Source of the DNA: Candidatus Bathyarchaeota archaeon
GTDB taxonomy: Archaea > Thermoproteota > Bathyarchaeia > 40CM-2-53-6
Reading direction: 5' to 3'
DNA length: 64,000 nt
Assembly: GCA_963726255.1 (NCBI GenBank)
Contig: CAVSBL010000002.1
Coordinates: 1,088,001 to 1,152,000 of the forward strand
Each line of letters opens with the position of its first letter. Position 1 is the stretch's first letter. This document shows, in pieces, positions 1 through 64,000 of this stretch. The notes beneath the pieces are model-generated. The model did no database searches. It had not been told where the DNA came from and saw only the letters and a program-made list of their open reading frames with translations. The position numbers and the translations under genes are program-made.

Positions 1-41
1 ATATCGTGGGTTCGAGCCGCATCTCCAATCGGGCCGCGCCA
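1..41 (+). other. truncated tRNA-like 3' end at window edge
   Basis: GTGGGTTCGAGC T-loop-like motif and terminal GCCA; stems are imperfect and the 5' part lies outside the window. Confidence 0.3.
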
Positions 42-59
42 CGATTCACTTCACTTCTC

Positions 60-134
60 CTTGGGGCTTTTGCTGAGTATGTATGTGTTCCTGTGGATGC
101 GCTAGCTCTGAAGCCGGCCAATCTATCGTTCGAG
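60..134 (+). pseudogene. fragment of MDR/zinc-type NAD(P)-dependent dehydrogenase
   Basis: GAFAEYVCVP...LALKPANLSFE motif; no intact gene. Confidence 0.55.
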
Positions 135-182
135 GGGGGGCTGATTTTTCAATTGCCTTCTTTGCGTGAAGAAACTCCAAAT

Positions 183-1034
183 TCAACGAAACATGGCGCT
201 TATCTCCTTGGGGCTGGCAGCGTCAGCCGCGAACGAGAAAGTTCCATGCTCTCGCATTTCGCGAGCAGCACGAAGAAAAGCGCCGAGGGCGGTACGGTAA
301 AGTGCGCTTCCGACGCTAATTCGTTTGACCCCTACGGCTGAGAGCTCTGCTAAGCTTAGTCGAACTCCCTGTAATCCCATTACAACGTTGACCGGTCGCT
401 TTACACAGTTAACGACGGCTACAATTTCATCTTTAGTCCGCAAACCTGGAGCATACAAGACATCCGCGCCAGCTTTTTCATAAGATTGCAGTCGTTTTAT
501 CGTGTCTGTAAGGTCTGGCCGACCGTGCCAATAGTTCTCAGCACGGGCTGTCAGAGTAAAAGGAAAAGGAAGTGCACGCGCCGCGGCTACAGCTGCCTTG
601 ACTCTCTCTGTTGCAAGTTCTATTTCATAGATCGGGCGGTCTGGGTGTCCGGTTGCGTCTTCGATTGAACCGCCGACTATCCCGGAGGCCGCGGCACATC
701 TGATTGTTTCCGCTACAGCTTCTGGCGAGTCGCCAAATCCATTCTCAAGATCGGCACTGACGGGCAAATTAGTCGCAGAGGCAATAGCAGACGCATATCC
801 TAATGTGGCTTGGAGGCCAAGCGTGTTGTCTCTCCGCCCTTGAGAAAAGGCGTATCCCATACTGGTGGTGGCCAGTGCCTCAAAACCCATATGCGCTAGC
901 AAACGGGCACTACCCACATCCCACGGATTCGGGATGATGAAGGCGCCGTCTCGCTCATGGAGAGCTCTAAAGGCTCGTCCCTTCTCGACCTGTGTGCTCT
1001 TCATTTGGTTAGTTGCCTCCATCGGCATCCACAT
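183..1034 (-). CDS. isocitrate lyase/PEP mutase family protein
   Basis: PNPWDVGSAR, ATTS, DLENGFG, SIED, GADVLYAPG motifs. Confidence 0.9.
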   Translation of the reverse strand: MWMPMEATNQMKSTQVEKGRAFRALHERDGAFIIPNPWDVGSARLLAHMGFEALATTSMGYAFSQGRRDNTLGLQATLGYASAIASATNLPVSADLENGFGDSPEAVAETIRCAAASGIVGGSIEDATGHPDRPIYEIELATERVKAAVAAARALPFPFTLTARAENYWHGRPDLTDTIKRLQSYEKAGADVLYAPGLRTKDEIVAVVNCVKRPVNVVMGLQGVRLSLAELSAVGVKRISVGSALYRTALGAFLRAAREMREHGTFSFAADAASPKEISAMFR

Positions 1035-1139
1035 TCCCTAATGCAATACAAGAAGATTCAGGCGTAGGTAAAAGCAATAGTGTTCGTGCCTCAAGACGCG
1101 GAAGAATGACCGGCTACGAACTATCGAGCCCACGAAAAC

Positions 1140-1164
1140 GGTGGGGCCGGTGGGATTCGAACCC
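1140..1164 (-). repeat. tRNA 3'-end fragment (att-like)
   Basis: reverse complement GGGTTCGAATCCCACCGGCCCCACC; core repeated at 2030-2042. Confidence 0.7.
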
Positions 1165-1199
1165 TCAATTTCTAGCCTTCAACGCAATAGGTGCGTGTC

Positions 1200-1223
1200 G
1201 TGGGGCCCTTGGGATTTGAACCC
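1200..1223 (-). repeat. degenerate tRNA 3'-end fragment (att-like)
   Basis: reverse complement GGGTTCAAATCCCAAGGGCCCCAC. Confidence 0.55.
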
Positions 1224-1249
1224 CCCATATGGTGGGTTTATTTTACAGT

Positions 1250-1824
1250 CTAGAACTGCTCGTCGACTTTGCGGTACTCCCTCCGCAGGAAGTCAATCTC
1301 TCGCGACAACATGTCTCTAACATGATCCTCTCGCCTAACTGCATGCCTAAGCATGAAATCAACTGCCCGCTGCGAAACGCCAGTCTTCATGCAGGTCGTG
1401 TGGAAATAATCCCTCAGGTCATGCCACCGAAGACTCGCCGCGCGAACCGCCTTCTCAGCTTCCCTGAACCCTGCTCCGTGACCACCGGCGACTCAGCTCG
1501 TGGACGCGGAGAACGAGACTTCAAATCTTCCAGCAACCATTCGCATCCTCGCGACGACAGAAACGTACAGTACTTTATGACAGCAGCCCGCCGATTTCTG
1601 ACACCCAGAAGCTGAATCCGAGAAGGCACCTCCAAGAAACGCCTCTTCGCGAGCGATAACTCTACGAGGTTCCGAAAAAGGAGCTTGTTGATTTGCCCTG
1701 GCCAACCCAACCCAGAAAAAGTCGCCAACCCGACCGCCACTTTAGCGCCCAATATTGGACGGGGTTTCCTCTCCGAGACGAGTTGTCCGCAACCCGCGCC
1801 AGGCGCTTGCCCCGTCCAGAACAA
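1250..1824 (-). pseudogene. frameshifted tyrosine recombinase/integrase remnant
   Basis: Box I-like LATFSGL(GW)PGQI and KYCTFLSSRG in one frame; Box II WHDLRDYFHT...DFMLRH...REYRKV in another. Confidence 0.75.
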
Positions 1825-1886
1825 TTACCGTTCCAGACACCCAAATATCGTTACCGGACTCGCGCAGCCAGTTTGGGTGGTGGGCC

Positions 1887-2042
1887 CGGAGGGACTCATC
1901 ACCCTCGGAGAGTGGCGGTTGGGTTACCGCTTTCTCCCTTCTTCGCATAATGTTACCGTGCAGGCATATTAGCGAATGTCGCGGATAAGTTTTGTTTCCC
2001 GAAATGTGATCCTGCGCTTCCAGAAAGGTGGTGGGGCCGGTG
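1887..2042. repeat. ~150-bp direct repeat, copy 1
   Basis: near-identical to 5423-5580. Confidence 0.9.
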
Positions 2043-2230
2043 TACACTTGACTATGTGCAGATCATCAAGCACGTGCTAATTTGACGGAGCCTGACCTAC
2101 GTCGAGTTTTGAAGACAGTTTCAAGCATCTCCAAACGCTTCGAGACACCCTAGCAAACGAAACTCAAGGATGGGGTAGGGGATTCTGACCCCAATTACTG
2201 GTACATATAACCTCGGCCTGCGTTACATTT

Positions 2231-2407
2231 GTGAGTGACTTGTCATTGGTTACAGAAATCAAATATCAAAATAAAACTGTCTATTCATGTGAAATCTGCA
2301 AGTTAGGATATGCAGACAGACGAACCGCTAATGATTGCGAAAACTTCTGTAAAACCCACGGCGCCTGCTCACTAGAGATAACCAAAAACGCAGTCCACAA
2401 ACCGTGA
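2231..2407 (+). CDS. small Cys/His-rich metal-binding protein (not in ORF track)
   Basis: MSDLSLV...CEICKLGY...CENFCKTHGACSLEITK; TATA-like TACATATAA upstream. Confidence 0.7.
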   Translation: MSDLSLVTEIKYQNKTVYSCEICKLGYADRRTANDCENFCKTHGACSLEITKNAVHKP

Positions 2408-2481
2408 GCCAACTAGCCAGCAGACGAAAAGTAACAGTCTCCAGCGGCTGACGAGAAGGTACCGTTACCGAAAGTTGATTA

Positions 2482-2826
2482 TTACATGTCCTTGATGTGT
2501 TTCGTAATGCCCATGTAGCCAGTGATCTCGTTCTCTTTCTTCAAGGGCCGAACCGTCAGCAATCCTCGGAACCTACTTCCATTCTTTCTTACGAGCGTAA
2601 CCTCTTCCTCAAACTTCCCTGTCTCCGCCGCGGTCTTCAAGAGTCGAGGGACGAGCGTCTGAACCGCTTCAGGCTCGTGAAAGATCACGACGCTCTGTTT
2701 GCCTACGACTTCGTCCTCAGTCCAGCCAAAGAGCTGCTGGGCCCCGAGACCGTACGATGTAATTATCCCCTTCAAATCGCACGCTATTCCAGAATGGGAA
2801 GTATCTTCGGTCTTTGACATTACCAT
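2482..2826 (-). CDS. stand-alone PAS domain protein
   Basis: DLKGIITSY..GAQQLFGW..EVVGK, RKNGSRF. Confidence 0.85.
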   Translation of the reverse strand: MVMSKTEDTSHSGIACDLKGIITSYGLGAQQLFGWTEDEVVGKQSVVIFHEPEAVQTLVPRLLKTAAETGKFEEEVTLVRKNGSRFRGLLTVRPLKKENEITGYMGITKHIKDM

Positions 2827-2963
2827 TCACCGCTGCGGCATAATCGATATTGTCCCTTGTCTTTGGCTGTCACGTGATCCGTGGAATGAGCTTGCCTGAA
2901 ATTTAAGCCATACGTCATACATTCAGCATAGGATGGGGCGGGACATTTGATGGAATGAGGAGT

Positions 2964-3248
2964 TCATTCTGGTCGACGGGGGCTCAGTGGTCTCGTGTGG
3001 AAGGCAATCTCCCAGATCAGCATGGCTTGGTTGAAGCATTGCCTATGCAGAGTGCCTTGCATTGCTTCTCCCAAATCCCAGTTGGGTGACGTGAATCCAA
3101 CCCTCTTTGCGCATTCAATCATTCTAGGATTCTTATGAGTAATCTGTAATCTCATCACGCTGGGTTTTCCTTGGATGACCTTTTTGCAGGAGACGCAATA
3201 CACCTTGGATTTCACTTTGGTCTTCTGGCGTTTTTCTCTCCTAGGCAT
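2964..3248 (-). CDS. hypothetical protein, possibly Zn-binding
   Basis: CVSC...HRQC; directly downstream of the hemerythrin gene. Confidence 0.5.
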   Translation of the reverse strand: MPRREKRQKTKVKSKVYCVSCKKVIQGKPSVMRLQITHKNPRMIECAKRVGFTSPNWDLGEAMQGTLHRQCFNQAMLIWEIAFHTRPLSPRRPE

Positions 3249-3250
3249 CT

Positions 3251-3832
3251 TCAGACACCTCCTTTTCTGTTGATGTTGAATGATTTCTCAAGTTTCGCTA
3301 CCATCTGCTCGTATTTGTTATGGAAATCTGAACCGAATCTCGTCTCGACTTCATTGAAATTCCTTGTGAGGCCTGCTAGCTCTGGTTTGGGTAGAACTTT
3401 CTCGGTCATCGGGAAGAGAAGGTAGTCTTCTCTCCAAATGTGATCCGTGTACAAATCCATGGCACCTTTGATTGTCGCAGAGATCGTGACCTTTGCCGTT
3501 GAATCGCCGCTGGCGTATTTCTCGATCGCATCGTTCAGAGCGGTCATAAGCGCTCTCCCCTGTTTGTGCTCGCTTGTGAGTGTGCCTATTGGGCATCCCT
3601 GCGGACGGACTCCATTCCTTTCCAGCGTCGGGAAAAGACCGTCTTCTTCTTTTGCGTGATGAGCCTTGTCGGCAAAAGTTCGGAAGAAATCTACGATCTC
3701 CGTCAATATTGCAGCATCAATATCTCCGCCACTTTCAAGACGTTTATGCATAGCGGTGAGTACGTTAACCATTCGCAGGATTACTTTGTGCTCTTCCTCC
3801 AACACCTGGATAGCGGACGACGCAGAATTCAC
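3251..3832 (-). CDS. hemerythrin domain protein
   Basis: EEH, HHAKEE, EH, HIWRED motifs. Confidence 0.9.
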   Translation of the reverse strand: MNSASSAIQVLEEEHKVILRMVNVLTAMHKRLESGGDIDAAILTEIVDFFRTFADKAHHAKEEDGLFPTLERNGVRPQGCPIGTLTSEHKQGRALMTALNDAIEKYASGDSTAKVTISATIKGAMDLYTDHIWREDYLLFPMTEKVLPKPELAGLTRNFNEVETRFGSDFHNKYEQMVAKLEKSFNINRKGGV

Positions 3833-4191
3833 CGTGGCTGCGTCGGCGCTGCTGTGAACGTCTTGAGCTTCTGCCGAAGTGCACCAAAATCGCTCTTGGT
3901 TGAAAATTGGTTGTCCTCAGTCATCATGCCGCCCTCAACGGGACAATACTCAAGAGCATAGGTTGAAGCGGCTATGAGGAATTCAAGGTCTTCATTGTTC
4001 ACGTCCAGCCTATTAACGGGCTGAACTGCAACAGCCTGAAGTTTCTTGCGTAATGTCTCGAACGATATCTTGGTCGAGAAGTGTCCTGCCTCGGTCATTA
4101 TTCCTCCCTCAACTGGACAATTCTCAAGGGCGTAAGCGACGTTCGCCTTAGCCAACCTCAACTCCTTGTCGGTTAGCTCTATTCCCGTCAT
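3829..4191 (-). CDS. hypothetical protein with two internal CPVEGG repeats
   Basis: YALENCPVEGG and YALEYCPVEGG duplicated halves. Confidence 0.75.
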   Translation of the reverse strand: MTGIELTDKELRLAKANVAYALENCPVEGGIMTEAGHFSTKISFETLRKKLQAVAVQPVNRLDVNNEDLEFLIAASTYALEYCPVEGGMMTEDNQFSTKSDFGALRQKLKTFTAAPTQPR

Positions 4192-4307
4192 TTTCGTCTC
4201 ACACGACTATCATCTTGGCGAGTCAACTATAAGGGGTGACCCCTAACATGTTTGGGTGAGCATGATAATCAAAAGCGTTAACTGAATCAGGCAAGTTAGT
4301 CGGTCAT

Positions 4308-4436
4308 ATGTCAACGCAGACTTGCCCAAAATGTGGACAGCCAGTCCGATACGTCCAGGGACGAATGTACTGCGTAAATTGCGACAAAACAGCGTATGAA
4401 GCGACGAAAACTGGTCACTCTCATGAAACGAAATAG
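4308..4436 (+). CDS. small CPxCG zinc-ribbon protein (not in ORF track)
   Basis: MSTQTCPKCG...YCVNC. Confidence 0.6.
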   Translation: MSTQTCPKCGQPVRYVQGRMYCVNCDKTAYEATKTGHSHETK

Positions 4437-4472
4437 GAACGGCAACTAGATCCTAGAAGTGGTCTCACCACT

Positions 4473-4934
4473 TCACACTGACGGCTTTGAATCGTTCTTC
4501 CGTATCCCTTGGTGCGTCTGCAAAGCCCAGGGAAAGATGCGTTTTTCTTCGGCCTCAAAATGCGAACGAACCAGGTTGTCGAATTCGGAGGGTATTGATC
4601 CAAGTTCTTCAGGCGAGTTCATAGCCTTCTTCGAAATTGTATCAGCCAGTTTATGCATCGTTCGATGCTGCTGGAACACCTTGATGGCACCATTCGCCCC
4701 TTTTCGCCCATACGTATCGATGAAAAGTTTCAGCAATACATTCTCTTCGTCAACAATGTGTTGAACGGTTGAGTTGTCAAATTCTCTTGCCAGTTCGGCT
4801 CCTCTCGCATAGTCTTTCTTCTCCAAAACGTCGGTAAGCTCTGACAAGCGTTTTCTCTGTTCCTGATGCTCTTGGGAGAGGAGCGCAATGAGTTCCTCAA
4901 GTTCGAGTGGGCGAGCGACGATTCTCGAGGACAA
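4473..4934 (-). CDS. hemerythrin/HHE domain protein
   Basis: QEH, HIVDEE, QQH, HFEAEE. Confidence 0.85.
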   Translation of the reverse strand: MSSRIVARPLELEELIALLSQEHQEQRKRLSELTDVLEKKDYARGAELAREFDNSTVQHIVDEENVLLKLFIDTYGRKGANGAIKVFQQHRTMHKLADTISKKAMNSPEELGSIPSEFDNLVRSHFEAEEKRIFPWALQTHQGIRKNDSKPSV

Positions 4935-4943
4935 AGTCTCCGC

Positions 4944-5288
4944 TTACCTCGATTTTACCATAATCAGAATCATCTTGAACTTAGTGACCGCTTTGAGTGC
5001 ATGTGTTTTGTTGGGAGGCATTATGATCATCTCGCCTTCACTCAAGTGGAACATTTCACCGGAAATCTTGATGTCTACCTGACCCTCTATGACAATGACC
5101 AATGCGGCGTAGGGTGCTGTATGCTCACTCAATCCCTCGCCCTCATCAAAGGCAAAGGCTGTAACAGTACCTCCTTCTTCACCCACTAGAGTCCTGCTCA
5201 CAACTGCTCCGCTTTGGTAAGCAGTCAGATCTTTGAGCTTCATGACTTGTGCGACGACCGTTTTTGAGTTAGTCAATTCAAAACGCAC
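4944..5288 (-). CDS. cupin domain protein
   Basis: FAFDEGEGLSEHTAP...PNKTHALKA; true start may be TTG ~5276. Confidence 0.9.
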   Translation of the reverse strand: MRFELTNSKTVVAQVMKLKDLTAYQSGAVVSRTLVGEEGGTVTAFAFDEGEGLSEHTAPYAALVIVIEGQVDIKISGEMFHLSEGEMIIMPPNKTHALKAVTKFKMILIMVKSR

Positions 5289-5422
5289 CTCCTAATGCTT
5301 CCTAAGAGTATTCCGGGTTCCTCAATTAGTGTATTTGGTGGGATTTGACTCCCCTGACCTTGATTCGGCGAACGTCGGATGATTATCAGGCTGCTAACTT
5401 TTCTCGTCAGACAACATATTCT

Positions 5423-5580
5423 CGGAGGGACTCATCACCCTCAGAGAGTGGCGGTTGGGTTACCGCTTTCTCTCTTCTTCGCATAATGTTACCGTGCAGG
5501 CATATTAGTGAATGTCGCGAATAAGTTTTGCTTCCAGAAACCTAACCTTGCGCATCCAGAAAGGAAAGTGGTGGGCCCGG
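5423..5580. repeat. ~150-bp direct repeat, copy 2, abutting the tRNA 3' end
   Basis: near-identical to 1887-2042. Confidence 0.9.
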
Positions 5581-5675
5581 AGGGATTCGAACCCTCGACC
5601 AGCAGGTTCCTCCGCTATGCATATGAGCTTCGACTTTCAGTGTCTGTCGCTCTAGCCTAGCTGAGCTACGGGCCC
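5569..5675 (-). tRNA. tRNA-Ile2(CAU) with two introns (30/31: 5629-5643; 37/38: 5608-5621)
   Basis: GGGCCCG/CGGGCCC-ACCA acceptor; removing two BHB-like introns gives a 78-nt cloverleaf with a CTCATAA loop. Confidence 0.85.
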
Positions 5676-5941
5676 TTATTCTTTTAGTGACTTTAGGGGA
5701 CATTTCAGGATTAGGGTTCGAGTTTGGCAAACGTCAGGCGCCGACTGAACGTGTAGCTTAGAGCATTCGAAGGGTTCTACAGCCCCCAAGAGCTTCGGCT
5801 GGCTCTACATTAGAGCCCTCGCTAACACGCCACTCTCAAAGCATGAGCTCGCAAGGATCGCTTCGCTCCTCCTCCGCCGCTAATAGCCACGGAATAACCA
5901 TAATACCAGATTCCTCACGAAAGAGGGCCAGTGATTAAGCA

Positions 5942-6316
5942 GTGGATACCGACAAATTCGTAGAGGAAGTCTTCAAGAAAGACGGTCGGATTCGCTACGT
6001 AGGAATCGTTGATAGGGAGTTTCACGTCCTTGTCTCAAAGATGAGGGAGGGAGTTCAGAGTCTCACTCCCGACGAGAGCGACCGTAACTTTGTTCAATTG
6101 ATGCCCTCGATCATTCTCGACTCGGTCGAAAAGCTCTCGCCCTTTCTGGGTGTTGTTGAGTCCGTGACTATCAGATACGCGAAGGTGTTTCTAGTACTCT
6201 TCACTAAGGGCAGTTACGTGATTGTACTAAGCTTCAACCCAGACATTCAGAGGCCATTCATGAGCGCTCTGACAGAGTGGATGCAATCGCTAGCTTCCAT
6301 GTACCTATCCGAATAG
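5942..6316 (+). CDS. roadblock/profilin-like hypothetical protein (DUF6659-like)
   Basis: IRYVGIVD...SKMREG pattern. Confidence 0.65.
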   Translation: MDTDKFVEEVFKKDGRIRYVGIVDREFHVLVSKMREGVQSLTPDESDRNFVQLMPSIILDSVEKLSPFLGVVESVTIRYAKVFLVLFTKGSYVIVLSFNPDIQRPFMSALTEWMQSLASMYLSE

Positions 6317-6404
6317 ACACGCCTGCAGTGCTGAACCGTCGTTTTAGTGTCTGGGCATAGTCGTGTGCACGAGCTAGCGTCGATTGAGTTCTGAACTCTT
6401 CATC

Positions 6405-7115
6405 TTACTTCCGTCTGACGGAACTCTTACGCCATTGGTCGCGAGGAATTCTATGCCTCTCTTTTCTACTATCGTTCCGTGGTCGAACGTGCTTTGGTTT
6501 CCTTTGAGCGTGTATTCGATGTGTGCGCAGGTCAAACGTATAGATAGAACCACCGGCCAATACTTGAAATGGCCTAGTCACGTGTTTGCAATGATCGAAT
6601 TGCATGCTACCTTTCTTGTGGAAATATTCGAACCATGGCGGGTGTACGAAGTCGGATACTAGGACGCCGTCGATTTTGTAACCGAAATTGTCCGGTTCGC
6701 ATGCGTCACAAATCTCGTACGGGTATAGAAGCCCCCTATTCGCTTCATGTTGAACGAACAGATTGCTGCTTGGGTTCGCCAGCATTTCCAGCAACTCGTG
6801 ACTCATAGTTACCGTCCATTCACAACCAGCCTGCTTATCGCTCCTCGCAAACACTTTCGCTAAAGGCAAGCCTTTGGCTGTTAGGTCATGATAGCCGAGA
6901 ACGCCCGCTTGGTGTGAATCATCGAAGATTCCAAGCCACCAAGAATCGTGGCTTGGCTTTGATTTCTTAGGTACGAAGACAAGTTTGGCATTTGCCCCCC
7001 ACGGGGGCGCAAAATCGCGTCGCACTTGGGTCTGAAGCGACGGCAGTACAGATTTGACGTCGCTGTCAGCAAGGGTCTTGCTCTCGTTTATAATTTCGAT
7101 TCTGACATGAGCCAT
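6405..7115 (-). CDS. hypothetical protein, putative metallopeptidase-like
   Basis: LGYH, SHELLEML, YEICDAC motifs. Confidence 0.65.
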   Translation of the reverse strand: MAHVRIEIINESKTLADSDVKSVLPSLQTQVRRDFAPPWGANAKLVFVPKKSKPSHDSWWLGIFDDSHQAGVLGYHDLTAKGLPLAKVFARSDKQAGCEWTVTMSHELLEMLANPSSNLFVQHEANRGLLYPYEICDACEPDNFGYKIDGVLVSDFVHPPWFEYFHKKGSMQFDHCKHVTRPFQVLAGGSIYTFDLRTHRIHAQRKPKHVRPRNDSRKERHRIPRDQWRKSSVRRK

Positions 7116-7254
7116 GTAGGTTCCTCTAGCCTGTTAGCGTCTATAAGACTTGTCAGATCGAGTGAATTCCAGCAATTTGCGTCGTGGCAGTCACCATCAT
7201 GAGACCCTTAGTGCTATATTCCAAGACACATCATGTGTTGCCTGCTGAATTTGT

Positions 7255-7542
7255 ATGTCGAAACCGGACGAAATCGGCTTTAATCCACTTGAGGAACTTG
7301 ATCGTAGCGAAGCACGCATCGTCGTTAGATTGGAGTTTAGGCGATTCCGTAAACCGGTAACAATCATTCAAGGACTGCCTAGCACACGATTGGCGGAAAT
7401 TGCTCGCGAGCTGAAACGGAGGTTCGGGGCAGGGGGAACCACTAAAGGTGGAGAGGTCCTACTCCAAGGAGATCATCGCGGGCACATCAAACAAGAACTC
7501 GTGGAATTGGGATTCCCGGCTGACCATATCGACATGATCTAA
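7255..7542 (+). CDS. sui1: translation initiation factor SUI1/aIF1 family
   Basis: KPVTIIQGL, LKRRFGAGGT, LQGDHR. Confidence 0.9.
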   Translation: MSKPDEIGFNPLEELDRSEARIVVRLEFRRFRKPVTIIQGLPSTRLAEIARELKRRFGAGGTTKGGEVLLQGDHRGHIKQELVELGFPADHIDMI

Positions 7543-7560
7543 AGGAAAGGGATGAGAGCG

Positions 7561-7710
7561 TGGTGCTCCGGGCGGGATTTTCAGCGATTGAACCATCGCA
7601 TTCGAACCCGCGTCGCTGACTCTCTCCGCAAACTCGAGAGGCCAGCATACTCTCGGCGACATACGCCTTGACCGGGCTATACTCGGTAGCTGAACCGCTT
7701 CTACCGGAGC
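7561..7710 (-). tRNA. tRNA-Glu(CUC) with four introns (10/11: 7682-7700; 20b/21: 7652-7668; 37/38: 7622-7634; 59/60: 7578-7600)
   Basis: removing four BHB/BHL-flanked inserts gives a fully paired 78-nt cloverleaf GCTCCGG...CCGGAGC-ACCA. Confidence 0.88.
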
Positions 7711-7752
7711 CCCAACTAACCCGGAGCAATTGGACTAACGCTGTCCCACGGT

Positions 7753-7760
7753 ATTTTAAC
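7753..7760 (-). promoter_or_regulatory. TATA-like box for the tRNA-Glu precursor
   Basis: TTAAAATA about 25 nt upstream of the first GCTCCGG copy. Confidence 0.5.
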
Positions 7761-7807
7761 CGTGTGCACAGAAAAGAAAAACAGAGGAAAGAAGATGGAA
7801 GTGCCGC

Positions 7808-9433
7808 TTAGTATTCCGGCTCCCCACCTCTCGGTGGTGGAGTTGGAGGCGGCTTAGCTGCGGCTATTACATCATCAACCCTAAGAATCATTGACGCGGC
7901 TTCGGCCGCGGACCGTATTGCTTGCTCCTTCACTCGAACTGGTTCTACGACGCCCTGCTTCCTCATGTCTTTGACTCCGCCTTTGAAGACATCGACGCCT
8001 TGCGACACACCTCCTTTCTTGCCATGCGCCGAGCGGAGGGCAACCATTATGTCAATGGGGTCAAGCCCCGCGTTCTCGGCTAGGGTCTTCGGAATCATTT
8101 CCAATGTGTCTGCGAAAGCTTCTATCGCAAGTGCCTCACGCCCGCCAACCTTACTGGCATAATCACTCAACCTCTTGGAAAGTTCGGCTTCAATTGCGCC
8201 TCCGCCCGTGACGATTTTTGGTTCTTGCACCAAATCGATGGTTACGGAGAGTGCGTCTTTGAGCGCTCGTTCAGCCTCATCGACTAAGCGCTCTAAGCCT
8301 GCACGGATAAGGACGCTAACTGACCGTGGGTCCTTGCAGCCTTCAATGAAGACCATCTTGTCGTCTCCAATCTTTCTTTCTTCAACAAGGTCTGCTTTTC
8401 CCAGGTCGCTGGCTTTCAGGTCGTCCAGGTTTGTGATGATTCTTCCGCCCGTTGCTCTTCCTAACTTTTCCATGTCTGATTTCTTGATTCTTCGTACGCC
8501 CAGTATTCCTTCCTTTGCGAGGTAGTGCTGTGTAGTGTCGTCAATTCCTTTCTGGCAAAGGACTACGTTTGCGCCCGAAGTTTTGATCTTGTCCACCATT
8601 TCCTTCATCATGCGAGTTTCCTCGTCAAGGAAGGCCTTCATCTGGGTCGGGTCCTCGATGCGTATTTCAGCGGATATCTCGGTCTTTTCAATTTCAAGGG
8701 CTGCATCTATAAGCGCAATCTTAGCGTTCTTAACCTGCTTTGGCATTCCTGGGTGAACAACTTCCTTGTCGACGATAATCCCCCTGACCAGTTGGGTGTC
8801 GAGGAGGCTTTTGCCTTCCTTCTTTACGAGCTGCACGTTGTCGATGTCGGCGTACCATGCATCGCCGCGCTTTTCCTTAACCAGTTGAATTGCCTCAATG
8901 GCGATGTCGGCGAAGTGTTCACGGGCACCACCTAAACCCTTGCTATGCATCGCCGTCATGGCAACTTTCTTGAGAGCAACTTTGTCCTCAAGTTTAATCG
9001 GTTCAGATAGGGAATCGAGAATCTGAATCGCTCTGTCCGCCGCCTTCTTGTAACCCGCAACAATGATCGTTGGGTGAACGTCGTCATCGAGCAAGTCTTG
9101 GGCTCGTTTCAGTAGCCCGCCCGCAAGGATTACCGCCGTCGTAGTCCCGTCGCCAACTTCATCATCCTGTGTCTTGGCAACCTCAACCATCATTTTCGCG
9201 GCTGGATTCTGAACATCAACTTCGTCAAGGACCGTGGCCCCGTCATTTGTTACAGTCACATCGCCGAGGCTGTCAACGAGCATCTTGTCCATTCCGCGTG
9301 GGCCCAATGTCGTTTTCACAACTTCAGAAACAATGATCGCCGCTGTAATGTTGCTCCGTTGAGCGTCGCGGCCTCTATTGCGGGTGGATCCTTCCTTTAG
9401 AATGAGTACACGTTGACCAGAGAGCTCGGACAT
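7808..9433 (-). CDS. ths: thermosome subunit (group II chaperonin)
   Basis: [16 protein letters not shown] motifs. Confidence 0.97.
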
Positions 9434-9680
9434 TTTTTTGTTACCTCAGGTGACTACTTTGCATAAAATCAGCCGGTAAATAAGCATTTTTCTATTCAAG
9501 ACTCAGTCGGTTCAAGAAGGTGATTGAACAAATACTCTCTAAATCGGACGCCCGCCTTCATCGATCCTTCGTACTAGCGAGAAATCTGGCGCGGACTATC
9601 TAGCGAACTTATTATAGCCGTCCCACCATTCGTCCACACGAAGATTTTAGAATTTTCGGGAACGTTCGAGGAAAGCACAT

Positions 9681-10382
9681 TTGCCCGTTAACCTCTTGGT
9701 GCGAACCAGCAAACTTCGGAATTGCACTCTCGTTACCGGATTTCATGGCGTAGGGGAAACGGGATACATTTCTGTCTCATATCTCGTTCATGCTCTGAAT
9801 GCAAAGAGAATAGGATTTGTTGATGTGGCCCACCCTCCCCCATTCATCGCAACATCCGAAGAAGGTCTAGTCACTCCTTTCGAGGTATACAGGGCTGGGA
9901 ACATCGTGCTGGTGAAGTTGGAGTTTTCTCCGCATAGGGCGGAGGAGGCAGAGTTCGCCAAGACTCTGGCGCGTTGGATTATGGAAAACAAATTCAAAGA
10001 CGCAGTCCTCATCGGAGGCCTAGACGGAGCCCTGAAATCGGGCAAGGACGGCGTGAGAATTGTTACAACTGGAGAGTACCCGGTAAGAGCGAAGAAGATG
10101 AAACACCCGAAACTTGAAGCAGGCCTCTTCGTCTACGGACCGTTGGCCGTCATGTTAGGGGAATTCGAAAAACTGAACTTTCCTGCAGTAGCGGTGCTGC
10201 CCTACGCCTCCGCTGAACACGCCGATCCTAAGGCCGCGGCCACGGCGATTAGGGCAGTGTCGAAAGCGTACGGGCTAAAGGTCGACGTCAGGGACTTGGA
10301 ATACGATGCCGAAGATATTGAAGAAGAAATAGATAAACGAATGCAGCAAACAGCCCGGTCACTGCGCGGGATGTACGGCTAA
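9681..10382 (+). CDS. PAC2 family proteasome assembly chaperone
   Basis: TGFHGVGETG, IGGLD, DPKAA. Confidence 0.85.
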   Translation: MPVNLLVRTSKLRNCTLVTGFHGVGETGYISVSYLVHALNAKRIGFVDVAHPPPFIATSEEGLVTPFEVYRAGNIVLVKLEFSPHRAEEAEFAKTLARWIMENKFKDAVLIGGLDGALKSGKDGVRIVTTGEYPVRAKKMKHPKLEAGLFVYGPLAVMLGEFEKLNFPAVAVLPYASAEHADPKAAATAIRAVSKAYGLKVDVRDLEYDAEDIEEEIDKRMQQTARSLRGMYG

Positions 10383-10452
10383 TGCAAAATTCATACGTTG
10401 GTGAAAAGTTACCAACCAGGTCAGATTCATGAAACAAATTAGCTGATTTCGA

Positions 10453-11709
10453 ATGCAATTGCGATTTCTAGGTGCCTGTCAAGAAGTAGGTAGGTCCGCG
10501 GTCGCGGTCAAAGGCGCCCGTAGCCAGATCCTGATGGATTACGGCGTTATGATAAACCACGAAGTGGGCTTCCCGGTGCACGTTTCACCGAAGGACCTAG
10601 ACGCAGTTGTCCTAACCCATGCTCATCTTGACCACAGTGGACTCATACCCCTCTTCTACGTCCACTCTAGGATACCAGTCTACGCGGTCGAACCAACCTT
10701 CAAACTTACCCGAGTGCTCGTGCGCAACATGATCAAACTCAGCGGTTACTTCCTACCTTATGAGTACATGGACCTAGAAACGATGATGAATCATACCGTT
10801 CCCGTCGAATACCATGCAAAATTCAAGGTTGGCGACTCTGAAATCTCGATGATCAACGCCGGCCACATACCCGGGAGCGCACAGATAATAGTTGAAAACG
10901 ATGGTAGGCGAGTGCTCTACACCGGGGACTTCAACCTAATTCCGACCCACCTTGTTCCCGGCGCTGATAGAGAATACAACAACTTAGACGCCATAGTGAT
11001 CGAAAGCACGTACGCTATGGGCGACCATCCAGATCGGGCTGAGTCAGAACGCAACTTCGTCCTTGCCTGCAAGGAGGTTGTGGAAGGAGGAGGGACCGTC
11101 CTTGTTCCAGCCTTTGGAGTAGGCCGGTCCCAGGAAATTATTTGCATGCTCGCCGACCACAACTTCAACCACAAAGTCTTCGTCGACGGCATGGCTTTGG
11201 ATGCGATTAGAATGTTAGAGCAGCATCCGGGCGCGTTGAAAGACGAACACCTTTTCCGAAGGGCCATGAGAGAAGCGGAACAAATCAAGAATTGGCATGA
11301 CAGAAGACGTGCAGCCCACACTGAGGGGGTGATAATATCGCCTGCGGGAATGCTGAAAGGGGGAGCATCTGTTTTCTACATGGAAAACATCGCGACTAGG
11401 CAAGAAAATGGTATCTTCCTCGTCAGCTACCAAGTTGAAGGCTCACCGGGCAGGATACTCCTAGACGAGGGCCGATTCATCTTGCACGGCAAGGCTAGGA
11501 CTGTGAATGCCCGAGTTGAAAAATTCGATTTCTCATCCCACGGCGGAAAAACTCAACTCGAAGAAACCTTGAGAGAACTTGACAAGAAAACTCGCGTGTT
11601 TGTCGTTCATGGAGAAGAGGGAAACTGTAAGCACCTGGCTGAATTTGCATCACAGGAACTAGGCCTACAAGCCTCAACACCCCGCCCAGGTGAAACATAC
11701 GACGTCTGA
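10453..11709 (+). CDS. beta-CASP/MBL-fold ribonuclease (aCPSF2-like)
   Basis: THAHLDH, AGHIPGS, FSSH, VHGE. Confidence 0.92.
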   Translation: MQLRFLGACQEVGRSAVAVKGARSQILMDYGVMINHEVGFPVHVSPKDLDAVVLTHAHLDHSGLIPLFYVHSRIPVYAVEPTFKLTRVLVRNMIKLSGYFLPYEYMDLETMMNHTVPVEYHAKFKVGDSEISMINAGHIPGSAQIIVENDGRRVLYTGDFNLIPTHLVPGADREYNNLDAIVIESTYAMGDHPDRAESERNFVLACKEVVEGGGTVLVPAFGVGRSQEIICMLADHNFNHKVFVDGMALDAIRMLEQHPGALKDEHLFRRAMREAEQIKNWHDRRRAAHTEGVIISPAGMLKGGASVFYMENIATRQENGIFLVSYQVEGSPGRILLDEGRFILHGKARTVNARVEKFDFSSHGGKTQLEETLRELDKKTRVFVVHGEEGNCKHLAEFASQELGLQASTPRPGETYDV

Positions 11710-12235
11710 AGTTCTCGGTGTAATTCAAGTCGGCCCAACGAATGATTATCCGCTTACCACGATTAGGGATCAACTCTCCGATAGGTTTCCGAACTTCGCG
11801 CTCGAAACTATGCGTCCGCTCCCCGAACCTTCGGAGGCCTACGATTCGTTTCGCGGCCAATACCACTCCACACGCCTCCTTGTGCTCTTGGAGGAACACC
11901 TGCGAACGCTGCGGGTGAACAGGTTACTAGGTGTGGCAGCCCTCGACTTGTACGTCCCGGGTATGAACTTCGTATTTGGCGAAGCCAGATGCCCAGGCCA
12001 AGTGGCAGTCATTTCCACAAGGCGCCTAAAACCCACCCCCAGGAACCAACGCTTGTTTCGGGAACGCGTGCTCAAGGAAGCTGTTCATGAAATTGGGCAC
12101 ACAATGGGGCTGAAGCATTGCCCTGACTCTGCGTGCGTGATGCATTTCTCTGAGCACATTGGCGATACGGATAAGAAGTGTGCAACGTTTTGCGTGGAAT
12201 GCCAGTCGAGTTTGAAGGGGCGGAAAGTTGAGTAA
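11690..12235 (+). CDS. amzA: archaemetzincin
   Basis: HEIGHTMGLKHC...CVMHFS...C..C. Confidence 0.92.
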   Translation: MKHTTSEVLGVIQVGPTNDYPLTTIRDQLSDRFPNFALETMRPLPEPSEAYDSFRGQYHSTRLLVLLEEHLRTLRVNRLLGVAALDLYVPGMNFVFGEARCPGQVAVISTRRLKPTPRNQRLFRERVLKEAVHEIGHTMGLKHCPDSACVMHFSEHIGDTDKKCATFCVECQSSLKGRKVE

Positions 12236-13079
12236 GAAATTCAAGGCCAAGCCGGCCCAGTTGATTCCTGAAATCTCCGCCATAGCCCTCGCAGGGCTGT
12301 TTACCTTTAGCCTTCAATCGTCCAACGCCCCCATTGTCCCCATTACCGTCTTCCCGGAAACAACGAGCGGGATCACACTGAACGCCGGCATCTTCGTGGT
12401 GTTGATGGCAGCGACTGGAACTATCATGTACCTCTTCATAAAATTCGGATTGAAGCGCCTCGTTAGGTACCTGATCAACCTAGCTCTCCTAGCGCTGCTA
12501 TTCTTTCTGTTCACTTGGTATGGGTCCCTGTACGAAACTTACTTGCCACCGTTCTTGAGCTCCACAAGCTTTGGTTGGCTCATCGTAAGCTTGCTGGGCG
12601 CGGTCCTGCTGGGGCTCTTGATCTACAAAGCTAAGGGGGCGCTGCATTTGGTTGGCATCGTCCTAATCGGCGGACTTACAGGAACATTCCTCGGCGTGTC
12701 CATACCAACATTAACAGCTGTCGCGCTCTTGCTGGCGCTCGCTGGCTACGACCTCTTCGCAGTCTACAAGGGCCCGATAGGGAAAATTGCTCAATCAACT
12801 GACCTAGAGGAGTTCACAGGGGCCGTATTCACGTACGGCGACTTAACCGTCGGGATGGGGGACATGGTGTTTTACTCTATGCTCGCTAGCAACTCAATGA
12901 TGAATTTCGGGCCTCTCCCATTCCTCGCCGCAGCAGTCGGTTTGCTTATTGGAGCTTACCTCGGGTTCAAGATGCTTGAAGGGCGAGATATGTTTCCAGG
13001 TTTGCCGTTCGCCATAATTCTTGGACTTGTCTTCATGTATGTGACTTCTCAGGTTTTAGTAATGCTAAAACCGGCCTAA
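12228..13079 (+). CDS. presenilin/SPP-like intramembrane aspartyl protease
   Basis: multi-TM; YD, GMGD, PGLP motifs. Confidence 0.88.
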   Translation: MSKKFKAKPAQLIPEISAIALAGLFTFSLQSSNAPIVPITVFPETTSGITLNAGIFVVLMAATGTIMYLFIKFGLKRLVRYLINLALLALLFFLFTWYGSLYETYLPPFLSSTSFGWLIVSLLGAVLLGLLIYKAKGALHLVGIVLIGGLTGTFLGVSIPTLTAVALLLALAGYDLFAVYKGPIGKIAQSTDLEEFTGAVFTYGDLTVGMGDMVFYSMLASNSMMNFGPLPFLAAAVGLLIGAYLGFKMLEGRDMFPGLPFAIILGLVFMYVTSQVLVMLKPA

Positions 13080-13103
13080 ACATGTGCCTTCCCAACAAGA
13101 AGC

Positions 13104-14429
13104 TTAACGCCTCAAAATCGCTACGAGGTACCAAACATTGAGAAAGGTGAACAGCGTTCCGGCCAGAAAATCCAAAGCATACCTGATTGGCCCAATAGAT
13201 TGAGACAAGGCCGATTCAATTTGCAGGAAGTTTGGATTAATCGGGGACAAGAATCGAATTAGGAAGTAGTTGTTGCTTACCAGGTAAATCAACGCGACGG
13301 CCATCATTAGGAGCAGCGTTTTTTTCCTCTTCGGGTTCCAAACCGCCACATCGATCGCAGACAGGGCGAACAGGTAGATTGCGTACTGCTCAGTTACGCG
13401 AGCTCTGAAGATCAAGAAGACCAGCGTAACAACAAGAAGCGATTGAACGAGGCCGTAATCTGTATCAAACCGGAATCTCTTGAACGCCACCAACGTAAAC
13501 CCTCCGACCAAAGGTATCCAAACGAACCCCAAGAGCCTGTAGAAGTCTGGTGCTGTCGAGGGCTGTAAGAAGCCCAAGTTACTGAGGTAGAAGAGCGAAT
13601 CCCAAACCGACATCGATTCTCCGCCACGTCCAGCAGCCGACAGCAAAGATGACCCAATCGAGGGAAGAGGCCAGCGCATCACCTGAAATACAATCGCCGA
13701 AAACAGAGCAACCAGCCCAATGGCCAAGGCCGACCAAACCAAATCGCGCTCCCGCTTCATAGCGATGGGAACAGCATAAATGATCGGAACCGACTTCGCA
13801 AAAATAGCCAGTCCTGTCCAAAGAGCACTTTTTGCGCGAGAAATGGACATTACCGAAATCATAACGAACGCCATCGCGATTGAATCGAACATTCCCCAGA
13901 TTCCTGAGATGATTATCATGAATGGCGACAAGAGCCAAAACATCAGAACCCAACATGAGCGGCGAGGCTGCTTGGCGGAAACGTAAGAATACAGTAAATA
14001 GGCTAGGCCCACATCGCCGGCAATCACGGGCTGTTTGAGCAAAAAGTAGTATGCAAACCTGTTGCCGAAGCCAATCAAAGAGTACGCAGCGTACATCAAG
14101 CCGGTTACCAACGGCCAAAAAGGGAGGTATGCGATTGTCGCCGTGTTTTGTTCTGAGAAAGTGCTGGAAAAACTGAGGCCTGGAACAGGTGGTAGAATTC
14201 CATAAGGGTCGCCGCCATGAGTGAATGCATAACCCAACCTCACCCAGAGCTCGAAATCTGAAGGATGCCCTGTCCAGAAGGAGAACACTTCCCGGATCAA
14301 TACTCCCAAGACGAGAATGAGTAGAACTTCTTTCTGTGAAGGAGATGGCACGTGTTTTCCTTGAGACATTAGCATTTCCTTCCTTGGCATTACTTTCCTG
14401 CGGAAAGCAATAAGCGACCCGAGTTTCAA
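13104..14429 (-). CDS. GT-C membrane glycosyltransferase (GT87-like)
   Basis: multi-TM; GHPSD, YLP, IWGMFDS. Confidence 0.75.
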   Translation of the reverse strand: MKLGSLIAFRRKVMPRKEMLMSQGKHVPSPSQKEVLLILVLGVLIREVFSFWTGHPSDFELWVRLGYAFTHGGDPYGILPPVPGLSFSSTFSEQNTATIAYLPFWPLVTGLMYAAYSLIGFGNRFAYYFLLKQPVIAGDVGLAYLLYSYVSAKQPRRSCWVLMFWLLSPFMIIISGIWGMFDSIAMAFVMISVMSISRAKSALWTGLAIFAKSVPIIYAVPIAMKRERDLVWSALAIGLVALFSAIVFQVMRWPLPSIGSSLLSAAGRGGESMSVWDSLFYLSNLGFLQPSTAPDFYRLLGFVWIPLVGGFTLVAFKRFRFDTDYGLVQSLLVVTLVFLIFRARVTEQYAIYLFALSAIDVAVWNPKRKKTLLLMMAVALIYLVSNNYFLIRFLSPINPNFLQIESALSQSIGPIRYALDFLAGTLFTFLNVWYLVAILRR

Positions 14430-14437
14430 AATCGGCC

Positions 14438-14731
14438 TTACTTTGCGAGCTTGATTTTCTTTGTGAATTTGATGTTTGAGAGAGTGCCCCAGTACTTGAC
14501 GATTCGGGGTATATCGTATCCGCAGACTTCAACTATGCCTGGGTATGGATCGGTGGTTGGCGCTGTTCTAATTCCTAGGAGCTTCGTGCAAGCGAAGAAG
14601 AAGTACGCTCTGCTTTTCGTGGTTACTGCAAATAGAATTCCGGTCTTCTCGATGAGCAGCTTGAACATGGTCTGCTCGTAGATTAGCTTCCTCATGTTCT
14701 GTCGCTCGGTCATCTCTTGAGTCGAAGCCAA
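14438..14731 (-). CDS. hypothetical protein
   Basis: fills the gap in the operon, overlapping the upstream GT2. Confidence 0.55.
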   Translation of the reverse strand: MASTQEMTERQNMRKLIYEQTMFKLLIEKTGILFAVTTKSRAYFFFACTKLLGIRTAPTTDPYPGIVEVCGYDIPRIVKYWGTLSNIKFTKKIKLAK

Positions 14732-15447
14732 GGCTCGGGTTTAGCGAAACCGTATAGGAACTTGAGGTAGAATATCGGGACATAAAGAATGTTCTTCATA
14801 CTTCGACTGTTCAAGCTCAGGAACACAATTACTTTCAGGCAGAATAGGAGCTCTTTGAACTTCGAGTCAGGCAGCATTCTTGTGTTCGCTCCTTCCCACT
14901 CAGGTTTGAATTCTCTAAATTGGGAGCGATGAACCATTGAATCGAGAACGTAGTAAGTTCTGAGTTTATACTCGTCGAGGCGTTTTTGAATGAAAAAAGT
15001 CTCCCTGGCATCTATGTAATTCGGCACGACCTTGCCCAAGAAATCGCTCTTGCGCAGCACAAGAAGACTGGCAGGCAGGCCGTAACGAAAGCGATGCCCG
15101 ACAGCCATCCCAACCACTGCACCGTATTCTCTTTTCTGAAGAACGCTGTAAGCGGTGTCAAAGAAATCGGCCCTTACTATCTCCACGTCGCTGTCGACAA
15201 AAGCAATGTACTTAGTATTCGTGGCACCGAAACAAAGCTGCCTAGCGTATCCTAATCCTCTTCTCTCAGAGATTACTTCTGCGTTGAATTGTTTCGCGAT
15301 CTGGACCGTCCGATCCACGCTGTGGTGGTCAACGACTAGGAAGTGTGCTCCAGGAACGCGCTTTCTGATGCTGCCGAGGCAGCGTTCTAAGGTCTTTGCT
15401 GAATTGTATGTGCAGACGCAGAAAGTGAGTTCTCTCTCCTTTGTCAA
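14710..15447 (-). CDS. glycosyltransferase family 2
   Basis: CTYNS, VVD..S.D, FVDSD. Confidence 0.9.
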   Translation of the reverse strand: MTKERELTFCVCTYNSAKTLERCLGSIRKRVPGAHFLVVDHHSVDRTVQIAKQFNAEVISERRGLGYARQLCFGATNTKYIAFVDSDVEIVRADFFDTAYSVLQKREYGAVVGMAVGHRFRYGLPASLLVLRKSDFLGKVVPNYIDARETFFIQKRLDEYKLRTYYVLDSMVHRSQFREFKPEWEGANTRMLPDSKFKELLFCLKVIVFLSLNSRSMKNILYVPIFYLKFLYGFAKPEPWLRLKR

Positions 15448-16691
15448 CCTGCGGCTCTCCGATGGTAGACAGCGAGAAAGTGGTCGCCCAGGTGGTTCAT
15501 CGGAAATGTCTTCCCTAAGTTGAAATCAAATGATTTCCACAAACCGAATAGTTTCCGGGGTGGAAGATACTTTGTGAGATTCGATGGAGGAAGGGTAATT
15601 ACAACCCCGTAGACTTTCTTCAATTCGAAATAGGGATTGACGATCCTCCCGAGTGATGCTACTGAAAACGCATTTGTCGCGACGCAAAACCTGGACTTTC
15701 CTAGTGGTACGGGGTTACGAAACCTTGCGAATGCGAGTTTAGGTTTCAATTTGAAGGTGTACCCGAATATTTCGTATAGGCAATACTTGTTCCACACGCC
15801 GAGAACAAGAGGCGCCCGTTCCTTCAGAATAACGTGGAGAACGCGAATTGTTTCTTCTAACCGTGGTTCTGTATTGATTGCCCCGTAAGTAGAGCACGCT
15901 CCGTCGAGTTGGGACAGGCCTAGCTTTGTCATTTGTTCTTCCAGATGAACCGGCCTAGAATGGACGCCGATTATGTTGTCTGAGACGCCTGACTCCTTCG
16001 CCTTTGCGTTAAGCACGTCGACCATTTTGCTGGAGATGTCGGTGGCGATTACTCTGACGCCACGCTTTGCAAGGCTCAGTGTTTCGGTTCCGGTACCACA
16101 GCCTATCTCTAAGACGGTGTCCCCTGGCTTGAATAGCTGACTCATTACGGCGACAGAAACATTCCGCAGCCACGTGTTTACCGGGTTACCAAAGATATGT
16201 CTGTCGTAATCTTTAGCGACTGCGTCAAAGGCAGCTTCAAGGTCGCCATATATCACCTCGTCAAAACTTGCGGAGGCACTTTCCTGTACAATCAGTTCCG
16301 CGTAACTATGCTGGCCCTTGTAGTATTGGTTGACAACTGCCTTTCCATACTTTCGGGTGAATATCGAAAGCAAGGGGTCATCGAGCCCAGTAATCGTCTT
16401 CGTTTGCGCAACGCAGTTGAAGACCTTATCCTGAAAGAACAGCCGTCCCTTTGGGTTGCTTTGAAGATTGAGGAACCATCCTTGCTTACCCGTCCTCGCT
16501 GGAAAAACAATAATCTTGGTTCCTACGAAGACGTACCTGATCAAAACCTGGTGTGGGGTTCCACTGATGCGCCCGATGGTTTCGAGTCTAAGGTACTGGT
16601 TTTGCGCCGACGGCGAGTCCAAACCTGCCTTGGATGAAGTTGAGGTTCCCTGCATTTTGTCAACCTCACTCTCCCGTAGCCTTCCGCTCAA
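15444..16691 (-). CDS. split-barrel (Ddn/DUF385-like) domain fused to class I SAM methyltransferase
   Basis: LETIGRISG...WFLNLQSNP N-domain; VLEIGCGTG. Confidence 0.8.
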   Translation of the reverse strand: MSGRLRESEVDKMQGTSTSSKAGLDSPSAQNQYLRLETIGRISGTPHQVLIRYVFVGTKIIVFPARTGKQGWFLNLQSNPKGRLFFQDKVFNCVAQTKTITGLDDPLLSIFTRKYGKAVVNQYYKGQHSYAELIVQESASASFDEVIYGDLEAAFDAVAKDYDRHIFGNPVNTWLRNVSVAVMSQLFKPGDTVLEIGCGTGTETLSLAKRGVRVIATDISSKMVDVLNAKAKESGVSDNIIGVHSRPVHLEEQMTKLGLSQLDGACSTYGAINTEPRLEETIRVLHVILKERAPLVLGVWNKYCLYEIFGYTFKLKPKLAFARFRNPVPLGKSRFCVATNAFSVASLGRIVNPYFELKKVYGVVITLPPSNLTKYLPPRKLFGLWKSFDFNLGKTFPMNHLGDHFLAVYHRRAAG

Positions 16692-16778
16692 CCGTCAAGT
16701 TCCTTCGTGTTGGTTTGTTTCCGGCTAGTTGGCTCATGAGGCAGGTACTCTAGAGCGGAGGTGGCATATGGGCTTGAC

Positions 16779-17735
16779 CTAGGACCTGTTCCCAAACCTT
16801 TTCCACGGTATGTGCTTCCGCGTTGAGCTTACATTATCAGAGATTGCGAGGAGGATGGATGCGGCCTCACCCACCAGCGCCACGGGCAGAGCGGCGACCA
16901 GGCGCAGGGAACCCGCCAACGTTCTGATGAGGATCGAGAGACATAGAAGCGGATGCGACGTCAACATCGACTCCAAGGTTCTTGGTGGCTGACCAATAGT
17001 CTTCCAGATTTGAAAATGGCCGTAAACTATTCTTCGGCGTTGGCGAACGATGTCCACGAAGTTACGGGGAACATCAATCCTCACCTTAGCCGCTTCGCAA
17101 AACCTAATGTTATAGCCAGCTAGATGTGCCATTCCTGCCAGGTATGCACCGTCGTTCACGGTATCCAGTGGCAGTTTTTGAAGTGCCTTGGCTCGAAGCG
17201 CTAACAGTTCGTCACAGCAGCGATTGTTGAGGTCGCCATCATCTAGCTTCTGCAAGAATTCATTATGAACTCCCCAGATCAACCGCAGGACGCCGCCCGT
17301 TATTCCCCCCTCGTCGCCCACGACAGGGGAAGCGGAAACCATTCCAATGCTTTCGTCTCGGGCAATTTCATGCAGTAGCCTCGAAATCGCGCCGGGCTCA
17401 GGAATGGCGTCAGAATTCACGAGAACCAAGAATTCTCCATCAAGTTCTTCTACGATCTGATTAATCGCAGCTGATTTTCCTCGCCTCGTCGGTTCCTCAA
17501 TCAACACTAAACGTTGGTCTTGGCGCGCAAGCTCTCGCGCGAACCTCAAAGCTTGAGGGTCGCAGCCACTGGCGACCAGAACAATTCTTCTCAGCGTTAA
17601 GCCGGCTGGGTAGGATTCACTCGTGATGAGTTCAAGCAGCCTAGCCAAGTTTGCGGCAGAGTCCGCGGCACAGATGCCTATCGAGAAGCCGGTCTTGAGG
17701 ACACTAGCTACACGTAGGACAACACTCTGGCTCAT
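16779..17735 (-). CDS. glycosyltransferase family 2
   Basis: GKSAAIN, VNSD, ND, RQRRRI. Confidence 0.85.
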   Translation of the reverse strand: MSQSVVLRVASVLKTGFSIGICAADSAANLARLLELITSESYPAGLTLRRIVLVASGCDPQALRFARELARQDQRLVLIEEPTRRGKSAAINQIVEELDGEFLVLVNSDAIPEPGAISRLLHEIARDESIGMVSASPVVGDEGGITGGVLRLIWGVHNEFLQKLDDGDLNNRCCDELLALRAKALQKLPLDTVNDGAYLAGMAHLAGYNIRFCEAAKVRIDVPRNFVDIVRQRRRIVYGHFQIWKTIGQPPRTLESMLTSHPLLCLSILIRTLAGSLRLVAALPVALVGEAASILLAISDNVSSTRKHIPWKRFGNRS

Positions 17736-17765
17736 CGTCCAGATCCGCCCACCTTTACGATAAGG

Positions 17766-18725
17766 TTACTCGCCCCATAAAGCGAGGAGCCACTCGTAGA
17801 ACTTAGAGGTGTAGATGCAAGAGACGGGACTCATCTTCGTGCTAAAGACACGAAGGTTTTGGCCTCGCGAACTGAGCTTGAGGTTGGTTAAGTATGCCCT
17901 TATGTGGAGATAGCAACGTAGAACTGGAAAGACTATCCCTTCGGCCCAGTTGAGAAGAAATGAAAGCCGCATCGCGTCGTCAGCCCCAACCCTTTGATCA
18001 CCAGTGTCTCCCTTCAAGTCTTTGAGTTTTGCATTGTAAGGGAGTGAATAGAGCTCCCCCACCCAGTCGTTTCTTTGGAGTAGCTCTCTGTACTGATCTG
18101 AACCCGCGACGGGTTTTGCTTTGAGCAGTTCGCGGGCAAAGAGCGGGTTAGTTCTATTCATGTGAGATTCTTCATCGAAGCCTTCCTGGTCGTGGACGTA
18201 GCTCAAGCAGAAGAGAGAAAGGTGCGGCGGCCGCAAGCCCAAGAGCTTGTTCAATCTCACAAGAACCAACGTCATGAGAGCCGTGAGCCAGAGCCTATTT
18301 CGCTGCGTAACGATGAACAGGTCTATGTCGTCCCATTTGTCGGCGCTTCCGTAGGCAACGCTGCCAGTAACAGCAACTGTTCGAATGAAAGGCACTAACC
18401 GTGTCAAGACTCTCGCGAATTTCGCTGCCGAATCTAACTTCGCGGCGGACATCCGCTCTCTTTCCAAGCGAGAAGTGTCCGATTGGCTCGCACTTATGAG
18501 TAGGTAGCCGTCTTTGACTTGGAATGGAATGTCCGCGAAATCGTGCGTCGTCAACATAGATCGAAGTTGCTCGCCGGTAAGTTTCGTTTTCGGCAGAAAA
18601 TAAGTTGCCACTTCATCCAAGGTGAAAGGAAAATTGAGGTACTCCGATACCTTGAAGACTTTCTCCAGCCCTTCATGAATTTGATCGGAAACGACTTGAT
18701 TCTCCGCCGGAAGGGCTGTCTGCAA
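17766..18725 (-). CDS. Pol-beta-type nucleotidyltransferase domain protein
   Basis: TGSVAYG...DDIDLF. Confidence 0.8.
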   Translation of the reverse strand: MQTALPAENQVVSDQIHEGLEKVFKVSEYLNFPFTLDEVATYFLPKTKLTGEQLRSMLTTHDFADIPFQVKDGYLLISASQSDTSRLERERMSAAKLDSAAKFARVLTRLVPFIRTVAVTGSVAYGSADKWDDIDLFIVTQRNRLWLTALMTLVLVRLNKLLGLRPPHLSLFCLSYVHDQEGFDEESHMNRTNPLFARELLKAKPVAGSDQYRELLQRNDWVGELYSLPYNAKLKDLKGDTGDQRVGADDAMRLSFLLNWAEGIVFPVLRCYLHIRAYLTNLKLSSRGQNLRVFSTKMSPVSCIYTSKFYEWLLALWGE

Positions 18726-18843
18726 CTTGATTCATCCTTGAACTTTAGCTTGCAATTGTGTTAGGTGAATTTCGCACTCGATGACTGGCGAGGGTATAAA
18801 AGAATTACTACTACAAGCGTAGTAACTTGCAAGCCGGGAACGG

Positions 18844-18997
18844 GCGACGCAGTAGGTTTCCTCCAGTTGAAACCTGTACGCCATCGGAGAGTAGTTAAGG
18901 TGGTTTACGCAGGTACCGTCGCGCGGCATGACGTGGATCGACTGACCTGCACCGAGGCCCCTCACGCCAGATGAGGAGATGCATCTCCGCTGACCGC
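18844..18997 (+). ncRNA. candidate structured RNA with C/D-box-like 3' domain
   Basis: stems GCGACG/CGTCGC, TAGGTTTC/GAAACCTG, GCCATC/GGTGGT; GCGG-ATGACG..CTGA..ATGAGG..CTGA-CCGC. Confidence 0.5.
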
Positions 18998-19021
18998 AAC
19001 AACGCTTATACTTACTAGCTC

Positions 19022-19645
19022 ATGCTTGTCGTAACGAACGGTGCCCGAATGTCGGAATCTCGTGAGTACGTAGCGCCCAGCTGGGACAAAATCTACGAGA
19101 TGATTGTGGACCTAGCTCTCGGGATTAGAGCGTCCGGTTTCAAGCCAGACCTTATTGTTGGCGTCTCAAGAGGAGGTTGGGCGCCAGGAAGAATCCTATC
19201 CGACCTGCTCGAGAACCCCCATACGGCCAACATCAAAATTGAGTTCTATGTAGGCATCGAAAAGACAGGGAGAAAACCCGTCGTAACTCAGCCAATCAGC
19301 GAGGACATTTCCAAGAAGAATGTGTTGGTCGTCGACGACGTGGCCGATACCGGGGAGAGCCTGAAGCTCGCTTTGGACCATGTGCTTGAGAAGGGCGCTC
19401 GGAAGATTATGACGGTAACCGTATTCTACAAACCGCACAGCAAATTCAAACCAGACTTTTTCGCGGACACGACAAGCAATTGGATAATCTTTCCATGGGA
19501 GAGGCTGGAGGCAACAAAACTGTTACTCGACGAAGCCAAGGCTGAAGGGCGCAGTCTAGATTCTGTTCGTGCCGTATTGAAGAAGTGCGGGATCGAAGGC
19601 AGGATTGCAGATTCGCTCTTCCAACTAGCTAACGGCGGTTCCTAG
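19022..19645 (+). CDS. purine phosphoribosyltransferase (type I PRT)
   Basis: SRGG, VLVVDDVADTG, WIIFPWE; likely start 19049. Confidence 0.9.
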   Translation: MLVVTNGARMSESREYVAPSWDKIYEMIVDLALGIRASGFKPDLIVGVSRGGWAPGRILSDLLENPHTANIKIEFYVGIEKTGRKPVVTQPISEDISKKNVLVVDDVADTGESLKLALDHVLEKGARKIMTVTVFYKPHSKFKPDFFADTTSNWIIFPWERLEATKLLLDEAKAEGRSLDSVRAVLKKCGIEGRIADSLFQLANGGS

Positions 19646-19648
19646 TGG

Positions 19649-20215
19649 TTGTTATTCGCGATCAAGGATCCGGCGGAGTTCGTTTGGATTTCAGCGTTTG
19701 ACGTCAAACCTGACGACGTGGAGCTTGTACTCCGATCCATGCAGCAGCAGTTCCCTGACGTTAGTGTTCAACTAGTAGACTTGGACAAGGTAGGAGGCTC
19801 TCGTTATTTGTTTCTTGCCACCTTTAACGCGCTCAAATCTTTCCGTTCAGCGCATCCGATCGCACGCTCGCTCAGCATGGAAATCTTGCTTTATGTCGCG
19901 GCGAACAGACAGATAGGCGAAGCCTTGAAAATTGCGGGCGTAACTGCTGAAACTAGGAATGTCGCAACAATCGCTGAAGGCGACTCAAGAAGCCAGGTCT
20001 TGGAAGCTGCCGCAACCCTCCGAGAGATGCTCAAGAGAGAGGAAAGCGACGAGTTACTCGATAAATGGGATGGGAAACGCGTTGATCACGTTCGATCGGT
20101 CCATGGGATAGGTGATAAAGAGATCCGTGCTACACTCCGCAAGAATGAAGACCTGACCAAAGCCGTTGAGCGTTTAGCCATTGAAAGGTCTGCTATGCTC
20201 GCTATCAAGAAGTAA
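19649..20215 (+). CDS. cgi121: KEOPS subunit Cgi121
   Basis: EILLYVAANRQIGEALKIAGV, IERSA. Confidence 0.88.
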   Translation: MLFAIKDPAEFVWISAFDVKPDDVELVLRSMQQQFPDVSVQLVDLDKVGGSRYLFLATFNALKSFRSAHPIARSLSMEILLYVAANRQIGEALKIAGVTAETRNVATIAEGDSRSQVLEAAATLREMLKREESDELLDKWDGKRVDHVRSVHGIGDKEIRATLRKNEDLTKAVERLAIERSAMLAIKK

Positions 20216-20220
20216 CATAC

Positions 20221-20754
20221 TCAGGCCTTTCGCTTAGCCCGCTCAATCGAAAGGACATCGTCAGAGCGAATCAGGGCTAGACCTGCCAATTCGCCAATTA
20301 CCTCGACCAACACGATCCTGTCGGGATTCTCGAGGTCAACTTTTCGCTCGATGTGTTTTGCAATAGTGTCAATTATCGTTTTGCTCGACAAATCCGTGTG
20401 CCGTTTCTCTATTGTGATTCTGAACTTTTCCTCTTTCCCTATTCGTTCTCCCATTTCGATAGCTGCGTCCTTGATTGCCTCGAGGCTGGCCTCCACGACC
20501 CTTTGAATCGGAACGAGTTTCAAAGTGTACTTGAATTCCCACGGCCGTTCTCTCAGAAGGCTGCCAAGGTCTCGAATGGCTTTGATCGGGTCAAGCTTTG
20601 TTTTGGCAACGACTAGGCCGATTACGGAGGTTGTCTCGATTGTTGAACCGCGGTCGCCGACTTCTCCGAGTAGATACCACATCTCGCTGCACGTGTTTCT
20701 CTCGTTGCCTCTGCTGGTCGAGATGATCAGGTTGAAGTCGTTCAGCAAAGGCAT
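20221..20754 (-). CDS. THUMP domain protein
   Basis: KFRITIEKR, VDLENPD. Confidence 0.88.
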   Translation of the reverse strand: MPLLNDFNLIISTSRGNERNTCSEMWYLLGEVGDRGSTIETTSVIGLVVAKTKLDPIKAIRDLGSLLRERPWEFKYTLKLVPIQRVVEASLEAIKDAAIEMGERIGKEEKFRITIEKRHTDLSSKTIIDTIAKHIERKVDLENPDRIVLVEVIGELAGLALIRSDDVLSIERAKRKA

Positions 20755-20797
20755 ACCCCGGAATCCTGCGAAAGGTAAGCTCGTACCTTAATAGCTA

Positions 20798-21448
20798 TCA
20801 TGGGTTCCCCCCTCGTAGACAATTCATTATTTCCCGTGCTCCAATCGGTCCTTCACGTAGTATGGTGAAAGTTGGTTTAGTGAGGTTGACCACGGTCGAG
20901 GCTACGCCGAGTGGAGCTCTCCCTCCATCTAAAATGAGATCAACACGATCCCCTAGGTCCCTAGCTGCCTCCTCTGCGGAGACGGCTGGCGGTTTTCCTG
21001 TCAGGTTGGCGCTCGTCCCAACCAACGCGCCAGAGCACAAGCCGAGGAGGCTCAAACAGATTGAGTGTTTCGGCGAGCGCAAGCCCACAGTCCCGTCAAA
21101 GACTAGGTTTTCCGGGAGAACACCAAGAGCGGGAAGAACCAGCGTAAGCGGGCCAGGCCAGAATTTCCGTGCAAGCTTTCTCGCGCGGTCCGGGATTTGA
21201 GCTAGGCGTTCGGCATTTTCGATGTCTTTCACCAATACGGGCAACGGTCTAGTGGGAACACCCTTTACGCTCCTCGTCCGTTCAACCGCCGAAGAGTCGA
21301 GTGGATTGCAGCCCAAGCCATACACCGTGTCTGTCGGGTAGCAGATGAGCCCACCCTTTCCAACAACCTCTACTGCCGCAGTCAACCCTTCCAAGTCGGC
21401 TTTCAAGACGCGTGCCAACGAAATCGACGAACCTGCCGAAGCCAACAA
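20798..21448 (-). CDS. sua5: L-threonylcarbamoyladenylate synthase
   Basis: YPTDTVYGL, FWPGPLT, TSAN, STVV. Confidence 0.93.
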   Translation of the reverse strand: MLASAGSSISLARVLKADLEGLTAAVEVVGKGGLICYPTDTVYGLGCNPLDSSAVERTRSVKGVPTRPLPVLVKDIENAERLAQIPDRARKLARKFWPGPLTLVLPALGVLPENLVFDGTVGLRSPKHSICLSLLGLCSGALVGTSANLTGKPPAVSAEEAARDLGDRVDLILDGGRAPLGVASTVVNLTKPTFTILREGPIGAREIMNCLRGGNP

Positions 21449-21530
21449 AGTCGCGAACAGCTTAAAGATTAGTCCTCCGAGACTGACTCATTCCTTTCAC
21501 GGTAGACGCGGAAGACAAGAGGCCAATAGT

Positions 21531-22493
21531 GTGAAAACTGGCAGGTCTAGTAAGATCATTGTTCATGGTGGCGCGGGATTCTGGAAGAGCGACATCAGGA
21601 GCGCTTTGATCGGCGTCCGAAGGTCAGCGTCCCTTGGGTCGAGGGTTCTAGTAAATGGCGGCTCAGCTCTCGATGCTGTCGAATCGGCTGTTTCCGTTAT
21701 GGAAGACGACCCTGTATTCAATGCTGGCAGGGGGTCGTCTCTGACCTTTAACGGGACGGTCGAGATGGATGCAGCCATAATGGATGGGAGGGACCTTACC
21801 GCTGGGGCAGTTGCGCTCGTTCGCAAGGTAAAGAACCCAGTCCAACTCGCCCGCTTAGTTATGGAAAAGACCGACCACGTGCTTCTTGCTGGACGTACAG
21901 CGGAGAGACTGGCGAGGGCCTACTCGCTTCCTGTCACGAATCCTATTACCCCGAAAAGGCGCCGAATGCTTCTAAAATTGAAAAGAGGCCCATTGGACGC
22001 CCGATTGGCGTGGGTCCGGAAGAACCCGACCTTGTTGAGAAGCCATCCTGAGATCATTAAACACGACACTGTTGGCGCCGTGGCTCTGGATGCGAAGGGG
22101 AATTTCGCGGCCGCAGCCTCGACGGGGGGAACAACCATGAAGTTGCCTGGCAGAATCGGAGATACACCGCAGATTGGTTCAGGGGTCTATTCTGACAACC
22201 GGTGTGGAGCCGCAACGGTGACTGGTTGGGGAGAAGTAGCCATCAGGCTGACTCTATCAAAGGCAGTCTGCTCTTCTATGGAAAGAGGCCTGCCTGCGTC
22301 TAGGGCTGCAGAGCTGTCGGTGAGGATGGCGTCAAAACGTTTGAAGGGCGAAGCTGGCGTGATAGCCATTGACCGCCATGGGCGACTTGCCGCGGTTCAT
22401 AATACTCCCTACATGCCATGGGCATTCTGGGCAACGGGGATGCGTGCCCCTCAGGCGGTTTCGCGTGGAAAGATAGTGTCCCGGTTGCGGTAA
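21531..22493 (+). CDS. isoaspartyl peptidase/L-asparaginase (Ntn hydrolase)
   Basis: HGGAG, EMDA, DTVGAV, STGG, GRIGD. Confidence 0.93.
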   Translation: MKTGRSSKIIVHGGAGFWKSDIRSALIGVRRSASLGSRVLVNGGSALDAVESAVSVMEDDPVFNAGRGSSLTFNGTVEMDAAIMDGRDLTAGAVALVRKVKNPVQLARLVMEKTDHVLLAGRTAERLARAYSLPVTNPITPKRRRMLLKLKRGPLDARLAWVRKNPTLLRSHPEIIKHDTVGAVALDAKGNFAAAASTGGTTMKLPGRIGDTPQIGSGVYSDNRCGAATVTGWGEVAIRLTLSKAVCSSMERGLPASRAAELSVRMASKRLKGEAGVIAIDRHGRLAAVHNTPYMPWAFWATGMRAPQAVSRGKIVSRLR

Positions 22494-22633
22494 GCGTCGT
22501 GGCAGAGAGAGAAGCAAAGTTTCGCGTTCTCCAAATCAAACATGAAGAATCGAGAATGATTCAAAATCGGCAAAAGTTTTAAAGCCCCACCTTAGGGGGG
22601 TTAGTCGAGCTTTTGTCACGGGAGTTTCTTCTC

Positions 22634-22735
22634 TTGAGTGAAGATGAGAATTGGGATAATGGAGAAGAAGACGACTGGACAGATGACGAATGGGGAGAAG
22701 ATGATGGCTGGGGAGAAGAAGAAGAGGAATGGTGA
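22634..22735 (+). CDS. 33-aa acidic Trp-repeat peptide (not in ORF track)
   Basis: TTG start, GGAG RBS, TTTTAAA box; MSEDENWDNGEEDDWTDDEWGEDDGWGEEEEEW. Confidence 0.65.
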   Translation: MSEDENWDNGEEDDWTDDEWGEDDGWGEEEEEW

Positions 22736-22817
22736 CTGAGTCCAGCCTCAATTTCCTTTTTGCCCACAAAAACCGCTAACGAAAGGAAGATTCCCAGACA
22801 AAGTGGAGGATTTTCTA

Positions 22818-24596
22818 TTGCTACGTGTAGCCACACTGGACAAAGAACATTGTAAACCAGATGACTGCGGGATACCCTGCTATAGGTTCTGTCCAGAAGT
22901 ATTGAACCGAAGGTACGCAATCAAATTCATCGCCGGACAAAAGAAACCGATCATCGATGAAGACCTCTGCACAGGCTGCGGAATCTGCATCAAGAAATGC
23001 CCCTTCGACGCCATAACCATCGTAAAACTCCCACAGGAACTCGATGGGGAATGCATTCACAGCTACGGCGTCAACGATTTCAAACTATTCAGGCTACCTG
23101 TCCCACTAACTGGGAAAGTCATAGGATTAATCGGCCGAAATGGAACAGGCAAAAGTACCGCTCTACGAATTTTGGCTGGCGAACTCACGCCAAACTTCGG
23201 TACCCCAGAAACCCAGACAAACTGGGACACAGTTCTGAAAAGGTACCGTGGAACGTTGCTGCATGAGTATTTCAGTAGAATTTCAGCCAAGAAGTTGAAG
23301 GTCGTTCACAAACCCCAACATGTCGACAAGCTCGCATCAGTTCTGCAAGGTAGGATAGGCCTACTACTCAAGAAGGTTGACGAGCGCGGAAAACTCGCTG
23401 AGCTTGTCAAGGAACTTGAGCTGGAAACGCTTCTCGAAAGAGAAGCAAAGGTGCTGAGTGGAGGAGAACTACAACGCGTCGCAATAGCGGCGGCCATCAC
23501 GAGGGATGCGGACGTATACATTTTCGATGAGCCTTCCAGCTACCTAGACATTTACCAAAGAATGCGGGCTGCAGGAAGTATAAGGAGACTTGTGGACGAG
23601 GGCAAGTCCGTGATTGTTGCAGAACATGACTTGGCGATGCTCGATTACCTGTCTGATGAAGTCTACCTGGTCTATGGGCAACCGAGCTCGTACGGTATCG
23701 TCTCGCACGTCCACCCCACTAGGGGCGGAATCAACGATTATCTAATCGGGTTTCTGCCCGACGAGAACATGCGCTTCCGGGACGAACCTATTCGTTTCCA
23801 CGTAAGGCCACCGAGGCAGATCGACGTCGAATCCCAAACCAAGCTCGAATGGCCGGAGATAAGCAAGAGCTTCGGAAAATTCCGCCTGCGTGTCGAATCG
23901 GGCTCCATAAGCTCAGGCGAAATCGTCGGCGTTCTGGGTGCCAACGGAATCGGGAAAACCACATTCATCAAAGAGCTGTTGGAATACTATGCAGAGTCAG
24001 CCCAGAACCGGCTGCAGGTAAGTTACAAGCCCCAGTACATCTCCTCTGTCTACGATGGAACGGTTGATGGACTTCTAACAAGTGTTGCCGACGACTACTC
24101 TTCAGCCCTGTTCACCGATGAAGTAATTCGTCCACTGTCGATAAGCAAATTGTTGGATAGGAAAATAGGTGAACTGAGCGGTGGGGAATTGCAGCGTGTT
24201 GCAATTGCGGCTTGTTTGGGCAAGTCAGCTCAGGTTTACTTGCTAGATGAACCGAGCGCCTTCTTGGATGTCGAAGAGAGGTTGAATGTGGCCAAGGCCT
24301 TGAGGCATTTGGTAGACTCACGCCAAGCTTTCGCTTTCGTTGTCGAACATGATATTGTCGCTCAAGACTTCCTCGCGGACCGGATAATGGTTTTCAAAGG
24401 GTTGCCGAGCATCAGTGGCCAAGGCGCGACCCCAATGCCCTTGCGTGATGCGATGAACATTTTCCTCTCCGATATGGGCATCACATTCAGGCGGGACCCT
24501 GAAACCAAACGGCCGCGCATAAACAAAATGGACAGTAAGCTGGACAAAGAGCAGAAGGGTTCGGGCGAGTTCTACTACGCTGCCGCGACTGAATAG
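22818..24596 (+). CDS. rli: ribosome recycling ATPase ABCE1/RLI
   Basis: N-terminal 2x[4Fe-4S] cysteines, two ABC cassettes; GGAGGA RBS. Confidence 0.97.
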   Translation: MLRVATLDKEHCKPDDCGIPCYRFCPEVLNRRYAIKFIAGQKKPIIDEDLCTGCGICIKKCPFDAITIVKLPQELDGECIHSYGVNDFKLFRLPVPLTGKVIGLIGRNGTGKSTALRILAGELTPNFGTPETQTNWDTVLKRYRGTLLHEYFSRISAKKLKVVHKPQHVDKLASVLQGRIGLLLKKVDERGKLAELVKELELETLLEREAKVLSGGELQRVAIAAAITRDADVYIFDEPSSYLDIYQRMRAAGSIRRLVDEGKSVIVAEHDLAMLDYLSDEVYLVYGQPSSYGIVSHVHPTRGGINDYLIGFLPDENMRFRDEPIRFHVRPPRQIDVESQTKLEWPEISKSFGKFRLRVESGSISSGEIVGVLGANGIGKTTFIKELLEYYAESAQNRLQVSYKPQYISSVYDGTVDGLLTSVADDYSSALFTDEVIRPLSISKLLDRKIGELSGGELQRVAIAACLGKSAQVYLLDEPSAFLDVEERLNVAKALRHLVDSRQAFAFVVEHDIVAQDFLADRIMVFKGLPSISGQGATPMPLRDAMNIFLSDMGITFRRDPETKRPRINKMDSKLDKEQKGSGEFYYAAATE

Positions 24597-24636
24597 GCTG
24601 CTACAGGTTTAACTATGTCGTCTCCAAATTACCCGA

Positions 24637-24864
24637 ATGGAGACCAAACCCGAAGTGACAACGAACTACTGCCTCGAATGTGGCGGAATACTAACCTACG
24701 ATAGCGCACTGAAGCACTATACCTGCAAGAGCTGCGGCCTCACCGTGAGCGCCCAACAATTGATGGAGGGCCGTCTCAAGATTCGCAAACGCGAAACGCC
24801 AGAAGAGCAACACCGGCGCAAGCAGAACGAGTACTTAAAATGGTGGCTCTCCAAGAAAGAATAG
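24637..24864 (+). CDS. zinc-ribbon protein
   Basis: CLECGG...CKSCG, EYLKWWLS. Confidence 0.8.
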   Translation: METKPEVTTNYCLECGGILTYDSALKHYTCKSCGLTVSAQQLMEGRLKIRKRETPEEQHRRKQNEYLKWWLSKKE

Positions 24865-24975
24865 AATTCCGCCGTACCCTGTTACAGAGGTAACAGGTTC
24901 CCGTGAGTTTTTCCAGAAGAGATACCGTTTAATCGGCAACGTTTGATTCAGCACAGTACCCGAGTGTAAGCAAGA

Positions 24976-25788
24976 TTGCCGTGCACGGTAGAAATATTGT
25001 CGATTGGAAACGAACTCTTACTTGGGAATACGGTCAACACAAATGCTTCGTGGATAGCAGCCCAAGTCACTGGGCTTGGGGGTAGGGTAACTCGAATAAC
25101 GACGGTTGCCGACAATCTTGGCGAAATCTCTCGCTCCATAACCGAGGCATTAGGAAGGAAGCCCGTCTTCATAATCACAACGGGTGGCATAGGCCCTACT
25201 TTTGACGATATGACCCTCAAGGGCGTCGCAAAAGCCTTCCACTTGCGGATTGCATTGAGCACGGCGGCTGTACAAATGATTCGAGCCCATTACGCTCGAA
25301 GATTCCCCAGGCGAAGAATCACTTTAACAAAACCTCGCCTCAAAATGGCTTCAATCCCAGTCACGTCCGTCCCCGTAATCAACCCCGTTGGAACAGCCCC
25401 CGCGGTCCACTTGACCACGCGCAGCACAGAAATCTTCTGCTTACCAGGCGTGCCCAGCGAAGCAAAAGCGATCTTCAAAGGAACAATCTCCAAGGCTGTG
25501 AAAGCAAGGGCAAGCGGCATGATCTTCGTAGAAAAGTGGCTTAGAGTTCAAGGCGTTATGGAGTCTTCTCTTGCACCGCTTATCGACCGGGTGATGCACC
25601 GTTGGCAAGGGGTCTACGTAAAATCCCATCCGAGAGGAATAGAAGCAAGTGGCCGGCCGAACATTGAATTACACTTTTCAACATCCTCAACGTCGCCACT
25701 AAGGGCGAGGCGGTCTGTTTTTGGTGCAGTTAAGGACCTGAGAAAACAGCTTGAGAACTACGGTGCCCGAGTTACACCTTTAGCGTGA
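24976..25788 (+). CDS. CinA-like molybdopterin-binding domain protein
   Basis: IGNELLLG, TGGIGPTFDD, LPGVP, KSHP. Confidence 0.9.
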   Translation: MPCTVEILSIGNELLLGNTVNTNASWIAAQVTGLGGRVTRITTVADNLGEISRSITEALGRKPVFIITTGGIGPTFDDMTLKGVAKAFHLRIALSTAAVQMIRAHYARRFPRRRITLTKPRLKMASIPVTSVPVINPVGTAPAVHLTTRSTEIFCLPGVPSEAKAIFKGTISKAVKARASGMIFVEKWLRVQGVMESSLAPLIDRVMHRWQGVYVKSHPRGIEASGRPNIELHFSTSSTSPLRARRSVFGAVKDLRKQLENYGARVTPLA

Positions 25789-25846
25789 ACGCTGTCCGCG
25801 TCAGGTCGTAGTCAAAGTGCAGAACACGCATTATGTTATCCACAGT

Positions 25847-27670
25847 CTAAGAGAGCTTCCCGTACCGTTGGATATCTTCCTCTATAACCTTCAGGCTGCT
25901 CCGCCAGAAATCGGGCCTGTGCAGGTCAATGTCAAACCTCTTAGCCAGTTCCGCCGGCGTCGCTTCGCCAGTGCTGGCCAATAGCGCTTCATAGTCTTTC
26001 ACGAAGGGACGGCCGCGATCCACGTAGAGTGAATACAGCCCTGTCCCAAAGAGCAAGCCGAAAGCATACGGATAGTTGTAGAACGAAAACGACGGAATAT
26101 AGTAGTGACCCTTCCAAGCCCACATGTACTTGTGCAAGAAGCGTTCATCCAAGGCCTCGCCGTAAGTGGCCTTCTGGCATCTGAGCATAATCTCGCAAAA
26201 ATCATCCGCGGAAAGCTCAGAGTTGACACGGCGTTCGAAGACCTCTTTCTCGAACAGAAAACGGGAGGTTATGTCTACGATAACCTGAGTGGACCCGCTC
26301 AGCGAGGTTTCAAGGATTGCCAATTCCTCTTCGCGGCTTGAAGCCTCCTTTAGGGCTGCGTTAGCAATTATGGTCTCATTCATGATTGACGCGGTCTCAG
26401 CCAAGGTCATCGGTGTGATTCTTTGTAGCATCGTCTTGCCGACTAAGCATTCGTTATGGAAGGCGTGCCCTAGCTCATGGGCCACGGTCGAGACTTGGTC
26501 AAGTGACCCATCAAAATTGCACAGTACTCGTGACTCGTCCACTCCTGGGATGCCCATGCAGAATGCGCCTCCCCGTTTGCCGTTGCGCGGCTCTGCATCA
26601 ATCCAATGATTATCGAACGCTCTCTGCGCTAGCGCGGCCAAGCGGTCGCTGAAGCTGCGGAATTGAGTTATGATAAAGCCTACCGCTTCATCCCAAGTAT
26701 ATCGCCGGTCGCTTTTGCCAACAGGCGCGAATAGATCCGACCACGCAAGCTTCTCCTTGCCCAATAACTTGGCCTTGGTTAACAGGTATCGCCGAAAAAC
26801 TGGGAACGACTCCTCCATCACGGCCATTAATGTGTTCAGGGTTTCGCGGTCAATTCTTGAGGTGTCAAGTGAAGCATGAAGCGCGTCAACGCGGCCCCGT
26901 CTCTTATTCAGAGTGTTGGCGCTGCCTTTGACGCCGTTAAAGGCTCCGGCCAATGGTTCTCGTACGCTATCCCAAGCTGCCAGTTCGGCCTCGTAGGCAC
27001 GTCGGCGAACCTCTGGGTCGCGATGATGGTTAAGGTTCTGCAGCGCGGTGACCGGCATTTTCTGGGTTTTGCCATCTAATTCGAAGTCGACGGTGACCTG
27101 TGAGCAAATAGTTCCTTGCAGTTTGCCCCATGCGTTCGACCCGCTGAGTTCAAGTTCGGCTGCCAGAGATTCCTCCGGATCGCTCATCAGGAAACGGCTC
27201 TGTTCCGCCGTCTCACGAAGATAGAATGTATGAGCCTTAGCTGCGCCCTCCTGGGCCAATACAGCAGGTAGAACATCCCTAACGGTCCCAATCCAGCCCT
27301 TGAAGAGCACTTCTTGCTTCTGTAATCGGACACCCACCATCTCCAGTTCCGATTCTAACCTCTTTGCAACGGTGTTGTATGAATCGGTCGAAACGTACGA
27401 TGCCACGTACGCGTTAAGAGTGGCGAATAAGCGGAAGGCGGCGTTGGTAAGTGTCAAGTACTCGTCGATAACTGATTTCGCTTCTTTAGCAGTCACCTTT
27501 GATTTATCGGCCGTTGTCTTGGAAATCTTGTGCTCGACCAGGTAGACGTCGAGAGCGTCGATTTGGGCGGTCAGGCCGGCCGTAGCCTTCTTGAACTGCT
27601 CTGGCTCCAATGCCGGGAAGACGTTTGATAGATCCCATCGTGGTAACTTGCTGAAATTCTGACTTGCCAA
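25847..27670 (-). CDS. M3 family oligoendopeptidase F
   Basis: HELGHAFH, LAETAS, FYNYPYAFG. Confidence 0.93.
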   Translation of the reverse strand: MASQNFSKLPRWDLSNVFPALEPEQFKKATAGLTAQIDALDVYLVEHKISKTTADKSKVTAKEAKSVIDEYLTLTNAAFRLFATLNAYVASYVSTDSYNTVAKRLESELEMVGVRLQKQEVLFKGWIGTVRDVLPAVLAQEGAAKAHTFYLRETAEQSRFLMSDPEESLAAELELSGSNAWGKLQGTICSQVTVDFELDGKTQKMPVTALQNLNHHRDPEVRRRAYEAELAAWDSVREPLAGAFNGVKGSANTLNKRRGRVDALHASLDTSRIDRETLNTLMAVMEESFPVFRRYLLTKAKLLGKEKLAWSDLFAPVGKSDRRYTWDEAVGFIITQFRSFSDRLAALAQRAFDNHWIDAEPRNGKRGGAFCMGIPGVDESRVLCNFDGSLDQVSTVAHELGHAFHNECLVGKTMLQRITPMTLAETASIMNETIIANAALKEASSREEELAILETSLSGSTQVIVDITSRFLFEKEVFERRVNSELSADDFCEIMLRCQKATYGEALDERFLHKYMWAWKGHYYIPSFSFYNYPYAFGLLFGTGLYSLYVDRGRPFVKDYEALLASTGEATPAELAKRFDIDLHRPDFWRSSLKVIEEDIQRYGKLS

Positions 27671-27796
27671 GAACCTGTTCGCCTGTTTCTAGCATGCCCA
27701 GGGACCTCCATAATTGGTTTTGGCAACCAGAAATTTCCCGATAGTACTGCAAATAGCTTTGGACACCATCTAGCCGTGGCATAGAAGGGCTTCAGT

Positions 27797-28561
27797 GTGA
27801 CCAACACCGTGTTTATGGTTGGAATGGCCGGCTCCGGGAAGTCATCTCTCACGGCTGCGTATTCAGAATGGTTGAAGGAAAGCGACCAGGATGTTCTAAT
27901 AGCCAATTTCGACCCCGGAGCCACAGCCTTGCCCTATAATCCAGACATTGATGCACGCAAATACGTTGATGTCGAGAAATTGATGTTAGATTACAAACTC
28001 GGGCCGAATGGCGCGCTAATTATGGCCTCGGATTTGCTAGCCGACAACCTTGAGGAGATTCGGGGAGAAGTCCAAGACGCTAACCCCGACATACTCATTG
28101 TGGATACGCCGGGACAGATAGAGCTGTTCGCCTTCAGGGAGGGCGGGCGCTTCATTGCAAACCAACTGACGGATGAGAGCCGTGCAATAATCTATTTGAT
28201 GGATGCGCCCTTCACACGTTCCCCGCTTAACTTCATTTCAAGCGTATACCTAGCCGCAGCGATTTACAGTAGAATCACGCAACCCCAAATTTACGCCCTT
28301 TCTAAGGCGGACCTTGTCTCGGAGCAGGAGGTTGATACTATTGTCGCATGGGCAACTGAGCGCGAAGCCTTCGAGGAATCCTTGCAGACAGTACAGGAAC
28401 AGGACCTTTCAATGATTTCGAGGAACTTGGCGAATGCAGTTTTCGACGCTGGACTCTTGTCGGAGCCTATTCCAGTATCTTCGAAGGATAACTCGGGAAT
28501 GGTGGAACTCAATGCGGCTGTCACAAGAATTCTAACCGGCGGCGAGGAACAGTCCTCGTAA
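27797..28561 (+). CDS. GPN-loop GTPase
   Basis: GMAGSGKS, LGPNG, DTPGQIE. Confidence 0.93.
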   Translation: MTNTVFMVGMAGSGKSSLTAAYSEWLKESDQDVLIANFDPGATALPYNPDIDARKYVDVEKLMLDYKLGPNGALIMASDLLADNLEEIRGEVQDANPDILIVDTPGQIELFAFREGGRFIANQLTDESRAIIYLMDAPFTRSPLNFISSVYLAAAIYSRITQPQIYALSKADLVSEQEVDTIVAWATEREAFEESLQTVQEQDLSMISRNLANAVFDAGLLSEPIPVSSKDNSGMVELNAAVTRILTGGEEQSS

Positions 28562-28623
28562 TCATGCAAGATAATCATAATATCAACGAACATATGGCAA
28601 GAAGAATTCGGTTGAAGAGATAG

Positions 28624-29337
28624 TTGAGTCGTATGGCGCCCGCAGCCGTTGACCGGATTCTTCAGTCTGTGCGTGAGCAGAATCGGAGAGTCCTGCTCGA
28701 ACCTGAGGCCAAAGAACTTTGTCGAGCATACGGAATGCCGACACCAGCTTTTGGCGTAGCTCACAACCCTTCTGAAGCAGCAGAATTAGCGAATAAGGTT
28801 CAGTTCCCAGTGGTCCTGAAGGTTGTCTCGCAGGACATACTGCATAAGACCGAAGCTGGGGGAGTTTTGCTCGACCTGAATTCAAAGGAAGCGGTCGAAG
28901 ATGGGTATGGCCAAATCGTAGGCAAAGTTCGAGCCTACAACGAGAAGGCTCGAATCTCCGGTGTCCTCGTGCAGCACATGGCCCCCAAAGGTGTGGAAGT
29001 AATCGTCGGGGGTCTCCGGGATAGTCAGTTCGGTCCGACCGTCCTATTTGGGCTCGGTGGAATATTCGTGGAAGTCCTGAAGGACGCGAGTTTCAGGGTA
29101 GCCCCCTTAAGCGACCTCGACACCCGCCAGATGATCCGTGAGATTCGCGCCTATTCAATTCTGCAGGGCGTCAGAGGTCAACCTGCAGTAGATGAGGAAG
29201 CGATCATGCAAATTCTGCAGGCTACCTCAAAGGTCATGATGGAAAACGAAGCCATTCAGCAAATGGATCTCAACCCCGTGATAGTGTACGCAACGGGTGC
29301 CAGCGTAGTTGACGTTAGGATCATACTTGGCGAGTGA
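28624..29337 (+). CDS. acdB: ADP-forming acetate-CoA ligase beta subunit
   Basis: PVVLK..S.DILHKTEAGG, FGP, DLNP. Confidence 0.9.
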   Translation: MSRMAPAAVDRILQSVREQNRRVLLEPEAKELCRAYGMPTPAFGVAHNPSEAAELANKVQFPVVLKVVSQDILHKTEAGGVLLDLNSKEAVEDGYGQIVGKVRAYNEKARISGVLVQHMAPKGVEVIVGGLRDSQFGPTVLFGLGGIFVEVLKDASFRVAPLSDLDTRQMIREIRAYSILQGVRGQPAVDEEAIMQILQATSKVMMENEAIQQMDLNPVIVYATGASVVDVRIILGE

Positions 29338-29507
29338 GGACACGACTATTCCACACAACCAATTATATAGAGCCGCCATCCTGTTTCACGCACCCCAAAC
29401 CGCGTGTTCACATTGAAGCTTATAGGCACCCGCGAAAAATCGCTTCCGTTCAGAGAATTCGCCCGTGTATCGGCGGGATGGAGGTACTTCGCCTAGGTGA
29501 GACTGGT

Positions 29508-30404
29508 ATGGCTTCTAGCACATCCCAGACGCCTGTCGACAATTTGTACCAAGAACTAGATGTACTTAAGGAGAAAAATGCTGCAAAAAGAGCCAAAATC
29601 AGCATCCTCAGAGGACAGATTGAAGAGACATTAAGGCAACGTGATGAATTCAACGCGGAAGTGAAGCACGTATCCGAAGAGGTAAGAAAACTCAAAGCGA
29701 AACGTGATTCACTGAACACGAAAGTAAAAGAACTCAAAGAAAAGAGGGACGCGCTACGAGGAGTGGCCGCCCAAAAGCGTGAAGCTCTTTCAAAGCTTCT
29801 CGAACAGGCTAGGCACATATCAGAGCAACTACAAGGGAACATGTCCGAACTTTCTAGACAGATCAAGGGGCTAGAATGGTTCATTCAGACCACGCCCCTT
29901 TCGACTAAAGCTGAAAGGAACATTGTGGCCAAGATCGGCGCGTTAGAAGTAGGTTTGCAAAAGCACAAGGGCCTGAGAAACGTGAAAGACAAGCTCTTAC
30001 GGTTGAGGATTGAAGTTGGGGCTCTGAGGATGCAGGCACAGGCCACTCACGAGGCACTAACGAAAGTAGCTGAAGAAAGCGAGAAGGTTCACACATCCAT
30101 GCAAGAACTCGTTAGGATTCTGGTAGAGAGAAAGAAGGAAGCAGACGTGAAACATTCGGAGTACGTACAAAGAAGCCAGGAACGGCACGACCTAGTCTCT
30201 GACCTAAAAGCAAACTTAGAGCGTATGGACAAGATTCGAGCTCAGATAGGTGAAGCTAAAACATTGCCGAAGCTGAAAGGCGAGGAATTGAAATCGAAGT
30301 ACAAGCAGGCAGCGAATGAGAAGCTTCGGACGGGTGGAAAGTTATCATTCGAAGAATTCCAAGCACTAATGGAAGACAGCGGTTCTGATGATGACGACGA
30401 ATAA
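29508..30404 (+). CDS. archaeal coiled-coil protein
   Basis: heptad-rich; LEWFIQT, GKLSFEEF; GGTGA RBS. Confidence 0.8.
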   Translation: MASSTSQTPVDNLYQELDVLKEKNAAKRAKISILRGQIEETLRQRDEFNAEVKHVSEEVRKLKAKRDSLNTKVKELKEKRDALRGVAAQKREALSKLLEQARHISEQLQGNMSELSRQIKGLEWFIQTTPLSTKAERNIVAKIGALEVGLQKHKGLRNVKDKLLRLRIEVGALRMQAQATHEALTKVAEESEKVHTSMQELVRILVERKKEADVKHSEYVQRSQERHDLVSDLKANLERMDKIRAQIGEAKTLPKLKGEELKSKYKQAANEKLRTGGKLSFEEFQALMEDSGSDDDDE

Positions 30405-30422
30405 ATCCAGCGTTGATGGGTC

Positions 30423-31196
30423 ATGCCCAGAATTGCAATAATCGGAGGAAGTGGCCTCGAAGGTCTGCTTCAAGGCTCCCGCACACTTCAACTCGACACA
30501 CCGTATGGTCCTGCGCCTCCAATCTCCATAGGTACGGTCGGGAACGAGGAGGTTGCATTCCTCCCGAGACATGGGCCAAAGCACGACCTCCCGCCTCACA
30601 AAGTCAATTACAGGGCAAACCTGTCCGCGCTTAAACAACTTCAAGCGCAACGGGTCATAGCCACCAATGCAGTCGGCGCGATAAACGCAAGCTACGGCCC
30701 AGGCGACCTGGTCGTTGCTGAAGACATCTTGGATATGACGAAGTCCAGAACCTCAACGTACTTTGAGAGTGCACCTGTAACGCACATAGATGTCTCGCAA
30801 CCGTATTGCCCTGAACTCCGCAAGATCCTAATTGAATCTTGCAAAGGCTCCGGCGCGAAAACGTGGGACAGTGCGATCCTTGCAGCCACCGAGGGCCCGC
30901 GATATGAAACACCTGCAGAAATCCGAATGCTGCGCACACTGGGAGCCGATGTTGTTGGAATGACTGGAGCGCCTGAAGTTTTTCTTGCAAGGGAACAGGA
31001 GATGTGTTACTCGACGCTATGCTTCATCTCAAACCGCGCGGCCGGAATGCAAGAGAGGCTGTCAGCTAGGGAGGTCACGGAAATCGGAACGAGAGTCATG
31101 CCTGAGGTGCTCACCATTATACGTAAAGCTGTGGAACGCATCCCCAACGAGCGTAGATGCCCATGCACGAGGGCGATGGACCAAGCCCGAGTGTGA
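30423..31196 (+). CDS. mtnP: methylthioadenosine/purine nucleoside phosphorylase
   Basis: IIGGSG, PRHG, EGPRYET.AE, GMT. Confidence 0.9.
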   Translation: MPRIAIIGGSGLEGLLQGSRTLQLDTPYGPAPPISIGTVGNEEVAFLPRHGPKHDLPPHKVNYRANLSALKQLQAQRVIATNAVGAINASYGPGDLVVAEDILDMTKSRTSTYFESAPVTHIDVSQPYCPELRKILIESCKGSGAKTWDSAILAATEGPRYETPAEIRMLRTLGADVVGMTGAPEVFLAREQEMCYSTLCFISNRAAGMQERLSAREVTEIGTRVMPEVLTIIRKAVERIPNERRCPCTRAMDQARV

Positions 31197-31200
31197 ACCA

Positions 31201-31983
31201 ATGTTACCCACCCTCCTCAAGGCAATAGGCGCCTACACCGTCTATGAGAAGTGGCTCGGGGACCAAATCGCTTCAGACACGGTACCGGAACACGTTGGCA
31301 TAATACTTGACGGTAACAGGAGATGGGGCATAGAGAAATACGGCGACAGGCTCGACGGCCACTTATACGGCGCACGAACCGGAGAAGATTTCCTGGAATG
31401 GTGTTTGGACCTTGGCATTAAGACAGTAACGCTCTACGTTTTCTCCACTGAAAACTTCCAAAGACCCAGAGAAGAGGTGGACACAATACTCAAGTTGATT
31501 GAGGACGAAGCCAGGAAACTCATAACAGACCGGAGAATTCACGAGCATAAGGTGCACGTCAAAGCGATTGGCCGCATTGAACTACTGCCTGAATCACTAA
31601 GAAGGGTCCTCGATGAGGTGGAGAAGGCGACAGCGGCATATGACGAGCATTACCTGAACATTGCCGTGGCCTATGGTGGGCGCGCTGAAATTGTTGACGC
31701 CGCGAAGAGGATAATTGACGAGGTCAAAAGTGGCTCGTTGGATGAAGAGGCAGTTGATGAGGACATGTTCCGCAAATACCTGTACACCTCGCACCTTCCA
31801 AACCCCTACCCGGAGCTCATAATTCGCACATCAGGCGAAGAACGACTCAGCGGATTCCTGCTCTGGCAAGCAGCCTACAGCGAATTCGTCTTCTTAGACG
31901 TCTTCTGGCCTGAATTCCGCCGCATAGACCTACTAAGAGCCGTACGGACATACCAACGGCGAAAACGCAGATTTGGCAACTAG
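31201..31983 (+). CDS. uppS: cis-prenyltransferase (UppS family)
   Basis: ILDGNRRW, FSTENF, IRTSGEERLSGF. Confidence 0.95.
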   Translation: MLPTLLKAIGAYTVYEKWLGDQIASDTVPEHVGIILDGNRRWGIEKYGDRLDGHLYGARTGEDFLEWCLDLGIKTVTLYVFSTENFQRPREEVDTILKLIEDEARKLITDRRIHEHKVHVKAIGRIELLPESLRRVLDEVEKATAAYDEHYLNIAVAYGGRAEIVDAAKRIIDEVKSGSLDEEAVDEDMFRKYLYTSHLPNPYPELIIRTSGEERLSGFLLWQAAYSEFVFLDVFWPEFRRIDLLRAVRTYQRRKRRFGN

Positions 31984-32265
31984 AAAGACGAAGGCCGGCC
32001 CAGGCAACCACCACATATAGCCTGCCAGGCGACTCCCCTAAGCTACAAGTTTGGTAGGTCTCGTACCACCCTTACCTTGAATTTGTCTCGTTTGCCGAGA
32101 ATTCGAAAAGCAGCCCTATGCCAAATTTGACACGCCCCAATCCATACAAATCATCATGAAAGTGTAACCAAGCCTTATCTTCGCACCTCCTGAGCAGCCG
32201 ATAGCCCACGAGAGTTGCTAATGTGACAAAACCCGCGAATCACTCGCGGCGAGCATGAATTACCA

Positions 32266-35200
32266 TTGGTGTACATTAAGAGAATTGACCTGAGAGGCTT
32301 CAAGACCTTCGGGAAGAAGGCGACTGTTCACCTCGACCGCGGCCTCACGATCATAACCGGGCCGAACGGGTCCGGCAAATCGAACATCCTTGACTCGGTA
32401 AAGTTCGCGTTGGGAGAATTAAGCGCCAAAGAACTTAGGGGAGAGACAATAGGCGATCTGATTCACAAGGGAGTGATGGCGGCTACATCCCGCTCGGCCT
32501 GGGTCGCAGTACAATTTGACAACCAAGATAGACGAATACCCGTGGATGCCGAAGCGGTCACGATCTCACGAGAATTCCGGCGAGGCGGCGAGGGCATTTA
32601 CAGGCTTAACGGAAGAAAGGTCTCCCGAAAGCAGCTTACGGACATTCTCTCCTCAGCAGACATCCAAGTCTCCAGCTATAACATCGTCCCACAACACGCG
32701 ATTACACGCCTTGCTGAAGTAACAACCGAAGAGCGCCGGACGATAATTGAGGACATGATCGGAATCGCCGTCTACGATACTAAGAAAGCCTCGGCCCAAG
32801 TTGAACTCCAAAAGGCTGACGTGAACCTGCAAGTAGCATCAGCAAAGATTGAGGAAGTCAGACTCCGAGTCGAATCGCTGGAAAGGGAACGCAACGACTA
32901 CCTCAAGTACAAGCAGATTCAGAATGAAATTAACGGACTTCAAGCCAAAGCAATCTCCCACAAGATCAAGAAAACTCAACAAGAAAACAGCGAATTAGAA
33001 CAAGACCTCACCAAACATCAGCAGCAACTCCAAGAATTGAAAGCTGGCAAAGACCAGGTTATTCAGGAAAAGACGAAGCTTGAGTCTGAAAAAAGGGAAT
33101 ACGAAGAAACCGTAGCGGACAAAGGCAGCAGCAGGCTACTTGAAGTACAACGCAAAATGGGCGACGTCAACGCAACCATTGCAGGCCTACAGGCCCGGGC
33201 AAATGCCGCACAATCGAACATCAAATCCCTCCAAGATCAGAAAAGCGAACTGGAAAAGAACTCGACCGAAATACTCCAGAAAGTTAACAACTCAAAGAAT
33301 GAACTTTCGGAACTTAGAGCATCCCACGCCGCGCTCCTCCAGGCCATTGAAGCAAAACAAACTAAAGTTGGCGAATCATTCAAAGCACTCACCGATCTAA
33401 GAGACAAACTAGGCGCCCGCAACAAAGAGGCCGAAGACCTAGAACACACCATAGGCAGCCTAACGAGTAGAGTTGCTAGATTCACCTCGCAGGTCAAGGC
33501 GAGCGCCACAAAAATCGATTTGTTGAACAATCATTTGAAAACACTGCGAACACGCAAACAAGAATATGAGAACGCCCTTCAAAACGCCGCCAAGCATGTT
33601 GACGAACTGCTATCAGCAAAGGTCCAGGAGGGGAAAAGCTCAGCTGAGGCCGACAAGAAGATTTCTGGATACGTGAAGATTAAGCAACAACTTGCCCAAG
33701 ATGCGGAAAAGGCCAACGAGGTTGCAAAACGTTCTGCTCTAGAACTCACCGAGATAGAAACACAGAAGAACGTAACAGAGAACTTAGCCTCGGACGACAA
33801 AGCGCTCTCCCTGATCGAACAAATGGCTGAGGCGGGCGCCGTATCGGGTGTTTATGGGCGGCTAGCTGACCTTGTCAAGGTGAAAGACGGTTATGGGAAG
33901 GCTGCCCAAGCCGCAGCGGCGGGTTGGATGAAAGCCCTCGTTGTGAGGAACATTGAGGCGGCACTCTCATGCATCGAAGTTCTAAAGAAAACGAAAGTGG
34001 GACGCGTCAAACTTATTCCTCTCGAAGGCCTCACGCCGCCAAAGAAGGTCTACGTTCCCAAAGGAATTCAGGAAATCATCGGGCCAATCACAGACAGTCT
34101 TGAATTTGCAGAACGCGTTAGGCCAGCAGTGAACTATGTTTTCGGAGACACCCTGCTGACTTCGAATCAGAAATCAGCTTTCCTCGCGTCCCTGAAAGGC
34201 GTTCGAGCAGTCGCAGTCTCAGGCGATTTATACGAGCCGGGAGGCGCGATGGAAACAGGATACTTCAGGCAACCACTTGACGTCTCAAAACTGCTCCTGA
34301 AGGGCAAGACAATCGATCACCTAAGGACCACGCTTTCGTCCCTCGAGAAGTTGGCGGTGAAGGCCAAAGAGGAAATTGCCAGGATAGACCAGGAAATTCT
34401 TGACCAGCGCAACAGCAAAGTAAAGAGTCAAAACCTGATTCGGTCAATAGAGAGAGAAATCGCCACGCTCAAGGGAAACCTTGAACGAGCCCATAAGATT
34501 ATTGAGGATACCTCGGAACGAATCGAACAGATAACGCACGAAGTCGGTACGGAGCAAACGGTGCTCGAGGCCAGCGTATCGCAGAAGGAGAAGATACAAC
34601 CCAAACTGGCTGAGTTTGAGCAGACCCACAGCTCTCTAAAGATCCGTTCACAATCCGCCGTCCTCCTCGAGCGCGAGAACGAACACTCAACACTCACGAG
34701 TGAACTTACTGACCTCGTCCGACAGAAGATTGAAGCTGAAAGTCGAATTGAGTCGTTGAAATCTACTGTAACTGCGATAGAGCCGACTGCGGAACAAACG
34801 AAAATTCAGTCTACTAGCATTGACAGGCAACTGGAGAAACTGGCGTCAGAACTGCCATTGACCCAAACTGAACTTTCGAAGAACGAAGAGCAACTGAAGC
34901 AGCTTGCAGCAGCCAGGGACCAACTTACGCAGGAACTTGCTGGAGTCAGAGTCAAACGAGACGAGTACAATTCGCGCCTTCGTGAAATGGACGCGGAAAT
35001 AAACGAACTCTTCGGCAAACTTGACCCACTAAACAATAAGGTCGCTAACCTAACCGCCTCGCTCAAGCACACGCAGATGCAAACCGACTTTCACATGAAC
35101 GAACTGAAGGAACTGGGGTACCCAGAGGCAGTGGAAGTCAGTGACGATGAAATCCAAAAGCTAGAGACCACGCTTCCAGTGCTCAAGAAAGAGCTCGCTG

Positions 35201-35817
35201 GGATAGGGGGCGTCAACGAACTCGCTGCTTCCCAGTACGAGGAAGTTAAAGAAAATTACAAGCACCTAGCCACTAGAATTTACGACCTTGAGAAAGAGAA
35301 AATGTCGATAGTCCAATTCATGAACGAACTGGACCAACAGAAGCTTGAAGCTTTCATGAAAGCATTCAACCAAGTCAGTGAATCCTTCAGCCAAATTTTC
35401 TCAACAGTCACGAGCGGGGCTGGAAGGCTCTTTCTTGAGAAGCCTGAAAACCCGTTCGACGGAGGCGCTGACATTAGGTTACAGTTTCCTGGAAAGACTG
35501 AAATGTCGATTGGAAGCGCTAGCGGTGGCGAGAAATCAGTCGGAACTGTCTGTTTCATACTTTCCCTCCAAGCAATTCATCCGATGCCATTTTACATGAT
35601 GGATGAAATCGACGCCCACCTAGATGTGGTTAATTCACAGCGACTGGCGGAATTGCTAAAATCGAAGTCGAAGGGCTCTCAATTCATCGTCGTTTCGCTG
35701 AAGGACGTGACTATCGCTCGAGCTGATACGGTTTATGGCGTCTTCATTCAGGAAGGCGTCTCCCAAGTAGTTGGCCTGCCAATGCAGGAGGTAAGGACGG
35801 TTGGAAGAACTCAGTAA
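32266..35817 (+). CDS. smc: chromosome segregation protein SMC
   Basis: GPNGSGKS, hinge, SGGEKS, DEIDAHLD. Confidence 0.97.
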   Translation: MVYIKRIDLRGFKTFGKKATVHLDRGLTIITGPNGSGKSNILDSVKFALGELSAKELRGETIGDLIHKGVMAATSRSAWVAVQFDNQDRRIPVDAEAVTISREFRRGGEGIYRLNGRKVSRKQLTDILSSADIQVSSYNIVPQHAITRLAEVTTEERRTIIEDMIGIAVYDTKKASAQVELQKADVNLQVASAKIEEVRLRVESLERERNDYLKYKQIQNEINGLQAKAISHKIKKTQQENSELEQDLTKHQQQLQELKAGKDQVIQEKTKLESEKREYEETVADKGSSRLLEVQRKMGDVNATIAGLQARANAAQSNIKSLQDQKSELEKNSTEILQKVNNSKNELSELRASHAALLQAIEAKQTKVGESFKALTDLRDKLGARNKEAEDLEHTIGSLTSRVARFTSQVKASATKIDLLNNHLKTLRTRKQEYENALQNAAKHVDELLSAKVQEGKSSAEADKKISGYVKIKQQLAQDAEKANEVAKRSALELTEIETQKNVTENLASDDKALSLIEQMAEAGAVSGVYGRLADLVKVKDGYGKAAQAAAAGWMKALVVRNIEAALSCIEVLKKTKVGRVKLIPLEGLTPPKKVYVPKGIQEIIGPITDSLEFAERVRPAVNYVFGDTLLTSNQKSAFLASLKGVRAVAVSGDLYEPGGAMETGYFRQPLDVSKLLLKGKTIDHLRTTLSSLEKLAVKAKEEIARIDQEILDQRNSKVKSQNLIRSIEREIATLKGNLERAHKIIEDTSERIEQITHEVGTEQTVLEASVSQKEKIQPKLAEFEQTHSSLKIRSQSAVLLERENEHSTLTSELTDLVRQKIEAESRIESLKSTVTAIEPTAEQTKIQSTSIDRQLEKLASELPLTQTELSKNEEQLKQLAAARDQLTQELAGVRVKRDEYNSRLREMDAEINELFGKLDPLNNKVANLTASLKHTQMQTDFHMNELKELGYPEAVEVSDDEIQKLETTLPVLKKELAGIGGVNELAASQYEEVKENYKHLATRIYDLEKEKMSIVQFMNELDQQKLEAFMKAFNQVSESFSQIFSTVTSGAGRLFLEKPENPFDGGADIRLQFPGKTEMSIGSASGGEKSVGTVCFILSLQAIHPMPFYMMDEIDAHLDVVNSQRLAELLKSKSKGSQFIVVSLKDVTIARADTVYGVFIQEGVSQVVGLPMQEVRTVGRTQ

Positions 35818-36472
35818 GCCCTTTTGGATGAGGCCCCCTTACCTTATCCTATTCGACCTGTTGAGGCTTCACCGGGTGAAGCCTTGGGACGTCGACATAA
35901 GCAACCTACTGAATGCTTTCCTTGCCGAGATGAAGAAGAGCGGCTACATCGACTTTTCCGCCTCGGGCACGGCCTTGCTTTCATCCTCAGTCGTTCACCG
36001 CATGAAATCCGAACTTGTCCTGAAAATGGAAGAGCCTCCGAAACCCCCGGTTGCTAGACCTGACGTGGAGGTCCCACCACCCCTACCATTTCCTATTCGG
36101 TTTGAGTACACCTCAACATCAGTCGCTGAAATCCTCCGTACACTCCAACAGGTTTTGGAAAACGAGAAGACTGTCCTCGCGAAGAAGCCATTCGTGCTAA
36201 GCCCACCGTCGGTTTTCGAGCAATTAGATGCATTTCTCGCGAACATACAAGAGAACATCGAGAATTTTTATGCCGAACTCATCAAACTCAGCATTAGGGG
36301 ATTACCTCTCTCCTTCAAAGACCTCGTCAAGGGCCAAACGTTTCTCGAGGCGGTTCGAATTTTCATAATGTTACTCTTCCTAGCCAACGACAAGAAGATT
36401 CTGCTAACACAAGACGACCTAGGTTCCGACCTATTCGTCCGTTTAGGTGAGGTGTCGCCACCAATTGCTTGA
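35801..36472 (+). CDS. scpA: kleisin ScpA
   Basis: PWDVDI motif; position after smc. Confidence 0.88.
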   Translation: MEELSKPFWMRPPYLILFDLLRLHRVKPWDVDISNLLNAFLAEMKKSGYIDFSASGTALLSSSVVHRMKSELVLKMEEPPKPPVARPDVEVPPPLPFPIRFEYTSTSVAEILRTLQQVLENEKTVLAKKPFVLSPPSVFEQLDAFLANIQENIENFYAELIKLSIRGLPLSFKDLVKGQTFLEAVRIFIMLLFLANDKKILLTQDDLGSDLFVRLGEVSPPIA

Positions 36473-37088
36473 ACCGCCCAATGAAACCAATGAACCCACA
36501 CTAATTGTCCCCAAAGCAAAAACAAAGCTTGCCTTGATAGAGGCCGCCCTCTACGTTACTGGCAAGCCCTTAGACCTTAAGACACTTGGGTCAGTGGTGG
36601 GGTTTCGGTCGGAAGAGAAGACCAGGGACCTCGCTCGTACTCTGAAGGACAAATACGGAAAAGACGGAAGTTCACTTGAAGTGTTGGAGCTCAGCGACGG
36701 TAGGTTCGTGATGCAATTGAAGCCGCAGTACGTGCGGCATGTTAAGCGGCTGGCGACACGGCAACTGCTCACACCTGGGCCGATGAAGACACTTTCCTTT
36801 ATTGCAGTCAGGCAGCCCGTAACCCAGTCTTACCTTGCGAAAGTTAGAGGGAACCTAGCGTACTCACACGTCAAACAGCTTCGGGAAATGGGGCTCTTAG
36901 CAGAGGAGAAGTTGGGACGGACGAAAATGCTTCGAACAACTCCAAACTTCGCTGATTACTTCAACCTTAGTCATGACATGGCTGCCATGAAGAAGCAGCT
37001 GGAAAAACTGTTTGAAAACATCAAAATAGAAAGATCCCAACAAAAACCCGGTCCGAAAGTCGAAAAAGAGAAAGTTCTAAGTCCTTAG
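36447..37088 (+). CDS. scpB: segregation and condensation protein ScpB
   Basis: IEAALY, QPVTQ, TTPNFADYF. Confidence 0.92.
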   Translation: MRCRHQLLEPPNETNEPTLIVPKAKTKLALIEAALYVTGKPLDLKTLGSVVGFRSEEKTRDLARTLKDKYGKDGSSLEVLELSDGRFVMQLKPQYVRHVKRLATRQLLTPGPMKTLSFIAVRQPVTQSYLAKVRGNLAYSHVKQLREMGLLAEEKLGRTKMLRTTPNFADYFNLSHDMAAMKKQLEKLFENIKIERSQQKPGPKVEKEKVLSP

Positions 37089-37131
37089 GGAAATAAGAGA
37101 GCATTGCGATACGAGTCTTGAGGCGCAGCGA

Positions 37132-37296
37132 ATGGTTATGGTTGAATTTAACAAGCTGAAGGAGACCGTCGACATCTTCATACCTAGAACCACGGAGGGT
37201 GCTTCGATTACTTTGACGATGACCGTCGACAAGGCGAAGCAACTTTACCAACTCCTCCAAAAAGTTTTGAAAGAAAACGATCAACTACCCGCCTAG
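37132..37296 (+). CDS. small hypothetical protein (54 aa, not in ORF track)
   Basis: MVMVEFNKLKETVDIFIP...; fills the gap between scpB and rps8e. Confidence 0.4.
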   Translation: MVMVEFNKLKETVDIFIPRTTEGASITLTMTVDKAKQLYQLLQKVLKENDQLPA

Positions 37297-37375
37297 TCGG
37301 ACGGAAACATAACAACGCTTAAAAGAACCGCCCCTTGCCTCTCAGTGAAATTCAACTTAGGAGCTGGAATACAGT

Positions 37376-37771
37376 ATGCCCCAATGGCACGGAGACCTTC
37401 ACAAACGCAAGAAAACAGGCGGCAAGAAACACATGTTCCGCGGCAAGCGTGCTTTTGAAATGGGAAGCGACCCCGCGCAGACCATTGTGGGAGAAAAGAG
37501 AATATCGAAGAAACGAGGCCGCGGCGGGAAACCAAAGTTCGCTGCCTTGGCAGTTAACACTGTCAACGTCACCGACCCTTCAACGGGGAAAAGTCAAAAG
37601 ACAGAGATTAGAAGCGTCGTGAAGAACCCTGCCAACGTCGATTACCAACGCCGGGGAGTAATTACCAAAGGTGCCGTTGTCGAGACGCCCTTGGGACAGG
37701 CGATTGTGACCTCGAGACCAGGCCAGCACGGCGTCGTGAACGCCGTTCTCCTTCAAGGCACACAGCAGTAA
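37376..37771 (+). CDS. rps8e: 30S ribosomal protein S8e
   Basis: RKKTGG, NPAN, ITKGA, TSRPGQ.G.VNA. Confidence 0.96.
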   Translation: MPQWHGDLHKRKKTGGKKHMFRGKRAFEMGSDPAQTIVGEKRISKKRGRGGKPKFAALAVNTVNVTDPSTGKSQKTEIRSVVKNPANVDYQRRGVITKGAVVETPLGQAIVTSRPGQHGVVNAVLLQGTQQ

Positions 37772-37816
37772 TCCCACGCCTTCGTCCGTTCCCGCATTGC
37801 CTAGGCGAAGCTCTCC

Positions 37817-38128
37817 TTGAAACTTCAAGGGAAAATGGTTGTCTGGCCAGCCAACCTCGATTCTTCAAAATCTCGGAAAGGAGGAAGAAAACTACCTAAG
37901 GCTTCAGCGATTCAAGCTCCTAGGCTCGAGGAAATTAACGACGCTGCCGAACGCCTCTCCTTCGAAGCTGAAATAGTTCTCGCAAAATCGCTGCCCAGCT
38001 CATGGTGGGAGAAAGGTGGGTACGCCATACTCGCAAAGAAGGGCCCGAAGGGGAACCTGCTCCGATCCCTCGCAAGCGAGATTAAGAAGGCCAGGGCCGC
38101 GAAAACCGGGCAGGAAAAGAGAACCTGA
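37817..38128 (+). CDS. srp19: signal recognition particle protein SRP19
   Basis: VWPANLDS.KSR..GRKLP. Confidence 0.9.
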   Translation: MKLQGKMVVWPANLDSSKSRKGGRKLPKASAIQAPRLEEINDAAERLSFEAEIVLAKSLPSSWWEKGGYAILAKKGPKGNLLRSLASEIKKARAAKTGQEKRT

Positions 38129-38134
38129 GGGCGC

Positions 38135-39400
38135 TCAGGGCGGGAGCCCCCCGATCAGCGTCACATCTACGTTTTGCCCTCCCTCAATAGCTATAATCCC
38201 TTCATTGAGAGTGACGATTCCGTTCGCCCTAACCATGCTCATCAGAACTGAAGAACGTTGTAGTTTGAGCGGCTCGGCAACTAACCCCCGCCCATCACGC
38301 TTTACCATGACCCTCACAAAGGTCCTGTTACCGGGCGCCCCCGTGATTCTTTCACTCAAGAGCGCACTGACAGTTGGTTCGAACAATTCCTGAACGCCCA
38401 ACATCTTCGCGAGGACAGGACGTACGAAGGTTCGGAATGCGAAGAATGCGGAGACTGGAAACCCAGGCAGTGAAAATACGGCTTTGCCGTTCACCACTGC
38501 CAAGCCTGTTGGCATGGCAGGCCTCATGGCAACCCCATGTACCAACATACCCGGCTTGCCTAAGGTGTTGACACACTCAGGGACGAGATCCCTTTTGCCG
38601 ACCGAAGACCCTGCGCTTACAATGAGCGCATCGCATGTCTTCAATCCACTCCTCATAGCGTTCTTAATGCTGGATTCCAGATCCTTGACAATTCCCAGGT
38701 CAACGGCTCTCGCCCCCAATTCCTGAAGCATACCGGATATGATTGCCCTGTTGATGTCGATAACTTTGCCCGGGCTACGGCTACTGATCGAATCTACGAG
38801 CTCGTTACCAGTTGATATGACAGCTACGCGTGGCTCCCTAGCAACATACACTCTCGACAATGCTAGTACCTTCGATATGCCAATATCCTGCGGCCGGAGG
38901 CGCATCCCCTTCTTGAGCACAACCGTATGTGGTGTAACGTCCTCACCCTTCATCGCGATGCTCTGGCCGGGCGTAGTCGGGACGTGGACTGCGATTCTGC
39001 CTGCCGGAAGCTTGGTCGTTCGCTCAATCATCACGACGGCGTCTGCACCGGGGGGAATCACGCTCCCGGTTGCGACAGCAACGCTCTCTCCCGGCTCAAC
39101 CTGCAGTCTGGGTAAGGCGCCTATCCTGCTTTCCCCAACCACCCGAAGGATTGCGGGTTTGTCTTGAGAAGCATTCTTCACGTCTTCAACGCGGACAGCG
39201 TATCCGTCCATCACCGAGCGATCAACTGGTGGCAGGTACTGATTTGCAACGACGTCTTTTCCAAGGTATCGTCCCAAGGCCCGCTGAACAGCGACGGATT
39301 CGAGCTTGACAGTCGGCTCTCCGAGGGCAGCGAAAAGCATCTCAAGCGCGTCGTCAACCCTAGTTAGTTTTTGGAAACCTTCGGTGTGCAAATGACTCAT
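38135..39400 (-). CDS. moeA: molybdopterin molybdenumtransferase
   Basis: SVMDGYA, STGNEL, LPGFP. Confidence 0.93.
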   Translation of the reverse strand: MSHLHTEGFQKLTRVDDALEMLFAALGEPTVKLESVAVQRALGRYLGKDVVANQYLPPVDRSVMDGYAVRVEDVKNASQDKPAILRVVGESRIGALPRLQVEPGESVAVATGSVIPPGADAVVMIERTTKLPAGRIAVHVPTTPGQSIAMKGEDVTPHTVVLKKGMRLRPQDIGISKVLALSRVYVAREPRVAVISTGNELVDSISSRSPGKVIDINRAIISGMLQELGARAVDLGIVKDLESSIKNAMRSGLKTCDALIVSAGSSVGKRDLVPECVNTLGKPGMLVHGVAMRPAMPTGLAVVNGKAVFSLPGFPVSAFFAFRTFVRPVLAKMLGVQELFEPTVSALLSERITGAPGNRTFVRVMVKRDGRGLVAEPLKLQRSSVLMSMVRANGIVTLNEGIIAIEGGQNVDVTLIGGLPP

Positions 39401-39472
39401 GGGATTAACACTAATCCGACGGGAAGATATTATGCGCGGCAGATATCTAACACACTCTGCCGGTGGCCGCCC

Positions 39473-39748
39473 ATGGCCGATTCGCTGACCACGACGATTA
39501 CAATCCTTGGGGCGCTCGTCGTACTAATTGGGCTAATCTTCTGGATCCGAAGAGTTCGACAAAAAGGAGACGGCGGGCCTTTCATCGAACTTGAGAAATT
39601 GGTCAAGTGCAGGTCCTGCGGTTCTCTGATACCGGAAGGTGTCCGCAAATGCGCTTTTTGTGGCGTCTGGCAACGCCAAGAGGATTCCGGAGAACAAATA
39701 AATGGCCCAAAGAGCAATGGCACGAACGCCGCCGAAATGGCACACTAG
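39473..39748 (+). CDS. membrane-anchored zinc-ribbon protein
   Basis: N-terminal TM; CRSCG...CAFCG; stop overlaps tRNA G1. Confidence 0.7.
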   Translation: MADSLTTTITILGALVVLIGLIFWIRRVRQKGDGGPFIELEKLVKCRSCGSLIPEGVRKCAFCGVWQRQEDSGEQINGPKSNGTNAAEMAH

Positions 39749-39883
39749 CCGCCGTATGCGCATTCGCGTAGACGACAGCTCAGTGGTGGAGCAGCGGACC
39801 CTTCTCAGTAAGGGGCTGAAGCTGTTAAGCGGGCAGACACAGCTACCCGTTGGTCGCAGGTTCGAGCCCTGCCGGCGGCGCCA
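39748..39883 (+). tRNA. tRNA-Asn(GUU) with three introns (8/9: 39756-39776; 30/31: 39798-39820; 37/38: 39828-39844)
   Basis: removing three BHB-flanked inserts gives a fully paired 75-nt cloverleaf GCCGCCG...CGGCGGC-GCCA. Confidence 0.9.
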
Positions 39884-39933
39884 ATAAATCCTGCGATGAC
39901 CTTTTCTCGGCTAAAGGAGTTCCGTTCATTCAG

Positions 39934-40350
39934 ATGCGAATACGTGAATTTCAACTCAATGATTACGGCGATGTTGTGAACGTTTGGAATACAGCCGGGC
40001 TCATTCTCCGTCCAGGCGACGAATTTGAGGGAGTCAAGTTGAAGTTGCAAAGAGACCCTGACCTATTCTTGGTCGCCGAAGACGAAGATGAGATTGTGGG
40101 GGTCGTCATGGGAGCTTGGGATGGAAGGCGCGGCTGGATCAATCATCTTGCAGTGGTACCCAGTCATCAAAGACGTGGTATAGGCCAGGCGCTCATCGGG
40201 GAGGTTGAGAAACGCCTAATTGAGAAAGGGGCAAAGAAGGTTAACGCGCAGATCTACCGGTGGAACACAAAATCCTTTGATTTCTTCAAGTCAGTTGGTT
40301 ATGAGGTTCATTCCGACCTCGTAATGATAGGAAAGCACCTTAAGAAATAG
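39934..40350 (+). CDS. GNAT acetyltransferase (YpeA-like)
   Basis: DGRRGWINHLAV, QRRGIG. Confidence 0.9.
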   Translation: MRIREFQLNDYGDVVNVWNTAGLILRPGDEFEGVKLKLQRDPDLFLVAEDEDEIVGVVMGAWDGRRGWINHLAVVPSHQRRGIGQALIGEVEKRLIEKGAKKVNAQIYRWNTKSFDFFKSVGYEVHSDLVMIGKHLKK

Positions 40351-40371
40351 GACCGGCGTCTTATGCTTACG

Positions 40372-41442
40372 TTACTGCTTACTGCTTACTGCTTCTGGGA
40401 CGGGTATGTAGTCACAGATCGGTGAGGGCTTTTCGAGGATACGGTTGATTGTGACTTCGCCGATCATTCGGCAGTACTTGGTGATCTGGGCAAGGTTCCA
40501 GACGATCATTCGGAGGCTTGCAGCTGCGCTCGCGTCCTTCACGTGGGTAAGAACCCTCTGGGTTAACTTTCTCGAATCGTCCTCTGCTTCTTCTACCATT
40601 TCAATGGCTTCATTTGACATGGCGATGTCCCCGGTGAGAAGCGCCTTGACGGTGTGATTTGAAATCTTGATTGTTGCGTTGCTGAACTTCGCAATTTCGT
40701 TGAGAATTGCTTCGCTTGTTATTTCGCGGACCTTCAGGTCTAGCACTTCCTTCGCAATGTTTTCAGCGCAGTCAGCCATCTCTTCGAGTGTTTTTGCGAC
40801 CACTCTGTTTCCGGGTATGTGAAGCGGCGAGTCGATACCTATCTTTGTTCCGACACTCCTGTCTCTTATCGCCAAGAGCAGTTGTCTGACTATCAACCAG
40901 TATATTCGATCCGATTCCTCTTCCATATGGCTTACTTCGGCCGCGAGTTCGGGCCGCTTTTCGACGAGAGCCTTGATCGAGACCTCGATCATCGAGTTGA
41001 TTATGATATGCAAGCGTCGCATAAGGCCGTAGATTGGAAAGCGGGTTGGATCAACGAAGCTTTGAAGCGTAACCTGCTTCAAGGTTTGTTCAACAATGCT
41101 AAGCCCTGTAAGACGCTGAGTGGTGGCACGAATCTCCTCGAGGTGGCCTTTCTTCAATTCATCCTTTGCAACAATTTGTATCGTGTCATGACCGAGAATA
41201 TAGTTCGCTGTGATGACCCGGGTTAGGAGATTGGGGGAAGTGCAGAGGTCTGGGTTAACAATGCAGTCCTTGATTTCCTCTCGCTTATGCTCGGTCCCCG
41301 GGATTAGCTTGAGCGACCCGTCGTCTTCGCGTTTGATTGAGACAATGTCACCTGCTTTCAGTTTTACGTCTTCAACCCACTCTCGAGGCAGAGAAACAGT
41401 TAGAGTTGAATATCCAACCCTCTGAACTTTACGAGCTTCCAA
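40372..41442 (-). CDS. AbrB-PhoU transcriptional regulator
   Basis: RKVQRVG.STLTVSLP.EW plus two PhoU repeats. Confidence 0.9.
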   Translation of the reverse strand: MEARKVQRVGYSTLTVSLPREWVEDVKLKAGDIVSIKREDDGSLKLIPGTEHKREEIKDCIVNPDLCTSPNLLTRVITANYILGHDTIQIVAKDELKKGHLEEIRATTQRLTGLSIVEQTLKQVTLQSFVDPTRFPIYGLMRRLHIIINSMIEVSIKALVEKRPELAAEVSHMEEESDRIYWLIVRQLLLAIRDRSVGTKIGIDSPLHIPGNRVVAKTLEEMADCAENIAKEVLDLKVREITSEAILNEIAKFSNATIKISNHTVKALLTGDIAMSNEAIEMVEEAEDDSRKLTQRVLTHVKDASAAASLRMIVWNLAQITKYCRMIGEVTINRILEKPSPICDYIPVPEAVSSKQ

Positions 41443-41587
41443 ACTTCCGCACAGGTAATTACCGTCTAATCCCTAGAATATATACTTCCATATTGTTTCT
41501 CATGGTCTAAACTAACCTTTACCAATATAGAGGCGGCCACCCGTATTCTATACACGTAGCTAAGTCTGTAACCGAACCGGCATTACC

Positions 41588-42811
41588 CTAGCTCGCTACT
41601 GAAAAGGCGAATGAAAATACGTACTCCCCGATGCGCTTTGCACCGGCCCTTATTCTTTCTTCGGGCTCGCTGACGAAGGTCATTCTCACATGCCCTGCGC
41701 CCTTTTCGCCGAAGAAGGACCCTGGAATGACCACCACGCCTTTACTGGACATCAGATGATTGCAGAATTCCTCCTCGCTCTGCTCCATAGACTTTAGGTA
41801 TCGTTTGATGTCGACGAAGAAATAGAACGCCCCGTCGGGTCTAACAGTTTTCGCATCGGGCAAGTTCTCCCTGATAGCTTTCTCCATGCAATCTCTTCGC
41901 TTCATGTACGTAGGAATTACGAAATCGCGCAGGTATTTCTCTTTCACATCGCCGCTTAGGAAGCGAATCATTGCATTTTGGCTAAGGGTGTTCGGTGCGA
42001 GGGAGGTATACTGCTTTACCTTTTCCATCCCATCAATAAGGTCCTGTGGTCCGAGCGCATATCCCAATCTTAAGCCGGGTACCGAAGCTTCCTTAGAGAA
42101 GCTACCTACGGAGACTACTCTTTCTCGGGCACCAGGGAATGTCGTAATTCTAGGCTGGTTATCTTTTCCATAAACGATATCGCGATAGGTTGAGTCGTTG
42201 ATAATCCAGAAGTCGTGGTCAATCGCCAGGTCGACGAGCCCCTTGACAAAGTCAGGTCGGACTATCCGGCCTGTGGGATTGTCCGGGCTGAGGAGAACAA
42301 TTGCCTTCGTCCGTTTGGTTACCAGCGACTTCAGTAATTCAAGGTTAGGCTGGTATCCGTCTTCCACGCGTACAGGCAGTTTAATGATGCGCGCCCCAGC
42401 CAACTGAGCCGCTTCCAAATAACCGAGGTAAGTTGGGTCGGTTACGATTAGCTCGTCGTTCTTGTTGAAAATTGAGAGGTAGGCGATGAATATGGCTTCA
42501 GTGGCACCGTCCGCCAAAATGACTTCCTTTTCTGGACCATACCTCGTGCCTTGATGCTTCGCCCAATCATCAGCAATGAGCTTCCTCAATTCAAAGTAAC
42601 CGCGCGTTCCGGTATAGGCTGTGGTCCCCTGCGGATCATGCGTGATTCTCTTCACTATTTCTTCAGAGACTTCTTTCGGCGGGGGAAGACTTGGTCCTCC
42701 GCCTCCAAAAGAGATGAGTTCCTTTCTCTTGCTTGCTTCGGCCAGAAGAGCGGTGACGCGGCGGATGGGTGAGATATGAAGGGAGGTAACACGGTCCGAG
42801 AGAGTTACCAT
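41588..42811 (-). CDS. class I/II PLP aminotransferase
   Basis: SPDNPTG, SFSK...PGLRLG. Confidence 0.93.
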   Translation of the reverse strand: MVTLSDRVTSLHISPIRRVTALLAEASKRKELISFGGGGPSLPPPKEVSEEIVKRITHDPQGTTAYTGTRGYFELRKLIADDWAKHQGTRYGPEKEVILADGATEAIFIAYLSIFNKNDELIVTDPTYLGYLEAAQLAGARIIKLPVRVEDGYQPNLELLKSLVTKRTKAIVLLSPDNPTGRIVRPDFVKGLVDLAIDHDFWIINDSTYRDIVYGKDNQPRITTFPGARERVVSVGSFSKEASVPGLRLGYALGPQDLIDGMEKVKQYTSLAPNTLSQNAMIRFLSGDVKEKYLRDFVIPTYMKRRDCMEKAIRENLPDAKTVRPDGAFYFFVDIKRYLKSMEQSEEEFCNHLMSSKGVVVIPGSFFGEKGAGHVRMTFVSEPEERIRAGAKRIGEYVFSFAFSVAS

Positions 42812-42942
42812 CTCACTATGCCTACTTCTGGAGCGCGGGTTTACTTGGGCTCAGTATAAGCTTTCCAAAATAATGTAATTACACTAAATGCCAAGAGAAT
42901 ACGACTGAGACAATAATTAGAAGTGCAGGAGGCGCCGGTTCG

Positions 42943-43386
42943 TTGTGTCGAAACTTTGTTGAGGACGGTGGCTGTTATGCGACCGGTGGGAAATGCCTCT
43001 TGGGGCTGAGCGGCGCCTTGGCGAGGAACAAGGATGGTGCTTGTGAACTCCACGGGAACCTTGATGTGTGGCTGACAGAGAAGAACGACCTTCTCATTAC
43101 TGACCTAGGTTTTCCATCCGAGGAACCAAAACAATGCCTGGCACTTGGTGTAAATGAAACTCTGGCCAGAGAAATCGCAGCGAACAAAGCACATCAGCTC
43201 CAAACATCGATCCTCACAAGCGAGCGCAGATGTTCGAAATGCCAGAGGAGCTACTGGGTTAGTGAACACAGCCGCTCGACCGGACTTCTTGAAATTGGCG
43301 CTAGGTACTTCTGCCCGGATTGCATTGACAAGGAAAGTGCAAGTGTTGAGGGGAAGGTGGGAGTTCAGCGATACTGGTGCGGATGA
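42943..43386 (+). CDS. Cys-rich hypothetical protein
   Basis: multiple Cys incl. CSKC, CPDC. Confidence 0.55.
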   Translation: MCRNFVEDGGCYATGGKCLLGLSGALARNKDGACELHGNLDVWLTEKNDLLITDLGFPSEEPKQCLALGVNETLAREIAANKAHQLQTSILTSERRCSKCQRSYWVSEHSRSTGLLEIGARYFCPDCIDKESASVEGKVGVQRYWCG

Positions 43387-43392
43387 TTTCGT

Positions 43393-44025
43393 TTACTGTG
43401 TGGCCCATGTGGGAATGCAATGGAAAGGTGATTTGGCTTCGAATTCGGGGATTGGGTTGGACCTGACAAACTCCCTTCCCTTAGTCAACGCCAAATAATT
43501 CAATGACATCAGGCTTTCCTTCTTCCCTGCCAAGAAATACTTCAACGATTCTTTTACGCGGGCATCAGTAACTTGTGGGTGGCACAACTGAATGAAGGCA
43601 CCGTACATTACTGCGTTAGCAAACATCTTCGTATCCTGCACCTCCGTTGGAAACTCACTCCTCAATTTATCTGCAATCTCCGTTGCTGGAATACCGAGCG
43701 CCTTGACATCATCGCGGTCGACATCAGTGGCTATTAGCGACGTGTTGTAGAGGACCAATCCGTTCGACCGAAGGTAGTTGAGGAAATCCATTGATGGTTG
43801 GTTCATGATTATTTCAACGTCGGGTTCCTCGGCTATCGGGTTGTCAACTTCCTCGTCCGAGATTACGACATAGCATTTTGCTTTCCCACCACGGGTCTCG
43901 GGGCCGTAGGATGGAGTGTATGCGACATGTTTGCCCTCTAGCATAGCCGTGTAGGCTATGTAGTCGCTGAGGAGCAGGACGCCCTGGCCACCGTGCCCAG
44001 CTATGAGAACCTTGGTCTTGGTCAT
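43393..44025 (-). CDS. 2-oxoacid:ferredoxin oxidoreductase gamma subunit
   Basis: AGHGGQG, PSYGPETRGG. Confidence 0.93.
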   Translation of the reverse strand: MTKTKVLIAGHGGQGVLLLSDYIAYTAMLEGKHVAYTPSYGPETRGGKAKCYVVISDEEVDNPIAEEPDVEIIMNQPSMDFLNYLRSNGLVLYNTSLIATDVDRDDVKALGIPATEIADKLRSEFPTEVQDTKMFANAVMYGAFIQLCHPQVTDARVKESLKYFLAGKKESLMSLNYLALTKGREFVRSNPIPEFEAKSPFHCIPTWATQ

Positions 44026-44822
44026 TGCTTCTCAACTCCGAACTTATCCTTGTACACGCCAAGCGGGAACTTCTTGGCCATGTGCTCGTACACGAATCGC
44101 TTCGCATCTAGGATTGGCAACTTCCAGTTTATCGAGCAGGTGCTCAGAAGTTCAACGAAGGCGAACCCGCCTAATTCCTGGACTTTGAAGGCGTTCTGGA
44201 CAGATTTCTTCGCGTCGAGGAGGTTCTTAATCGTGTACACATTGCCCCTCGGGCTCGAAATCTCTTGAACTGCTAGGCTTGCACGTTTCACATAGGCTGC
44301 ACCGTCTATTCCTGAGAGAAGCTTTGAAACATCGAGCTCGGTTCCTGTCATGGCTGCGTCCCTTCCGAAGGGTGTCGTCGTTGTGACCTGCCCTTCCAGT
44401 GTTGTGGGGGCCATTTGGCCGCCGGTCATGCCATAGATTGCGTTGTTTACAAGGAACACTGTGATCGGAGTGTTTCTCTGCGCTGCGTAGACCAATTCCA
44501 GAAGGCCGATCGATGCAGCGTCCCCGTCCCCCTGAACTGTAAAGACGGTCAGTTCTGGCTTGATCCTCTTTAGGCCTGTAGCAACTGCTGGCGCCCTTCC
44601 GTGGGCCGCCACGATATGGTCGCAGTTGAAGTAATTGTAGGCCAGAACGCTGCAACCTACTGAGTCTATCATAACCGTTTTTTCGCGGATTCCTAGTTCA
44701 TCCATAGCGGCCGCGATTAGTCGCGTTAGTGTTCCATGTTCGCATCCTGCGCAGTAGTGCGTTGGGTTGTCGGTCAGGGATTCTAGTTTGCCAACCTTTG
44801 TCTTGAGGGTGATTTGGCTCAT
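44022..44822 (-). CDS. 2-oxoacid:ferredoxin oxidoreductase beta (TPP) subunit
   Basis: YCAGC, HGRA, GDGD, NNAIYGMTGGQ. Confidence 0.93.
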   Translation of the reverse strand: MSQITLKTKVGKLESLTDNPTHYCAGCEHGTLTRLIAAAMDELGIREKTVMIDSVGCSVLAYNYFNCDHIVAAHGRAPAVATGLKRIKPELTVFTVQGDGDAASIGLLELVYAAQRNTPITVFLVNNAIYGMTGGQMAPTTLEGQVTTTTPFGRDAAMTGTELDVSKLLSGIDGAAYVKRASLAVQEISSPRGNVYTIKNLLDAKKSVQNAFKVQELGGFAFVELLSTCSINWKLPILDAKRFVYEHMAKKFPLGVYKDKFGVEKQ

Positions 44823-45895
44823 GCTGCAACAACCTCCAGTCGTCGGAGTTTGCTTTCTATTTCGGCTTCGGTTGGGACGATTCCACCCCACTTGCCTAGA
44901 AAGTCGACTGTGACTCCTTCGCCAACCGCTAGTCTCACGTCTTCGTACATCTGGCCGGTGTTCAATTCAATGTCCAAGAATTGTTTTCCTTCTGATGCAA
45001 GTTTTCTGAGTGCAAGCGTGGGAAATGGCCAGAGGGTGATTGGTCTGAAGAGGCCGACCTTAACGCCTTTCGAACGAAGTCGATTGATGACGCCCTTTGC
45101 GATGCGTGACACAATTCCGAAGGCGACGATGACCTTCTCCGCATCTTCTGTCATGTAAGCTTCAAACCTGACCTCATTCGCTTCAGCTTGCTTGTACTTC
45201 TCGAAAATCCTGCCCATGTGTTTGTAGTGCTTTTGGTAATCGAGTTCAAGCGAATTAAGTATGTGCGGCCCGCGGCCCTTGGCGCCAGTAGCCGCCCAAG
45301 AAGAGACATCGTACTTCTCCGGCGTGAACTCGGGGAACACGACGTCCTCTTTCAGTTGCCCTGTGAAGGCGTCTCCCAGAATTAGTGCTGGGTTTCGGTA
45401 CTTGAAGGCTAGGTCGAAGCCAATTCTTGGGAAGAGGGCCATCTCTTGGACTGAGGCTGGGGCTAGGACAAATAGCCGGTAATCCCCATGGCCGCCTCCT
45501 TTTGTTGATTGGAAGTAGTCGCTCTGTTCCGGACCAAGGTTTCCTAGGCCCGGCCCTGCCCGGCAGATGTCGACGACCAAGAATGGAAGCTCCATTCCAG
45601 CCGCATACGACAACCCCTCCTGTTTCAGGCTGAACCCGGGGCTAGAGGTCGCGGTCATCGCTCGTACTCCACCTGACGCGGCCCCGATGACCATGTTGAT
45701 GGCTTCTAGTTCACTCGCAGCCTGCAGGAAAAATTTGAAATCTGGGTATTTCTTGTTGCCAAACTCTCTTGCTAGGGTTTCCGGAATTTCACTGGATGGG
45801 GTAATTGGGTAGGCGAAGTACGCATTGAGCCCGGCCTCGAGTGCTCCGTATGCCACGGCCTCGTTGCCTTTCAGGTAAACTCGTTGCTTCGGCAT
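44819..45895 (-). CDS. 2-oxoacid:ferredoxin oxidoreductase alpha subunit (Vor-like)
   Basis: GNEA, YPITPS, TSSPG, RAGPGLG, GGGHG. Confidence 0.93.
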   Translation of the reverse strand: MPKQRVYLKGNEAVAYGALEAGLNAYFAYPITPSSEIPETLAREFGNKKYPDFKFFLQAASELEAINMVIGAASGGVRAMTATSSPGFSLKQEGLSYAAGMELPFLVVDICRAGPGLGNLGPEQSDYFQSTKGGGHGDYRLFVLAPASVQEMALFPRIGFDLAFKYRNPALILGDAFTGQLKEDVVFPEFTPEKYDVSSWAATGAKGRGPHILNSLELDYQKHYKHMGRIFEKYKQAEANEVRFEAYMTEDAEKVIVAFGIVSRIAKGVINRLRSKGVKVGLFRPITLWPFPTLALRKLASEGKQFLDIELNTGQMYEDVRLAVGEGVTVDFLGKWGGIVPTEAEIESKLRRLEVVAA

Positions 45896-46147
45896 CTATG
45901 CTTTCACCTGGACCTCACTGATAGCGAAATCGGGGCAGACCCAATAGCAGATGGCGCATCCCGTGCACTCACCCTTTGTCCCGCGATACGTAAATTCGGC
46001 TGGGTGGAAGCCAGCATGATTCAGCTTCGTAGAGAGCTTCAGGTTTCCTTGCGGGCAAGTAACGACGCACAGTTCGCATGCTTTGCAGCGCTCATCCAAG
46101 ATCTTTACTGAGGCTCTAGGTTGAAGAATCGTTGCGGTTTCGGTCAA
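45896..46147 (-). CDS. 2x[4Fe-4S] ferredoxin (delta subunit)
   Basis: two CxxCxxCxxxCP motifs. Confidence 0.92.
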   Translation of the reverse strand: MTETATILQPRASVKILDERCKACELCVVTCPQGNLKLSTKLNHAGFHPAEFTYRGTKGECTGCAICYWVCPDFAISEVQVKA

Positions 46148-46563
46148 GCCTTCACGACCTCCTTCTTATCAACGAAATTTTCCAACACGTAACGGAGCAT
46201 AGCGTAATGCTGTTCTTCATCCAAAGCGAGCATCGTGAACAAGGTCTTTAAGTGCGGGTCTCTGACCTGCGATGTCGCTGAAGTGAAGAGTCGTAGCGCG
46301 TTTTCCTCCATGTCCATCAAGCGCAGTAATTCTTCCCGACTTTCGTTGACGGGTGCAAGTCCTTCCCACTGGTTTGTGGCGAGGTAGCTGATTGCGCAGT
46401 TGATGACATCGGCATGTTGCATGGTGTCCCGCATGAGTTTGGTGTAGAGAATCTTGACGACGCTGTGCTTGGTTTCTCTGACCTTCTTGGCATAGACTTC
46501 GGTTTCATGTTCTTCGTGGTCTAGCTGCTCATGCAGCAAAGCCAAGAGTTGCTCGTTTCGCAT
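46144..46563 (-). CDS. ferritin/rubrerythrin-like protein
   Basis: E..E, DTMQH, EE, DEEQH. Confidence 0.78.
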   Translation of the reverse strand: MRNEQLLALLHEQLDHEEHETEVYAKKVRETKHSVVKILYTKLMRDTMQHADVINCAISYLATNQWEGLAPVNESREELLRLMDMEENALRLFTSATSQVRDPHLKTLFTMLALDEEQHYAMLRYVLENFVDKKEVVKA

Positions 46564-46647
46564 ACGCCTGTCGCGAGAAAGCAGCCAGGTAATTACTCTT
46601 AGCGGTTCTGCTAGTATTCTATGTATTGTATCGACCCGTTGGTGGCA

Positions 46648-47871
46648 TCACGTCGTTTCTCGCGGCTTCACTAGCAGCAAAGCCGAAACTGCACCAAACA
46701 ACGCTGCCGCGCTGCCAGCCATAAGCGCGAAGAAGAACCCCTTCGTGACTTCCAGAATGTAACCAGTCAAGACGGCCACGACGATTCCGGCGACGTTTCC
46801 CCCGAAGTTTTGAACGCCACCCATCGTCCCCGTGAACTTCTTCGGTGTCGCTTCAACTAGCGCAACCCAGAGTGATGGCGTTGCGAATCCGAGAGCTGCT
46901 CCTGCGAGGCTCAAGGCAAACAATGCGGAGTAGGGATCTGGGGCGTAAGCGGTCGCGAACAGCATAATTGATGCCCACACCATTCCGAGCGCAAAGAGCT
47001 TGTTCCGGAGTCCAACTGGGGAACCGCCCCGTTTTACAAGATAGTCTGAAACTACGCCACCAACCAGAAGCAATGTCACAACAGCGGATAACAGCGGAAG
47101 GGTTGAGAAGATACCCGCGTTGAGAATTGTGAACTTCTGTTCACGAACAAGATACGTGGGCAGCCAGAGGTTCAAGTAGTAGGCCACATACCCCTGACCG
47201 AAGCTAGCTAAGGTAAGTCCCAACCCCAAAGGACTGATCACTACAGGGATGCTTCCGCGAAGGTCCGTTTTCTGTTTCAGTCCCTTTCTTGGTATCCGCC
47301 CTCGAGGGTTGTCCTCGAATACAAGAAGCCATACGGCACACCAAAAAAGCCCGAGAAGCCCTGTAGCGAAAAATGCCCATGGCCAGCCGTATACGACGGC
47401 CAACCATGCTGCGAACGGAAAGGCGAGCACAGGACCTAGTCGGCCGCCTGCGATCCAAATCGATGTTGCTCGCGCCCGCTCTTCCTTCTTGTACCATCCG
47501 GAGGAGGATACCTTCGCCCCAGACACAAAGTTTGGTGCTTGGGTGACGCCGAGAGCGGCGCGGAGCGCGAAGAGGGCGAAGAAGGAGTTTGCGAATCCTG
47601 TGGCAATGGTTAGTATTGATGTAGCTAACCCGCCGACAAATAGGCTCAGCTTCGCGCCGAACCGGTCTGTGAGAAGACCGGCAACTGGCTGAAGAAGCGT
47701 ATAGATCCATAGGAATGCTGAGAGTGTGAGTCCCAGTTGGAAATCGGACATGTGGAGATCGCTTTGGAGGATCGGCGCAACTGGCGACAAGTTGACCCGG
47801 AGTACGAAGGTTACGAAGATTCCTGCACTCGTGAGAATGGCCATGGTCCAGCGGTTGCGTAGTGGGTCCAT
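46648..47871 (-). CDS. MFS transporter (ACS-like)
   Basis: ~12 TM; GLLTDRFG, ERARA. Confidence 0.92.
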   Translation of the reverse strand: MDPLRNRWTMAILTSAGIFVTFVLRVNLSPVAPILQSDLHMSDFQLGLTLSAFLWIYTLLQPVAGLLTDRFGAKLSLFVGGLATSILTIATGFANSFFALFALRAALGVTQAPNFVSGAKVSSSGWYKKEERARATSIWIAGGRLGPVLAFPFAAWLAVVYGWPWAFFATGLLGLFWCAVWLLVFEDNPRGRIPRKGLKQKTDLRGSIPVVISPLGLGLTLASFGQGYVAYYLNLWLPTYLVREQKFTILNAGIFSTLPLLSAVVTLLLVGGVVSDYLVKRGGSPVGLRNKLFALGMVWASIMLFATAYAPDPYSALFALSLAGAALGFATPSLWVALVEATPKKFTGTMGGVQNFGGNVAGIVVAVLTGYILEVTKGFFFALMAGSAAALFGAVSALLLVKPRETT

Positions 47872-47893
47872 CTCGTGCCCTCAGTGCGCTTCT

Positions 47894-48679
47894 TTACTGT
47901 GGGACCGGGACCATGTTGGCAAGCGCCATATCTGACAGAGTGTACTTCCTAAGATTGGCGATTTGCGGCTGGGTCAGGGTTGTACAAGCAAATCCCCAGT
48001 GGAACGATATCCAATCCCCCGGCCTGGCGCCTCTCACAAAACTTCGGCCTTGAACGTCGGCGAGAACCTTGGTCTTGGTTGTTTCACCCAAGGATAAGCG
48101 GCCGTTGATGCGTAGGACCGGTTCGTACTCGACGATCAAATTTCCCTTGTCGTCGGCTTCCAGTATTTTTCCCCAAGAGATGCGGCACTTGTCCATCAAT
48201 GCTCCCACCTCATCATCAAGTCCAGTGGCGTTCGCAAACGCATCCGGAACATTGCCACTCATTGAGAAAGCGTTGAAGACGTGAAGTGCGTGGTGGGGAA
48301 AAGCGGCGTACGGCTGCGTATCGAATAGTTTCTTTATTTGCTCCTTCGAGAATTTTGCCTTCAACCGTTCCCTTAGGTGGTCATAGAATTCCCCGGGCGA
48401 AATCTTCTCAAGAAGATCATTTCCGATCCAGTAGGCTTCGACGGCGCGGTAATCGAAGGGGTTGTCGGCCCCCACAGACTTGGCGATGAAACGAAGATAA
48501 GGGTAGGCAGCCTGGAAGCCTTCCAAGGCTTTGATCAATTTCTTGCTAGGCTTGTTGCTCAAACACGCGTCGAGTAGGACGTCGTTTTCATCTGGTCCGC
48601 AATAGCCCAAGCGGTTCGGCATGAAGCTATGTCGGGCAGCGAGAATTGCTCCGTCGACTCCACGTGAACTCAACTCCAT
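47894..48679 (-). CDS. DUF6390-like hyp-associated protein
   Basis: PNRLGYCGP, EAYWIGN, PHH..HV, DKCRISWG, HWGFAC. Confidence 0.75.
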   Translation of the reverse strand: MELSSRGVDGAILAARHSFMPNRLGYCGPDENDVLLDACLSNKPSKKLIKALEGFQAAYPYLRFIAKSVGADNPFDYRAVEAYWIGNDLLEKISPGEFYDHLRERLKAKFSKEQIKKLFDTQPYAAFPHHALHVFNAFSMSGNVPDAFANATGLDDEVGALMDKCRISWGKILEADDKGNLIVEYEPVLRINGRLSLGETTKTKVLADVQGRSFVRGARPGDWISFHWGFACTTLTQPQIANLRKYTLSDMALANMVPVPQ

Positions 48680-48689
48680 GCCCCGCCTT

Positions 48690-48917
48690 CTAACTTCCTT
48701 GCAGTTCGCGAATTATCTTCCAAGCTTCCAGCGTCTCTTCTGCCTCTCGGTTAGAGAGAACCCTAATTGCGAAACCGCCTTGAACTAGAACATAGTTGCC
48801 AATCTGCGCATTGACGAGGGAGATGTTCACGTTGTCCCTTACGCCGTCGGCGCCGTAATCCACCGATGCAGAGTCACCCCTGATCGCCACGACTTTGCCG
48901 GGGAAACTGAGGCACAC
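48690..48917 (-). CDS. hypC: HypC/HupF family chaperone
   Basis: MCLSFPGKV...G.YVLVQGGFA. Confidence 0.88.
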   Translation of the reverse strand: MCLSFPGKVVAIRGDSASVDYGADGVRDNVNISLVNAQIGNYVLVQGGFAIRVLSNREAEETLEAWKIIRELQGS

Positions 48918-49060
48918 CGTGGGACACTCCTATAGGTACCTGTTTTCCAAGGCTATATGTTTGTAATGCTGTCCCCAAGATTGGGATGGGGATTTGCTCC
49001 GGAAATCAGCAACCACCTTCATAACCCGATATACCCAAGCCCGGCCTAGGTGCGTTAGAA

Positions 49061-49744
49061 TTGACTAGGCCATCCGAAGTCGTCACCTCCGCGGAGGGCG
49101 AAGTATTCGACGTGGAGCTTGAGGTTGACATCCTAAAAGAAAACCAACGCCTCGCCGACGAGAACAAGAAGAAGCTGGGTGTGAACAAGATCCATGCGAT
49201 CGACGTTATGGGTTCCGTGGGGTCAGGAAAAACCTCCCTCATCAAGGCTATAGTTTCGAAACTCAAGCACAAATACCGAATCGCAGTCATTGAGGGCGAT
49301 GTAACGACGACGATTGATTCTGAACTCATCGCATCTGAGGGAGTTCCGACAGTTCAGGTCAACACTGGCAAAGAATGCCACTTGGACGCGAACCTGATCA
49401 AGAAAGCTTTGGATCGACTGCAACTCGACCGGCTCGACCTGATATTCATCGAGAATGTCGGAAACCTGATTTGCCCAGCCGAGTTCCCGCTTGGGTCTGA
49501 CAAGCGGTTGGTCGTGATCAGTGTGACGGAGGGCCCCTACATGGTTCTCAAACATCCAATGATGTTCCTAGGCGCCGACGTGGTAGCCATAAACAAGGTA
49601 GACTTGGCCAAGGCAATGGAAGTTGAACCCAAGAAACTCAGCGCGGACGTTGCTAGACTGAACCCGAAGGCCGTTACGTTGCACACAAGCTGCAAGAATG
49701 GAGAAGGGGTTGAAGCAGTCGTTAAGGCGCTCGGCTTGAGCTAG
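49061..49744 (+). CDS. hypB: hydrogenase nickel incorporation GTPase
   Basis: GSGKT, ECHLDA, ENVGNLICP, NKVD. Confidence 0.95.
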   Translation: MTRPSEVVTSAEGEVFDVELEVDILKENQRLADENKKKLGVNKIHAIDVMGSVGSGKTSLIKAIVSKLKHKYRIAVIEGDVTTTIDSELIASEGVPTVQVNTGKECHLDANLIKKALDRLQLDRLDLIFIENVGNLICPAEFPLGSDKRLVVISVTEGPYMVLKHPMMFLGADVVAINKVDLAKAMEVEPKKLSADVARLNPKAVTLHTSCKNGEGVEAVVKALGLS

Positions 49745-49755
49745 GCGTTTGGAAT

Positions 49756-50172
49756 ATGCATGAGTTTTCGTTTGCTTCATCAATTGTAGAATCGGTTCTT
49801 GACCTGGCAACCAAGCAAGGAGCGAGTAGGGTGTTAGAAGTTCATCTGAGAATTGGAAAGCTGAGGGCCCTGTCGATTGAGCAGTTGCGCTTTTCCTACG
49901 GCATCCTTGCTGAGGGGGCCATTCTTGGAGGCTCCCAGCTCATTGTAGAGGAGTCAAATGGAAGCCTTACGTGTGGTCATTGCGGGTATCATGCTGAATT
50001 CGACCCAGAGGGCGATTCGTCCTTCCACTTTGGGATACCGCCGCTGATCTGCCCGGGGTGCGGTGGCGCTCTAAGTATCGAAGGCGGTGACGAATGCCTG
50101 ATAACGAGCGTTCGAATGGTCCTTCCGACGACCGTGGGAGGAAACCAGGCAGCGGGTAATGCCACGAATTAA
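49756..50172 (+). CDS. hypA: hydrogenase nickel metallochaperone
   Basis: MHE, CGHC, CPGC. Confidence 0.93.
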   Translation: MHEFSFASSIVESVLDLATKQGASRVLEVHLRIGKLRALSIEQLRFSYGILAEGAILGGSQLIVEESNGSLTCGHCGYHAEFDPEGDSSFHFGIPPLICPGCGGALSIEGGDECLITSVRMVLPTTVGGNQAAGNATN

Positions 50173-50295
50173 GTTGACTACGTAGCGCCATTTCTCTATA
50201 TAGAATTGCTGCGGAATATATAACTGGTCACTATCGCTGACACTAATTCCGGTTTACGGGCGTCATCTAAGTAATGGCGACAGAGTGAACCAATA

Positions 50296-51390
50296 TTGGA
50301 GATTAGAAAGGTTCAGAGAGTCGGGCATTCGACGTTAACAGTCTCCCTCCCAAGGGACTGGGTCAGGCAGGTTGGACTGAAGCAGGGAGGCGTAGTAACA
50401 CTCCGCCTTTCCGAATTCGGCGAACTCATAGTTACTCCAGGGAGTGAAATAGAATCAGAAGAAATGGCCGTCTGCAAGATAAACGCCGACGCCTGCAGGG
50501 ATCACGAATTTCTTGGTAGAATGATCACTGGGAACTACATCTTAGGCCGCGACACCATAATTATCTCATCATCGAAGGATCTGACCCCAGAACAACTAAC
50601 CGAAATCCGTAACTCAACCCGGAGGCTAAGCGGTCTAGGCATCGTGGAGCAAACTCCAAAGGAAGCAGTGGTTCAATGTTTCTTGGACCCCTCCAAGTTC
50701 ACAGTTACTGGAGTGCTATCACGCCTTCACAAAGTAGCCGTTTCAATGCTCGAGACTTCTATGCAGGCGTTAGTTGACCGGAAGTTTTCTCTAGCGGTGG
50801 AAGTGTTAGAACTCGAGAACGAAGCCGATCGGCTGTACTGGTTGATCCTGCGGCAGATATTTCGGGCAATATCGAAGATACCACTATCGCGCCATGTTGG
50901 AATAGAATCAGCAACAAACGCAGTTGGTTACCGTGCTGTCTCGAAATACTTCGAAGAGATGGCTGACTGCAGCGAGTCAATCGCTAGCTTAGTACTCTCC
51001 ATGGCTGATGAAAACTGCGCCGAATACGCCACTGTAATTGACGAAGTGTGCAAGTTCGGAGCTGAAACTCTCGCCATATCGAACAGTGCGATGGATTCGT
51101 TGAGCATGCTGGATGTCGAGTTAGCTAACCAAGTAATCGCACGCTCAAAGCACGCTGAGGAACATGAAAAAGACATCATAGAGCTCGTTGTATCATCTGT
51201 TCAAGAACGCAAACTGGCAATAGCCCTTAGGGGAATAGTATGGAACCTAGCGGAAATATGCCGCTCCGCTCAAATGGTCGCCGAGGTAGCAATGAACCGC
51301 TACCTTGAAAGCAATAGCGACATGTGTCAATTTTGGAAAGAGCGGAAGAACGGGGGAGACGTTCAATACCTGAAGAAGGTCGTAGCCTAG
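50296..51390 (+). CDS. AbrB-PhoU transcriptional regulator (paralog)
   Basis: RKVQRVGHSTLTVSLPRDW plus PhoU repeats. Confidence 0.9.
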   Translation: MEIRKVQRVGHSTLTVSLPRDWVRQVGLKQGGVVTLRLSEFGELIVTPGSEIESEEMAVCKINADACRDHEFLGRMITGNYILGRDTIIISSSKDLTPEQLTEIRNSTRRLSGLGIVEQTPKEAVVQCFLDPSKFTVTGVLSRLHKVAVSMLETSMQALVDRKFSLAVEVLELENEADRLYWLILRQIFRAISKIPLSRHVGIESATNAVGYRAVSKYFEEMADCSESIASLVLSMADENCAEYATVIDEVCKFGAETLAISNSAMDSLSMLDVELANQVIARSKHAEEHEKDIIELVVSSVQERKLAIALRGIVWNLAEICRSAQMVAEVAMNRYLESNSDMCQFWKERKNGGDVQYLKKVVA

Positions 51391-52844
51391 ACTCATTCTT
51401 TGAACCCAAATCCATAGCCATCGTAGGCGCATCGCCCACACCTAGCCGCATAGGCTACGTGATGGCCCAAAACATGGTGACCAATCACGCGAGAGGAGTC
51501 TTCAAGGGCGAAGTCTACCTCGTAAACCCGAAACGCAACGAAATCCTCGGCCAGAAAAGCTATCCGTCAATCTCAGCGATCCCAAACCCCATCGAGACAA
51601 TTCTAGTCGCGATACCCGCTGTAGGAGTCCCAGACGTAATTGAAGAAGCTGGAAAGATGGGGACAAAAGCAGCTATCGTGATATCGTCAGGTTTCGCAGA
51701 GGTCGGCAACCGAGCGTTAGAAGAACAACTCGTAGATGTGGCAAGAAGATACGGCGTCAGAGTAATAGGGCCCAACTGCCTAGGAATCTACGATGCCTAC
51801 ACTGGAATGGACACGCTGTTCCTTCCCGAAACAAAATTCCTTTCCGACGGCCGCGAAGTCGTTGCCACCCCGCGGCCGAGACCTGGTTCGGTTTCGTTTC
51901 TAACCCAAAGCGGAGCCTTCGGCGCGGCAGCGCTGGACTACATGGCAGGCCATGGAATGGGTATACGCGGATTCGTTAGTTACGGAAATAGGTGCGACGT
52001 GACGGAAGACGAACTCCTTGAATACTTCGCAAACGACCCCCAAACCAAAGTTATCCTCATGTATGTTGAAGGCCTAGCTAAGGGACGGAAGTTTCTCGAG
52101 AGAGCGAAGGACACGACGCGAAAGAAACCTGTCGTCGCGCTCAAGTCAGGCAGGACTGAGGCAGGAACAAGGGCCGCGGCATCCCATACAGCAGCGTTAG
52201 CTGGAATAGAACAAATCTACGAGGGAGCATTCAGGCAGGCAGGAATCATAAGGGTTCGAAACGTTGAAGAACTCTTCGACTTTGGGCGCGCATTAGCCCT
52301 ACAGCCACCCGGTTACACTCAGAGCGTAGCCGTTTTGACGAACGCTGGCGGACCAGGAATCATTGCGGCGGATGCGTTGGAAGAATCAGGATTGAAGGTC
52401 CACAAATTCTCCGAACGAATTATGACACAGTTTGATGCCTTCAAAGCGAAGAAGCTACTTCTACCAGTACTTTCAGGGTTTAATCCGATGGACCTTTCAG
52501 CCGAGGCCACGAGCGAAATGTTTTCGCTTGCCCTCTCAACGATCTTGGACGACCCCGAAATAGGAGGGCTTGTGTTGATTACATTGCACCATGCGCCAAC
52601 AATTCTTGATGATGCTGTAGATAAGATCGCGAAAACTGTACCCAAGTACGGCAAACCTGTTACAGTCTGCGACATGGGCGGGACCGAAATGGCAGAAACC
52701 ATGAGAATGGCGTTTGAGAAAAGGGGAATACCGTCTTACTCAGTGCCCGAAAGGGCCGCACGCGCCCTCTGGGCATTGGTCTACTACGGGACTTATCTGC
52801 AAGACCATGGTGTCGTAAAGGCCGCAGGGGAAATCGAAGCCTAG
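51324..52844 (+). CDS. acdA: ADP-forming acyl-CoA synthetase alpha subunit
   Basis: IVGAS, GPNC, QSG, SHT, TNAGG; start uncertain. Confidence 0.93.
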   Translation: MSILERAEERGRRSIPEEGRSLDSFFEPKSIAIVGASPTPSRIGYVMAQNMVTNHARGVFKGEVYLVNPKRNEILGQKSYPSISAIPNPIETILVAIPAVGVPDVIEEAGKMGTKAAIVISSGFAEVGNRALEEQLVDVARRYGVRVIGPNCLGIYDAYTGMDTLFLPETKFLSDGREVVATPRPRPGSVSFLTQSGAFGAAALDYMAGHGMGIRGFVSYGNRCDVTEDELLEYFANDPQTKVILMYVEGLAKGRKFLERAKDTTRKKPVVALKSGRTEAGTRAAASHTAALAGIEQIYEGAFRQAGIIRVRNVEELFDFGRALALQPPGYTQSVAVLTNAGGPGIIAADALEESGLKVHKFSERIMTQFDAFKAKKLLLPVLSGFNPMDLSAEATSEMFSLALSTILDDPEIGGLVLITLHHAPTILDDAVDKIAKTVPKYGKPVTVCDMGGTEMAETMRMAFEKRGIPSYSVPERAARALWALVYYGTYLQDHGVVKAAGEIEA

Positions 52845-52859
52845 GATGAGACTTTCCTT

Positions 52860-54023
52860 TTGTCAGCCACAAGTCTACCTAAGTATGTTGAACAGCTGAA
52901 AGCCCGCCCTCTGGACCAATTCATGTCCAGTCCAGTTGAATTATCAGCTGACAGCAACCTCGCCAAGGTAGTAGGACTGCTAAAAGAACGCGGCGTCTAC
53001 GAAGTCTTCATTCCGGAAAGCAGTCGTTGCGGAATGATATGCACGAGGGACATTCTGAAGACAACGAACATCGAAACGACAAAACCAAGCGCCCTGATGT
53101 CCTACATACCTTCGCTTGGCAAAGATGCGCTTGTCAGCGAAGCGGCGAGACTGATGGCGGACTACAGGGTGAGAGCCGTACCCATATCCGACGGCCGCAA
53201 AATCGTAGGCCAAGTAAACTGCGCAAGCATCCTTCTGGAGCTGAAAGGTAAGATTGGTGGTGACCTGCGAATTTCCTCTCTTGCGACAAAGAACCCGATC
53301 ACGGTCGACGAAACAGCAGCAATCGGTAAGGCGAGAGAACTCATGGTCCGGAAGCGAATTGACCACCTACCCGTAACTTCAGGCGGTCGAGCAACTGGAA
53401 TCATAACCTCATTTCAAATCGTCACGAGTATGTCCCCACCCGAACGCGTTGGGAGCAAATCGATGAAACCGGAAACCCGGAGTAGTCTAGACTTTCTTGT
53501 TGGAGACGCAATGGAGCGAGATCCCTTGACCTGTCAACCTGAAACTAGCGCCGAACAAGCTTTAGGTACGATGCTAAAGAGCGCGAAGACTTACATTCTC
53601 GTCAACCAATGGGAAGAACTTCAAGGGATAGCCACACAACGGGATTTCATGTCCCTGCTTGCGGAGGTGGAACCTGAACCTGAAGTCCCGATATTCATGG
53701 TTGGACTTCCGGAAGACCCCTTCGAAGCTGAGGCAACGAAAGCGAAGTTCAAACGAACAATCAATCAACTTCACCGTCATTTTCCCGACCTTCTCGAGGC
53801 AAGGTCCGTCATAAAATCGAAATACACGAAACCCGGAAAGGAACGAGGACGGTATGAAGTGACGGTGCACATCAAAACCCCCACGAACTCCTACAGCTAC
53901 TCAGAGGGCGGGTGGGAACTCCCCGTCATATACGACATAATAACGGACAGACTTAAACGACTGTTGACGCAGAAACAAAAGCGTCGAAGAACCCGCGATA
54001 GGGAGCGCCAAGAAACAGTCTGA
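52860..54023 (+). CDS. four-CBS protein with C-terminal HPF/RaiA-like domain
   Basis: repeated CBS motifs; C-terminal beta-alpha-beta-beta-beta-alpha pattern. Confidence 0.75.
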   Translation: MSATSLPKYVEQLKARPLDQFMSSPVELSADSNLAKVVGLLKERGVYEVFIPESSRCGMICTRDILKTTNIETTKPSALMSYIPSLGKDALVSEAARLMADYRVRAVPISDGRKIVGQVNCASILLELKGKIGGDLRISSLATKNPITVDETAAIGKARELMVRKRIDHLPVTSGGRATGIITSFQIVTSMSPPERVGSKSMKPETRSSLDFLVGDAMERDPLTCQPETSAEQALGTMLKSAKTYILVNQWEELQGIATQRDFMSLLAEVEPEPEVPIFMVGLPEDPFEAEATKAKFKRTINQLHRHFPDLLEARSVIKSKYTKPGKERGRYEVTVHIKTPTNSYSYSEGGWELPVIYDIITDRLKRLLTQKQKRRRTRDRERQETV

Positions 54024-54054
54024 ATCGTTTTGAACCATCGGGAGTAATCAGTTC

Positions 54055-56076
54055 TTGCTGCTACCTACCAGTATGAGGCGGGTCGAGATCATTGTCCCGC
54101 AGAAAAAGTTCGATGACGTAATGCTCTACCTCCGCGAGCAGAATGCGATTGAACTCCTCGACATGAAGGAGATGATCAAGGGGTACGGCGGGGGCGTAGT
54201 TTCAACAACAGTCTCAGACCGACTGTACCGCCTAACGACACTTGAGTCAAAAATCAATTCAATCATCGCAGCACTCGAAATTACCTCACGCCCAAAACAA
54301 GTTCTCGTGGAACCAAGAATTTCAGATGAAGAACTGGGCAAAGTAGAGAAACGAATCGCCGAAATCGAACAACAGGTAACTGTGCTCACTACTGAAGCCC
54401 AAGCCCTCGAGTCATTAGTAGCCTACGCGGAGCGCCAGCTTCAGCTCAGTATAGATGAGATCCTGGGAATAGAGAATGTAAACTCCCCCGAGGGAAGACA
54501 CAGGCTGGAAGAAATCGTCGCCGGTATATTTCAGACGCTGAAACCCTCAGAGCTCAAAGTCGCGGGGCCGGTCGGAGAATTAATTCAACCCAAGGCATTG
54601 GAAGATGCCGTTGTCAAAGACATTACAAATAACGTAACCACGATCCTAACAACAAAGCGCGACAGAACAGCAGTTGCTGATGCCGTGACCCAGACGCTAG
54701 GCCTCAAACTGAAAACCGTGTTCAGGAACAAACGCTTGGCCTACGAGCCGACCAGCAGAATTGAAGAAGCGAAGCGAAGGCTCAACGAACTCAAAGACAA
54801 ACTCGACGACATCAGCAGAACCGGCGGTGAATACCTCCTAGTGAACAGGGAGGTAGTCGGGGCAGAGAGAGCCTTCGAGCAAGCGAAGGCCTACACTGGC
54901 AAAACAGAATCCACTTCTATGATTGAAGGTTGGGTGCCCGCATCAAAGCTAGGCAAAATCAAGTCAGCGCTTCAAGAAATCTGCGACGGAGAAGTCATAA
55001 TCAAGGATTGGGCTAGTAAGCATGCCCCAACTAATGTCGCTAAACCCAAGCTCCCAATGCTTCAGATTTTCGAGAAGCTGACGATCGGCTTCGGCGTCCC
55101 CAAGAGTGATGAAATCGACCCAACGATTCTGTGGCTCGTCACCTACCCACTCTTCTTCGGATTCATGTTTGGCGACGTGGGTAACGGAGTTGTAGTAATC
55201 ATTGTTTCAGCTATGTTTTGGCTCAAGAAGAGACAGGGCTTGGTAATTCCAGACACCGCTTATGGCGGTATGGGAGGAGTATTCAATATGATAATTCAGG
55301 GAGCACCCTTACTTGTGCTCAGCGGCGCGTCAGCGCTCGTTGTGGGGTTCCTCTACGGGAGCGTTTTCGGAAACGTTCAGTGGTTCCGATTGATCACAGG
55401 GCTTCCCGGGCCACTGTGGTTCGAACCTTTCGATAATATACGGCTCATGTTGAGGGTATCCATTACTATTGGTGTTATTCACATAATGTCAGGCCTCTGC
55501 CTCGACATCTTCAACAAGGCCTACGCAAAGGAATACCGCGAACTAGTCTCTGGCCCACTGGTATGGCTTTGGTTCTACGGCGCGTTCGGAATAACCTTGC
55601 TGCAATATGGCCTGCGGTTTCCAAACTATCTTTTTGACCCCCGTAACACAACTGACCTCTTCCTGAGGATTGGCATCCCGCTGATCGCTATGATGGTGCT
55701 CAAGTTCTGGTCGGAGGGGCCCATGGGCCTAATGCATGCATTCGAAAATCTTCTGTCGTCCCTGTCCCACACGATCTCCTACGTCCGAATCTTGGCCATG
55801 AAGCTAATCGAGGATGTCTTCTTCCGACTCTTTCTGGGAGTCCTGTTGTTCTTCATGGCCTGGGGCAATATTGGAGGGGCAGTACTCGGATACGTGCTTT
55901 TCGCAGCCCTAACTATCGTTCTAATACTGATCTTGGAGACCGCTTTCGTATTCATGCAGTCGCTTCGACTTCACTGGGTCGAATGGTTCATGAAATTCTA
56001 TGGAGGCAGCGGCACAGCCTTCAAACCCTACGGGGCCGAACGAACCCATACAAAGGTTCGTACAGGCGTACCGTAG
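54055..56076 (+). CDS. atpI: A/V-type ATP synthase subunit I (a)
   Basis: EGWVP, EIDPT, FGFMFGDVG, SYVRI, RLHWVEWF.KFY. Confidence 0.9.
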   Translation: MLLPTSMRRVEIIVPQKKFDDVMLYLREQNAIELLDMKEMIKGYGGGVVSTTVSDRLYRLTTLESKINSIIAALEITSRPKQVLVEPRISDEELGKVEKRIAEIEQQVTVLTTEAQALESLVAYAERQLQLSIDEILGIENVNSPEGRHRLEEIVAGIFQTLKPSELKVAGPVGELIQPKALEDAVVKDITNNVTTILTTKRDRTAVADAVTQTLGLKLKTVFRNKRLAYEPTSRIEEAKRRLNELKDKLDDISRTGGEYLLVNREVVGAERAFEQAKAYTGKTESTSMIEGWVPASKLGKIKSALQEICDGEVIIKDWASKHAPTNVAKPKLPMLQIFEKLTIGFGVPKSDEIDPTILWLVTYPLFFGFMFGDVGNGVVVIIVSAMFWLKKRQGLVIPDTAYGGMGGVFNMIIQGAPLLVLSGASALVVGFLYGSVFGNVQWFRLITGLPGPLWFEPFDNIRLMLRVSITIGVIHIMSGLCLDIFNKAYAKEYRELVSGPLVWLWFYGAFGITLLQYGLRFPNYLFDPRNTTDLFLRIGIPLIAMMVLKFWSEGPMGLMHAFENLLSSLSHTISYVRILAMKLIEDVFFRLFLGVLLFFMAWGNIGGAVLGYVLFAALTIVLILILETAFVFMQSLRLHWVEWFMKFYGGSGTAFKPYGAERTHTKVRTGVP

Positions 56077-56158
56077 CCTGACCTCGAAATATCGACGCCA
56101 CCCGTTTATATCAGCCTTGTCGCTTTCGTGTCAGACAGTTCAGACGGTGGTATAATCA

Positions 56159-57475
56159 ACGAGTAGTACTGCTTCACAAGTACAGGCAGTCAATGACATT
56201 GTCGCGGAGCTACAGGATTATGGCCTAACTCGCAATGAAGCTCGCGTTCTAATCTTCCTAGCCAAGACCGGCCCTTCGAAAGCCAGCGAAGTAGCTCGGG
56301 GAGTGCAAATCAACCGGACAGAGACCTACAGGACAATAAGAAACCTACAGCGCCGCGGACTCGTGGAAGCTACACTCGAACGGCCAGTGCGCTTCCAATC
56401 CGTACCTTTCGACAGGTGCCTACGTATCCTAATCGATGAAAGAAAGGCGAAGTTGAGAATTCTCGAGCAACGTGGCGAAGAGTTGCGCCGCCACTTCGCG
56501 GACGTTCGGGTTGAACCCGTCAGCCAGGAAGTTGAACGTTTCCAGGTGGTTGAAGGCAGGCTTCGAATTGAGCAACGGTTACTCGGTATGTACGGCCAAG
56601 CTCAAAAATCCGTCATGACCGTTCTCTCGCCGTCCGAAGTGATACGAGCCGATACCTCGGACCTGCTCGACAGGCTTGGTGACGCTGCAAAGAACGGCCT
56701 TCGAGTAAGGGTGATAACCTCGATAAATCAAAGCAACTTGGGAATTGTCGAGAAGCTTCACGGAAACATTGAGATAAGGCATATTGACTTGAAAGCAAAA
56801 CCGATTCCTCGGGTTTCCATAATCGATGATAATGAAGCCCTCTTCGAAATCACAACTGCTGACGAAAGTTCGAGAAGCGACGAGGAAGTCGCATTATGGA
56901 TTAACAGCCACGCTTTCATAAGAAACCTTCAGGCGTACTTCGAAGAGATGTGGAATTCCAGCACGCTGGCTGAAGGCCGGTTGGAGGCACTGCGAAGAGG
57001 AATACCGTCGGACGACCTAAGAATTTTCAAGGGCAGAAGCGAAGTAAGCAGGAAACTCAATGAGATGATAGCGTTAGCCAACCAGAGTGTTGAGATTTGG
57101 ACAACGATGAGGGGAATTCAAGCCATCGCAGACTTCCATTTCGACCAGCTCAAAGAAGCAAAGGCTAGAGGTGCGAAGATACGCATCATAGCGCCCATCA
57201 CGAGCGAGAATACAGAGGGGGCCCGCAAGCTTGTCCCCGTTTCAGAATTACGTTATTCTGAAGCTCTCGGGCCAGCGGGAATTGCGATTTCTGATCAACG
57301 AGAGTTGATGTTGTACGAGAGATTGCCTGACGACCACAACGCCGATGTCGGCGCAGACGTAGGATTCTGGACCAATAGTACACGCTTCATAGAAACAATG
57401 AGCAGAGCCTACGACGCGATGTGGAAAGGCGTATTTGCGATCTATGCTCCAAAACGCCGCGGACTACACAGATAG
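56159..57475 (+). CDS. TrmB family regulator with two effector domains
   Basis: GLTRNEARVL HTH is in frame upstream of GTG 56303; start uncertain. Confidence 0.85.
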   Translation, partial: TSSTASQVQAVNDIVAELQDYGLTRNEARVLIFLAKTGPSKASEVARGVQINRTETYRTIRNLQRRGLVEATLERPVRFQSVPFDRCLRILIDERKAKLRILEQRGEELRRHFADVRVEPVSQEVERFQVVEGRLRIEQRLLGMYGQAQKSVMTVLSPSEVIRADTSDLLDRLGDAAKNGLRVRVITSINQSNLGIVEKLHGNIEIRHIDLKAKPIPRVSIIDDNEALFEITTADESSRSDEEVALWINSHAFIRNLQAYFEEMWNSSTLAEGRLEALRRGIPSDDLRIFKGRSEVSRKLNEMIALANQSVEIWTTMRGIQAIADFHFDQLKEAKARGAKIRIIAPITSENTEGARKLVPVSELRYSEALGPAGIAISDQRELMLYERLPDDHNADVGADVGFWTNSTRFIETMSRAYDAMWKGVFAIYAPKRRGLHR

Positions 57476-57528
57476 AATCCCTATCGCGACGCTGACCGTT
57501 AGAGAAGTGACGAATAAGGTTCTGTACT

Positions 57529-58398
57529 TTGCCTAAGTCGAATTTTGGATGCCAGCTTCCCCAGGACAGCGATGATTTCGACCACGTGATCGAAGTGGCG
57601 AAACATTGTGAGAGCCTCGGCTACGACAGTGTCTGGGTCTATGACCACCTGTCCCCTTTCTGGTCATGTTCCGGCCGAGCGTTGGAGTGTTGGACTACTC
57701 TCTCGGCAATTGCTGCGCGGACGAACAGCATTAAGGTCGGCACGCTAGTGACAAACGTTGGCCTACGCAACCCGAGTTTGCTTGCCAAAATGTCGAGCAC
57801 CCTCGACAACATCAGCAACGGCCGGCTAATCCTCGGCCTCGGCACCGGTGACAAAATGAGCCACGAAGAACTCCATTCGCATGGGTATAAGTTTCACGAC
57901 CTCAATGAGAGAATCGAACGCCTCAGGGAATGCATTGTGATTCTGAAGACCATGTGGACCAAAGAAGAAGCCACGTTTCACGGAAAACACTACCAGATTT
58001 CAGGTGCACTTAACTTTCCGAAGCCGAAGCAACAGCCACATCCACCGATCTGGATTGGTGGACGACACTTTAGGATCTTAGATGTCGTCGCAGAGCATGC
58101 TGACGGTTGGAACCACTGGGGGCTCAGCAAAGATGGAGTCGAACGTCGAAACGAATACCTCAACAAAAGATGCGCTGGGTATGGGCGTCAGCCAAACAGT
58201 ATTCTAAGATCGTGGTCGGGAACCTTTCGGCGACTTTCAGAGGGCGCTGGGAATAATTCGGAAGCAGTCCGGAATATTGCTGGGAAGTTGCAAAAACTGG
58301 CTGGCCCAGAAACTGCATACTTCATTGCGTCGTTCGACTCACGTGCCGGACCGGAAAGTTACCAAGCCTTTGCCGACGCAGTAAAGAGCTTCTCTTAG
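57529..58398 (+). CDS. LLM-class (F420/flavin) oxidoreductase
   Basis: GYDSVWVYDH, GRLILGLG, PKPKQQPHPPIWIGG. Confidence 0.92.
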   Translation: MPKSNFGCQLPQDSDDFDHVIEVAKHCESLGYDSVWVYDHLSPFWSCSGRALECWTTLSAIAARTNSIKVGTLVTNVGLRNPSLLAKMSSTLDNISNGRLILGLGTGDKMSHEELHSHGYKFHDLNERIERLRECIVILKTMWTKEEATFHGKHYQISGALNFPKPKQQPHPPIWIGGRHFRILDVVAEHADGWNHWGLSKDGVERRNEYLNKRCAGYGRQPNSILRSWSGTFRRLSEGAGNNSEAVRNIAGKLQKLAGPETAYFIASFDSRAGPESYQAFADAVKSFS

Positions 58399-58399
58399 G

Positions 58400-59128
58400 A
58401 TGCTCCCTATGCCTCTATTCAGTCATAGTAGGCCAAGAACTCGCCAAATCACGTTGGCCGCGTCCTTTGCCGCGGTCTATTTCGTGCTCCGAAGTGTTCC
58501 CACATTTCAAATGGTCGGAATTTCCAGCCGATTCACTGCGGGCGATCTTCTTCTGACCTCGATTGCTCTGCTCTGCGGCCTTTGGAGCGGCACTCTTTCA
58601 GTCTTCATCGGAACAGTTCTGGCCTATGGCGTTAGGCCACCTGTGTTCTTCGGCCTCGATTTCCTTCCAGCCCTTGTCAATGTCACTGTGGCCGCTCTTT
58701 TGCTCTCAGGCCGCTACAGAATCGCACAGGGAATTTACGGTACAGTCTTTCTTGCATTCATCTTGAGTCCTTACAGCCTATTGTTTGGCTTTGGCTACGT
58801 ACCTTACACGTGGCTGCACATTGTCGCACTCATCCTCCTTCTATCGCCAATCGCCCCCAAGACCCCTCGGTGGGTAAACAGCTCTGGTTTGCAGCAGATC
58901 GTAGCAATAGGATTCCTAGCCTTTGTAGGCACTATGGGACAACACCTCGCGGGGGGCCTTCTTTACGAATTGGCGGCAGGGTTCGTCGGGGGCGTGAGCC
59001 CAGCCAATTTCATGGAATTCTGGAGGATCATCTTCTGGCTTTACCCAATCGAACGGCTCCTAATCGTTGCCTTTTCCATGTTCATAGCGCTGGCCATGAA
59101 ACGCTCCCTAAGGAAATGGGTTCCGTAG
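58400..59128 (+). CDS. membrane protein, ECF S-component-like
   Basis: multi-TM; GT..QH..G, YPIER. Confidence 0.65.
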   Translation: MLPMPLFSHSRPRTRQITLAASFAAVYFVLRSVPTFQMVGISSRFTAGDLLLTSIALLCGLWSGTLSVFIGTVLAYGVRPPVFFGLDFLPALVNVTVAALLLSGRYRIAQGIYGTVFLAFILSPYSLLFGFGYVPYTWLHIVALILLLSPIAPKTPRWVNSSGLQQIVAIGFLAFVGTMGQHLAGGLLYELAAGFVGGVSPANFMEFWRIIFWLYPIERLLIVAFSMFIALAMKRSLRKWVP

Positions 59129-59220
59129 CTGGTTTCGAGGCCGCTCTGAGGTCGCCGCGAAATTTTCGGTGATTAGGGTTCGGTTCAGACAACGGAGAGA
59201 AAGCCGTTGGCTCTCAATTG

Positions 59221-60342
59221 TCAGCTGATTTCTTTCAGTTTGGCAGGCAGATATTTGTCTACGATGTAGGCCAGCCCGTATCGGCTGAAAGCTTCCTGTT
59301 CTGCCTTGCGTTTAACTTTCAGGAATGTTTCGATTTCCTTCTTCCATAGCTTTCCATTATACCTTGGATCCTTCTCGAGTTCATAGAGCCTCTTTATGTC
59401 CAGGTCCGTTAAGGGGTCGCTTGGAAGCTTGTAGTCTACGATATCAGAGGCCCATACACCCGCCCATTTAGCGTCTGGCGTGTTGAGTTCCCGGAGATGC
59501 GCCGCGTTTGCTGAGCCGGATATTATGACGTTGGCAATGTGCATACCCCAGGGGTCTGCGTCGCAGAAGATGTAGACTGGAAGTTTCAATTCTTTGTTCA
59601 ATCTCCGAAGGAGTGCCCGTGTTGCGCGCGGTGCCTGCCCGGCGGTGTGAATCAATAGGGCCTTATATTTTTCGTGAACCCTCTCTTCAATGAAGCGCGT
59701 GAATAGGCCGCCTTTCTCGATGGCAATTACCTTGTCAGCGTTGCAATCTGCAAATTCTGCGTTTGTGAGCGCTGGCCCTATCATCATTCCATCGGGGTGT
59801 GATGCAAGGTTCAGTTCTTTTCCTTCATACCCTCGGACCGTGTACTGGATGGTCAAGTCGCCGAAGATTGCGCTGCGTTCTTCGGGAAAGACGTTGAAGT
59901 CTTCTCTCGAGTAGCCGAGAACTGTTTCAAGGTCCGTTATGATGTCGTCGCTTTCAGCTTGGTCTGTGAAGCTCATTTCATATGCTTGCGCCGAATAGAA
60001 AACGTCTCTGAGGGTTGATGTTTTTCCTTCCCGTGCAAGTTCGTCGACGAAGGATCCGGTCCAGACGAGTTGTGTTAGTGGCCGAACATGTCTGATGTTT
60101 CGGGCGCTGCGCTTCACATTATGCTCGCCGAGTATGTATTGCCGGGTCTTCTCGTCATAGTGTATGTTGTTTATGGACCGGCTGGGCATTCGAACCGTGG
60201 GCCATTGTTTCTGGGAGAGTTGTTCGTAGATTTGGCTACCTAAACCCTTGAGGCTGTCTAACACTTGGCCTCTGCGTTGTTCTACTCGGCTAGTCTTGCT
60301 CGCTTTGGTCGCTTTGGTCGTCTTCACTATCTTCTTTTTCAT
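59221..60342 (-). CDS. top6A: DNA topoisomerase VI subunit A
   Basis: LRDVFY, IEK, DADPWG, KAEQEA. Confidence 0.96.
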   Translation of the reverse strand: MKKKIVKTTKATKASKTSRVEQRRGQVLDSLKGLGSQIYEQLSQKQWPTVRMPSRSINNIHYDEKTRQYILGEHNVKRSARNIRHVRPLTQLVWTGSFVDELAREGKTSTLRDVFYSAQAYEMSFTDQAESDDIITDLETVLGYSREDFNVFPEERSAIFGDLTIQYTVRGYEGKELNLASHPDGMMIGPALTNAEFADCNADKVIAIEKGGLFTRFIEERVHEKYKALLIHTAGQAPRATRALLRRLNKELKLPVYIFCDADPWGMHIANVIISGSANAAHLRELNTPDAKWAGVWASDIVDYKLPSDPLTDLDIKRLYELEKDPRYNGKLWKKEIETFLKVKRKAEQEAFSRYGLAYIVDKYLPAKLKEIS

Positions 60343-61852
60343 GCTTCAAAACACTCCTGAGCAGTGGGGAAACATCCGGAGGCTTGCCTTTCTTAGCGAG
60401 CTTAGCTGAGAACGATGCAATCTTAGGCAGGTATTTCTGGAACACATCAAGCCTGTGCTTATCATGCGCCAGGTGGATCTTTTTCGAAAGGAACAACGAG
60501 AGTCTACGCGCAACTTCGCGAACGGCGTTCAGGACCTCTCGTTCTACATCAGGTCGGTCGGCAATGAATTCCTTACCCACAGTCTTGTAGGGAACCTTTG
60601 TGGAACAGATGTGAACGAAAACTGCAATCGGCATATCTGGGGAGACTTTATAGTGTCTCCAATCAACCTCTGTGTTCACAACTTTCCATGATACGTCACT
60701 TGCCTCATCGAAGAGTAATGGAATCTTGTTCGCAAATCTGAAAAGTTTGATTCCTCCCCCGGCCTCGATTTGACCGCCATAAGCTATGCCCACTTCGACT
60801 ATGAATGGGAAACCCGCGTAAGCTGATGGCTTCCTTTGATAAACAGCAACGAACTCCGGCGCGAGCTCTTTCTTGATTCCCGCTTCAAGCAATTCCTCCC
60901 CAAGGGGTGACAAACAACTTGCGTCTGGGGCAAGGAACTTGTAATTCTTCATTGCGTTTACAATCTGAACGATTTCTTCCGGTGTCAGCTTCTTCGGGTT
61001 CTTCTTGGTGGGCAGGTCAACTTGCTGCAGGAATGAAGTTGCGATTGTTCGGCCAACTCTGTGAAAGTGGCTCTTCATGAACCCGACGAGTGTGCGTTCC
61101 TTGGTCAACTCGATAAGGCGCTTCATCGTTTCGACGTCGACGCCATAGGGGTGCGGTAGAGTTTCTTGCGGCGGTTTAGGCATTAGTAGGGTCGCACGGT
61201 CGAACCTATAGAGCCTGCCTCTCGGGTCAACGTAGGTTATGGTTGCATAGGGTGCGACGATCGCGGTTTCCATTAGGTAATCCAGAATCTTGGACATCGC
61301 ACGAGTGTAATCTGCCTCGGTGGAGAATTCGATGACGGAGCCGTGCCAATGGTTCTCGTTCGGGTGCGTCTTGTGCTTGAGAATGACCGGCTTGTTCTTT
61401 TGGATATCAATCATCAAATTGTACTGGTGTATCTTCGTTCGACCAGTACTGGACATGATTATTGCGTTTCCATGGGTCGTAATCTGGCCGTACAGTATGG
61501 CCATCTTACCGCCCAACCCGAAGGTGCCACGTGTCTGACGAAGCTTGTACTTGGAACCGAAGAGAACCTGCGCGAAGGCTGAAGGTATGATGTCGTAGGG
61601 AATCCCTATCCCGTTGTCTTCAATATGAACCCTGTAAACTCCCGGGCCATCTGTCGGCCCCGACTCGTGAGATATTCGGATGTAAATGTCAGGTGGAATC
61701 TCTCGTGTCTCACATGCGTCGAGTGAATTCTCGACTAGTTCACGGATGGTGGAGTATATCGCCCTTGTCGGATTTGTGAACCCGGCGATGTCCCGGTTGC
61801 GGTAGAAGAAATCTGCCGCCGATATTTCTTGGAATACTTCTTGGAGCGCCAT
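60290..61852 (-). CDS. top6B: DNA topoisomerase VI subunit B
   Basis: ELVENSLDA, DNGIG, GSKY, RFANKIPL. Confidence 0.97.
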   Translation of the reverse strand: MALQEVFQEISAADFFYRNRDIAGFTNPTRAIYSTIRELVENSLDACETREIPPDIYIRISHESGPTDGPGVYRVHIEDNGIGIPYDIIPSAFAQVLFGSKYKLRQTRGTFGLGGKMAILYGQITTHGNAIIMSSTGRTKIHQYNLMIDIQKNKPVILKHKTHPNENHWHGSVIEFSTEADYTRAMSKILDYLMETAIVAPYATITYVDPRGRLYRFDRATLLMPKPPQETLPHPYGVDVETMKRLIELTKERTLVGFMKSHFHRVGRTIATSFLQQVDLPTKKNPKKLTPEEIVQIVNAMKNYKFLAPDASCLSPLGEELLEAGIKKELAPEFVAVYQRKPSAYAGFPFIVEVGIAYGGQIEAGGGIKLFRFANKIPLLFDEASDVSWKVVNTEVDWRHYKVSPDMPIAVFVHICSTKVPYKTVGKEFIADRPDVEREVLNAVREVARRLSLFLSKKIHLAHDKHRLDVFQKYLPKIASFSAKLAKKGKPPDVSPLLRSVLKHEKEDSEDDQSDQSEQD

Positions 61853-61909
61853 CAGGGTTCGCCTATGTTGGTGAAGCTGGGGGATAAAGCTGATGATGGT
61901 TGCTCCGTG

Positions 61910-62488
61910 TCACGTAGGCGGCTTCTGCCATAGCTCAAGGGTTTCTCTTTTCTTGGCTTCGCTCTTTATCTTTCTAAGCAGTTTGTACACGGTGGAATGT
62001 TGTTTGCCTTTGAGCAAGAGTTCGATTGCTACCCTCGCGGCAGTCACGGTTTCGTATTCGCCTATCATAGAAATTGTGTGGCCGTAGACCGAGACTTTCG
62101 CGTCCGTCATTTCCTCTATTAGCCTGCGAATTTTGCCTTCGCGCCCAATCACTCGACCCTTAAGCCTTGAAATCTCGTTTTCGTTTCTTCCGAGTGTTTC
62201 CCTCAGGTCGATGATGTCTAGGATGATGTCGTCATCGACGAGTTCCATCGCTCGCTCGGGCGAGAAACCGCGGCCAATCGCGAGGACAACGTCGCGAGCT
62301 CGAAGGATGGTGGTTGCGTCATCAGAATTTTCTCGAGGAACGATTTCTACGACACCGCCTTGACTTTGGATTAGCAAGTGCGCCTTGAACGCATCTTCAA
62401 TTTTGCTCTTAGTCGAACCGTCCTTTCCGATGAGCACGCCCATGCGTTCGGAGGGGATTGTGGTGCTAATTCGCGTCGACATCTTCAC
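61910..62488 (-). CDS. KH-domain rRNA processing protein Dim2/Pno1
   Basis: GVLIGKDG, AIGRGF, GRVIGREG. Confidence 0.93.
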   Translation of the reverse strand: MKMSTRISTTIPSERMGVLIGKDGSTKSKIEDAFKAHLLIQSQGGVVEIVPRENSDDATTILRARDVVLAIGRGFSPERAMELVDDDIILDIIDLRETLGRNENEISRLKGRVIGREGKIRRLIEEMTDAKVSVYGHTISMIGEYETVTAARVAIELLLKGKQHSTVYKLLRKIKSEAKKRETLELWQKPPT

Positions 62489-63275
62489 TCGTCACCCACT
62501 TCGTTAATCTTTCAATCGGAGGTACGGTTACACCGATCCGCGAGAAATATTCATTCATGCGAACCAAGTCTCTTTCGAGAAACTTGCGGGCCATGGGATG
62601 TTCAGGGGGCACGGCTTGGGCGAAGTCAAAGATTACCGGCTCTAGGTCAACTATCATGATGTTATACTCACTTAGGTCACCGTGTACAAGTTGGGCTTTT
62701 TGGTAGAGCCTTTTTACAGCTTCAGCAATTTTGTCGTACACTTGGGCTGGGTGGTCTAAGGGTGTCTCCCTCAGCAGCGGAGCGGGAATACCGTTTCTTC
62801 CGATGAACTCCATAAGCAGTACGTTTCCCTCTACCTTCAATGGCATGGGGACCCGGACGCCCGCGTCACGTGCTTGTTGGAGGTTCCTGAACTCCTTCAG
62901 AGCCCAAAGGTTGACGAGCGACCTTGTGTCTTTTCTAGTGTTCTTGAACCTTTCATCGCCTTGTATGTACATCATCCTGCCGCTCACAAATCCCGCAGAC
63001 GTGGTCAAGAAAATCTTGATTGCCACTAGCTTGTTTCTTCGTCCAACTCCCCAATACAGACGTGATTCTTTTCCTGAGCGCACTACACCGTTGATGTTTC
63101 GGATGTACCCGCGGTTCAGCAAACGATATACTATCATCAGAGTCGATTTATCGAAAACCTCTTCAAGAGACTCCATCTCCTCGCTACGTTTCTTCCTCAT
63201 TAACCGGTCTACTTCGTAGCGGGCAACCCTGCGGCGTAGCTTCCGCTCAGCTACGGACTCCACTTTCCCCACCAA
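62466..63275 (-). CDS. rio1: RIO1 kinase
   Basis: SGKES, VHGDLSEYNI, FDFAQAV. Confidence 0.95.
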   Translation of the reverse strand: MVGKVESVAERKLRRRVARYEVDRLMRKKRSEEMESLEEVFDKSTLMIVYRLLNRGYIRNINGVVRSGKESRLYWGVGRRNKLVAIKIFLTTSAGFVSGRMMYIQGDERFKNTRKDTRSLVNLWALKEFRNLQQARDAGVRVPMPLKVEGNVLLMEFIGRNGIPAPLLRETPLDHPAQVYDKIAEAVKRLYQKAQLVHGDLSEYNIMIVDLEPVIFDFAQAVPPEHPMARKFLERDLVRMNEYFSRIGVTVPPIERLTKWVTSEDVDAN

Positions 63276-63296
63276 GCAATCTCATCTAAGAAAAAA

Positions 63297-63611
63297 CTAG
63301 GCAGCCAGACGACCTTGGCTTCGTAGCCAGTTTGATTGGCTTTCCGTATACCGCCAGAGAATATCTCCTCTGCTATCGGCCTGGAAGTCCCACGGAGCAA
63401 CCAGTACCGTGTCTCCGACCTTGATCCAGACTCGGCGCTTCATCTTACCTCGAATTCTGCAGACCCTCTCGTGTCCGTCCCCACACTTGACCATTAGCCT
63501 ATCATAACCCAGCATCTGGGTTACAATTCCCAGTAGCTGCCCCTCATCGGGCATGACCATTTCCCTGAGTTCGCCTTCACTCAGAACCTTCTTCTTACCC
63601 ACATTTTCCAC
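63297..63611 (-). CDS. eif1a: translation initiation factor aIF-1A
   Basis: RIRGKMKRRVWIK.GD.VLV.PWDFQ. Confidence 0.96.
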   Translation of the reverse strand: MENVGKKKVLSEGELREMVMPDEGQLLGIVTQMLGYDRLMVKCGDGHERVCRIRGKMKRRVWIKVGDTVLVAPWDFQADSRGDILWRYTESQSNWLRSQGRLAA

Positions 63612-63692
63612 CGAAGTTTCGTCGCGCCTATATTCCGACCAGCCTAAATAAGCCTACAGCCCACCGCAAGCAAACAGACCGCTCAGCGCCAT

Positions 63693-63992
63693 TCACATTC
63701 TGATCATCTGGACGTGCGGCACCCCGCCGATACGGAGAATCGCGGATGGGTCGACAAAACCCCCTTGAACCGCCGCTTCAACTATGCCCTCGCCCACCAG
63801 GTTCGCTATGTCTGCCCCGTCAATGGCCTGCAGCGCTTCAGGAATGCTAGTGGAAACGCCCTTGTAGAAATCAACCTTCACTTCGAGCTTCAACTTTCCC
63901 TCACGAAATGTTGCCCCGAGAAGTTCCGAATCACAAACGGCCACGAGGGTGTACTTTGCGTCTTTGAAGATTCGAAGAGAGACTTTGCTCAC
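63693..63992 (-). CDS. DUF424 family protein
   Basis: VAVCD.ELLG, FYKG, ANLVG, GVPHVQ. Confidence 0.9.
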   Translation of the reverse strand: MSKVSLRIFKDAKYTLVAVCDSELLGATFREGKLKLEVKVDFYKGVSTSIPEALQAIDGADIANLVGEGIVEAAVQGGFVDPSAILRIGGVPHVQMIRM

Positions 63993-64000
63993 GCGGGGGC

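Follow-up and report, generated by a model that had tools for sequence, protein, structure and literature searches.

The 64,000-nucleotide stretch of Candidatus Bathyarchaeia DNA analysed here (the window) probably carries the single functional tRNA-Asn(GUU) gene of its genome, a gene divided into four exons by three introns, each set in a BHB splice motif, and preceded by a short leader that contains a second copy of the 5′ strand of the acceptor stem. Our preferred explanation, to which we assign a probability of about 0.68 as a whole, is that the gene is transcribed from its own promoter, that the leader copy occupies the 3′ acceptor strand of the precursor and so frees the exon strand for splicing, and that the three introns are removed as BHB modules. 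Beyond this gene we lean, with some reserve, towards regarding the leader element as a “spare acceptor strand” representing an undescribed class of cis-acting RNA helper, which would take up the 3′ strand, release the first strand for an 8/9 or 10/11 splice motif, tether a tiny first exon and enforce splicing before RNase P action, and which would have arisen independently in several Bathyarchaeia tRNA families. The features are listed here by window position.

39371 to 39748, + strand: upstream open reading frame (ORF), 125 aa if the longest start is taken, weakly matching a zinc-ribbon model; promoter and leader of the tRNA lie within its tail, and the last base of its TAG is G1 of the tRNA.
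39696 to 39703, + strand: TATA-like box, AAATAAAT, within the 3′-terminal part of the upstream ORF; 20/20 aligned relatives keep an A/T-rich box in this spot.
39728 to 39734, + strand: leader copy, GCCGCCG, which repeats the acceptor 5′ strand and lies where transcription probably starts; conserved order-wide.
39735 to 39747, + strand: leader spacer, 13 nt, the last bases of which lengthen the outer helix of the intron 1 motif into the D-arm.
39748 to 39883, + strand: tRNA-Asn(GUU) gene, four exons and three introns.
39748 to 39755, + strand: exon 1, tRNA positions 1-8, GCCGCCGU (coordinate splicing and BHB solver; a T follows the exon copy in 34/34 orthologous loci).
39756 to 39776, + strand: intron 1, 21 nt, at 8/9, a relaxed BHB with acceptor bases 3-6 in its central helix (solver).
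39777 to 39797, + strand: exon 2, positions 9-30, which holds the D-arm and the anticodon stem's 5′ strand (Rfam, ARAGORN, solver).
39798 to 39820, + strand: intron 2, 23 nt, at 30/31, a strict hBHBh′ motif (solver).
39821 to 39827, + strand: exon 3, positions 31-37, with the anticodon GUU inside (ARAGORN on the spliced sequence, solver).
39828 to 39844, + strand: intron 3, 17 nt, at the canonical 37/38 (solver).
39845 to 39883, + strand: exon 4, positions 38-76, comprising the T-arm, the 3′ acceptor strand CGGCGGC, the discriminator G and an encoded CCA (Rfam, ARAGORN).

Splicing by coordinates joins the four exons into a 75-mer that ARAGORN reads from base 1 to base 75 as tRNA-Asn(gtt), and removal of the introns restores a canonical class-I cloverleaf with 7 acceptor, 4 D-stem, 5 anticodon-stem and 5 T-stem pairs, a variable loop of 5 nt, and a 7-nt anticodon loop, CTGTTAA, with U33 and a purine at 37. 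The first-pass annotation of this DNA had proposed a tRNA-Asn(GUU) with introns at these three sites and of these three lengths, and its proposal is borne out both by the clean cloverleaf and by the BHB solver, which returned exactly one solution among 74 BHB candidates. The gene is neither split nor permuted, for its four exons are colinear within 136 nt, and what lies between promoter and exon 1 duplicates the 5′ strand instead of encoding a 3′ half. Exon 4 is 100% identical in 8 of 20 aligned loci, and in none of the 20 does its identity fall below 89.7%. Searches of the 98.51%-complete genome found no second Asn locus, that is, no other GTT anticodon arm combined with a T-arm, and both long exons match one genomic place only. 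Standard tools pass the gene by: the Rfam tRNA model matches 39777-39872 (model positions 9-63) at 23.6 bits, under its 29-bit cut-off, with 49 nt standing where the consensus has 9, and default ARAGORN reports zero tRNAs across the window. Weak matches to other Rfam models between 39500 and 40100 (Plastid-ycf2, cow-rumen-1 and sR19; E = 0.75-6.8) are attributable to chance.

A BHB motif consists of two 3-nt bulges with a 4-bp helix between them, the splice site lying after the second bulged base on each strand. The helices quoted at first pass for the three introns are all present in this register. Introns 2 and 3 have complete central helices (CAGC/GCTG and CTGT/ACAG, both 4/4), the former with an inner helix of 5 bp and an outer one of 2 bp, the latter with a single inner pair and a 7-bp outer helix that is interrupted by intron 2 in the precursor and forms only after intron 2 has been removed. 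Intron 1 is relaxed, its central helix CGCC/GACG having 3/4 pairs and one C.A mismatch, flanked by a 5-bp inner helix (TGCGC/GCGTA) and a 3-bp outer helix (AGC/GCT). When the introns were shuffled, the observed quality of central and inner helices was equalled in 7/20000 cases for intron 1, 0/20000 for intron 2 and 348/20000 for intron 3. Among the 34 orthologous loci, 22 were resolved by the solver, and the introns at 8/9 and 30/31 are present in all 22, while that at 37/38 is present in 17 and absent in 5. Relatives keep the helices by compensatory change, as judged from plain counts over 31 orthologues and not from a formal covariation test: the 3′ strand of the intron 1 central helix is GACG in 26/31 and GGCG, which repairs the mismatch, in 5/31; the inner helix occurs in 19 distinct versions and has at least 3 bp in 27/31 loci; and the contiguous outer helix varies from 2 to 7 bp.

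The enzymes that such introns call for appear, by sequence similarity, to be encoded by the host. Two splicing endonuclease subunits of the EndA type (188 and 187 aa) each carry PF01974 and PF02778, the first of them being closest to PDB chains 3p1z_B, 3ajv_B, 2cv8_A and 2zyz_B, and the genome further contains an RtcB ligase (571 bits) and an RNase P RNA (173.6 bits).

The centre of the TATA-like box lies 27-31 nt upstream of the leader copy and 47-51 nt from G1; ordinary tRNA genes of the same genome have 26-34 nt between box and G1, the same spacing as that between the present box and the leader copy, and transcription probably proceeds from this TATA-type promoter, starting at or next to the copy. 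The presence of an acceptor-strand copy in the leader had been recognized at first pass, where it was described as part of an imperfect 20-nt tandem repeat; the two units (39717-39736 and 39737-39756) do look alike by eye, having AATGGCAC and GCCGCCG in common, but Tandem Repeats Finder returned 0 rows for them and only the 7-nt GCCGCCG is conserved. An origin of the two copies by target-site duplication of intron 1 was considered and rejected, as they flank the spacer and not the intron.

The leader copy is closely associated with introns near the acceptor stem. It is found 12-21 nt upstream of G1 in 34/34 order-level Asn loci, all of them interrupted, and in 0/19 uninterrupted tRNA-Asn genes elsewhere in the phylum; because the copy-bearing Asn loci form one clade, this association represents one evolutionary event. 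Other tRNA families repeat it within the order. For tRNA-Cys, 22 interrupted genes have a copy, 6 uninterrupted genes lack it, none is discordant and 2 are unresolved; for tRNA-Glu-CTC, the copy accompanies 19 interrupted genes, is missing from 9 uninterrupted ones and is present in 1 uninterrupted gene, with 1 unresolved. Across families the copies differ in sequence (GCCGCCG, GCCGGGG, GCTCCGG, GGGGCCG) and each matches the acceptor strand of its own tRNA, with 5 matches against 0 in a reversed control. Within this genome, 6 tRNAs have an intron at 8/9 or 10/11, and among them are 4 exact copies and one 6/7 copy, whereas none of the 25 tRNAs whose D-arm directly follows the acceptor strand has one. 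The two elements by which the proposed class is recognized, a copy less than about 25 nt upstream of G1 and an intron with acceptor bases in its central helix, occur together. A fourth tRNA with a leader copy (C2:266772-267025) gave 0 solver solutions. A phylum-wide search for the pattern GCCGCCG..GCCGCCGT hit 114 of 401 genomes, with a reversed-pattern control that also matched many GC-rich genomes; the order-level genomes in this sample carry the pattern in a tRNA context in 5/5 cases.

When the precursor is folded with its leader, the 3′ acceptor strand is taken up by the leader copy at minimum energy, and CACUAG is paired to the D-arm; without the leader, a normal acceptor stem forms. Nearest-neighbour energies favour the leader-paired conformer in 31/31 orthologues, the mean difference being 8.2 kcal/mol. 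If the normal acceptor stem formed, it would trap bases 3-6, the very bases that make up the central helix of the 8/9 motif, and we therefore propose the leader copy as the substitute partner of the 3′ strand: by holding that strand it would leave the exon strand free to form the splice motif, for which this pairing in the precursor would be needed. The precursor as such is unable to fold as a cloverleaf. In the 8/9 motif, the intron hairpin supplies the inner helix, and bases 1-2 together with the last leader bases, paired to the D-stem, the outer one, while the leader copy would tether the 8-nt first exon to the tRNA body through cleavage and ligation. Intron 2 is a self-contained strict motif, and since the outer helix of intron 3, the anticodon stem, becomes available only once intron 2 is lost, removal of intron 2 before intron 3 is predicted. 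The two-subunit endonuclease would cut all three modules and RtcB would join the exons, after which the exon strand would have to displace the leader copy from the 3′ strand and the leader would be cut away by RNase P. A thermodynamic switch, in which the exon strand wins the 3′ strand upon removal of intron 1, was looked for and not seen in the calculated energies, which still favour the leader-paired form after that step (mean 6.6 kcal/mol, 31/31) and even in the fully spliced RNA (3.8 kcal/mol); because they do so throughout, the hand-over needed for RNase P is unexplained by nearest-neighbour energies. [quoted passage not shown]

An unlikely alternative is that the leader copy is a scar, namely the former first strand, whose distance from the promoter stayed as it was when insertion or duplication brought in a segment with a new first strand and the intron, and which has since been transcribed to no purpose. 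Its position relative to the box, where G1 sits in ordinary tRNA genes, is what such an event would leave behind; one tRNA-Glu locus (L134) retains the copy although its 10/11 intron is gone; and tRNA-Leu(GAG) has a perfect 8/9 motif and is predicted to splice with no acceptor copy at all, a 10-bp helix between leader and D-arm being found instead, which means that the copy is not indispensable. Against this reading, the copy is identical at 7/7 bases in 34/34 Asn loci from 10 families, in contrast to the upstream flank and the spacer, which diverge freely (the spacer measures 5-14 nt in 31 orthologues and ends in TA in 12 loci and in GA in 11). The sole variant seen, GCTCTGG in locus L127, still pairs with the 3′ strand through a G.U pair. 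The absence of the copy from 6/6 uninterrupted Cys and 9/10 uninterrupted Glu loci of the same order further argues that it is lost once the intron is absent. Origin as a scar and function at present are in any case compatible.

Rather less probable is the view taken in the first-pass annotation, which saw no clear TATA box, described the tRNA as fused to the end of a coding sequence, and took it to be promoterless and probably cut from the mRNA of the upstream zinc-ribbon gene. The ORF (Zn_Ribbon_1, E = 0.0034, 17.6 bits, under the 25-bit cut-off) does run through the leader, and G1 (39748) is indeed the last base of its TAG. The one RNA library among 20 sequencing data sets, stored as contigs, contributed a single contig at the locus, from a related strain (381 nt, with 14 other letters and 4 gaps); it runs unbroken and unspliced, with no exon joints or read ends, from 118 nt upstream through 90 nt downstream of the locus, and could be read-through RNA or contaminating DNA. 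Against an mRNA origin, the box that was overlooked is kept in every one of the 20 relatives, including those in which similarity to the upstream coding sequence has been lost, and at the spacing of other tRNA promoters. The stop codon falls on G1 only in loci L001, L002 and L004; it lies 37-84 nt upstream in 7 other relatives, and 3 more have no resolved ORF. On these alignments the overlap of coding sequence and tRNA is a lineage-specific trait, seen in 3/10 relatives with a resolvable ORF, and the promoter belonging to the tRNA itself is the more probable source of the transcript, to which read-through from the coding sequence may add.

It is highly improbable that the leader copy is itself the real first strand, with transcription starting at its G and a single intron of 40-41 nt (spacer, second copy and intron 1) removed to yield a leaderless tRNA that does without RNase P. 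The predicted start does coincide with the first base of the copy, and either of the two identical copies would give one and the same mature acceptor sequence. The base that would become position 8 is nevertheless A in 24, G in 6 and T in only 1 of 31 loci after the leader copy, but always T (U8) after the exon copy. Read by hand, the sequence shows neither an inner helix next to the leader copy nor a BHB register linking the two direct copies, and the genome has its RNase P RNA. Models with an intron at 7/8, or with a composite 41-nt intron and the leader copy as exon 1, were rejected. Hardly credible, finally, is a decaying pseudogene with chance insertions for introns, for although standard tools miss the gene and its Rfam score is sub-threshold, it is the only Asn tRNA locus found, its exons are near-invariant and its intron helices covary across 31-34 relatives, and shuffled sequences rarely reach the observed motifs.

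Parallels to the gene exist in several archaeal systems. Multi-intron tRNA genes with non-canonical BHB introns are known from Thermoproteales such as Pyrobaculum and Thermofilum, and tRNAscan-SE 2.0 scans 60 nt of flank for introns near tRNA ends (PMC4033280, PMC4090602, PMC8450103). Judged by the available text of these papers, the Thermoproteales resemble our case in that one gene may hold several short introns, both at the canonical site and at others such as 30/31, with strict or relaxed BHB motifs, and in their two-subunit endonuclease, there of broad specificity; closely spaced introns have to be removed in order. The lineage here, Bathyarchaeia, is a different one. Position 8/9 is not in the list of intron sites given in the text of PMC4090602, and the available portions of the three papers hold no mention that we found of a conserved leader copy of the acceptor strand. 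The split, trans-spliced tRNAs of Nanoarchaeum equitans and Caldivirga maquilingensis (PMC4090602, PMC4033280, PMC3218864) are, as far as the accessible text describes them, alike in that leader or trailer sequence outside the mature tRNA pairs, builds or stabilises the splice motif and holds the exons for endonuclease and ligase. They differ in that our gene is colinear and in one piece, its helper being a direct copy of an exon strand that would pair with the other acceptor strand; it has no complementarity between leader and trailer, and its leader is presumably removed by RNase P and not by the endonuclease. The permuted tRNAs of Thermofilum pendens were detected by an unusually distant promoter (PMC3218864, in the text available), and here too an unusually wide gap between promoter and G1 points to additional functional sequence before the first exon. 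[quoted passage not shown] An Asgard preprint, in its accessible part, describes many tRNA genes with two or more and up to five intervening sequences, a large share of them missed by standard annotation; several introns at BHB-compatible sites are a feature shared with our gene, although the phylum is another one. The main text of that preprint uses the word “leader” 0 times, and for acceptor-stem and junction introns it has a summary in a supplementary note only. The searchable literature yielded no publication on a spare acceptor strand in a leader.

Should the leader copy work as proposed, the splicing of some archaeal introns would require sequence that is no part of the mature tRNA, and the order of processing, with splicing first and 5′ trimming after, would be set by a programmed alternative fold. 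It would also help to explain how introns persist beside the acceptor stem, where the fold of the tRNA competes with the splice motif. The system lends itself to a simple assay, with endonuclease and a precursor that either has or lacks the copy.

The Rfam tRNA model finds only 17 tRNAs in the near-complete genome, and the window by itself holds at least 3 where default ARAGORN finds 0, so that inferences of completeness or codon usage drawn from the tRNAs of Bathyarchaeia are unreliable unless methods are used that are aware of introns and read leaders. From 1488 seeds for the intron solver, 51 with a T-arm signature were kept; as 25 of these were left unsolved the tRNA catalogue of the genome is partial, and the 26 that were solved include 18 with a good cloverleaf score.

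The gene at 39748-39883 (+) is a real, essential tRNA-Asn(GUU) gene with three introns, and it is laid out as follows:

39748-39755, + strand: exon 1 (GCCGCCGT), then a 21-nt insert
39777-39797, + strand: exon 2, D-arm plus the anticodon stem's 5′ strand, then a 23-nt insert
39821-39827, + strand: exon 3, GCTGTTA, then a 17-nt insert
39845-39883, + strand: exon 4, the remainder of the tRNA with encoded CCA

Intron lengths and exon layout match exactly those described in the first-pass annotation, and its assignment of introns to 8/9, 30/31 and 37/38 of a tRNA-Asn(GUU) is borne out: the four exons, joined by coordinates, form a 75-mer that ARAGORN calls as full-length tRNA-Asn(gtt), and our own solver, which enumerates candidate bulge-helix-bulge (BHB) splice motifs and retains the sets that leave a strict cloverleaf once removed, reduced 74 candidates to a sole solution, with introns after positions 8, 30 and 37. 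In 20000 shuffles of each intron, the combined quality of the observed central and inner helices was reached 7 times for intron 1, never for intron 2 and 348 times for intron 3. Default ARAGORN made no tRNA call in the whole window, and the Rfam tRNA model, run permissively on the locus, aligned 39777-39872 to model positions 9-63 at 23.6 bits (cut-off, 29 bits), with 49 nt against 9 in the consensus and with the acceptor stem dropping out of the match precisely at the first insert. The sole tRNA at Rfam threshold in the window, at 5572-5675 (−), scores 48 bits, has 38 nt against 9 of consensus in the anticodon region, and is read as Gln(ctg) by ARAGORN with introns allowed.

The genome (2.42 Mb in 5 contigs, of which the window occupies C2:1088001-1152000; completeness 98.51%, contamination 9.34%) yields just 17 tRNAs at the Rfam threshold, nearly all 90-126 nt long, and is therefore intron-rich; ARAGORN with introns allowed returns 35, several of which have introns too long to be plausible (566-2802 nt). 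In this lineage, standard pipelines will miss some tRNAs and call others wrongly. A second source of the GUU anticodon was found at no other locus of the genome, so the Asn gene must be expressed and completely spliced. For processing, the genome encodes an endonuclease-type protein of 188 aa, closest to chains 3p1z_B, 3ajv_B, 2cv8_A and 2zyz_B, and a more divergent one of 187 aa; both have the N-terminal and the C-terminal EndA domain. It also encodes RtcB and a full-length archaeal RNase P RNA.

Relatives retrieved through a neighbouring protein carry the titles of Candidatus Bathyarchaeia or Bathyarchaeota metagenome-assembled genomes, and 34 of 41 related genomes, this one counted, have the Asn locus. 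The comparison drew on 34 loci, representing 10 families of the order; 22 were resolved by the solver, and the other 12 failed its criteria. All 22 have the 8/9 and 30/31 introns, and 17 the 37/38 intron, which is absent in five. Intron 1 could be parsed by anchors in 31 of the 34 loci. The intron strand of its central helix reads GACG in 26, with a C.A mismatch, and GGCG in five, with perfect pairing, while its inner helix occurs in 19 different sequences and spans at least 3 bp in 27 of the 31; this variation supports the predicted 8/9 register. Because intron 2 interrupts the anticodon stem, which forms the outer helix of intron 3, intron 2 is predicted to leave first; dependencies in the order of intron removal are already known in tRNA splicing, according to excerpts of PMC8450103. 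Of the twenty sequencing runs that contain this stretch, only one is RNA, stored as contigs; it contributes one contig, which belongs to a related strain, is unspliced and shows no joints.

The first-pass annotation had described the leader as an imperfect 20-nt tandem repeat supplying a copy of the acceptor strand. The copy is borne out, but of the 20 nt only GCCGCCG (39728-39734), a duplicate of the first seven acceptor bases, is conserved, and it lies 12-21 nt 5′ of tRNA base 1 (G1, 39748) in 34 of 34 Asn loci. The spacer between copy and G1 is 5-14 nt long; its last two bases are TA or GA in most loci and lengthen the outer helix of intron 1 into the D-stem. A scan of the genome for the same pattern (a strand, a short gap, the same strand plus T, and farther on its complement plus N plus CCA) gave five matches, the reversed-sequence control none. 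Of the five, four are tRNAs in which a TATA-like box lies some 25 nt upstream of the first copy:

39748-39883, + strand: tRNA-Asn, introns at 8/9, 30/31 and 37/38
tRNA-Cys(GCA): introns at 8/9, 37/38 and 48/49
7561-7727, − strand: tRNA-Glu(CTC), copy GCTCCGG 17 nt before G1
C2:266772-267025, − strand: partly parsed 229-nt gene (L084), acceptor GGGGCCG, discriminator A

The predicted BHB introns of tRNA-Glu(CTC) lie at 10/11 (19 nt), in the D-loop (17 nt), at 37/38 (13 nt) and at 59/60 (23 nt). In L084 the copy is 25 nt before G1, a 28-nt intron is predicted at 10/11 and a 25-nt one at 59/60, and about 100 nt in the middle are unparsed; read by eye, this middle part shows a loop of sequence CTCCAGA (possible anticodon, CCA), as well as ATGACGA and CTGA words resembling C/D boxes. 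All four tRNAs build the first intron's central helix from acceptor bases.

The copy is strongly associated with 8/9 and 10/11 introns across three tRNA families, an association that reflects about four to six independent origins and not ~75, related genomes not being independent. Outside the order, none of 19 tRNA-Asn loci with an uninterrupted 5′ end (from 18 of 401 sampled genomes) has a copy within 60 nt. Within it, tRNA-Cys is interrupted with the copy in 22 cases and uninterrupted without it in six (none discordant, two unresolved), and tRNA-Glu(CTC) is interrupted with the copy in 19 and uninterrupted without it in nine (one unresolved). The single discordant Glu locus, in L134 of the same genus, has the copy before an uninterrupted 5′ region, as if the 10/11 intron had recently been lost and the copy had stayed. 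In one Glu locus the copy is GCTCTGG, which can still pair with the 3′ strand by way of G.U. In four genomes of other families of the same class (L037, L038, L039, L042), an uninterrupted tRNA-Asn is preceded, 11-12 nt before G1, by TTGTTG or TCGTTG, which could pair with the 3′ acceptor strand CGGCGGC through G.U and may be a decayed copy or chance.

In this genome, the copy is absent from all 25 tRNAs whose D-arm directly follows the acceptor, and six tRNAs have an 8/9 or 10/11 intron: four with exact copies, one with six of seven bases and one with none. The last two are:

C2:1670787-1670957, − strand: class-II tRNA (probably Leu), 33-nt 8/9 intron, 6-of-7 copy
C2:2253994-2254133, + strand: tRNA-Leu(GAG) (L085), 24-nt 8/9 intron

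The first has its copy, GCGGGGT, 22 nt before G1, and was missed by the exact-match scan. The second has a perfect 8/9 motif (central helix 4/4, inner helix 7 bp), an A/T box 61-64 nt before G1 and, instead of an acceptor copy, a 10-bp helix between leader and D-arm (UUUGGCCUGG/CCAGGUCAAA). The copies beside 8/9 or 10/11 introns and this leader:D-arm helix therefore point to a general rule, in which the splicing substrate includes the leader and the acceptor copy is the commonest, but not the sole, form of this.

Folding points to how such a leader might act. The minimum-energy fold with the leader places the copy on CGGCGGC and pairs the exon strand with intron and D-arm; that without the leader has a normal acceptor stem. 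When each pairing was forced in turn, the leader-paired conformer came out as the more stable in 31 of 31 orthologues, with a margin of 3.3-13.3 kcal/mol; in the unconstrained fold the central-helix bases pair in a register other than that of the BHB. A simple energetic switch was rejected, the leader-paired form remaining favoured after removal of intron 1 (mean 6.6 kcal/mol) and in the fully spliced RNA (3.8 kcal/mol). Most likely, the copy is a cis helper for splicing: it would release acceptor bases 3-6 for the intron-1 splice motif, tether the 8-nt exon through cleavage and ligation, and delay RNase P. Given the preference persisting after splicing, the final hand-over to the exon strand would then need either tertiary folding or RNase P capture.

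As far as our literature search reached, a conserved leader copy as splicing helper is unpublished: it returned no report of a leader or acceptor-copy helper, nor of tRNA introns in Bathyarchaeia, and the word "leader" is absent from the main text of an October 2026 Asgard preprint. Archaeal tRNA genes are credited with up to three introns each in excerpts of PMC4033280 and PMC8450103, a number exceeded by the four of tRNA-Glu(CTC), which fall within the up to five intervening sequences that the preprint gives for one gene. The text list of non-canonical positions in PMC4090602 (3/4, 20/21, 22/23, 25/26, 29/30, 30/31, 45/46, 53/54, 56/57, 59/60 "etc.") does not name 8/9, which may nevertheless already be catalogued elsewhere. 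In the portions consulted, introns close to tRNA ends were detected by scanning a 60-nt flank (PMC8450103), and permuted tRNAs were flagged by unusually distant promoters (PMC3218864).

Here, too, the leader-copy genes have a promoter unusually far from G1. Ordinary tRNAs of this genome have the box centre 26-34 nt before G1, against 47-51 nt in Asn, 40-42 in Cys and 44-46 in Glu(CTC); measured to the copy, the distances are 27-31, 28-30 and 27-29 nt, and from this spacing we infer that transcription starts at or beside the copy. The Asn box, AAATAAAT at 39696-39703, is kept in 20 of 20 aligned relatives and persists in those without similarity to the upstream CDS. The Asn gene thus has its own probable promoter, contrary to the first-pass view that no clear TATA box precedes it and that it is probably processed from an mRNA, although read-through from the upstream CDS may occur. 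That CDS (39371-39748, +) has a weak zinc-ribbon match below the Pfam cut-off, and its TAG does end on G1, but the proposed fusion is no general arrangement: it recurs in just two close relatives, the ORF ending 37-84 nt before G1 in seven others and none being resolved in three. By comparison of these sequences, the overlap is incidental, a recent extension of the ORF tail across the tRNA promoter. In several of the relatives L006-L013, the zinc-ribbon ORF ends about 45 nt before G1, in the alignment at a TAA inside the TATA-like box of the tRNA, and there the stop codon and a promoter element may share one A/T-rich word.
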